The notes beneath the pieces were generated by a model that saw only the letters and a program-made list of their open reading frames with translations, was not told the origin of the DNA and made no database searches. Position numbers and translations under genes: made by a program. This document shows, one piece after another, positions 1 through 34,344 of a DNA stretch of 34,344 nucleotides; the first letter of the stretch is position 1; each line of letters starts with the position of its first letter. Source of the stretch: an uncultured Candidatus Bathyarchaeia archaeon (GTDB taxonomy: Archaea > Thermoproteota > Bathyarchaeia > 40CM-2-53-6 > DTGE01); the NCBI GenBank assembly GCA_964489085.1, contig CAZAXO010000003.1, positions 1 to 34,344 of the forward strand, given 5' to 3'.

Positions 1-2
1 AA

Positions 3-284
3 ATTAACGTAAAAAAAGCTTTCTTACTATCAAAAGGACTTGAATACTTAACCAAGGATGAATTTGACTTAGTATTACTCGATATCGATCTGCCTGACAG
101 CAAAGGATTGTCTGCGATCTCTAAAATCTATGAACAGACAAAGAATACTCCTATTGTAGCAGTGACCGACCTCTATAATAAAGAGTTAGCTGTCGAAGGT
201 GTGAAAAAGGGATACGTGAAAGACTATCTTATCAAACCAGTAGATACTGATAAATTAATTCATGTAGTAAAATCTTTTATGTAA
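3..284 (+). CDS. Response regulator receiver (REC) domain, 5'-truncated by window edge
   Basis: Not in ORF track. Manual translation ...FDLVLLDIDLPDSKGL...TPIVAVT...DYLIKPVD...FM* has the phosphoacceptor D, conserved T and KP of REC domains; TAA at 282-284. Confidence 0.9.
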   Translation: MNVKKAFLLSKGLEYLTKDEFDLVLLDIDLPDSKGLSAISKIYEQTKNTPIVAVTDLYNKELAVEGVKKGYVKDYLIKPVDTDKLIHVVKSFM

Positions 285-470
285 TTTGAGCGAGCGAAAC
301 GAGCTGTCTGGTCTCCTTTAAAATTAAACACTAAACTATTATTGACTGGTACACTAATCTAATTTTGATACTATATCTGAGAAAAGGGAACGCTAAAAAT
401 TATCTAAATTTGATGAACCATAGAAGTATTCATGAAATCAAATATCCAAGTAAAAGAGAAGAGGTAATCG

Positions 471-2576
471 TTACACTTTAGCAACAATATTTGTGGATAA
501 TTTTTGTAACTCTCTTTCAATAAGCTTAACCTCTTTATGGTCAAGTGCTTCACTAAAGAGTGGTGCTAGGAAGATAGAGCCATTCTGCTCAAAACGATTC
601 CGGGTAATCTGTAGAAAGTGAAGAAACGAATCAAACCCGTGATTTGTAATTAAATACTCGAAGCCGTCAAGCAGTACAATACTCTCTTTCGCTTTATCCA
701 GAAATTCACTAAGTAAAATAGAGATGTCCTGAAGCGAGTAAATCGTCTTCTCTCCCTCAACCTTCTCCTCACTTAACCAGAGAATCGGTGTCTTCTCTAA
801 ACCATACTTTTCCCTGATTTTCGGTGGAAATGTGCGAGTAACGCAGAGTCCTTCAACTCCGCTGAGAACAGAGTCAACAAAAACCTCAAACGACTTCTCG
901 ACGTTATTTAAAATTAAATAGGAGTTGCTGGACTCCAGCTTAAATCGTCTATCCACTACTTTATCGATCTCTTTTACGGGTACAACCTGGATACTCTGCA
1001 GCTCAAACAATGTTGAAACAAGCTCAGCGTAAAGACTTAAACCAGATAAGTCGCTATCACTTAAGACCTGTTCTTTCCGATTCCCCAAGCATAGCATACC
1101 ATACTTCTTTTGTCCAAAATTAATCGGAGCAGAGTGAATACTTGTCATACTAAAAATACTCTTGTTGTTTTCACCCACTATCGCAGAGAGGCCCTTTTTA
1201 GAAAGGTATGATTGTACTTCAATATACTCGGTATCAAAGGGAAACCGTTCAGCAACATGGTTACCTTTTACTTTGCTTTTGAATCCTCGAACCTGGATAC
1301 TTTTGGCATCGTGGTCGACAAGTAAAACCGCACCAATATCCATCTGATAATCATCGATAACTCTATTGAGAAGTAAATTCAATCCTGATGATATATCAGG
1401 GGATCTCCTCAACTTCTCCCTAATTCGTGTTATCATCTCCATCCGCTTACGCTGCGTAATATCCTCTTCAATACCCACTAGAAAGCATATGTTCTCTTTC
1501 TCGTCTCGTAGAGGAGCCATACGACAATGCATGATATGACGGTTACCCGTTACATCCGTTTCAATTTGCTCAGCAATATCCAGGATCTCACTCGTCTCAA
1601 ATACTCGCATATCCTGTTTCTTAAAAAGATCCGCTTCCTCTTGTGGTTGAAGATCATAATCAGTCTTCCCAATAACGTCTCCTTTAGCTCTACCATTAAA
1701 CTCGCAATATGCTTTGTTCACTAACACATACCGAAGGTTACGGTCTTTAATATAGACGGGTTCTGGGAGATTCTCGATGATGGTCTCCATAAACAGTTTC
1801 GCTTCATTCAATTCCTCTTCTAAACGTTTCTTTGCAGTAATATCTTGAACCGTGCCGATCATCCGCATTGGCTGACGATCATTAGCGAAAAAGACCTCAC
1901 CCTGCTCATGAACGATACGTTCTGAACCATCGGGTAATAGAATCCGATGATCAATACTGTATGGTTCTTCTCCAGACAACGCCTTCTCAATAGAGTCCTT
2001 CACCAACGCTCGATCATCAGGGTGAACACAGCTTAGAAATGCTTCATAGGTTACCACAAATTTTTGTGGAGTAAATCCGAAGATACGGTAGATCTCATCA
2101 GACCAATACACCTCATCTGCTTCAATGTTCCAATCCCAATTCCCTAGGTGAGCGATTCGCTGAGCTTCAATAAGGCTCTCCTGGCTTTTCCATAACCGTT
2201 CCTCAATCACTTTCTTTTCGGTGATGTCGACAATGATCGTGTGAAAACCCACAAGTCTACCATTCAGCTTGTAGCGTGTTGGCTTTGTCCAGATATGACG
2301 TGTACCCCCATCTCGTCGAACGACACGAAGCTCTAACTCTCGAGGATGTCTCCGTAGAGGAATAATATTAAGAAACAAAGAGAAAATCTTTTTCTTATCT
2401 TGCGGATGAATAAAATCTTTAAAGGATCGACCCATTAATTCATCGATGGAATACCCGAGCAACTCTGCTAACGCTTGATTAACATAAGTTAATTTACCTT
2501 TCAGGTCGCTTATGGCTACCGCTGTCCCACATCCCTCGACGAGGCTACGAAATTTCTGCTCAGCTTCACTTAACAT
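471..2576 (-). CDS. Multi-PAS/GAF sensor protein with C-terminal DUF835 (KaiC/RecA-like) domain
   Basis: Three PAS/PAC repeats (YVNQALAELLGY; GNWDWNI...WSDEIYRIFG; YIKDRNLRYVLVNKA), a GAF-like segment, and C-terminal GLCVTRTFP...PILWLS...VLLDGFEYLI typical of DUF835. No HisKA/HATPase motifs. Confidence 0.85.
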   Translation of the reverse strand: MLSEAEQKFRSLVEGCGTAVAISDLKGKLTYVNQALAELLGYSIDELMGRSFKDFIHPQDKKKIFSLFLNIIPLRRHPRELELRVVRRDGGTRHIWTKPTRYKLNGRLVGFHTIIVDITEKKVIEERLWKSQESLIEAQRIAHLGNWDWNIEADEVYWSDEIYRIFGFTPQKFVVTYEAFLSCVHPDDRALVKDSIEKALSGEEPYSIDHRILLPDGSERIVHEQGEVFFANDRQPMRMIGTVQDITAKKRLEEELNEAKLFMETIIENLPEPVYIKDRNLRYVLVNKAYCEFNGRAKGDVIGKTDYDLQPQEEADLFKKQDMRVFETSEILDIAEQIETDVTGNRHIMHCRMAPLRDEKENICFLVGIEEDITQRKRMEMITRIREKLRRSPDISSGLNLLLNRVIDDYQMDIGAVLLVDHDAKSIQVRGFKSKVKGNHVAERFPFDTEYIEVQSYLSKKGLSAIVGENNKSIFSMTSIHSAPINFGQKKYGMLCLGNRKEQVLSDSDLSGLSLYAELVSTLFELQSIQVVPVKEIDKVVDRRFKLESSNSYLILNNVEKSFEVFVDSVLSGVEGLCVTRTFPPKIREKYGLEKTPILWLSEEKVEGEKTIYSLQDISILLSEFLDKAKESIVLLDGFEYLITNHGFDSFLHFLQITRNRFEQNGSIFLAPLFSEALDHKEVKLIERELQKLSTNIVAKV

Positions 2577-2793
2577 CGTTGTTTCTGTGTTTAAAACACG
2601 TATGATAAGTTCTTTCGTATTTATTATAATCTAGTGTAACTAGTTTCTTAGGTATGCTGATACATAGGAAACTATAGCCAGCTACAAGTATGAAAACTCA
2701 TAAAAAAATAGAACTGGATGAGTATACTGTTCACTATACAGATAAGTCAGTAACAACAATGAAATATTGATAATAGTAAGATACTTTGAGGTT

Positions 2794-2928
2794 ATGCGAT
2801 CGGTTAAGATATGTAAATACTGTTTTGAAGTCAATGAGCTTGAACAGGAACTATGTGAGGGATGTGGAGCGGCACTGCCTAAGGATGGATACCCTGTTTT
2901 CTCTGAATCAATAAAAGCTTCGAGCTGA
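2794..2928 (+). CDS. 44-aa zinc-ribbon microprotein
   Basis: Below ORF-track cutoff. MRSVKICKYCFEVNELEQELCEGCGAALPKDGYPVFSESIKASS*, CxxC-x10-CxxCG; GAGGT just upstream of ATG; stop abuts the convergent gene end at 2930. Confidence 0.7.
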   Translation: MRSVKICKYCFEVNELEQELCEGCGAALPKDGYPVFSESIKASS

Positions 2929-2929
2929 A

Positions 2930-4357
2930 TTAACTATCTAGCTGTGTCTGTGAGGTGTTAGCTACTTTTTTTCTTAGTATTATAAGCAGGATTGATGCGA
3001 GGAGGAACCCTACTAGTAGGGAAGGCGAAGAAAAGCCTGGTACTGGAGGTGAAGGCGTAGTCGTCGTAGCTATGGTTTCCAAGGTTTCTGTTGAGGAGGT
3101 TTCTGTTAGCGTAGACGTGGATTCGGGTGGCTCTGAGGTTTCAGTGGTTGCTGTTGTAGAGGTTACTGTTGAAATCATTTCACCAGTTGGAGATAATGCT
3201 CCCACTTTTCCTGTTGACCACTCACTAAACCATATATTTCCGTCCATGTCGATAGCCAACCGCCAAGGATGACTATCAGCAGTAGGAACAGGATATTCAC
3301 TGAACGTATTCGATGTTGGATCCAACTTACCTATCTTATTTCCATCAAACTCAGAAAACCAGACCATCCCCGACTCGTCAATCACCAAACAGATCGGTCT
3401 ACCATCAGGTGTAGGAACAATCCACTCCGTCACCGTCAACGATTCAGGCTCCAGTTTACCGATGATGCCTTGTGAAGGCTCTGCTCCTACCGTTGCTGTA
3501 TACCAGACATTTCCTTCCGAATCAACCGTTACATGAGTGACCACCGTCCATTCTGTAGGCAAGGTGTAGATGTGAATTGAATCGTCACCCATCAGCCTCC
3601 CTATATAATCGTCAGCTGTGCTATACCAGAAACCCATACTATCAGCAACGATATTACTCGGCATACCTTCTAACAGATTCCACTCCGTGAAAGGACCAGA
3701 TACCACTGGAGGAGTAGCAACGATGGGAGGCGGTAAATGCGGATCGCCTGGCGTAACGGTTGGAGTGACCACAGTAACTTCAGGCTCCACTGTGTTGAAG
3801 CTTGGAGACACTGTTGCATTCGATCGAGAGGCTGGAAAGAGATGGGTAAATGTTGAATCATCAAGTTGAAGTCGACCCATCTTATCCCCATCTTTTTCGA
3901 TGAACGTTACCGATGGGGGTGCATCGATAAAGAAATGGGGAAAGGTGATTCCAGCTGGTGTGCTGCTGTCTGTTGGCACCGTTTCAGTGGAGACCTGATC
4001 CGTACCTGATAAAAGTTTCCCTATCTTGTTTCCTGCATAATCGGTGAAATAGGCACTGTCCTCAAACACTAGTAAATAATCTGCAGTCTGGGCACCGTCA
4101 TCCTCATTATAGACAAACCATTCGATAAAAGTATTCGTTGGCGGATCTATTCTTCCAATCCTTGCATTAGCACAGGCGTACCAGATCTGATTGGTCAATC
4201 GATCAGCAACTATTCCGAGGGGACCTGCACCGTCAGGTAATTCCCATTCAGTGAATCCCGCATCTTGAGCGTTAACAGGTACCAGAAGCATAGTTGAAGA
4301 TACAATAAGATACAGTACAAGGATTATGGTGGAAATTCCAATGTGAATCTTCACCAT
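2930..4357 (-). CDS. Secreted/surface Vgb (virginiamycin B lyase)-like beta-propeller protein with Thr-rich stalk and PGF-type C-terminal anchor
   Basis: Signal peptide; propeller repeats (G.VWFSE..GNKIGKLDP, EY.VPT.DS.P); T/S/E-rich linker; VPGF + hydrophobic helix + RKK. Confidence 0.8.
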   Translation of the reverse strand: MVKIHIGISTIILVLYLIVSSTMLLVPVNAQDAGFTEWELPDGAGPLGIVADRLTNQIWYACANARIGRIDPPTNTFIEWFVYNEDDGAQTADYLLVFEDSAYFTDYAGNKIGKLLSGTDQVSTETVPTDSSTPAGITFPHFFIDAPPSVTFIEKDGDKMGRLQLDDSTFTHLFPASRSNATVSPSFNTVEPEVTVVTPTVTPGDPHLPPPIVATPPVVSGPFTEWNLLEGMPSNIVADSMGFWYSTADDYIGRLMGDDSIHIYTLPTEWTVVTHVTVDSEGNVWYTATVGAEPSQGIIGKLEPESLTVTEWIVPTPDGRPICLVIDESGMVWFSEFDGNKIGKLDPTSNTFSEYPVPTADSHPWRLAIDMDGNIWFSEWSTGKVGALSPTGEMISTVTSTTATTETSEPPESTSTLTETSSTETLETIATTTTPSPPVPGFSSPSLLVGFLLASILLIILRKKVANTSQTQLDS

Positions 4358-4541
4358 ACAAGACTCTACTCCTACTTTATAGAAATACTATTGAGATCCA
4401 ATAATAAGCTTTATCTACCATAGTATTGACACCAAATTAGAAAGGATTTAACTAGTGAATTATGTATTATTTCTTTCTTCAAATTCTCTTTGAAGTTCCT
4501 TATCAAGCTGTTCTTTTAACGAAAAGAATTTCTTGAATCTA

Positions 4542-5708
4542 TTATTCTACTTTTTCTCCACAGGCAGCACAGAAAGTTTTACCAGGTGTCAACGGTTCTC
4601 CACAGTTCACACAATACCGTGTAGAAGCCTGTGGTTGCTGAGAAGACGATCGTCTTCTCATCAGTGCTATAACCAGGATGATTGCAATGACGGCGAGAAC
4701 GCCTATTATCAGATAAGTTTGAAGTCTCCTCTCGCTTTCTTCTCCTTGAATATTCAGTTCCTCTTCTCTTTGACGTTGCTCTTCCTCTTCCCTCATCATC
4801 TGTTCTTCCTCTTGCTGTTGATGCTCCTCTTCTTCTCTTTGACGTTGCTCTTCCTCTTCCCTCATCCGCTGCTCTTCATCTAATTGTCTCTGCTCATCCT
4901 CTTCATTGGGGTGATCGTCAGGAAATGTTTCTTCTGGAGGCAACTCCTCAGGTGGAGGCTCTTCAGGGAGAGGTTCTTCTCCAGGACCTTCTAACACGAC
5001 TAAGTTAGCTGCTGCCTGATGAACGACACTATAAGCTTCACCGATGACTTCAACGTGATAAGTTCCTGGAGACGTGCTAGGTGAAGTGGAGATATCGAGA
5101 TCACCACTTGGCGTAGAATGCCAGTTGATGCCTGAGCCAATAGGAGGCACCTGAAGATTGATTACTGTCCCACTGAATGATGGGTCACTATAGGAGAGGT
5201 GGATATGATAGTGTGCTGTGTCTCCCCTCTCAACTTCAAGTAGAGGAGGTGAAAGAGTTATGGTGAAATCGAATCCTGGTGATGTGGGCATAGGGACAGG
5301 AGTAACTACATCGAGAGTAACCGTCACGTCTTGGGTGGTGGGTCCCGGGTAGGGATCACCCTGAGGATAGGCTGATACATGGAGGGTATACGTGCCAGTA
5401 GGTTTAGTTGGGTTAATCTGCACGTTCATTGTCGAGGTGAAGGGAGCGGTGCCGCTGCTAGGTGAAAAAGAAACCGTTATGTCAGGTTCAGGAGGAGAAT
5501 ATATTAATTGAATTAGTTGTGGATTAGCCCCAGAAATGGAGATGGTATATTGTGTTGCCCCACCTGGCTCAGCGACCCTATTAGGCGGGTTTATGGAAAC
5601 AGTCCAGAACGCATTCACTTTAGGTATCGATACGTTGAAGAAAATCCCCACTAGGAATAGTATGATCAGAAGTACGGCACTTCTCTTTATCAAGATCTTA
5701 CCATGCAA
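4542..5708 (-). CDS. Single-pass membrane protein: Ig-like extracellular domains, Pro/Glu and charged stalk, TM, cytoplasmic zinc ribbon
   Basis: Signal peptide; two beta-rich repeats (VSFSPSSGTAPFTSTMNV...GTYTLHVSA; GTYHVEVIG); EEEEQRQREEE repeats; TM LIIGVLAVIAIILVIAL; C-terminal YCVNCG...FCAACG. Confidence 0.8.
   Translation of the reverse strand: MHGKILIKRSAVLLIILFLVGIFFNVSIPKVNAFWTVSINPPNRVAEPGGATQYTISISGANPQLIQLIYSPPEPDITVSFSPSSGTAPFTSTMNVQINPTKPTGTYTLHVSAYPQGDPYPGPTTQDVTVTLDVVTPVPMPTSPGFDFTITLSPPLLEVERGDTAHYHIHLSYSDPSFSGTVINLQVPPIGSGINWHSTPSGDLDISTSPSTSPGTYHVEVIGEAYSVVHQAAANLVVLEGPGEEPLPEEPPPEELPPEETFPDDHPNEEDEQRQLDEEQRMREEEEQRQREEEEHQQQEEEQMMREEEEQRQREEELNIQGEESERRLQTYLIIGVLAVIAIILVIALMRRRSSSQQPQASTRYCVNCGEPLTPGKTFCAACGEKVE
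4762..4866. repeat. 36-bp direct repeat (4762-4797, 4831-4866) encoding a duplicated MREEEEQRQREE segment
   Basis: TCTTCTCTTTGACGTTGCTCTTCCTCTTCCCTCATC read twice, 69 nt apart (in frame). Confidence 0.85.
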
Positions 5709-6057
5709 GTTTAATCCTCGTACAATTGATCGATTATGGTAATACTATTTTTAAAATTAGTATAATCAAGCTTTTTGTAACTGTGCATTTCAGTATTTTG
5801 TCACAAAATCAAGTTAGTGAAGACTTGTTTTTATGCTCTATTTATTGCAAATAGTTGATTATGTTAGGAAATACATCTACACAAAAAAGCATTTGTAGCT
5901 AGTCAGCTTCTTTATTACCTTACTCTTCAGTCTGTTTTTGGTAGATCTCTATTTGGTTAGGTACGGTTACACATTACTTATGTGGTGAGAAATTGTCTGT
6001 CTTAATCGTGGAGGTTGCTGATAAGCTTTGATAACCGAGGAATCTAACTATACTGTT

Positions 6058-6177
6058 ATGTATCATAATAGCACTAATGGGAAGGTTGCGTGTTGTGAGA
6101 TCTGTAGGGAAGAGCTAGCGTATTTATCTGAAGTGAAGAAGAAGTACTGTTATAACTGTAGCATCTTCTATGAATGA
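6058..6177 (+). CDS. 39-aa zinc-finger microprotein (alternative TTG start at 6028)
   Basis: Below cutoff. MYHNSTNGKVACCEICREELAYLSEVKKKYCYNCSIFYE*, CxxC-x14-CxxC; GGAGGT at 6010-6015 precedes the in-frame TTG at 6028. Confidence 0.65.
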   Translation: MYHNSTNGKVACCEICREELAYLSEVKKKYCYNCSIFYE

Positions 6178-6292
6178 GAATAGCCACGATAGCTAGCTAA
6201 GGAGCAATCAAATCAGTTTCTATGATTAATATATTTGAGTTACAAAAGTCCAATATACTGTTGCCTAAAAGTCATTAGTTGGTCGAAAGTTA

Positions 6293-6643
6293 ATGAATTG
6301 TGAGTTAATTATTGAATCGTTAAAGAATATACCGCTGATGATAGCTTTTGGAGTTCTCGATAAGGATGGTAATGTACTGGATTGCCGAGTTACAGGTACG
6401 TTTCCGAAGGAGAAGCTTCGTGATATATACGCTAAAGAGTTGAATATACTGCACACTACTCAATCCGTATTTGGAGGTTTAAAATATCGATTATTGGCAT
6501 TTGAAAAAATGAGTCAGATCTTATATGTGTATGATGAATGTTATATCGTGGCTTCTTCAGCTAATCCTCCTGAATTACTTTTAAAATATGTTGAGAATGC
6601 AATCAAAGATGTTGAAGCACATAAGCTACAAGTCAATCAATGA
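6293..6643 (+). CDS. Small roadblock/LC7- or profilin-like fold protein
   Basis: 116 aa; helix, FGVLDKDGNVL hairpin, long helix, FGGLKYRLLAFEK, strands, C-terminal helix. This pattern fits a roadblock-type fold (inference). Confidence 0.6.
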   Translation: MNCELIIESLKNIPLMIAFGVLDKDGNVLDCRVTGTFPKEKLRDIYAKELNILHTTQSVFGGLKYRLLAFEKMSQILYVYDECYIVASSANPPELLLKYVENAIKDVEAHKLQVNQ

Positions 6644-6726
6644 GGTAGCTAACCTACGTCAACGTTGGTTACTGTCTCTTCAGATTTACTACAGAATATA
6701 AAAAGAGGATACCACATAGAGACAGA

Positions 6727-6748
6727 TGGTAGCCCAGGGGAGATTCAA
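6727..6748 (-). other. tRNA 3'-end remnant, tRNA-Gln-like
   Basis: Minus strand TTGAAT CTCCC CTGGGCT A CCA: partial T-loop, 3' T-stem, acceptor 3' strand and CCA. No 5' half upstream. Confidence 0.7.
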
Positions 6749-6794
6749 TTTTATTTAAAACAATAGATAATTTAGTATGGTTTAGAACCCTTAT

Positions 6795-6820
6795 GGGTTT
6801 GAGTCCCGCCCGGTCCATCA
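6795..6820 (+). other. tRNA 3'-end remnant, tRNA-Ala-like
   Basis: GGG TTTGAGT CCCGC CCGGTCC A TCA; CCGGTCC is the archaeal tRNA-Ala acceptor strand carrying U70; CCA decayed to TCA. Confidence 0.7.
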
Positions 6821-6945
6821 AAAACAGCAAGTTTGAATCTTTGTCGATTCACAACATTTATGCTCCTAGAATAGATCCTTTTTTGATTGTTTTCTTTTTT
6901 TAAGTAAAAGACCAATTCTACAAAAATCATCCTAGGAAAGTCTTC

Positions 6946-6970
6946 TGGTATGGGGGTGGGACCCAACCCC
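6946..6970 (-). other. Degenerate tRNA 3'-end remnant, tRNA-Leu-like
   Basis: Minus strand GGGGTTGGGT CCCAC CCCCAT A CCA resembles ...GGGTTCAAATCCCACCCCCCGCACCA with several mismatches. Confidence 0.4.
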
Positions 6971-7114
6971 AATTTACCGGTAAAAACAAACCCCTAATCA
7001 CTTAGCTAGTAGATTGATTCAGTTACTTAGTATTACACGAGATTAACTAATAAATACATACCTAATAACTTGATAGTTAATATTCTAGTATTTTCAACTA
7101 TTATAAGCTAGCAA

Positions 7115-8470
7115 GTGGATGGAGAAGATTTGCCGAATTTAAAACGGAATGTAGGATTACTAGGTGCGACTTCAATTGGAGTCGCGAATATCATAGGAGC
7201 AGGTATCTTTGTTGTTAGTGGAGTTGCAGCTGGCTTAGCTGGACCCTCAGTTATTCTTTCTTTCCTTATAGCTGGAGGCATCGCATTGTTGACTGCTCTT
7301 TCTTCAGCAGAACTTTCTTCTTTTATCACTGAAACAGGAGCAAGTTACGCATTTACTAAGAGAGCCTTTGGTAGATTCACTGGATTTTTAGTTGGATGGT
7401 TTAAGTACTTTGATTATATTGTAGGAGCTGCAGCTGTCTCGGTTGGTTTCGCTGCATACTTTACAGAACTTTTCAGATTACTGGGCCCTCTTCCGTTGAT
7501 TCTTTCTGCAATGTGTCTTCCTCTTGTCTTCACAATTCTTAATTTGTTTGGAGTAAGAGAAAGTGCTTATGCAACTTCTATTATGGTATTGATAAAAGTT
7601 TTTGCCCTCATTCTCTTGATGATGGTGGGAGGCTATTATCTAGTTCATTCTTTCAGTATAGCTAGCTTCGCACCGTTTTTTCCCAAAGGTGTTGATGGAA
7701 CATTAAATGGAACAGCAGTTATATTTTTTGCATTTCTTGGCTTCAATACGGTCTCTATGATGTCAGAAGAAACTAAAAATCCACAAAAAACCATTCCCAA
7801 AGCGTTACTTCTGGCTTTTGTTATTACTTTTATTCTTTATGTGAGTATCGCGTTTTTTGAGATAGGCATATTAAATTGGCAACAATTAGGAGGAAGCGCA
7901 TCACCTCTTTATGATCTCGCTAAAGCGGTTTCTAATAATAGCGTATTCCTTGATTTCATCTCTTTCTCAGCGTTAATAGCCACAGGATCAGTTGTTTTAA
8001 GTTCAATTATTGGAGGAACACGAGCAAGCTATGCTATGGGAAGAGACGGCGTTCTACCTCAACAGTTAGATAGAATCAGTAAACGATTCGGAACACCTTA
8101 TATCTCAGTAATGTGTGGAGGATTACTCGTTATTCTTCTATCTGGAGTTTTTTATAGTAGAATTGAGCTTATTGCTTCGATTGTGAATTTCGGAAGCCTC
8201 TTCACCTACATGTTTGTTCATCTTTCTTTGCTTAAACTACGAAGAAGTGAACCCACAGCTAAGCGATTCTTCAAAGTGCCGTTATATCCAATTGTTCCGA
8301 TTAGTGGAGCACTAAGTTGCATTTTTTTAATGTATTATTTAAGCAGAAATGCAAAGATCGCTTCAGCTCTTTGGTTTCTTGTTGGATTAGGTGTATTTAT
8401 AGTAATGACTAGAAAACAAATAAAAAAGAAGTTAGTTAAATATCGTCTTGGCAGAACTCATGATAATTAG
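7115..8470 (+). CDS. APC-family amino acid permease
   Basis: About 12 hydrophobic segments; IIGAGIF in TM1, FFAFLGF...EETKNPQKTIP in TM6, RFGTPY. Confidence 0.92.
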   Translation: MDGEDLPNLKRNVGLLGATSIGVANIIGAGIFVVSGVAAGLAGPSVILSFLIAGGIALLTALSSAELSSFITETGASYAFTKRAFGRFTGFLVGWFKYFDYIVGAAAVSVGFAAYFTELFRLLGPLPLILSAMCLPLVFTILNLFGVRESAYATSIMVLIKVFALILLMMVGGYYLVHSFSIASFAPFFPKGVDGTLNGTAVIFFAFLGFNTVSMMSEETKNPQKTIPKALLLAFVITFILYVSIAFFEIGILNWQQLGGSASPLYDLAKAVSNNSVFLDFISFSALIATGSVVLSSIIGGTRASYAMGRDGVLPQQLDRISKRFGTPYISVMCGGLLVILLSGVFYSRIELIASIVNFGSLFTYMFVHLSLLKLRRSEPTAKRFFKVPLYPIVPISGALSCIFLMYYLSRNAKIASALWFLVGLGVFIVMTRKQIKKKLVKYRLGRTHDN

Positions 8471-8496
8471 TTCCAGAGAGAAGGTGATCGTTTTAG

Positions 8497-8824
8497 TTAG
8501 CTAGCTCCAAAGATCAGTACTTGTCCTTTTTTTAAGAGCTATGAAACTTAACCCTGAATTGGTTGTCGTATCGACATTAACATAGGTTACATCAACTCCC
8601 TCATGTTTACGTTCTTTTAATAGAACTCTTCCTTACGCATCAAAACCAATTGCTCCGATGAAATCTGATTTTACTAAGTCGTGAGGCGCCAAAAGCTAGT
8701 TAGCAGTAGATCCTCCTCCAAAAGTTAGCTTGTCAGTTTTCGCCTCTTCATCCGCTTTCGGAAATTCGTCAACGAAGATTCGAGCATCCATTAAGACATG
8801 TTCAATAGTGACTAAATCTGACAA
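8497..8824 (-). pseudogene. Degraded PfkB/ribokinase-family sugar kinase, N-terminal fragment only
   Basis: Manual translation from TTG 8824: LSDLVTIEHVLMDARIFVDEFPKADEEAKTDKLTFGGGSTAN*...FIGAIGFDA*GRVLLKE..HEGVDVTYV. This matches the PfkB GGxxxN and FIGxxGxDxxG signature, with TAG/TAA stops and frameshifts. Confidence 0.8.
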
Positions 8825-8937
8825 GAAATCACATCTACTACTTATATTTAGCAATCTTATTTAATTTAGTATAGTGATTATTAAGTGTCGATAGAATGTA
8901 AACAGGCTTTTAAAGAAAAAGAATAAAGCCTAATAAT

Positions 8938-10296
8938 TCAGATCTCTTTCAGAGCTTGGCTATACGCTTTCTCTACAATTTCCTTAACTTTTTTCAATTG
9001 TTCTGATGTTTTACCTTCAAATCTTAACACGATAGCGGGTTCTGTATTTGAAGCTCGTATTAATGCCCAAGCATCTTCTAACTCAAGTCGAATTCCATCT
9101 ATAGTTATCAACTTATGGTCAGCTAGTACAAGCTGCTCCTTTATTCTTCTTATAACCTCAAACTTTTTTTCGTCAGAACATTTCCGTCTTTCTTCTGGGG
9201 TTGAAATATACCCTGGAAGGTTCTGAACAATCTCTGATAACTTTAATCCACTTTGTGAAAGGATGTCTATTATTCTATAAGCTGCAAATATACCGTCATC
9301 AAAGCCGTAATAGTCATCTGTAAAATAATAATGTCCACTGATCTCAGCAGCCATTGCCCCTTTTTCATTATGCAGGGCTTCCATAACATATGAGTGACCG
9401 ACTCGAGTCATCAAAGGTATTCCATTCAACGCTCGAATATATTCTGGAACCGCTTGTGATGTTGCAACATCGAAAAGTATCTTTTGTTCTCCTCCACGTT
9501 TTATCAGATCTTCTGCAAATATCATCATGGCTTTATCAGCATTCACAATGAATCCTTTTTCATCAACGAATCCAACTCGATCTCCATCTCCATCGAATGC
9601 AAGTCCAAGATCCGCTTTAAAGTCTATGACTCGCTTCTTCAAAGTTTTTAATGTTTCCTCCTTCAAAGGGTTAGGGATATGATTAGGAAATCGACCATCC
9701 GGTTCAGCGAAAAGCACATCAACTTTACAACCCTTCCGTCTTAACATTTCTCCAACAAATCCGCATGTTCCGTTACCCGCATCAATCACGACACGAATCT
9801 CCCTACCGAAATTGAATCTTTCATGAAGGTACTCTTCGTATATTGGTTTGATTTCTATTATTCTCTCCTTTCCCAGACAGCTCCAAGATTTTGATTTCAG
9901 GTTGTCTTCTGAGACTTGACTCTTTATATCTTCGATCCCTGACTTATACATAAGAGAGAATCCTTTTTCCCTACATAACTTGATTCCATTATATTCAGGA
10001 GGATTATGTGAAGCAGTTATCATACCTCCTCCATCCAGGTCAAGATGTGCTATCGAAAAGTAAAGTAATGGTGTAGGTTGCACACCTAACGATACTATAT
10101 CGCATCCTGACGCAAGTATTCCAGCCTTAAACATATGTTCCAGAACCGGGCTGCTCAACCTAACGTCTCTAGCCACAGATAACGTTGTATTCTCCCCAAT
10201 GAATCTTGCGAATGCAAGTCCAATAGTATAGCTTATCCTAGGAGACAGTTCCGTCTCATAAATTCCTCTGATATCATATGCTCTAAATATTTCCAA
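8938..10296 (-). CDS. Phosphomannomutase/phosphoglucomutase
   Basis: FRAYDIRG, TASHNP (catalytic Ser), FDGDGDR, EISGH, RASNTEP. Confidence 0.95.
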   Translation of the reverse strand: MEIFRAYDIRGIYETELSPRISYTIGLAFARFIGENTTLSVARDVRLSSPVLEHMFKAGILASGCDIVSLGVQPTPLLYFSIAHLDLDGGGMITASHNPPEYNGIKLCREKGFSLMYKSGIEDIKSQVSEDNLKSKSWSCLGKERIIEIKPIYEEYLHERFNFGREIRVVIDAGNGTCGFVGEMLRRKGCKVDVLFAEPDGRFPNHIPNPLKEETLKTLKKRVIDFKADLGLAFDGDGDRVGFVDEKGFIVNADKAMMIFAEDLIKRGGEQKILFDVATSQAVPEYIRALNGIPLMTRVGHSYVMEALHNEKGAMAAEISGHYYFTDDYYGFDDGIFAAYRIIDILSQSGLKLSEIVQNLPGYISTPEERRKCSDEKKFEVIRRIKEQLVLADHKLITIDGIRLELEDAWALIRASNTEPAIVLRFEGKTSEQLKKVKEIVEKAYSQALKEI

Positions 10297-10354
10297 GTAA
10301 ATTACTCCTTAGCTAGCTAGTTAAATGAAATTATTATAGTAATTGAGTTTGTAA

Positions 10355-10711
10355 CTATACTCTTCCATATTTGTCTTCATAACGAATAATATCGCTTTCA
10401 TCGAAATGACCGAATGATATCTCCAGTACTCTTGCATCATGATCAGAGTTGTTTATCAATCTGTGCTTAGTTCTTTTAGAGATAAATATCTGCTGGTAAC
10501 ATGTGAGACCTATTTTGTTATCAGCGATGTCTCCGATTAATCCTTTATCTAGTGTAACCCACATTTCATCACGTTGTTGATGTGATTGAAGACTCAGCTG
10601 CTGGTTAGGCTTTACCGTAATTATTTTAACCGTTGAGATTTCGTTAAAGGTGAACTGGTCGAAAAAACCCCAAGGTTTTTCGACATGTAGTGTATTAGCC
10701 ATGTTTAACAC
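10355..10711 (-). CDS. Stand-alone type II mannose-6-phosphate isomerase cupin (ManC C-terminal-like)
   Basis: KPWG, LSLQSHQQRDEMW, KHRL, EISFG..DE.DIIRYED.YGR. Confidence 0.88.
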   Translation of the reverse strand: MLNMANTLHVEKPWGFFDQFTFNEISTVKIITVKPNQQLSLQSHQQRDEMWVTLDKGLIGDIADNKIGLTCYQQIFISKRTKHRLINNSDHDARVLEISFGHFDESDIIRYEDKYGRV

Positions 10712-10745
10712 GACATATATTTCTTATCCCCTAGTTAAATGTACG

Positions 10746-10757
10746 ATTATAAAAGCT
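10746..10757 (-). promoter_or_regulatory. Putative TATA box for the cupin-PMM genes
   Basis: Minus strand AGCTTTTATAAT about 35 nt upstream of the 10711 start. Confidence 0.45.
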
Positions 10758-10945
10758 GGTTATGTAACTTAAACCTTTGGAAACGTTAACCTAATCTACA
10801 TTATGCTAGCTAACTAAAAAAAAGTATTGCATAACTTTCTTAGTCACTTCATGGCTGTTAGACCTTTTGATAAAGCTAGCTAAATGTTTCAACGACAGCT
10901 TAGTATCGGATTGTTGGCATAATTCAGTGCTCGAGAGACGCTTCT

Positions 10946-10956
10946 AAAAGTTTATA
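10946..10956 (+). promoter_or_regulatory. Putative BRE/TATA for the 11006 gene
   Basis: AAAAGTTTATA, followed by a GGGGAG RBS-like element before the TTG start. Confidence 0.45.
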
Positions 10957-11005
10957 GGTCAATGTTGAAATGAGTACTTGACTGAAAAATGGGGAGAAAT
11001 TTTCG

Positions 11006-11632
11006 TTGAGAAGTCTTAGCAAAACTGAAAGTAAATCTTTATCCTTGTTGACTCTTTTCATGGTATTCTTTATGATATTAATACCAAGTTTTCCTGTCGT
11101 CCCGTATGAAATTCCAATGGATGTCCATCTATTCATTTCTCCAAAGCTTGAATCGATACCAACAGGGATACTCGACGGTATAGAGGTGGCTACAGTTAAG
11201 GTCTCATTTTCTGCTGACTCTGAAATATGGCCTGCCTTTCAAGCCACGAGCCCCGAGATAGCTGTCCCTGTTTCTCTTTCATGTAGTGATGTTCCAGATG
11301 GCGTACAGGTACGCTTCGATCCAACCCCATTACTGATGCAGGTTAACCAAGAAGAATACAGGGTAGTCGGCTCAGGCGAATCTAGGATATATATCATCAC
11401 TGAAGATTCCGCCCAATTAGGAAAGTATGATTTAGAGATAGTAGCTACTTGTATAGTGAATGAAACCATACTATTCCAAGTCCAAGACATATTCTATCTC
11501 AGTATTGAACCTGAAATCTCCTCAACCTCCATGATTGAATATACATCAATAGGGATCATAGCAGTAGTTGTGATAATAGCTGTCATAATTATGCTATTAA
11601 TTCGTATAAAACCAAAGCCCAAACCTCTTTGA
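11006..11632 (+). CDS. Membrane-anchored protein with one Ig-like domain
   Basis: N-terminal hydrophobic helix; VSLSCSDVPDGVQVRFDP...GKYDLEIVAT beta domain; C-terminal TM plus basic tail. Confidence 0.7.
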   Translation: MRSLSKTESKSLSLLTLFMVFFMILIPSFPVVPYEIPMDVHLFISPKLESIPTGILDGIEVATVKVSFSADSEIWPAFQATSPEIAVPVSLSCSDVPDGVQVRFDPTPLLMQVNQEEYRVVGSGESRIYIITEDSAQLGKYDLEIVATCIVNETILFQVQDIFYLSIEPEISSTSMIEYTSIGIIAVVVIIAVIIMLLIRIKPKPKPL

Positions 11633-11775
11633 GTAGCCATATTTGGCGTTATAGATATCCGCAATAGAATCGACAAGATGAAAAATAAGCTGGAGATGAC
11701 TATAGGAAATTAAGCATTTTAGGATCTCTCCATATTGGCTCAAATTACTTGGAATGTAAGATGGGGTAAAGTAAA

Positions 11776-11792
11776 CTGATAAAAGTTATCAG
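11776..11792. promoter_or_regulatory. Perfect 7-3-7 inverted repeat upstream of the H+-ATPase
   Basis: CTGATAA-AAG-TTATCAG ending just before the AAGGAG RBS. Confidence 0.45.
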
Positions 11793-11808
11793 ATGAGAAG
11801 GAGATAAT

Positions 11809-14256
11809 TTGGCTCAGAGTATTATTAGCATGGAAGAGGCGAAAAAGGCCCCTATTAGTGAGCTGTTGCAGAAGCTTTCATCAAGTGAGAAAGGACTCTC
11901 TACTTCGGATGTCGATATGAGGCTGCAACAGTACGGGTATAATGAAATAGCTGAAAAAAAAATTAATCCGATCATTAAATTTCTAAAGTATTTCTGGGGA
12001 CCAATTCCATGGATGATCGAGACCGCCCTTATTCTCTCAGTTATAATCCATCATTGGGAAGATTTTTGGATAATATCTGCTTTATTAATGTTAAATGCTG
12101 TGGTTGGTTTCTGGCAGGAGAAAAAGGCGGATAACGCCATTGAACTTTTAAAACAGAAACTCGCCCTCGCAACGCGAGTACTTCGTAACGGCGAGTGGAG
12201 TGAAGTGCCTGCTAGAGAACTTGTCCCCGGAGATATAGTACGTATACGTCTGGGCAATATTATCCCTGCTGATGTTAAACTCGTAAGTGAAGATTATCTA
12301 TTGGTGGATGAATCCGCGTTAACCGGTGAATCTCTACCGGTGGAAAAGCATGTATCCGATATAGCCTACTCTAGTTCGATAGCTCGGCAAGGAGAAATGA
12401 ATGGACTTGTCGTCGCGACGGGGATGAACAGCTACTTCGGTAAAACTGTTAAGCTAGTGGAAGAGGCTGAAACACGGAGCCACCTACAAAAAGCGATAAT
12501 TAAAATAGGTGACTATTTAATAGGTCTTGCAGCAGCCTTAGTCACCGTTATTTTTTTGGTTGGATTGTATCGGTCTGAGAATCTGCTCGATATCCTCCGG
12601 TTCGCACTCGTTTTAACTGTCGCATCAATTCCAGTAGCGTTGCCAGCGGTATTATCGGTTACCATGGCTATCGGAGCAACAGCATTAGCTAAAAAGGAAG
12701 CTATTGTCAGTAAACTGGCTGCCATTGAGGAAATGGCCAGTATAGATATCCTCTGTTCAGATAAGACAGGCACTATTACCAAAAACGCTCTAACGATAGC
12801 TCAGGTGAATGCCTTCGAAGGATTCACCGATAACGATGTGCTGTTGATGGCTACACTCGCATCGAAAGAAGAAGACCCAGATCCCATCGATGAGGCTATT
12901 ATCGCAAAGGCTAAAACCTGTGAATCCATCGTCGCGATGTTAGGTCAGTACAAGACTGTTATGTTTAAGCCGTTTGATCCCATTGTAAAACGTACAGAAG
13001 CCACTGTTAAAGATGCTAACGATAAGATATTTACAGTAGCGAAGGGTGCCCCTCAGGCTATTCTATCACTTGTCGCTGATACTCATGCTCTCAATACACG
13101 TGTAGAGGAGGGAGTGGAGGCTTTCGCCTCTAAGGGGTACCGTGCTCTCGGTGTGGCAAAGACGGATAGAGCGGGGAACTGGAGATATGTCGGCCTCATC
13201 CCTCTCTACGATCCTCCACGTGAAGACTCAGCGGAAACCATTACAACAGCACAATCTATGGGGGTGAAGGTGAAAATGGTGACCGGTGACCACGCTGCTA
13301 TTGCCCGAGAAATCTCATCTCAAGTGAATCTGGGTTCAAATATTATGCTTGCAGATTCTTTTATCGATAAATCTGATAGGGAAGCTCAGACTATCGTTGA
13401 AGAAGCAGACGGCTTTGCTCAAGTCTTTCCTGAGCATAAATATCATATTGTCGAGCTGCTCCAAGGGAAAGGTCATATCGTTGGCATGACGGGGGATGGA
13501 GTTAATGATGCGCCAGCTTTGAAGAAGGCTGATGCGGGGATAGCAGTTGAAGGTGCCACCGACGCTGCGAAATCTGCTGCTGACATCGTTCTCACTAAGC
13601 CTGGACTCTGCGTCATCATTGATGCTCTTAAGGAGAGTCGCAAAATATTCCAGAGAATGACCAATTACTCCATTTATCGTATTGCTGAGACGATTAGGGT
13701 ATTATTGTTTATCACTGTATCGATTATCGTTTTTCGATTTTATCCTGTTACTGCTCTTATGATTGTTTTACTAGCATTATTGAATGATGCTCCTATTATG
13801 ACGATTGCCTATGATACTGTTAAGTATTCAGATAAACCGGATAAATGGAGTATGGTGTCATTACTGGGGCTCGCTACAGTACTGGGAGTTATCGGAGTTT
13901 TCTCATCCTTTGGGATTCTCTATGTTGGGCAGGAGATCTTTCATCTGAATCGTGAGGTTCTCCAGTCATTCATCTATCTGAAGCTTTCTGTCGCGGGCCA
14001 TTTAACAGTCTTTGTTGCGCGAACAAAGAATCATTTCTGGTCGATTAAACCTTCAACGCCTCTATTAGTAGCGGTGATAGTAACGCAGTTGATTGCCACG
14101 TTAATTACTGTCTATGGATTTCTGCTACCTGCTATGGGGTGGAGATTAGCCTTTTTCGTCTGGGCGTATGCTCTCATTATGTTTTTAATAACAGATATTA
14201 TCAAGGTTCACGCTGCAAAAGTTCTAGATCATAGTGATATACGATTTCATAGATAA
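11809..14256 (+). CDS. Plasma-membrane proton-efflux P-type ATPase (P3A)
   Basis: FWGPIPWMIE, TGES, IPVALP, LCSDKTGT, KGAP, FAQVFPEHKY, GDGVNDAP, ALLND (TM6 Asp). Confidence 0.93.
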   Translation: MAQSIISMEEAKKAPISELLQKLSSSEKGLSTSDVDMRLQQYGYNEIAEKKINPIIKFLKYFWGPIPWMIETALILSVIIHHWEDFWIISALLMLNAVVGFWQEKKADNAIELLKQKLALATRVLRNGEWSEVPARELVPGDIVRIRLGNIIPADVKLVSEDYLLVDESALTGESLPVEKHVSDIAYSSSIARQGEMNGLVVATGMNSYFGKTVKLVEEAETRSHLQKAIIKIGDYLIGLAAALVTVIFLVGLYRSENLLDILRFALVLTVASIPVALPAVLSVTMAIGATALAKKEAIVSKLAAIEEMASIDILCSDKTGTITKNALTIAQVNAFEGFTDNDVLLMATLASKEEDPDPIDEAIIAKAKTCESIVAMLGQYKTVMFKPFDPIVKRTEATVKDANDKIFTVAKGAPQAILSLVADTHALNTRVEEGVEAFASKGYRALGVAKTDRAGNWRYVGLIPLYDPPREDSAETITTAQSMGVKVKMVTGDHAAIAREISSQVNLGSNIMLADSFIDKSDREAQTIVEEADGFAQVFPEHKYHIVELLQGKGHIVGMTGDGVNDAPALKKADAGIAVEGATDAAKSAADIVLTKPGLCVIIDALKESRKIFQRMTNYSIYRIAETIRVLLFITVSIIVFRFYPVTALMIVLLALLNDAPIMTIAYDTVKYSDKPDKWSMVSLLGLATVLGVIGVFSSFGILYVGQEIFHLNREVLQSFIYLKLSVAGHLTVFVARTKNHFWSIKPSTPLLVAVIVTQLIATLITVYGFLLPAMGWRLAFFVWAYALIMFLITDIIKVHAAKVLDHSDIRFHR

Positions 14257-14337
14257 CAGGGTAACGAACGGAAAATGTTATAAAAAGAAGCAATATATTG
14301 ATAAATTTTATAGTCTACAACAATTATACCATATAAC

Positions 14338-14634
14338 TTGAAGAAGATGTATGCAATAATCGGAGAAATAAAAATAGATTCATCAGCACTCAATTATGTG
14401 TATCACTCAAGTGATGGTCATCTGCACATCGATGGAAAAGATATTGAAGAAAAAGGAAAAAGACTTCATCAAAAGTTAAGGAAAATTAAAGTAGGTGATA
14501 TTAAAGAATTCTCTTGTGAAGATAACGTAGGTCAAAATTATTACGGAAATGCTGAAGTTCAAAAAATAGAACTAAATACGGAAACTATTGGTCAAAATAC
14601 TATTTATAAATTTTTACTTGAAATGCAAGCTTGA
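14338..14634 (+). CDS. Hypothetical protein
   Basis: 98-aa ORF filling the gap between convergent ATPases; AT-rich; no motif recognised. Confidence 0.55.
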   Translation: MKKMYAIIGEIKIDSSALNYVYHSSDGHLHIDGKDIEEKGKRLHQKLRKIKVGDIKEFSCEDNVGQNYYGNAEVQKIELNTETIGQNTIYKFLLEMQA

Positions 14635-14653
14635 AGTTAGCTAGCTGCGGCTT

Positions 14654-17194
14654 CTAATTTTTTACTAATTTTATTACCACTTTTGTTATTATTATAGCTG
14701 TAATATAACCCACAATTATTCCAACTAGAAGAATAATCCACTCATATAAACCCAAAGGTACTATATGAAAGAATTCACTCAAAGGCGTATAGATAATTGT
14801 TAATTGTAATAAAACTGAGCCAATTAAAGCAATAAGAAGCCATTTATTTGAAAACCAGCTTAGTTTTTCTTGATATCGTATACTAGCAATTCTGACAAAT
14901 TCATAAAGAATGAATCCTGTAAATAAAGTACTCCTAGCTGCTTCTATACCTAAAGGTAAAACAAAGAAGAATGTAGCAAATAAAACAATCGTCTTTTTAA
15001 TACCAATTGTTCCGATTAGCCAGCCTAATTGTTTATTGATTATTGGCTCTCCTTTTTTTCTTGGGGGTCGACGCATAATGTCTGGTCTTGCAGGATCAAC
15101 GCCTAAAGCAAGAGCAGGCAAGCCATCTGTTAGTAAATTAATCCATAACAAGTGTACAGGTAGGAGTATAGGCTCTTTGAGTGTTAAAAATAAAGTAGCT
15201 AAAAACAATACTCCTACTTCTGCAAAATTGCATACAAAGAGATAGTTAACAAATTTTCTTATGTTATCAAAAATTCTTCGTCCTTCTTTTATTGTAGTTG
15301 TTATTGTTGCAAAATTGTCATCAAGTAAGATTACATCACTAGCTTCTTTAGCTACCCCGGTTCCTCTAATTCCCATAGCTAATCCAACATCTGCTTTTTT
15401 TAAGGCTAAAGCATCATTAACACCATCTCCTGTCATTGCTACCCTATTATCCTTCTTTAAAATCTCGAGGATGCGTAACTTATGAAATGGAGAAATTCGT
15501 GCAAAAATATTTACTCTTGAATTTAATTTCTCTTCAAGCTCTTCATCACTAAGTTCTTCTAAATAGTTGCCTTCTAGAACTTCACTTTTTAAACCTATCT
15601 CACTTGCTATGGCCTTAGCAGTTGAAGGATTATCACCCGTTAGCATAATAACTCTTATCCCAGCTGTACTACAATCAGTCAAAGCCTGTCCAACTTTTGG
15701 TCTAGGAGGGTCTATCATTGCTTGTAAACCTAACCAAACTAAATTCCTTTCGATATTTTTGTTAGGATTTTTTGTATCTTTGAAAGCAAAACCTAAAACC
15801 CTTAGAGCGTGAGAAGCAAACTCTCTATTCTGTTTTAAAATTCTTTTCTTTGCTGCTTTGCTGAATCCTATAGTTTTTTCGTCATGATAAATCCTATTGC
15901 AGTTTTCTATCAGAACTTCAGGGGCTCCTTTTGAATATACAAAATACTTATTTAAATTGTCATTTTTATAAACAACACTCATCATTTTTCTTTTAGATGT
16001 AAAAGAAATTTCATTTATTCTTTTATATTCTTTTTCCAAATTTTCTTTTACAAATCCAGATTTGTCTGAAATTTTTCTTAAGGCAACTTCTGTTTGATCC
16101 CCAAAATATTTTCTATTTCCTTCTTCATCATATCCTATATTAGAGTTGTTGCATAATGCCCCACAAACAAGAAGATGATCCATCTTGGCAATACTTGTCC
16201 TATCAATTTTAGAAACGTCAAAAACATTATTGCTGAAAAAGAATCTGGTTACTGTCATTTCATTTTTTGTTAAAGTTCCTGTTTTATCTGTGCAAACAAT
16301 GTCTACAGCCCCTGCTGACTCGGTTACAGCTAATCTTCTTATCAATGCATTCTTCTTTGACATCACCTTTGCTGCAACAGCAAGAGTTAGTACTACAACT
16401 GCTGGCAAGCCCTCTGGTATTGCTGCAACAGCTAAAGAAATGGCTGTTAGAAATGAAAGATATAAACTATATTTTAAAAGACTGACAAACATTACTATTG
16501 CTATTATACTTATTATCGCGAAAGAAATCTTCTTGCTGAATTTAGCTATTTCAACCTGAAACGGTGTTTTTTCTTCTCCCATTGTTTGAAGCTTTTCTGC
16601 CATACTTCCAACTTTTGTTTGCATCCCTGTCTTTGTAACTAAAGCTTTCGCATTACCAATAGTAACGAAAGTATTCATAAAAATTTCATCAGATACCTTT
16701 TTCTCGACGGACTTAGACTCTCCTGTTAAAATAGATTCATCAATTTTGAGACTAAAACATTCAATTAGTTTAGCATCTGCAGGAACCATATCTCCAGATT
16801 CAAGCAAAATTAAATCTCCAGAAACAATTTCTGTTACCTTTATCTCCTTTTCTTTCTCATCCCTGACAACTTTTGTTTTAGGGACAGCAATTTTTTGAAG
16901 AGCTTCTATTGTTTTTTCAGATTTATATTCCTGAAGGAAGCCAGAAATTCCAGATGCAAAAACTATCAATAAAATTAAAATTGTATCGATAATATTGACT
17001 TCCTGTTCTGGAAGGAAACCAATTGCCCACGAGATTATAGCTACCACAATCAGAATTAAAATCAATGGAGAGGTAAATTGAGATATAAATATCTTTATTG
17101 GACTTATCTTATAGACTCTCTCTATTTCATTTCTTCCATATTTTTCCAGCCTTTTTCTTGCTTCTTTGTTTGTTAATCCAAATTCACCTGGCAT
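14654..17194 (-). CDS. Cation-transporting P-type ATPase, P2A (Ca2+-type)
   Basis: TGES, AVAAIPEGLP, CTDKTGTLT, FTSKRKMMS, KGAPE, GDGVNDA, LWINLLTDGLPALALG. Confidence 0.93.
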   Translation of the reverse strand: MPGEFGLTNKEARKRLEKYGRNEIERVYKISPIKIFISQFTSPLILILIVVAIISWAIGFLPEQEVNIIDTILILLIVFASGISGFLQEYKSEKTIEALQKIAVPKTKVVRDEKEKEIKVTEIVSGDLILLESGDMVPADAKLIECFSLKIDESILTGESKSVEKKVSDEIFMNTFVTIGNAKALVTKTGMQTKVGSMAEKLQTMGEEKTPFQVEIAKFSKKISFAIISIIAIVMFVSLLKYSLYLSFLTAISLAVAAIPEGLPAVVVLTLAVAAKVMSKKNALIRRLAVTESAGAVDIVCTDKTGTLTKNEMTVTRFFFSNNVFDVSKIDRTSIAKMDHLLVCGALCNNSNIGYDEEGNRKYFGDQTEVALRKISDKSGFVKENLEKEYKRINEISFTSKRKMMSVVYKNDNLNKYFVYSKGAPEVLIENCNRIYHDEKTIGFSKAAKKRILKQNREFASHALRVLGFAFKDTKNPNKNIERNLVWLGLQAMIDPPRPKVGQALTDCSTAGIRVIMLTGDNPSTAKAIASEIGLKSEVLEGNYLEELSDEELEEKLNSRVNIFARISPFHKLRILEILKKDNRVAMTGDGVNDALALKKADVGLAMGIRGTGVAKEASDVILLDDNFATITTTIKEGRRIFDNIRKFVNYLFVCNFAEVGVLFLATLFLTLKEPILLPVHLLWINLLTDGLPALALGVDPARPDIMRRPPRKKGEPIINKQLGWLIGTIGIKKTIVLFATFFFVLPLGIEAARSTLFTGFILYEFVRIASIRYQEKLSWFSNKWLLIALIGSVLLQLTIIYTPLSEFFHIVPLGLYEWIILLVGIIVGYITAIIITKVVIKLVKN

Positions 17195-17203
17195 CTTAAT
17201 TCC

Positions 17204-18373
17204 TCATTGATGAGTTTTACCTAATTTCCATCTATCAAGCAAATTTGAAAATAAAACTGGAACTATAACTGTGAATATGATGCTGGAGGCTATTATAATC
17301 GAATATAAATCAATATCGATTAAAGAATTTTCAAATAATATTTTTACAATAATTAAACTCGTGCTAAATCTTATTGAAAGTCCAATGCCTAGCAAAATTG
17401 ATTCTCTTCTTCTAAGCTCATTTCTACTTATAATCCAGCTTCCTAAGATTTTTACACCCGCAGATACTCCAACAATTAAAAGAATAAAGAAAGGGTAGGA
17501 AACAAGATAGCTTATGTTCATTGTCGTCCCAATCCACAAGAAAAACATTGGTGCAAAAAATCCGTAACACACGGTTTTTACTTCACTTTCAATTGTTTTA
17601 AGCCTCTTTTCGGGTAAAAATGTTTTCAAAGCAACTCCGGAAAGTAAAGCGGCGATTGCGGTGGCGTACGTGTATTCTCCGATTCCCAAGAATAAAAATA
17701 AAATAAAGAGTGTAAAAATAAACAAGTTTTCAATGCCCAGAAAAGCAAATTTGTTTCCTTCTTCCCTGAATTTTGTTAATCCAAAAGCTAAGCCAAACAA
17801 AATAAAAAGAGAAATTAAAGTAAAAACTATGTTTAAATGATGCACAGAACAGCTAGTGCAGATTAGAATCATTAACACTATTAAAGTGAAAATTTCTATA
17901 ATATCATCCAAGGTTCCTATCCCTATTATGCTCTGTCCTAATTTTGAATTAACTAACTTAAATTCATCCAGAATAGGAATGAGAATCGCCTCGCCAACTG
18001 TAGCAAAAGAGAGCGCTACAACAAAAGAGATAAACAAGCCATACCCAAAAACAAAATGAACTAAAAGAGTCCCAAAAAAACCTTCAAATAAAATTATGAA
18101 AAAAGTTGCTTTGAAGATGAACTTTCCCTGTTTTTTCAATTTATTCAAATCAATTTCAAAACCTATGATAAAAAGCAAGAAATACATCCCAAGTTGGGCT
18201 AAAAAGATGACTTCTGGTGAAGAAGTAACAGAAGTAAAAGGATTGTATATTGCAAGTAAAAAACCTAAAATTAAAGCAGCAAAAATCCAGGGAATTTTTA
18301 TTCTTTCTATTAATCTTCCAACTATAAAAGTAAAAAAGAATACAAGAGCAATGAACAAAAAAAGATTTATCAT
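17204..18373 (-). CDS. Cation:proton antiporter (CPA2/KefB-like)
   Basis: About 12 TM helices; LLFIIGFEID, GIGTLDDIIE, FFAPMFFLWIG; 9 nt upstream of the P2A ATPase start. Confidence 0.88.
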   Translation of the reverse strand: MINLFLFIALVFFFTFIVGRLIERIKIPWIFAALILGFLLAIYNPFTSVTSSPEVIFLAQLGMYFLLFIIGFEIDLNKLKKQGKFIFKATFFIILFEGFFGTLLVHFVFGYGLFISFVVALSFATVGEAILIPILDEFKLVNSKLGQSIIGIGTLDDIIEIFTLIVLMILICTSCSVHHLNIVFTLISLFILFGLAFGLTKFREEGNKFAFLGIENLFIFTLFILFLFLGIGEYTYATAIAALLSGVALKTFLPEKRLKTIESEVKTVCYGFFAPMFFLWIGTTMNISYLVSYPFFILLIVGVSAGVKILGSWIISRNELRRRESILLGIGLSIRFSTSLIIVKILFENSLIDIDLYSIIIASSIIFTVIVPVLFSNLLDRWKLGKTHQ

Positions 18374-18537
18374 AATTACTGCATCTCATACTCATAAATA
18401 GAATATTTTTTCCTTGTTTCAGCTTTCTTTAATGTCCTTGTTAAATCTTCTTTTAGTCAAGAATCTCTAATTCTTTCCAAAACCCTGGACTAATTTATTT
18501 TTTTTCTCAATTCTGTTTAAAAAATAATAATCACCAA

Positions 18538-18592
18538 TGGTGCGTGCAAGGACAATCGAAATCCTCAAAAAAGGAAACGCCACACTGCGCTC
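18538..18592 (-). other. tRNA-like element: T-arm, acceptor strand and CCA, with no anticodon arm
   Basis: Minus strand GAGCGCA...AGGAT TTCGATT GTCCT TGCACGC A CCA; 5-bp T-stem (one T:G) with a 7-nt TTCGA loop; GAGCGCA pairs 5/7 with TGCACGC. Confidence 0.55.
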
Positions 18593-18798
18593 GTGCTTTT
18601 ACAATTAAATTAAACGTTTAATATGTATTAATTTTCATAAAAATTATTTATTTTTTTCGTAAGTATGCGTTATAGGCCTTTCAATGGATAAGTAATTAGA
18701 GTGGGAGAGTTGATCTTAACACTTAAATGCAGACAATTTGAAATGCGTGATAGCTTCATTAATTTTGTACCATATTTTAGCTGTAAATATGTTGCGTA

Positions 18799-18815
18799 TC
18801 CCGTCCGGTCCACCA
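18799..18815 (+). other. Second tRNA-Ala-like 3'-end remnant
   Basis: TCCCGTCCGGTCCACCA, 15/17 identical to 6804-6820, with intact CCA. Confidence 0.7.
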
Positions 18816-18952
18816 ATATTAGGTTTGAACAAGCTAGCTAAGTATATAGGACTAATTCTCGATACAATACACAAAGTTTTTAATCGAAGCAGCTAGATTT
18901 TTATAGTAAATAACGTAAAGATGCATTATTGATATATTTATCATAGGGGATA

Positions 18953-19930
18953 ATGCTGATGAGTAAATCTAAGTATGTTGTAATTGGAATTGTATTAATA
19001 GTCATAGTTATTGTTGGATTAATGGTTATTAGAGCACGTCAGAGACGAAGTGAGGTTGCCTACCAAGTTGATGAGGCTTTAACTATAATCAAAGACATCA
19101 ATGCTAAGACGGTGGATATCAGTAGTTCTTGGAAAGAAATACAGATAACGCTTCAACTGCTAAATGTTAGAGACATTCCTGACGATATTTCAGGCTATAA
19201 GCGGGAACTTGAGTACTCAAAGATCGCAAGAAATGATATCGCCGATATGAGGGATGAGCTTGATGCCATCCGAGCAGATCATGAGAGCATAGCAGCTTCA
19301 TTACGTAAGTTAGAGGATATACCCCTTCCAGATTGGATTGACGAGTATATAATGCTTAAAACAACGATAATAGAGAAGGATGGTGAGCGTGCAGATGTCA
19401 CCGAAGAGCTTCTTGACGAATTAAACCTTTATTATCAGTTCTCTGATGCATTTCTGGAAGGTATGATTGCACAAGCCCAGATGGAGGAGAACTTGGAAGA
19501 TGGTGCAGAGGCTTTTGAGGACGAGGATTACCTAGCAGCACAGAGAAGCTTTCAAAAAGCCTCAGATGACAACGTGAAAGTACAAGAGTATGCAGATGAA
19601 GCATCAAAACTAATTAAGTTCAACTATTTAACAAGAATAGATGCTAATAGAAAAGATGCCGAAGAGGTCATCGAGGAATATCTTACAGTTGTTGATCTTG
19701 TCGATGAGGGCTCCTATATAGAAGCAGACAATCTCTATGATGAGGCTGAAGATGATTACAATGCTTTACTCTCACAGAAGCTTACTTCAAGTGATTTACT
19801 GCCTGAACATCAGACCTGGTGGAGTAAGAATATTGAATCGAAACTAGATCAGATTCAACAGTTAACGAATGATATCGGGCAATTAGAGGCTCAACTCAGT
19901 AAGTTATATGAGGAGCATACAACTGAATAA
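18953..19930 (+). CDS. Membrane-anchored acidic alpha-helical/coiled-coil protein, function unknown
   Basis: N-terminal TM (VVIGIVLIVIVIVGLMVI) followed by D/E-rich heptad-like sequence. Confidence 0.75.
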   Translation: MLMSKSKYVVIGIVLIVIVIVGLMVIRARQRRSEVAYQVDEALTIIKDINAKTVDISSSWKEIQITLQLLNVRDIPDDISGYKRELEYSKIARNDIADMRDELDAIRADHESIAASLRKLEDIPLPDWIDEYIMLKTTIIEKDGERADVTEELLDELNLYYQFSDAFLEGMIAQAQMEENLEDGAEAFEDEDYLAAQRSFQKASDDNVKVQEYADEASKLIKFNYLTRIDANRKDAEEVIEEYLTVVDLVDEGSYIEADNLYDEAEDDYNALLSQKLTSSDLLPEHQTWWSKNIESKLDQIQQLTNDIGQLEAQLSKLYEEHTTE

Positions 19931-20338
19931 ATGAAATTCCCTACTCTCATAGTCGATATTCTCTTGTTACGCATGCTATTTTCTGTTTTGAGATAAACAA
20001 ATAATGACAATAGGTTTGTGAAAATATGGATTTAATGGTTAAGACGAAAGGCTTCATTGAATAAGGTTAACGGTTCTATTAAAGGGTTATACTCTACAAT
20101 ATCGAATGATAACCTGGGGATACCAAATAACAGCTATTTATTACTGATATGTTTTGAATCTTAACATCTAGCTATAATAGATTAGGGGTCCGCGCTAAAT
20201 AAAGCATACCAACTGGCAGCTATACTACCTTATACTCATTTCTTTTGATAAAAAAGGTATGATTTTGAGAAGAGATATCGTAATATAATTCAAGACAATT
20301 ATATCCTTAACATCCATGACTGATGGAGGAACATAAAG

Positions 20339-21127
20339 ATGAAAACAATCAACGTAGCTTCAAGAAAGAAGATGCTGTTTGAGGTTATTATAAAGGCAGG
20401 AGATCTGATAGCTTCAAAGTTTATGTCTATGTCACGAATCGAAATGAAAGAAAAATCGAAACATGAGATTGTGACGGAAGTTGATATTGAAGCAGAATCA
20501 ATAGTCATCAATGCGATTAAAAATAGTTTTCCAGATGATATGATCCTTAGTGAAGAAGCTGGAGGAGAGAAGATTTTTAAAAATTTTTGTTGGATCATCG
20601 ATCCTCTCGATGGAACAACAAACTTCTTTCTTGGGAATCCGGTCTTTACAACTTCCATTGGTTTAACCTATGATGGAGAGATCGTGTTGGGGACTACCTA
20701 TCACCCAATTCTCCGCCAACTCTTCAGTGTTGAGAAAGGACAGGGTTTTCAAGTTAATGAAGAGAAAAGGACTGTGAGTATAACAAGCACTCTCTCAGAT
20801 GCATTTATTGTTTTCTGTCATGGTAATGATGATGCAAATATAGAGGTTATTACTTCATTCTTTTCACTTCTTAAACCACGCTGTAAGTCATTTCGTCAAC
20901 TCGGCTCTGCTTCTTTTGAACTAGCCCTCGTCGCAGCAGGAAAAATCGATGCCTTCATTATGCCTGGTGTCAACCCATGGGATGTGGCTGCAGGTGTTCT
21001 GATGGTTAGAGAAGCATCCGGCCTTGTCGTTGACCTGAATGGAAAAGAATGGAATTTTAATAGTAAAGATCTTCTTGCCTGTAACGAAAAACTATTAGAT
21101 CCTCTACTGACTATTTTGAGAAGCTAA
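20339..21127 (+). CDS. Inositol monophosphatase family protein (SuhB/FIG)
   Basis: VTEVD, LSEE, WIIDPLDGTTNF, GSA, PWDVAAG; GGAGG RBS. Confidence 0.93.
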   Translation: MKTINVASRKKMLFEVIIKAGDLIASKFMSMSRIEMKEKSKHEIVTEVDIEAESIVINAIKNSFPDDMILSEEAGGEKIFKNFCWIIDPLDGTTNFFLGNPVFTTSIGLTYDGEIVLGTTYHPILRQLFSVEKGQGFQVNEEKRTVSITSTLSDAFIVFCHGNDDANIEVITSFFSLLKPRCKSFRQLGSASFELALVAAGKIDAFIMPGVNPWDVAAGVLMVREASGLVVDLNGKEWNFNSKDLLACNEKLLDPLLTILRS

Positions 21128-21133
21128 GCTGTT

Positions 21134-21799
21134 TCACGAATATTTTTTATGCAACTCTTTTAGAGTATTGTAAAACGATTGTAGAAGAAGATAGCATGAA
21201 GTGGCTCCAGGATCTTGATGACCGATAGAGCGTTCACCAAGTCTACTTGAACGCCCTATTTTTGAGAGGAGAGGAATAGTTGACTTCATACCTTCTCTAG
21301 CGCTGTGAACACTTTTTTCAACGGCTGTTAACAGATGGTCACCATTCGCTGAAGCTTCTTTTAGGATCTGAGTAGCAGGATGTATCGCATCCAACATTGT
21401 TTTATCACCAAGTTTCGATTTGCCTCGTTCTTTTACTCCAATCTCGGCAGCTTGAAACATAGCAACGAGGTCACTAAGATTTATTTCTTTTTTCCCAATA
21501 ACTTCTTGAGACGCCCTAAGAAATGCCGTACCAAAGAGCGGGCCTACAGCTCCACCCACAGCCGAAATTAGGATCGTTGCAGCACCCTGTAGAATTAAAC
21601 CCACATCTTCAATACCAAGTTTCTCGACTTCAATCCTCACTGCCTGAAAGCTTTTAGCCATTGACACTCCATGATCACCATCCCCCAACGCAGCATCAAG
21701 TTCAGAAAGATAATCTTTATTCTCCTCAATCATGTCTGCCATTCGTTTAAGAATTTCACGCATATCTTCAGCTGTTATAGTTTCATTCAAAGTACCCAC
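21134..21799 (-). CDS. dhaL: Dihydroxyacetone/erythrulose kinase nucleotide-binding subunit
   Basis: LDAALGDGDHG, GGAVGPLFG, GDKTMLDA, GRSSRLGERSIGHQDPGA. Confidence 0.92.
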   Translation of the reverse strand: MGTLNETITAEDMREILKRMADMIEENKDYLSELDAALGDGDHGVSMAKSFQAVRIEVEKLGIEDVGLILQGAATILISAVGGAVGPLFGTAFLRASQEVIGKKEINLSDLVAMFQAAEIGVKERGKSKLGDKTMLDAIHPATQILKEASANGDHLLTAVEKSVHSAREGMKSTIPLLSKIGRSSRLGERSIGHQDPGATSCYLLLQSFYNTLKELHKKYS

Positions 21800-21800
21800 G

Positions 21801-22814
21801 TCATCTATTCCTTTTTAATCGTTGAACGTAACATGGCGTATCTGCCGGCGTATCAATAAGTCGCTTTAATTCATTATCCATCTTCATTAGCGTAATAGAA
21901 AAGCCTGCCATCTCAAGTGCGGAAAAGTATTCCCCTATAAAAGACCGATAAATACCTATCTCTCCACTGTTTAGCATTTCCGCTACTTTCTTAAACACAA
22001 TGTAGAGCTCGAGTTGTGGCGTTGCTCCAAGACCGTTAATGAGGGCAACCACCTCATCTCCTCTCTTGAAGGGGAGATCAGTTAGGAGTATTTCCATCAA
22101 ATCTTCAGTGATTTCATTTGCTGTCTTCATTTTCATTCGTTTAACACCTAACTCACCATGATGACCAACACCAAACTCTATTTCATCATCCTTTAAGGTG
22201 AACGTTGGTTTCCCTAATGTAGGGACTGTGCATGGAGAGTGAGCCACACCAATAGTACGCGTCCACTTATTCACTTTCACTGCTACCTCCTTCACTTCTT
22301 TAAGGGTTGCACCTTCTTCTGCTCTTGCACCACAAGTTTTCCATGCTAAGAATTCACCAACAACACCACGACGATCATCGATTCTATCCGGTGGAGCTGA
22401 GCCAGCATCATCAGTAGCGATCACCTGTTCAACCTCTAAACCATCACTTTCAGCTAGTTCAGCTGCCATATCAAAGTTCATGACGTCTCCAGAATAGTTG
22501 CCAAGTAGAAAAAGAAGGCCTCTACCTCCATCAACCTCTTTTGCAGCTTCATAAATAGAATTTGCTGGAGGAGACGTAAATATTTCACCAACCGCTACAG
22601 CATCTAACATTCCTTTTCCAATATAACCGATGAAAGCAGGTTTATGGCCTGAACCACCGCCCGTCACCAACGCCACTTTACCCTTTATTGGAGCATCTCT
22701 GCGAACAATACTTCTCACAGTCTTCAGTTTTCTCACGTAATAACTATGAGCGGTTACGAATCCCTCCACCATTTCATCAGTTGCAGTTAAAGGATCATTT
22801 AGAAATTTCTTCAT
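21801..22814 (-). CDS. dhaK: Dihydroxyacetone/erythrulose kinase substrate-binding subunit
   Basis: MKKFLND, GGGSGHKP, GEIFTSP, NYSGDVMNF, EFGVGHHGELG, NGLGATP. Confidence 0.92.
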   Translation of the reverse strand: MKKFLNDPLTATDEMVEGFVTAHSYYVRKLKTVRSIVRRDAPIKGKVALVTGGGSGHKPAFIGYIGKGMLDAVAVGEIFTSPPANSIYEAAKEVDGGRGLLFLLGNYSGDVMNFDMAAELAESDGLEVEQVIATDDAGSAPPDRIDDRRGVVGEFLAWKTCGARAEEGATLKEVKEVAVKVNKWTRTIGVAHSPCTVPTLGKPTFTLKDDEIEFGVGHHGELGVKRMKMKTANEITEDLMEILLTDLPFKRGDEVVALINGLGATPQLELYIVFKKVAEMLNSGEIGIYRSFIGEYFSALEMAGFSITLMKMDNELKRLIDTPADTPCYVQRLKRNR

Positions 22815-22829
22815 TGTAATTCAACTCGC

Positions 22830-23282
22830 TTACTTCTTCCGATACTTCTTATCCAACTCATCGATTTCTGATATCTTTCTTGCAGAAGTACCTCCCGTAA
22901 ATTCACTCGCCAGCCACACAGTTACAATAGCTTTTGCTAACTCAAAACCTATAACTCTCGCTCCTAACGCTAAGACCTGTGCATTATTGCTTTTCCTCGC
23001 TCTCTCTGCTGAGTAGATATCATGGCAGACTGCACCTCGAATACCTGGAAACTTATTCGCACATATTGCCATTCCTATTCCTGTGCCACATACTAAAATT
23101 GCACGATCATAATTATGTATCAAAAACGTTTCACAAGCTTTTGTAGCGACTATTGGATAATCAATTGGATTCTCAGAGTTACATCCTATATCAAGGACAT
23201 TGTGACCAAGTTTGCTCAAGTAAGTTTTTAACTCTTGTTTTAGTTTATATCCCGCATCATCAGAACCCAAAAGGATATTCAT
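22830..23282 (-). CDS. rpiB: RpiB-family sugar-phosphate isomerase, EryI/DerI-like
   Basis: CGTGIG catalytic motif, ANK.PGIR; non-canonical SDDAG, ERARKSNNAQ and GGTSARK. Confidence 0.9.
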   Translation of the reverse strand: MNILLGSDDAGYKLKQELKTYLSKLGHNVLDIGCNSENPIDYPIVATKACETFLIHNYDRAILVCGTGIGMAICANKFPGIRGAVCHDIYSAERARKSNNAQVLALGARVIGFELAKAIVTVWLASEFTGGTSARKISEIDELDKKYRKK

Positions 23283-23310
23283 AGAACTCGTGAAAATAAT
23301 GGAGTAATTG

Positions 23311-23323
23311 ATTATAAAAGATT
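23311..23323 (-). promoter_or_regulatory. Putative TATA box for rpiB-dhaK-dhaL
   Basis: Minus strand AATCTTTTATAAT about 29 nt upstream of the ATG, consistent with a leaderless transcript. Confidence 0.55.
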
Positions 23324-23413
23324 AGTTTTCAATCGTTTTACAAACCATTGAAGCCTGTACCTATATTATCATTAATCGTTTGCTATATTCAGAATAATAG
23401 TATGGATAGTCGA

Positions 23414-24424
23414 CTAATATTTCTTTTCTTTCAGATGCGGAAGCACTTCTTTACCATAGACCTCGATAAATTTCTTTTCATCTGGACTTGAACTTTGAAT
23501 ATAAAGAATATCTACTCCAATATCGATTATTCTTTGTAATCGTTTGATATGCTCTTCAATGTCTGTGCTAATGATCCATGTCTCCCCGAGGTTCTCATCA
23601 CCTACAAATGCCGCATTTTCATCTATTTCTCGTGGGTCATAAATTTCATATTTAAAGGTAAAGGGTAAAAGGGTCCCAGCCCAGAATCGACATGATTCTA
23701 AAGCTTTCTCATAATCTTCATCATACGAGACGCCTATCTCTAACGACTTTACGAGAGCGCTAGGATCTCTGTCCATACTTTTTGCTCCTTTCTCAAAAGC
23801 AGGAAAGAGACTATTTTTAAAGTAAGCAAGAGCATCGTTACTATACACAAAACTGTTGATTCCGTCGGCTAATCGCCCAGCTATCTCAGCGACTTTAACT
23901 CCCGACGTAGAGACAATTAGAGGTACTGGATACCGTGGTTTTGTGTAGAGGTTTGCCTTTTTTAAGGTGTAGTATTTTCCTTTGAAGGACACAAATGCTT
24001 TTTCCCAAAGCATCTTTATGACTCGAATTGCCTCCTCGAGGCGTTCAACTCTTTCCTTTACTGGGGGCCATTGAAATCCAACAGGTACTTCATTCATCGC
24101 CTCTCCTACTCCAACACCAAGAAAGATCCGCTTCGGATATATGTAACCAAGGGTTGCAAATGCCTGAGCGACGATAGCTGGATTATATCTAAATGTGGGG
24201 GTGGAAACTTCTGTTCCTAAAACCACATGTTTCGTTCTCTCAGCTGCAGAGGCGAGCCAGACCCATGCAAATCCTCCTGCTGCGTTCGTATGTGACCATG
24301 GATGAAAATGATCGCTGCTTATAATACGTTGAAAGCCCCCTTTTTCAGCTAAAACTACATTATTAAGAAGAGTGATAGGATCATATTGTTCCTGCGGTAT
24401 CATATATCCGACTTCTAAATTCAT
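23414..24424 (-). CDS. F420-dependent LLM-class dehydrogenase (FGD/Adf-like)
   Basis: QEQY.P, SDHFHPW, TPTFRYNPAIVAQAFATL, GVGVGEAMNE. Confidence 0.9.
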   Translation of the reverse strand: MNLEVGYMIPQEQYDPITLLNNVVLAEKGGFQRIISSDHFHPWSHTNAAGGFAWVWLASAAERTKHVVLGTEVSTPTFRYNPAIVAQAFATLGYIYPKRIFLGVGVGEAMNEVPVGFQWPPVKERVERLEEAIRVIKMLWEKAFVSFKGKYYTLKKANLYTKPRYPVPLIVSTSGVKVAEIAGRLADGINSFVYSNDALAYFKNSLFPAFEKGAKSMDRDPSALVKSLEIGVSYDEDYEKALESCRFWAGTLLPFTFKYEIYDPREIDENAAFVGDENLGETWIISTDIEEHIKRLQRIIDIGVDILYIQSSSPDEKKFIEVYGKEVLPHLKEKKY

Positions 24425-24460
24425 CGCTTCTACAAACCTAATACTAAATTTATTATTCCG

Positions 24461-24472
24461 AATAAAAGATTT
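24461..24472 (-). promoter_or_regulatory. Putative TATA box for the LLM gene
   Basis: Minus strand AAATCTTTTATT, nearly identical to the rpiB upstream element. Confidence 0.45.
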
Positions 24473-24478
24473 AGTCTA

Positions 24479-25351
24479 TTATTCCAATGCATAATCGAAT
24501 CGTTCACCTATACGGAGTATTTTACAAGTGATCTCTAATTTTACTCGATTTATGATCTCTTCTACGAGGTGTGGATTACATAATGCAATGTCCCAGATAT
24601 CCCAGTGTATAGGAATCAGTATTCGAGCTCCTAAATATTGAGCGAACTCCACCGCTTCCTCTGGTGTATTATACCATCTCTCCCCAGGTGGATTCACACC
24701 GATACTGATTAACGCAATTTCAATGTTATACTTTTTTCCTATTGTTTTAAATATTGAATCGGCAAGTGAATCTCCGGAGTGAAAGATACTTATATTCGCA
24801 CATTCAAAGAGATAAGTATTCGCTGTTTTAGGAATGGGATCTTTAGAAGGGAGCGCCTTTATCGTAATATTATTAATTTGTTTTTTTTGATATTCTTTCA
24901 AAGTGAGGATTTGATTTGAGGGAATTTTCCAACTTTTTAAGAGTTCCGTAACGCTTTTAGGTCCTATAAAGATAGACTCTGTATTACCACTAATAGGAAA
25001 GACGAAATCTTCACTGAGATGATCGAGATCTTCATGTGTAATAACTGTGGCATCTATACTTTTCACTTCGTCTGGATTAAAGGGAATAGGAACCATTCGA
25101 TGAAGTATTCGACCTCCAGAACTAATCGACCCTCCACAATAAGGATCGATATAAATTGTTGCTTGCGATGTCTTTAAAATGAAACCGGCCCCTCCAATCG
25201 ACCAAAGGGCTATAGCCCCTTCATGTACCTTGTAATTCTCTACTGCTGTTAAAAACCAATCATACCATTCGCTTTTTAAAGATGATAATGGTAATGGTTT
25301 TCCTAGTCGAAGATAATATGCTGCGCCTTTCCCCATAGATCTTATCACCAT
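24479..25351 (-). CDS. MBL-fold metallo-hydrolase, UlaG (L-ascorbate-6-P lactonase)-like
   Basis: LWSIGGAGF, YIDPY, THEDLDHL (variant of HxHxDH), FHSGDS, IPIHWD. Confidence 0.85.
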   Translation of the reverse strand: MVIRSMGKGAAYYLRLGKPLPLSSLKSEWYDWFLTAVENYKVHEGAIALWSIGGAGFILKTSQATIYIDPYCGGSISSGGRILHRMVPIPFNPDEVKSIDATVITHEDLDHLSEDFVFPISGNTESIFIGPKSVTELLKSWKIPSNQILTLKEYQKKQINNITIKALPSKDPIPKTANTYLFECANISIFHSGDSLADSIFKTIGKKYNIEIALISIGVNPPGERWYNTPEEAVEFAQYLGARILIPIHWDIWDIALCNPHLVEEIINRVKLEITCKILRIGERFDYALE

Positions 25352-25467
25352 AAGAGTATTGAGTTAAGTAAATGAATAATATTATGTAAGATTAAACTAA
25401 TAGTCGTCATTATGATACTCTGGATCATACCTAAAGCTGCTAAGTGATTTTTAGCTTGTTGGAACAC

Positions 25468-25899
25468 CTATTGTGAGATATTATCAATTTGAAGTTCAAA
25501 TGTACCAATTACTCCATTTACGTCTACAGTATAGATTCCTGCTGGTAATCCAATCACATTAAGGGGTATCACTTCTTCAAATGGGATAATACCATCTACA
25601 CATTTATCATAAGGTCGAGACGTTGAAATTGAAATGAAAAAGGTATCACCTTCATGGATTATTGTTACCTTATTGATTTCAGTACAACTGTCAGGAAATT
25701 CTCCCCGGACAATAACATTAACTTGAACTGGAAAGGACTCTAGAATCAGAATATCAATTTTCGTTACTTTAGCTTCCATGATAATAATCGAAGATACAGG
25801 TGTTTCTTTTTGTTGAATCATAAGTATACTGCCGATAAGTAACACAGCTATCAAGACCACTAAGAGTGAAGAAATATTAATTATCCGTCTACAAAACAA
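25468..25899 (-). CDS. Secreted/membrane-anchored hypothetical protein
   Basis: N-terminal hydrophobic helix; ILESFPVQVNV..GEFPDSC...C...GLPAGIYTVDVNG beta domain with two Cys. Confidence 0.7.
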   Translation of the reverse strand: MFCRRIINISSLLVVLIAVLLIGSILMIQQKETPVSSIIIMEAKVTKIDILILESFPVQVNVIVRGEFPDSCTEINKVTIIHEGDTFFISISTSRPYDKCVDGIIPFEEVIPLNVIGLPAGIYTVDVNGVIGTFELQIDNISQ

Positions 25900-26014
25900 T
25901 GTTCTATCAACAATGTTTAGAGTTGATCAATACATTACCTGAGTTTAGAACTTTAATTTAATAAAAAAATAGCTAGCTTGTTTATTCGTACTCCTCTTTT
26001 AACCTGAATCGGTT

Positions 26015-26457
26015 TTATACGTTTCTAAAATTTATTCTAAATAATGAGTTTTCTTCAGTATATTTGTCATTGGTACACCATATTATTCTCCCATTTGTAT
26101 CGATTAATACGATATAGATCGCTTCTTCGTTGGGAATATTTAACTGTCGTTTAAATTCTTTTTTATTAATATAGAGAGTAATAGTTCTCTCACATGCTTC
26201 TTTATCTGATATTCCAGAACGCATTCCACCATTTATCATCCACCTGATCAATAGATAAGAAGAGTTGAGTGTAGGTAACTCGTAAAACGATAAAGTTAGA
26301 TTATTCTGGACTAGTATTGCCTGAAAAGGAAGCCATTGTTCCACTAATTCTTGATGCTCACTTTTAAACGGGATAATGACGATGTTTAATTCACCTTTAA
26401 GATCGTTGGGCAATTGGAATCTTTGACCAAGTTTGTAGCTGATAGTGTTGGAAACAT
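26015..26457 (-). pseudogene. Frameshifted thioredoxin-like (ATP10-like) gene
   Basis: ATG at 26457 gives MFPTLSATNL; after a frameshift near 26428 it continues GQRFQLPNDLKGELNIVIIPF..HQELVEQW...IVLIDTNGRIIW. Confidence 0.6.
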
Positions 26458-26559
26458 TTGAATCTGGGTCCTAGAATTTATGATTAGATATATTTTAATT
26501 TAAGAGATTATATGCCCTATATATTTTTAGAGTATATATGAACTATCTTTGATGAGATT

Positions 26560-27138
26560 GTGAGCCGAGTACAATTGAAAACAGACTTCCCTAAACGTAA
26601 AGAATTAGCTACGATCGGGGGTGGCTGCTTTTGGTGTATAGAGGTTATTTTCAACCAATTAAGAGGTGTCGAAAAAGTTGAATCAGGATATTCAGGTGGT
26701 ACTGTTGCAAATCCAACTTACGAGCAAGTGTGCACCGGAACAACTGGACATGCAGAAGTCATACAAATCACTTTTAACCCAAAAATTATATCATTCAAGG
26801 ATATCCTAGAAATCTTCTTTACTATACATGAGCCAACTACAGTAAATCGTCAAGGTGACGATGTAGGTTCCCAGTATCGTTCAATTATATTTTACCATAA
26901 CAATTCACAAAAAGTAATTGCAGAGCAGATTATCAAGGAAATCGACGCGAAAAAAATTTGGAACACACCTATAGTTACCCAGGTTGAACCATTCAGAATA
27001 TTCTATAAAGCAGAGGATTATCACCAAATGTATTATACAAACAATCCCAATCAACCTTACTGTAGAGTAATTATCTCACCGAAAGTTACTAAATTCAAGA
27101 AACGGTATCGTGAGAAACTTAAAACTGTAGAAAACTAG
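26560..27138 (+). CDS. msrA: Peptide-methionine (S)-S-oxide reductase
   Basis: [46 protein letters not shown]. Confidence 0.96.
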
Positions 27139-27157
27139 TCAGCTAATAAATAACCAA

Positions 27158-27610
27158 TTGGTGACTCAAATGAGGTTTACTTATCCTCGAAAGGTTCAGT
27201 ATAGATGTATAAAATGCACATTATGCTGTGGAGATACAAAAGATCATGTTAGATCAATTCTACTTTTAAAGACAGAAGCTAGAAAAATAGCGAAATACAA
27301 TTCAAAGAAACTAGACGACTTTTCTGAGAAGGTGGAAAATTGGAACCCCTATACCTACAAGATGAAAAAAACGAAGGATGCAAAATGTGTTTTCCTCAAA
27401 GATAAAGTATGTTCCATCTATCAGATAAGACCTATGATATGTAGATTCTATCCTTTCCAACTTAACATGAGAAATAATAGATACACTTTCACCTACACAA
27501 ATGAATGCAAGGGTATTGGAAAAGGATTCAACATTAAAAAAAATTACTTTGAAAGGTTATTTACTATATTTTTAAAAACAACAAGAGAAGAATTCAAAAC
27601 GGAAAATTAG
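27158..27610 (+). CDS. YkgJ-family cysteine cluster protein
   Basis: CIKCTLCC...CVFL...CSIYQIRPMICRFYPF...CKGIG. Confidence 0.9.
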   Translation: MVTQMRFTYPRKVQYRCIKCTLCCGDTKDHVRSILLLKTEARKIAKYNSKKLDDFSEKVENWNPYTYKMKKTKDAKCVFLKDKVCSIYQIRPMICRFYPFQLNMRNNRYTFTYTNECKGIGKGFNIKKNYFERLFTIFLKTTREEFKTEN

Positions 27611-27670
27611 TAGTAACTCATAGTTAAGCGATTACACTAAGCATCTTGATTTCAAGTTATGATGTCATAA

Positions 27671-29566
27671 CTAAGTTCCAGGGTATGACAGAAGAGATTG
27701 AGGTAACACTTCTCTAAACCAGTCAGGTAGTTGATACCACCACTTCTTTACTAATGGATTGAAGCTGCCGTCTATAATATAGAATCGAGCTTGATCATCT
27801 TCTGCTCGTATCGCTCGACCATAGGCTTGCATTACATCTGTTAATGTTTGATTCTCGTACCATTGACGGTTACCCAAGTCTAAACGTCTTCTAACTCGTT
27901 TATCACCCAAATCTGGGAATGGAACTTTCAATAGAATTTGAGCATCACAGATATCATACTTCCAGTCTTGCCCCTCATTAAAAGCGACAGAGACAAACAC
28001 TTTTCCACGAGAAGACATCCATTCATCCAGTTTTTGTTCACGATTCTTATTTGTGTGGATGATGAGGCGCGATTTTAGATCGTCCGAAATATTTTTTACG
28101 ATATATTGTTGATGTAGGTAACTGTGACAGTGTATAGCTACATTCCCTGTTTCTTTTTTTAGTATATCTTCTATTGTCTGAAGAGCTCGATACTTGTTTT
28201 TATCCCATCCTTGTCGTGACAATGGACCTACAGTCGCATCAATGATTGGACGATTCTGAGGTTGGAACGTACTAGGAACTTTGAGATAGCTGATCTCATC
28301 GATCGCAAGTATATCGAGGAGCCCTGTTAACTTCGCATATTCTCGCGGGTTGAGGATAGTGGCTGAAGAAATGATGTAATGGTCAGCACGTTTCCAAATC
28401 ATGCGATCCATGAATGCCTGTGCAAAAACAGGTTGGAGGATTAAATTGTTATTTTTGATTTGCCATACCCATTCACAATGAGAGTTTTTATAGAGAGTAT
28501 ATTTTGCAAGATATCGATCAATCTTTTCTAGATCTTCAACTTGATCAATCGATAGCCCAGTAATCTTCGTTATTGTTTTGGCTTTTCTTAAGATTTGGTT
28601 TAGTTGTTCTTCAAGATTTTGGAGAAATTCTAAAAGCTGTCTTTCGTTTTTTATTGTAAGGAGTTGAGGTAGAAGTTTTTGGTAGATTCTGTATGGAATA
28701 GTAAAAGGAGATACACGTATCGAAATATGGTTTAAGCATATATTTTCTATATTATGCGCTTCATCTAATATGAGTAAACTTCTTTTTCCTAAGTAGGTAT
28801 TGGATGTTGCTTCTGATTGTCCTTCAGCTATTAGATATGAGAAGCTTGATAATACGCTTTGAGCATTTAGAGCTTTCTTCTTTTGAATCCAGTAAGGACA
28901 GACATCATATCGTTCTTTGCACGCATAGTCGTCGGTTATGCATTTCCCCATATTTACTGTACGTATAGGGTGGTGATAACATCGATAGTTTTGGCGTCCT
29001 TTGATTTCAACAAATCTTGATTGTAAGAGTGGATCCTTCATGATTTGGTTAATTAGTACAAGTTGTGGTGTAGTGTAGAAAGAATCGATAAGTGAGCTGA
29101 ATGCGGTATTCACATAGGATTTTCCAAATCCTGTTGGAGCAGCTAAAATGATGCATTTTTTCCCTGTTTGAAATGCTTCAATAGCTTCACGCAAAATATC
29201 TTTCTGGTAAAGTCGCATAGTTTGGCTTGGAAAAGTGTTAAGTAGATCATGTATGGTCAGTTGCTTAGGAAGTTTTTTGATCTTTTGTTGAGTTGAAAAG
29301 CTTTGTGTTGATACTTGAGTACTTTGAGGTACTTTCTTTCTACTTATCGTGTTCTGATGATTCTGAGACCTTGGAGATGCCTGAAAGATACAGTCTAATT
29401 GGTCGCAGTGCATACAGAGTGTTGCTCCTCTACGAAAAGTATGAGGCCAACCTTTACTATAAGCGTATTCACAACGTATTAGATCGGGAGCTTCTATAAT
29501 CTTAGGCATTTGAAGATTTTTCACCTTGACTAGATAGTTGTCTTGTATGCTAGCAAATAATTTCAC
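27671..29566 (-). CDS. DinG/Rad3-like SF2 helicase with Cys-rich N-terminal extension
   Basis: Q motif (MRLYQ), APTGFGKS, KGRQNYRC plus three further Cys, DEAH, SSATI, KVPFP, QAYGRAIRAEDD. Confidence 0.88.
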   Translation of the reverse strand: MKLFASIQDNYLVKVKNLQMPKIIEAPDLIRCEYAYSKGWPHTFRRGATLCMHCDQLDCIFQASPRSQNHQNTISRKKVPQSTQVSTQSFSTQQKIKKLPKQLTIHDLLNTFPSQTMRLYQKDILREAIEAFQTGKKCIILAAPTGFGKSYVNTAFSSLIDSFYTTPQLVLINQIMKDPLLQSRFVEIKGRQNYRCYHHPIRTVNMGKCITDDYACKERYDVCPYWIQKKKALNAQSVLSSFSYLIAEGQSEATSNTYLGKRSLLILDEAHNIENICLNHISIRVSPFTIPYRIYQKLLPQLLTIKNERQLLEFLQNLEEQLNQILRKAKTITKITGLSIDQVEDLEKIDRYLAKYTLYKNSHCEWVWQIKNNNLILQPVFAQAFMDRMIWKRADHYIISSATILNPREYAKLTGLLDILAIDEISYLKVPSTFQPQNRPIIDATVGPLSRQGWDKNKYRALQTIEDILKKETGNVAIHCHSYLHQQYIVKNISDDLKSRLIIHTNKNREQKLDEWMSSRGKVFVSVAFNEGQDWKYDICDAQILLKVPFPDLGDKRVRRRLDLGNRQWYENQTLTDVMQAYGRAIRAEDDQARFYIIDGSFNPLVKKWWYQLPDWFREVLPQSLLSYPGT

Positions 29567-29620
29567 GATTTATAATAGAATAAAAGTAAAAAGTTTATCT
29601 TTATAATAAACATATTAGAT

Positions 29621-30508
29621 TTACATAGGCTTACGCTCATTGAGAAAATATTTTTGAAATTCTTTACTATTTTTCTGATGCATATAGAAGGTATGTTCGT
29701 TACTTGGAAATTCTTTATTGTTTGTTTCTTCTATAAAATTTTTTAATGCTTTTATGATTATCTTCCTTAGATTAGCATATTGTTTCGAAAAAGGAGGCGT
29801 TGTATCAGATATCCCTAATATATCTGTTATAACTAAAATTTGTCCATCACAAAAAGTACCTGCTCCAATACCGATTGTGGGTATCGATAAGAGATTAGTA
29901 ATTACTTTCGCAACCTCAACAGTTACAAACTCTAATATTACCGCGAAAACATTTGCTTTCTCTAAAGCTTTCGCATCTGAGACAAGTTTTTTAGCTCTTT
30001 CAAGGTCTTTTCCATGTACTTTGATTCCACCGAGTTTAGAAATTTTTTGTGGGGTTAAACCTATATGACCCATAACTGGGACACCTGCATCAACGATGGA
30101 ACACGCAATATCCGCTATTTCAACTCCTCCCTCAATCTTGACAGCATCTACTCCAGTGGTCTTCATCAAATATAACGCATTTTTAACGGCTTCTCTTCCA
30201 CCCATTTCATAGGACATGAAAGGCATATCGATTATAGTAAAGAGGTTTGAGGCTCCTTTTACAACAGCTTTTGCATGGTGGATCATATCATTCATAGTAA
30301 CGGGTATCGTATTTTTATATCCAAGCATTATAGGTCCTACAGAATCGCCAATTAATACGGCGTTTAATCCTGATTCCTCAACAAATTTTGCTGTTGGATA
30401 GTCATAGGCTGTTGTCATAGTAATCATTCTACCTTTTTTCTTCGCATCCATGAAACCATCTACAGTTAACTTTTTTCGTTTCATACATCCTTCTACCATC
30501 TTATTCAA
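29621..30508 (-). CDS. panB: 3-methyl-2-oxobutanoate hydroxymethyltransferase
   Basis: TAYDY, LIGDS, DMPFMSY, VKIEGG, GHIGLTPQ, IGIGAG..CDGQILV. The true start may be the second Met. Confidence 0.96.
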   Translation of the reverse strand: MNKMVEGCMKRKKLTVDGFMDAKKKGRMITMTTAYDYPTAKFVEESGLNAVLIGDSVGPIMLGYKNTIPVTMNDMIHHAKAVVKGASNLFTIIDMPFMSYEMGGREAVKNALYLMKTTGVDAVKIEGGVEIADIACSIVDAGVPVMGHIGLTPQKISKLGGIKVHGKDLERAKKLVSDAKALEKANVFAVILEFVTVEVAKVITNLLSIPTIGIGAGTFCDGQILVITDILGISDTTPPFSKQYANLRKIIIKALKNFIEETNNKEFPSNEHTFYMHQKNSKEFQKYFLNERKPM

Positions 30509-30607
30509 TTAAATGTGCCTCTAAAAAAATGGATCGAAGAACATGTTCTATTATTTTTTTTAACGAAAAGACATCGTAGCAATCTTGCTAAGTTACATTA
30601 AATTTTT

Positions 30608-30979
30608 TTAAAAAGGTGGATCATCAGACTTTTCTAGTTTATGTAACCATTTTGTTACTTGACTCAATAGTTTATTATTAGATACATTAAAGATAGTGAT
30701 TGGAATATTTCCTTTTGATGTTATTGTTGGTTGATATTGATCGAGTTCAGTGAAAGTTATATTAGCCCAATGTACTTTATTTTGTAGTTGTTCACTAACA
30801 ACGTCTTCAGTATGTTCCATTCCAATAAAAAAGAATAGTATTCGATCTGACCAATACAAAGGTTGAGCTTTGCCTCTTTGAACATTCAAAGCTTGCCGTT
30901 CGATCATTTCATCAGTTTCTAATTTGACAATCTCATGAATAATGATTTCCTCAAACGGCTTAAAAATAATTTTTACCAT
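30608..30979 (-). CDS. Hypothetical protein
   Basis: 123-aa ORF with globular composition and an AT-rich upstream region; no function recognised. Confidence 0.75.
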   Translation of the reverse strand: MVKIIFKPFEEIIIHEIVKLETDEMIERQALNVQRGKAQPLYWSDRILFFFIGMEHTEDVVSEQLQNKVHWANITFTELDQYQPTITSKGNIPITIFNVSNNKLLSQVTKWLHKLEKSDDPPF

Positions 30980-31390
30980 AACGGTAATAGTATATTTTTA
31001 TGAATAAAAGTTGATGGGTATTATTCACATATTCATATGTATTATTGCTACCTTCAATATTGATGGTTTTCATGAGTTAACTACTAATCAGCAAGTAATA
31101 ATATCCCCGACATTAAGGTGTGGAAGTACCCTTGCAAATGAATGGAAGAATAAACCACGTTCTAATAGGTTCCTATGTAGACTAATATCGTAAATCATCT
31201 TACATTTACTTCAATAAAAAACAGAGAAATAAGGTAGATTGGATGTGGCTTTAAATCAATAAAAGTTTAATTATTATGAGAAATTTTCTTTCTTCCCAGA
31301 GATAGCTTACGAAACTAAATATTGGTTATATACAGGTTGTTCTTTTAACAAGTTTTGATAATTATATGTGGATAAGATAATGGCCTCTAT

Positions 31391-32827
31391 ATGGTGTATC
31401 GAATGCCTCGATATGGTCGAGTTACAGAAGGATTAGTAAGTGAACTTGAAGGTATTGTAGGATCTGAAAATGTTACAACGAGGGCTGAGGAGATCCTATG
31501 TTACATGAGAGATTCCTCACCATTGAAATGTAAAGCTGATGTGATTGTTAGAGTAACTACCACAGAACAGGTTGCTGCTATTCTCAAGGTAGCTAATGAG
31601 AATAGGATTCCTGTGACATCTAGGGGTGCTGGAACTGGTGCAGCCGGTTCAGCGTTACCAGTTATTGGCGGGATTATTCTTGATATGTATTGTATGAATA
31701 AGATACTTGCTCTTAACGTTGATAATCAGATTGTTATTGTTGAGCCTGGGCTTGTATGTGATACACTTAACGAAGAGTTGCTGAAATATGGTTTTTTCTT
31801 TCCACCAGATCCTGCGAGTAGTCCGGCTTGTACGATTGGGGGGATGGTGGGAAATGATGCTGCGGGAAATAAAGCGATAAAATATGGTTCAACTCGAGTT
31901 TTTGTTTTATGGCTTGAAGTAGTATTGGCTAGTGGAGAAATTATCTATACTGGTTCTAAGACGTTGAAATCTGTTTCAGGTCTTGACTTAACTCGGTTAT
32001 TTGTCGGTTCTGAAGGATCTCTGGGAGTGTTTACAAAGATCTGCTTGAAGATAGTGCCTTTACCAAAGTACTATGCAACTGGTGTTTTAAGTTACGATTC
32101 TGTTGAGGCGTTAGTGAAGTCATCAATGAAAATTCGACGAGCGAGAATTATTCCAGAGATGATAGAGTTTATGAATAAGAAAACAATGAAGGCCGCTTTT
32201 GAATATGCTGGGATAACAGATTTTCCAGATGGAAATTTTATGATGATAGATATTGGTGGTGACGCTGAGGAAGCCGTTGCAGAAAGTCTTAATAAGTGTA
32301 TGAAGATCTGTAAAAATGAGAAGCCAAGACACTCTGAGAAGACGACAGATTCTATGTATAGATTGAAATTTATTTCAGCAAGAAAAGCTGCTTTACCAGC
32401 TCTAGCAAGGATTAAGCCAACAACGACTATGGAAGACTGTACTGTTCCCCCATCAAAACTTCCTGAGGCTGCTAGAAAAATAGAGGAAATTCCTACCCAA
32501 TTAGCTGTTGAAGGGATTGAAATAGGTAATTTCGGTCATATTGGGGATGGAAATATGCATCCTACCTTTCTATATGATGAGCGCATAGAAGAGCAGAGAA
32601 GTGCGTTCTTGAAAGGATTGGATATCCTTTATCATAATATTGTCTTTCCACTTGGAGGAAGTATCACCGCAGAACATGGTATTGGATTAATTCGAGCACC
32701 ATATCTACAGGAGGAGCATCCAACAGCGCTTAAGTGGATGAGAGAACTAAAGAAACTCTTTGACCGAAACTTGATCCTCAATCCTGGAAAAGGAAAAGGA
32801 GGCCCCTATCCTCTTGAAAGAAACTGA
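31391..32827 (+). CDS. FAD-linked 2-hydroxyacid oxidoreductase (GlcD/D-lactate dehydrogenase family)
   Basis: RGAGTG, FPPDPAS, TIGG, KYG, GSEGSLG, GHIGDGNMH, AEHGIG, LNPGK. Confidence 0.93.
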   Translation: MVYRMPRYGRVTEGLVSELEGIVGSENVTTRAEEILCYMRDSSPLKCKADVIVRVTTTEQVAAILKVANENRIPVTSRGAGTGAAGSALPVIGGIILDMYCMNKILALNVDNQIVIVEPGLVCDTLNEELLKYGFFFPPDPASSPACTIGGMVGNDAAGNKAIKYGSTRVFVLWLEVVLASGEIIYTGSKTLKSVSGLDLTRLFVGSEGSLGVFTKICLKIVPLPKYYATGVLSYDSVEALVKSSMKIRRARIIPEMIEFMNKKTMKAAFEYAGITDFPDGNFMMIDIGGDAEEAVAESLNKCMKICKNEKPRHSEKTTDSMYRLKFISARKAALPALARIKPTTTMEDCTVPPSKLPEAARKIEEIPTQLAVEGIEIGNFGHIGDGNMHPTFLYDERIEEQRSAFLKGLDILYHNIVFPLGGSITAEHGIGLIRAPYLQEEHPTALKWMRELKKLFDRNLILNPGKGKGGPYPLERN

Positions 32828-33977
32828 TACACCTCTGAAAAACTCTTCACTTAGAGAATTCAAAGAGGATGTACAGAAATGTATGCGATGCGGTTTTTGT
32901 GTAGCACTCTGCCCAGTAGAGGAGTATATGGGATTCGAGTCGAATAGTCCAAGAGGCAGGATGCAAACGATTAAAGCATTAATCGACGGAGATCTGAGAG
33001 TTAACGAGTATCTTATGACGAGACTCTATAATTGTACGCTATGCGGCTACTGTAAATGGCGGTGCCCTCCAGGAGTTAACACCGTTGACGCGATACAAGA
33101 GACTCGAACATATTTTGTTGCAAACAACTGCTACCCTGATATTCACGCTGAATTTGCACAGAGAATAACGAAGTATAAAAATCCATACGCTGAGCAGCAG
33201 ACAAAGCGTCTTCTATGGATGTTGACATCTCAAAAGTTACCGAAAAAAGCTGAAGTAATCTATTTTGTTGGCTGTACCTCAGCATTAAGATCACCGGAAA
33301 TTGCCGAGTCAACATTTCAATTACTAGCTAGCGCTAATGTAGACTTCACGGTTATTCCTGAGGAGATCTGCTGTGGCTCAATTATGTTAAGAACAGGAAA
33401 TACAGAAATTGGGAAGAGACTTGCTGAGAAGAATATAGAGATGATTGAAGCGAGTGGAGCGTCAACCATAGTATTTTCATGTCCTGGCTGCTACAAAACA
33501 TTCTCAACCGATTATCCGAATCTTTTAAAGGAATCTATAGATTTTGAGTTGAAACATATTTCTGAGTACCTCGTAGAAATGGATCAGCTACAGTTCAGTA
33601 TACCGATGAAGAAAAGAGTTGTGTATCATGATCCATGTCATCTTGGCAGACATTTAGAGATTTTTGAGCCACCTCGAGAGGTGATCAATCGAATACCAGG
33701 AGTAGAATTAGTTGAAATGGAGCGAAGTAAGATGAGCTCATTCTGTTGTGGTGCTGGAGGAGGCGTTCGAGGAGCCTACCCTGATATTTCCCTTCAAATT
33801 GCTGAAAAGCGAGTAGAAGAAGCTACTGCAACTCAAGCAATGATACTCTCCTCTGCTTGTCCATTTTGCAAAAGAAATCTGAAAGATACAGTAAAAGAAA
33901 GGAAAAAAACTATGAAAGTACATGATATCGTTGAATTAGCCGCTAAATCTATTAAAAAACCTAGACTAACATTGTAG
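32814..33977 (+). CDS. Fe-S oxidoreductase, GlcF/HdrD-like (two 4Fe-4S motifs plus two CCG domains)
   Basis: CMRCGFCVALCP, CTLCGYCKWRCP, YFVGC, ICCG, CPGC, YHDPCHLGR, FCCGAGGG, ACPFC; overlaps the upstream gene by 14 nt. Confidence 0.93.
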   Translation: MKETDTPLKNSSLREFKEDVQKCMRCGFCVALCPVEEYMGFESNSPRGRMQTIKALIDGDLRVNEYLMTRLYNCTLCGYCKWRCPPGVNTVDAIQETRTYFVANNCYPDIHAEFAQRITKYKNPYAEQQTKRLLWMLTSQKLPKKAEVIYFVGCTSALRSPEIAESTFQLLASANVDFTVIPEEICCGSIMLRTGNTEIGKRLAEKNIEMIEASGASTIVFSCPGCYKTFSTDYPNLLKESIDFELKHISEYLVEMDQLQFSIPMKKRVVYHDPCHLGRHLEIFEPPREVINRIPGVELVEMERSKMSSFCCGAGGGVRGAYPDISLQIAEKRVEEATATQAMILSSACPFCKRNLKDTVKERKKTMKVHDIVELAAKSIKKPRLTL

Positions 33978-34060
33978 TGATGCTAGCTAGTATTGAAAGA
34001 TAATCGATAACTTCTTATTTCATATGTCGAGTCATTGGATAAGCGTAGTGGAATGATGTT

Positions 34061-34344
34061 TTGAATGCGATTGATACTCTCTTAGACTCTACTCCTATTC
34101 CCTCCATGGTGAAAGTTAAACAATATTTTGAAAGACCAAGAATTACAAATATTGAAGGTGAATTACGAGATAAATTACACAAAAAAAGAGTGTTCTCAAA
34201 TATTAAAAAAAGACAACAAATTGCCATTGCCGTAGGGAGCCGTGGAATAAACAAGCTTCCAATGATACTTAAAATCCTTAGTAATACACTGAAAGAGGCG
34301 GGAAGTGTTCCCTTTATTATTCCTGCTATGGGAAGCCATGGGGG
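34061..34344 (+). CDS. Lactate racemase (LarA)-domain-like protein, 3'-truncated by window edge
   Basis: Not in ORF track. From TTG 34061: ...PSMVKVKQYFERPRI...IAIAVGSRGI...PFIIPAMGSHG, open to the window end. Confidence 0.75.
   Translation, partial: MNAIDTLLDSTPIPSMVKVKQYFERPRITNIEGELRDKLHKKRVFSNIKKRQQIAIAVGSRGINKLPMILKILSNTLKEAGSVPFIIPAMGSHG

Follow-up and report, generated by a model that had tools for sequence, protein, structure and literature searches.

The window analysed here, a stretch of 34,344 nucleotides from an uncultured Candidatus Bathyarchaeia archaeon of sediment, contains five co-oriented genes that converge on a sixth (Table 1). Coordinates and family assignments confirmed this layout, which had been described in a sequence-only reading of the same DNA, with Pfam scores of 59.5 (Lactamase_B_2), 148.6 (Bac_luciferase), 173.8 (LacAB_rpiB), 400.6 (Dak1), 170.5 (Dak2) and 199.6 bits (Inositol_P). 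The intergenic gaps are 54 (MBL/LLM), 131 (LLM/RpiB), 15 (RpiB/DhaK), 1 (DhaK/DhaL) and 6 nt (DhaL/IMPase). A single contig from what is probably the source run covers 21780-26000 without difference, and independent runs contain identical pieces that cross from DhaK to RpiB (X3) or reach from the RpiB-LLM spacer into LLM (X2). In the spacer, a TATA-like TTTTATAA precedes the RpiB ATG by ~30-37 nt and may mark an internal promoter, making two transcription units possible. No transporter or regulator lies within the cluster. Five genes on one strand are unremarkable by themselves; the above-chance signal is the recurrence of sub-modules in the loci of other genomes. The cluster is a mosaic, probably serving carbohydrate catabolism in its Bathyarchaeia host.

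Table 1. Genes and spacer of the cluster, with coordinates in the window.
Feature	Coordinates	Strand	Details
MBL, UlaG-type metallo-beta-lactamase-fold hydrolase, candidate lactonase	24479..25351	-	290 aa; Lactamase_B_2, Lactamase_B_3 (Pfam)
LLM, F420-dependent luciferase-like dehydrogenase (predicted), Adf/FGD clade	23414..24424	-	336 aa; Bac_luciferase; TIGR03557
AT-rich spacer LLM/RpiB	23283..23413	-	131 nt; direct sequence reading
RpiB-family sugar-phosphate isomerase, non-canonical, bacterial-type, leaning DerI/EryI	22830..23282	-	150 aa; LacAB_rpiB
DhaK, subunit of two-subunit dihydroxyacetone/erythrulose-type kinase	21801..22814	-	337 aa; Dak1
DhaL, nucleotide-binding subunit	21134..21799	-	221 aa, GTG start; Dak2
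IMPase-family phosphatase, convergent to DhaL	20339..21127	+	Inositol_P

LLM passes the cut-off of the F420_G6P_family model TIGR03557 (242 bits against 210.4) and aligns end to end with the FGD equivalog at 286.5 bits, below the cut-off of 420. Its best solved relative is Adf (1RHC, 296.8 bits), followed by FGD (5LXE, 265.1; 3B4Y, 260.9; 9HAV, 223.7) and FGD2 (9FP4, 167.3), and its AF2 model (pLDDT 88.6) has a TM score of 0.89 to both 1RHC (43% identity) and 3B4Y (38%). Residues were placed by phmmer alignment to 3B4Y, 5LXE, 1RHC and 9FP4. LLM retains His39 of the SDH motif and Glu108, along with Glu12, Trp43, Asp38, Val73, Gly105, Gly107 and Asn111, and with them the residues by which FGD and Adf catalyse and contact F420. 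The sequence-only reading was right about both catalytic residues, except that the glutamate is that of GVGE and not of NE (both glutamates are present). It was also right that two phosphate ligands are lost: FGD1 Arg283 is replaced by Thr282 (in ETW), and the TSGK lysine, Lys198, by Asp197, although the aligned site is YSND and not SFVY, neither of which holds a lysine. It did not mention the third ligand, Lys259, which is kept as Lys258. With two of the three phosphate ligands of FGD absent, LLM is predicted to be an F420 enzyme of the Adf/FGD clade that lacks an FGD-type phosphate pocket.

These residues bear on a possible downstream role, in which DhaKL and RpiB would make an aldose phosphate, LLM would oxidize it in the manner of FGD and MBL would open the phospholactone. 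Lys258, the end-to-end FGD match and the substrate of UlaG, a phosphorylated lactone by its family name, fit such a role. We nevertheless consider it very improbable: the equivalents of Lys198 and Arg283 are missing, Lys258 is also found in Adf, which uses no phosphate, the gene order is the opposite one, and erythrose-4-P cannot form a lactone-ready ring.

LLM and Adf share the lid motif FWAG-x-L-x-P-x-x-FKY-x-x-YDP and differ in the pocket. Met175 and Cys249 of Adf are cited in a comparison of Adf and FGD pockets, in which the Adf site is called very narrow (Mascotti 2018). Their counterparts in LLM are Ser174 and Thr251, smaller or more polar, and loop 190-197 is polar and three residues longer than in Adf, in a form common only to P0001, P0002 and a paralogue on C258; the orthologues P0001 and P0003 are 93% and 66% identical to LLM. 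Relatives of LLM lie mostly in carbohydrate contexts. Both the pocket and these contexts speak against LLM oxidizing small secondary alcohols or diols just to reduce F420, unconnected to the sugar genes. This Adf-like role, which the shared lid, the rank of Adf among solved relatives and the unconserved linkage of LLM to the other cluster genes would favour, seems improbable to us.

RpiB exceeds the rpiB equivalog cut-off (153.3 bits against 138.65) and falls below that of the DerI model (160.5 against 240). It scores 7 bits higher with DerI than with rpiB, where canonical RpiB differs by 58 bits the opposite way. At the positions of H9, H98, R132, H133 and R136 of 3HE8, the window enzyme has D, S, T, S and K; it keeps D8, C65, T67 and N99, appears non-canonical and leans to the DerI model. 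Because RpiA is encoded elsewhere in the genome (C8, 222.7 bits), this RpiB is accessory. Its nearest loci are all bacterial (43/43), with 54-57% identity in the top rows and 45-57% to most bacterial relatives; RpiB matches occur in 15 of the 401 genomes of the class, the other 14 being at most 36% identical.

DhaK matches the full-length Dak1 profile and scores 390.2 bits with TIGR02363, under the cut-off of 406.25. It is 60% identical to an Aerophobetes DhaK (locus L080) and 42-53% identical to 15 bathyarchaeial DhaKs, and its position in the tree is beside L080 and L106 (90/80), separate from the 12-row bathyarchaeial clade (100/100). It is of bacterial affinity, branching with bacterial RpiB-linked DhaKs. 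DhaL passes TIGR02365 (205.1 bits, cut-off 138.3). DhaM was not found and no PTS enzyme I scored above cut-off, so that phosphorylation presumably draws on ATP. RpiB, DhaK and DhaL form a unit of bacterial type, probably acquired by horizontal transfer; the cluster bears no compositional trace of import. Whether IMPase belongs to the system is uncertain: it falls under every NCBIfam equivalog cut-off (HisN 171.5 < 275, SuhB 166.2 < 332, FBPase/IMPase 122.3 < 264), has a 34% identical paralogue on C33 and shows no conserved linkage across related loci.

The exact LLM-RpiB-DhaKL linkage, whose conservation the sequence-only reading had made a test of its pathway, was found in none of 56 LLM-relative loci (0/15 and 0/41), 43 RpiB loci and 14 DhaK loci of the order, a result against that pathway; genome G082 has both LLM and DhaK, ~818 kb apart. 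Of the 43 RpiB loci, 10 also have DhaK and/or DhaL; the neighbours of RpiB across all 43 include DhaK (10), a TIM paralogue (18), transketolase (16) and transaldolase (7). A second LLM type occurs in another Bathyarchaeon (L112), at the head of a compact LLM-xylulokinase-DhaK-DhaL run next to the divergently oriented MBL orthologue. The DhaK of this run is a member of the native bathyarchaeial clade, in contrast to the bacterial type in the window, so the arrangement of a dehydrogenase with DhaKL arose with two DhaK clades.

MBL matches L-ascorbate-6-P lactonase best in NCBIfam (118.4 bits, cut-off 306) and UlaG (2WYL, 91.6 bits; 3BV6) in the PDB, a kinship that points to lactone chemistry. 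The UlaG metal motif H-x-H-x-D-H reads H-E-D-L-D-H in MBL, a variant common to its three close orthologues (57-60% identity); H106, D110, H111, H191, D194 and H249 are invariant across five sequences. The family is present in 5 of 401 genomes of the class (E<=1e-40). An LLM stands directly beside a UlaG-like MBL in the window, and of 80 family loci 5 show such a pair (L112, L051, L187, L222, L227), the pairs being same-strand, divergent or convergent; a Zn-dependent dehydrogenase stands next to MBL in 4. LLMs of the Adf/FGD clade are the recurrent neighbours of MBL relatives in archaea, Zn-dependent dehydrogenases those in bacteria. The bacterial relatives lie in clusters of a sugar-acid-like type, together with a DctP TRAP binding protein, a DHDPS-family aldolase and GFO/IDH/MocA. 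MBL and LLM together are an archaeal module.

Such pairing would suit the main rival reading, that of two independent modules. In one, analogous to FGD/6-phosphogluconolactonase and to Mtb-FGD2, LLM would use F420 to oxidize a free aldose to an aldonolactone, which MBL would open to the aldonate. The other, RpiB-DhaKL, would be a separately acquired salvage system for erythrulose or dihydroxyacetone that just happens to lie beside the first. The UlaG lactonases are the best solved and curated relatives of MBL, the LLM/MBL pair recurs in three orientations, dehydrogenases stand beside bacterial MBL relatives, and LLM relatives adjoin Amidohydro_2 (L137), MBL (L008) and an acid-sugar-dehydratase-like MR_MLE (L158); the TATA-like box also fits two modules. 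The low potential of F420 suits the oxidation of aldose to lactone. Mtb-FGD2, which like LLM lacks the phosphate pocket and has Asp in place of Lys198, oxidizes free aldoses, D-glucose and D-ribose included, and is inactive on sorbitol, xylitol, glycerol and isopropanol, according to the accessible part of the report (PMC13434993, 2026); the FGD1/FGD2 residues touching the sugar C1 hydroxyl correspond to Glu12, His39 and Trp43, all conserved in LLM. However, LLM is closer to Adf than to FGD1 or FGD2 by bit score, the window holds no aldonate dehydratase, kinase or aldolase, the metal motif of MBL deviates and its lactonase activity is putative, and no LLM adjoins MBL in ~35 loci of Halobacteria. 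An LLM also adjoins DhaKL twice, in the window and in L112, with DhaKs of different clades, which argues against coincidence. We regard two independent modules as somewhat unlikely.

The genome encodes CofD (355.8 bits) and two copies of CofE (207.6 and 190.3), all above cut-offs, and has nine LLM-family matches; neither CofG nor CofH, for Fo synthase, was found in it. The use of F420 by the host is plausible, while its synthesis is borne out in part and probably needs Fo salvage. Transaldolase and type-I DAHP synthase were not found in the genome, and its only transketolase is a broken stretch of 57 residues that lies at a contig end and contains an in-frame TAA (in 5/5 same-family relatives, transketolase was not found), which leaves erythrose-4-P with no evident sink.

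We hypothesize, with a probability of about 0.4, that LLM supplies the free ketose for the imported kinase and isomerase. LLM would oxidize an unphosphorylated hydroxylated substrate to a free ketose with F420 as hydride acceptor, by default a C4 (or C3) polyol attacked directly at a secondary hydroxyl. In a second variant, MBL would open a lactone to an aldonate, and F420-linked oxidation and decarboxylation would give a ketose one carbon shorter. DhaKL, probably ATP-dependent, would trap the short ketose (most likely erythrulose, though dihydroxyacetone is possible) as its phosphate, and the DerI/EryI-like RpiB would convert this to an aldose phosphate, erythrose-4-P. Here we infer the substrate, reaction direction, module coupling, ATP donor and product fate. 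The hypothesis draws support from the co-oriented LLM immediately preceding RpiB-DhaK-DhaL, the Zn-dependent dehydrogenase in its place in L080 and the LLM-headed DhaKL run in L112; from the accessory, DerI-leaning RpiB and the sugar-phosphate genes near its relatives; from the kinship of LLM with Adf, a secondary-alcohol dehydrogenase, its two smaller or more polar pocket residues and its missing phosphate ligands; and from the plausible use of F420. The F420-linked oxidation of an alcohol to a ketone is uphill (acetone/isopropanol -290 mV, F420 -340 mV) and would require a pull by the kinase. This redox step weighs against the hypothesis, as do the unique linkage, the absence of polyol oxidation from the accessible literature on the clade, the lack of an erythrose-4-P sink, of a transporter or regulator, of CofG/CofH and of a compositional trace, and the TATA-like box. 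Against the direct-polyol variant, MBL is left with no role despite its recurrent dehydrogenase neighbours.

The cluster suggests, short of proof, that small sugars or sugar alcohols are broken down by a new F420-driven route, and the pathway first read from it is partly supported. Its tetritol to erythrose-4-P scheme agrees with an accessory, DerI-leaning RpiB, but leaves MBL unexplained and the product with no evident sink. Enzymes of the Adf/FGD clade are reported to act on small secondary alcohols, aldose-6-phosphates or free aldoses, and the accessible literature on the clade contains no report of polyol oxidation; together with the inactivity of FGD2 on polyols, this counts against an F420-dependent LLM replacing an NAD-dependent polyol enzyme, whereas its position in the cluster is that of a dehydrogenase. 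In the closest bacterial module (L080, FGGY-DhaK-RpiB-DhaL-ZnADH-FGGY-ZnADH-AP_endonuc_2), a polyol-type Zn-dependent dehydrogenase stands where LLM stands in the window. Such dehydrogenases also accompany RpiB and split DhaK/DhaL in other bacterial clusters, together with AP_endonuc_2 isomerases, paralogues of TIM and transketolase/transaldolase. The proposed tetritol-type kinase/isomerase module is recurrent in bacteria, and its contexts fit the tetritol to erythrose-4-P logic of EltD/LerK/LerI/DerI, as far as the accessible parts of its descriptions go (PMC10733421; PMC12780249).

All six open reading frames of the cluster, encoding an UlaG-type hydrolase (MBL), an F420 luciferase-like dehydrogenase (LLM), RpiB, DhaK, DhaL and the convergent IMPase, have the coordinates and orientation described in the sequence-only reading, and their families were confirmed by Pfam and NCBIfam (see table). 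The intergenic gaps from MBL to IMPase are, in order, 54, 131, 15, 1 and 6 nt. Three spacers, inspected by eye only, are all AT-rich with TATA-like runs, as expected at 35% GC. The genome (2.33 Mb in 281 contigs, 94.8% complete, 35% GC) holds the window as one complete 34-kb contig, C3, and the closest relatives of the window LLM and MBL are from Bathyarchaeia. One contig of the probable source run matches positions 21780-26000 of the window with zero differences, and independent marsh runs carry identical short pieces: 22706-22872 in run X3, bridging the DhaK/RpiB junction, and 23325-23475 in run X2, leading from the RpiB-LLM spacer into LLM. A further run, X4, whose contigs are ~95% identical, gives cover in 27 of 30 bins. 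Among the pieces listed, no single independent one joins RpiB to LLM; positions 23290-23324 fall between two X2 pieces.

Coordinates of the cluster genes, of other features of the window and of relevant genes elsewhere in the genome
Feature	Contig	Coordinates	Strand	Length	Score
MBL	C3	24479-25351	-	290 aa	
LLM	C3	23414-24424	-	336 aa	
RpiB	C3	22830-23282	-	150 aa	
DhaK	C3	21801-22814	-	337 aa	
DhaL	C3	21134-21799	-	221 aa	
IMPase	C3	20339-21127	+	262 aa	
Small ORF upstream of MBL	C3	25468-25899	-		
Small ORF upstream of MBL	C3	26015-26413	-		
FAD-linked oxidase, then CCG/4Fe-4S protein	C3	31391-33977	+		
P-type cation ATPase	C3	11809-14256	+		
P-type cation ATPase	C3	14654-17194	-		
LLM paralogue (L028)	C258	336-1340			
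CofD	C56	9723-10628			355.8 bits, over cut-off
CofE, copy 1	C5	12320-13060			207.6 bits, over cut-off
CofE, copy 2	C81	3189-3821			190.3 bits, over cut-off
Transketolase fragment (L176:1460-1675)	C129	6479-6649			36.1 bits

Several other genes of the window were recorded. Two small ORFs precede MBL on its strand, one with a hydrophobic segment at its N terminus and without any Pfam match, the other with a weak match to ATP10 (24 bits). The FAD-linked oxidase (FAD_binding_4 and FAD-oxidase_C) and the CCG/4Fe-4S protein that follows it form a GlcD/GlcF-like or D-lactate-dehydrogenase-like pair. The two P-type cation ATPases differ in GC3 (0.40 vs 0.22) and are adjoined by a Na/H exchanger.

LLM scored 242 bits against the F420_G6P_family subfamily model TIGR03557, above the cut-off of 210.4, and 286.5 bits against the FGD equivalog, under the cut-off of 420. 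Compared with solved structures by phmmer, it scored 296.8 bits to Adf (1RHC), 265.1 to FGD (5LXE), 260.9 to FGD1 (3B4Y), 223.7 to 9HAV (a Thermomicrobium FGD with glucose, according to the title of the Foldseek match) and 167.3 to FGD2 (9FP4). The phmmer alignment places Glu12, His39, Trp43 and Glu108 at the catalytic positions Glu13, His40, Trp44 and Glu109 of the clade, and Asp38, Val73, Gly105, Gly107 and Asn111 at the F420-contacting positions Asp39, Val74, Gly106, Gly108 and Asn112, with roles as given in PMC13434993; every one of these residues occurs in 114 or more of the 120 homologues listed. By its score, catalytic residues and F420-contacting residues, LLM belongs to the Adf/FGD clade (TIGR03557). 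Proteins of this clade are numerous in Bathyarchaeia and other TACK archaea (2680 database proteins match LLM at E<=1e-40, and the genome itself has 9 LLM-family matches), and only four kinds of activity have been characterised for it in the cited literature; the LLM dehydrogenases that reduce F420 are given in a 2021 review (PMC8498797) as Adf, Fgd, Fsd and fHMAD.

The phosphate of the FGD substrate is bound by Lys198, Lys259 and Arg283 (PMC13434993). In LLM these positions are Asp197, Lys258 and Thr282, so that one of the three ligands is retained, and the equivalent of this lysine is also present in Adf. The alignment to FGD given in the sequence-only reading therefore holds in its essentials but needs correcting at three points. 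The catalytic His and Glu are kept, but the catalytic Glu is that of GVGE and not of NE; the lysine of TSGK is absent, but this stretch aligns to YSND and not to SFVY; and Lys198 and Arg283 are lost, but the equivalent of Lys259 remains.

The nearest solved relative of LLM, with 43% identity, is Adf, which in Methanoculleus is the F420-dependent secondary-alcohol dehydrogenase. The two share the catalytic His, Glu and Trp, closely resemble each other in the lid motif, and both lack the FGD ligands Lys198 and Arg283. Met175 and Cys249 have been cited in comparing the Adf and FGD pockets, that of Adf being narrow (Mascotti et al., PMC6279831). LLM differs from Adf in having Ser174 at Met175 (Ser in FSD, Gly in FGD) and Thr251 at Cys249, and by these two residues it would not be assigned the narrow Adf pocket. 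Its loop 190-197 is also three residues longer than in Adf; it is polar, carries a residue absent from 113 of the 120 homologues listed, and is common only to P0001 (93% identical, on a 3.4-kb contig), P0002 (78%) and a 76% identical paralogue in the same genome. Another homologue, P0003 (66% identical), lies on a 16-kb contig. The paralogue is on a 3-kb contig, where its sole neighbour is an ORF without a Pfam match. The genomic context differs as well, LLM being surrounded by sugar genes and not by genes of methanogenesis. An AF2 model of LLM (pLDDT 88.6) gave a Foldseek TM of 0.89 to both Adf and FGD1 (38% identity to the latter), so the predicted fold does not discriminate between 1RHC and 3B4Y. 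The model is uninformative on specificity and pocket size because the lid segments have low confidence (blocks 41-50, 111-120 and 251-270 average 51-67).

The basal DH1 clade holds Adf, FGD2 and uncharacterised archaeal sequences (Mascotti 2018, PMC6279831). Mtb-FGD2 (Rv0132c; 9FP4, 9FPP), an F420-dependent D-glucose dehydrogenase described in 2026, is an FGD-clade enzyme that, like LLM, lacks the phosphate pocket. Its substrates are unphosphorylated sugars, among them D-glucose, D-ribose and further free aldoses, and it is reported to be inactive on sorbitol, xylitol, glycerol and isopropanol (PMC13434993). At the position of FGD1 Lys198, FGD2 carries Asp, and so does LLM by its phmmer alignments to FGD1. 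The two proteins are only 33% identical, however, and FGD2, a secreted mycobacterial protein, is without the equivalent of Lys259 that LLM retains. Since FGD2 is active on aldoses, the loss of the phosphate pocket is not enough to predict a polyol substrate, and, by analogy, LLM might oxidise a free aldose to a lactone for the adjoining UlaG-like hydrolase, an alternative with experimental precedent.

MBL is a shortened homologue of UlaG, the E. coli L-ascorbate-6-phosphate lactonase, which is its nearest solved and curated relative (2WYL, 91.6 bits). Their alignment covers residues 26-266 and preserves the downstream His/Asp positions, whereas the solved chain has 360 residues compared with 290 in MBL, and the metal motif of MBL, H-E-D-L-D-H, is a conserved H-x-D-x-D-H variant of the H-x-H-x-D-H of UlaG. 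Its score against the NCBIfam UlaG model (NF008688) is 118.4 bits, under the cut-off of 306; by score and metal motif, MBL would lie outside UlaG proper. Unlike the MBL-family loci of lactobacilli, which are ula-type operons, the window has no UlaD, UlaE or UlaF partner beside MBL. A glyoxalase-II role was considered and rejected, as MBL is UlaG-like and matches Lactamase_B_2 and Lactamase_B_3, not the general Lactamase_B (PF00753). Glyoxalase_4 genes recur near bathyarchaeial DhaKL genes.

Close orthologues of MBL are rare, the family being found at E<=1e-40 in 5 of the 401 genomes of the class. An LLM directly adjoins three of the four close copies (that of the window and three at 57-60% identity): in the window it is on the same strand as MBL, and in L112 and L051 it is divergent and of a second subfamily, LLM-B, whose identity to the window LLM is 32-33% and which has neither Glu12 nor Lys258 (the Glu13 and Lys259 equivalents). 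The fourth copy, L114, sits by UvrAB genes. In a wider scan of 80 MBL-family loci, LLM-B adjoins MBL in five (L112:4819-6852, L051:917-2909, L187:9010-10984, L222:3806-5732 and L227:2847-4775), which include a convergent pair in genome G068 and two Nitrososphaerales loci; these pairs of Bathyarchaeia and Nitrososphaerales are divergent or convergent. A Zn-dependent dehydrogenase directly adjoins MBL in 4 of the 80, all bacterial and in sugar-acid-like clusters, and about 35 loci from Halobacteria have neither an LLM nor a Zn-dependent dehydrogenase adjoining. Loci of the MBL/LLM-B type often have an Ala_racemase_N/D-ser_dehydrat gene nearby (L051, L055, L227), and those of Nitrososphaerales a Mo-hydroxylase. 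Three bacterial loci (L236:1911-4977, L237:3930-6848 and L240) share a fixed run of Zn-ADH, UlaG-like MBL and DUF4432, together with Fe-ADH, a DctP TRAP binding protein, 2-hydroxyacid dehydrogenase, GFO/IDH/MocA, a TIM-like gene and a DHDPS-family aldolase, and look like an uncharacterised sugar-acid or lactone pathway.

The main rival to a continuous pathway is that LLM and MBL are an aldose dehydrogenase and a lactonase that function separately from the kinase module. The FGD2 precedent for turning a free aldose into a lactone and the UlaG-like hydrolase beside LLM favour this division, which we consider the less likely reading. At L112, LLM-B is followed by a xylulokinase equivalog, DhaK and DhaL, with gaps of 37, 47 and 11 nt, and the arrangement of a dehydrogenase with DhaKL therefore exists both with a native DhaK (L112) and with a bacterial-type DhaK (the window).

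All 43 RpiB loci found are bacterial (Clostridia and other Bacillota, Acidobacteriota, Anaerolineales and Aerophobetes), the top rows being 54-57% identical to the window RpiB, and an RpiB-family match is present in only 15 of the 401 genomes of the class, the other 14 at no more than 36% identity. DhaK is present in 17 of the 105 genomes of the order. In a tree of 24 rows, 12 bathyarchaeial DhaKs form one clade (support 100/100), outside which the window DhaK groups beside those of L080 (Aerophobetes, 60% identity) and L106 (Halanaerobiaceae) with support of 90/80. These relationships make RpiB-DhaK-DhaL a module of bacterial type, probably imported. The GC3 of the three genes (0.29-0.32) is in the range of neighbouring genes and gives no compositional signal of recent transfer, so any transfer would not be recent. 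The native bathyarchaeial DhaK-DhaL pairs (L049-L062) have recurring but shuffled neighbours (Glyoxalase_4, PF04199 cyclase, AA_permease, FGGY kinases and class-II aldolases) and, once, aldehyde:ferredoxin oxidoreductase and a 2-oxoacid dehydrogenase complex.

DhaK, DhaL or both adjoin RpiB in 10 of the 43 bacterial loci, and nearby genes include a TIM paralogue (18 loci), transketolase (16), class-II aldolase (11) and transaldolase (7). The gene order is FGGY-DhaK-RpiB-DhaL-ZnADH-FGGY-ZnADH-AP_endonuc_2 in L080 and AP_endonuc_2-DhaK-sugar ABC-RpiB-DhaL-transaldolase-transketolase in L106. By analogy, these contexts follow the logic of the routes from tetritols to erythrose-4-P through EltD, LerK, LerI and DerI (PMC10733421, PMC12780249). 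In the window, DhaK and DhaL adjoin RpiB, and neither transketolase nor transaldolase is nearby, the genome-wide search for these two being a weak one. DhaL scored 205.1 bits against the DhaL equivalog of DhaKLM (cut-off 138.3), and DhaK 390.2 bits against the DhaK equivalog, under 406.25; DhaK and DhaL are a textbook pair. DhaM had no match in the genome, the best match to PTS enzyme I reached 159.2 bits (cut-off 341.7), and DhaM was likewise not seen in the bacterial modules annotated around the RpiB relatives. ATP is therefore presumed to be the phosphoryl donor.

RpiB scored 153.3 bits against the ribose-5-phosphate isomerase B equivalog TIGR01120, above 138.65, and 160.5 bits against the DerI equivalog, under its cut-off of 240. 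Relative to 3HE8, it retains Asp8, Cys65, Thr67 and Asn99, which include the Cys and Thr of the CGTG motif (Cys65 and Thr67), and has Asp9, Ser98, Thr132, Ser133 and Lys136 in place of His9, His98, Arg132, His133 and Arg136, which we take to be the ring-opening His and the phosphate-binding His and Arg residues. Ser98, Ser133 and Lys136 are common to 40 of 44 bacterial rows, with or without DhaKL nearby, and therefore mark a subfamily and not the linkage. The DerI score minus the rpiB score is +7 bits for the window RpiB, -5 to +41 for seven relatives and -58 for a canonical RpiB (L093); neither the window protein nor any of the seven relatives scored reaches the DerI cut-off. The large subfamily with Ser, Ser and Lys at His98, His133 and Arg136 of 3HE8 (L069-L109) usually adjoins a TIM paralogue, transketolase or class-II aldolase, and NCBIfam would still label it ribose-5-P isomerase B. 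RpiA is present on contig C8 (222.7 bits), which makes the window RpiB accessory; for this reason, and because this RpiB is non-canonical, a housekeeping role was rejected.

A conserved LLM-RpiB-DhaKL linkage, which the sequence-only reading had proposed to look for, was not found. None of MBL, RpiB, DhaK and DhaL occurs in the retrieved flanks (up to 6 kb) of LLM relatives (36-59% identity) at 15 genome loci and 41 metagenome loci, and RpiB was found at none of 14 DhaK loci of the order. In one genome (G082), a single contig carries both DhaK and a member of this LLM family, separated by ~818 kb. Across the 401 genomes of the class, no LLM orthologue exceeds 60% identity, which the best one reaches. 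Neighbours of the LLM family are carbohydrate genes of various kinds: AP_endonuc_2, PGDH_C, MFS and ABC sugar transporters, SIS/BadF, GFO/IDH/MocA, Amidohydro_2, MR_MLE and an MBL. So far, LLM is linked to the module only in the organism of the window and in near-identical relatives from other samples.

F420 biosynthesis is partly represented in the genome: CofD and two copies of CofE are over their cut-offs, whereas CofC is weak (36 bits, under 105), CofH scored 23.9 bits (under 374.1) and CofG had no match. The search for CofH took in 31 genomes, this one with 30 relatives, of which only 3 were over the cut-off; none of these 3 was among the five relatives of the same family, although two of the five are 98% complete. 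With no CofG or CofH (Fo synthase) found, the lineage probably relies on external Fo, which it may salvage, or on an unrecognised synthase. No Fno over the cut-off was found. In a search for enzymes that could lead erythrose-4-P into central metabolism, the genome gave no transaldolase and no type-I DAHP synthase. Its only transketolase signal is a 57-residue N-terminal fragment with an in-frame TAA that runs off the end of its contig, and none was found in the five same-family relatives. The fragment starts ~190 nt before the contig end and has the TAA in a glycine-rich stretch (translation G-G-H-*-G-G); possible explanations are a pseudogene, a misassembly, or a gene gained recently and truncated by the gap. 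Besides these, the genome gave five matches to FGGY kinases and many to Zn-dependent dehydrogenases.

The cluster thus appears to be a mosaic, in which an archaeal pair of F420 dehydrogenase and hydrolase is joined to an imported ketose-kinase/isomerase module. The position of LLM before a ketose kinase and isomerase and beside a lactonase-like hydrolase narrows its candidate substrates. We tentatively hypothesize, with a probability of roughly 0.4, that LLM supplies a free ketose (erythrulose, possibly dihydroxyacetone) to DhaKL and RpiB. It might do so by oxidising a polyol directly, as in the scheme of the sequence-only reading (tetritol to erythrulose, erythrulose-P and erythrose-4-P), which would leave MBL idle, or, in a bolder variant, through lactone, aldonate and ketose. 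The tetritol pathway is supported in part: comparative context supports the kinase/isomerase half well, whereas the evidence for the dehydrogenase half is position and a residue pattern that other substrates would explain equally.

In the bolder variant, the five genes would be an F420-driven free-sugar counterpart of oxidative pentose-phosphate logic. The UlaG-like MBL would open a C5 (or C4) aldono-1,4-lactone; LLM would oxidise the aldonate at C3, with F420 as acceptor; the beta-keto acid would decarboxylate to erythrulose (or dihydroxyacetone); and DhaKL would phosphorylate the ketose for conversion to erythrose-4-P by the DerI-like RpiB. We regard this lactone/aldonate route as a long shot. 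If true, it would give all five genes a role and explain the pairing of UlaG-like hydrolases with FGD/Adf-clade LLMs in Bathyarchaeia and Nitrososphaerales, as well as ketose kinases of differing chain-length preference after LLM (xylulokinase in L112, DhaKL in the window). The objection that alcohol oxidation with F420 is thermodynamically unfavourable would fall away too, the potentials being -290 mV for acetone/isopropanol and -340 mV for F420 (PMC8498797).

If LLM does oxidise an unphosphorylated sugar, polyol or sugar acid, F420 and not NAD(P) would take up the electrons when such compounds are broken down by these archaea, which are abundant in sediments, with a bearing on their energy conservation from plant-derived carbon. 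The recurrence of the MBL-LLM pair and the apparent lineage-wide lack of Fo synthase beside CofD and CofE are further testable leads.

Anaerobic glycerol dissimilation proceeds through GldA and DhaKLM. There, as proposed for the window, the free ketose made by a dehydrogenase becomes the substrate of a split DhaK/DhaL kinase. The present system differs in that no DhaM or PTS was found, in its cofactor, which would be F420 and not NAD, and in the RpiB inside the kinase module, since dihydroxyacetone phosphate needs none.

LerK and DerK of the tetritol pathways are DhaK/DhaL-family proteins, and Brucella pairs a TIM paralogue with RpiB. In Mycolicibacterium smegmatis, tetritols are converted by EltD or DthD, then LerK or DerK, LerI and DerI to erythrose-4-P (PMC10733421, PMC12780249). 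This route and the window both have a DhaK/DhaL-type kinase adjoining an RpiB-family isomerase, with a dehydrogenase before them, and the bacterial relatives of the module keep Zn-dependent dehydrogenases, AP_endonuc_2 (LerI-like), transketolase and transaldolase alongside. In contrast to the M. smegmatis route, the window cluster has no LerI-like gene, transporter, regulator, transketolase or transaldolase, its RpiB is under the DerI cut-off (160.5 vs 240), its kinase is split into two subunits, an UlaG-like hydrolase is added, and the NAD-dependent dehydrogenase is replaced by a predicted F420-dependent LLM. The literature searches turned up no F420-linked pathway for tetritols or with a ketose kinase.
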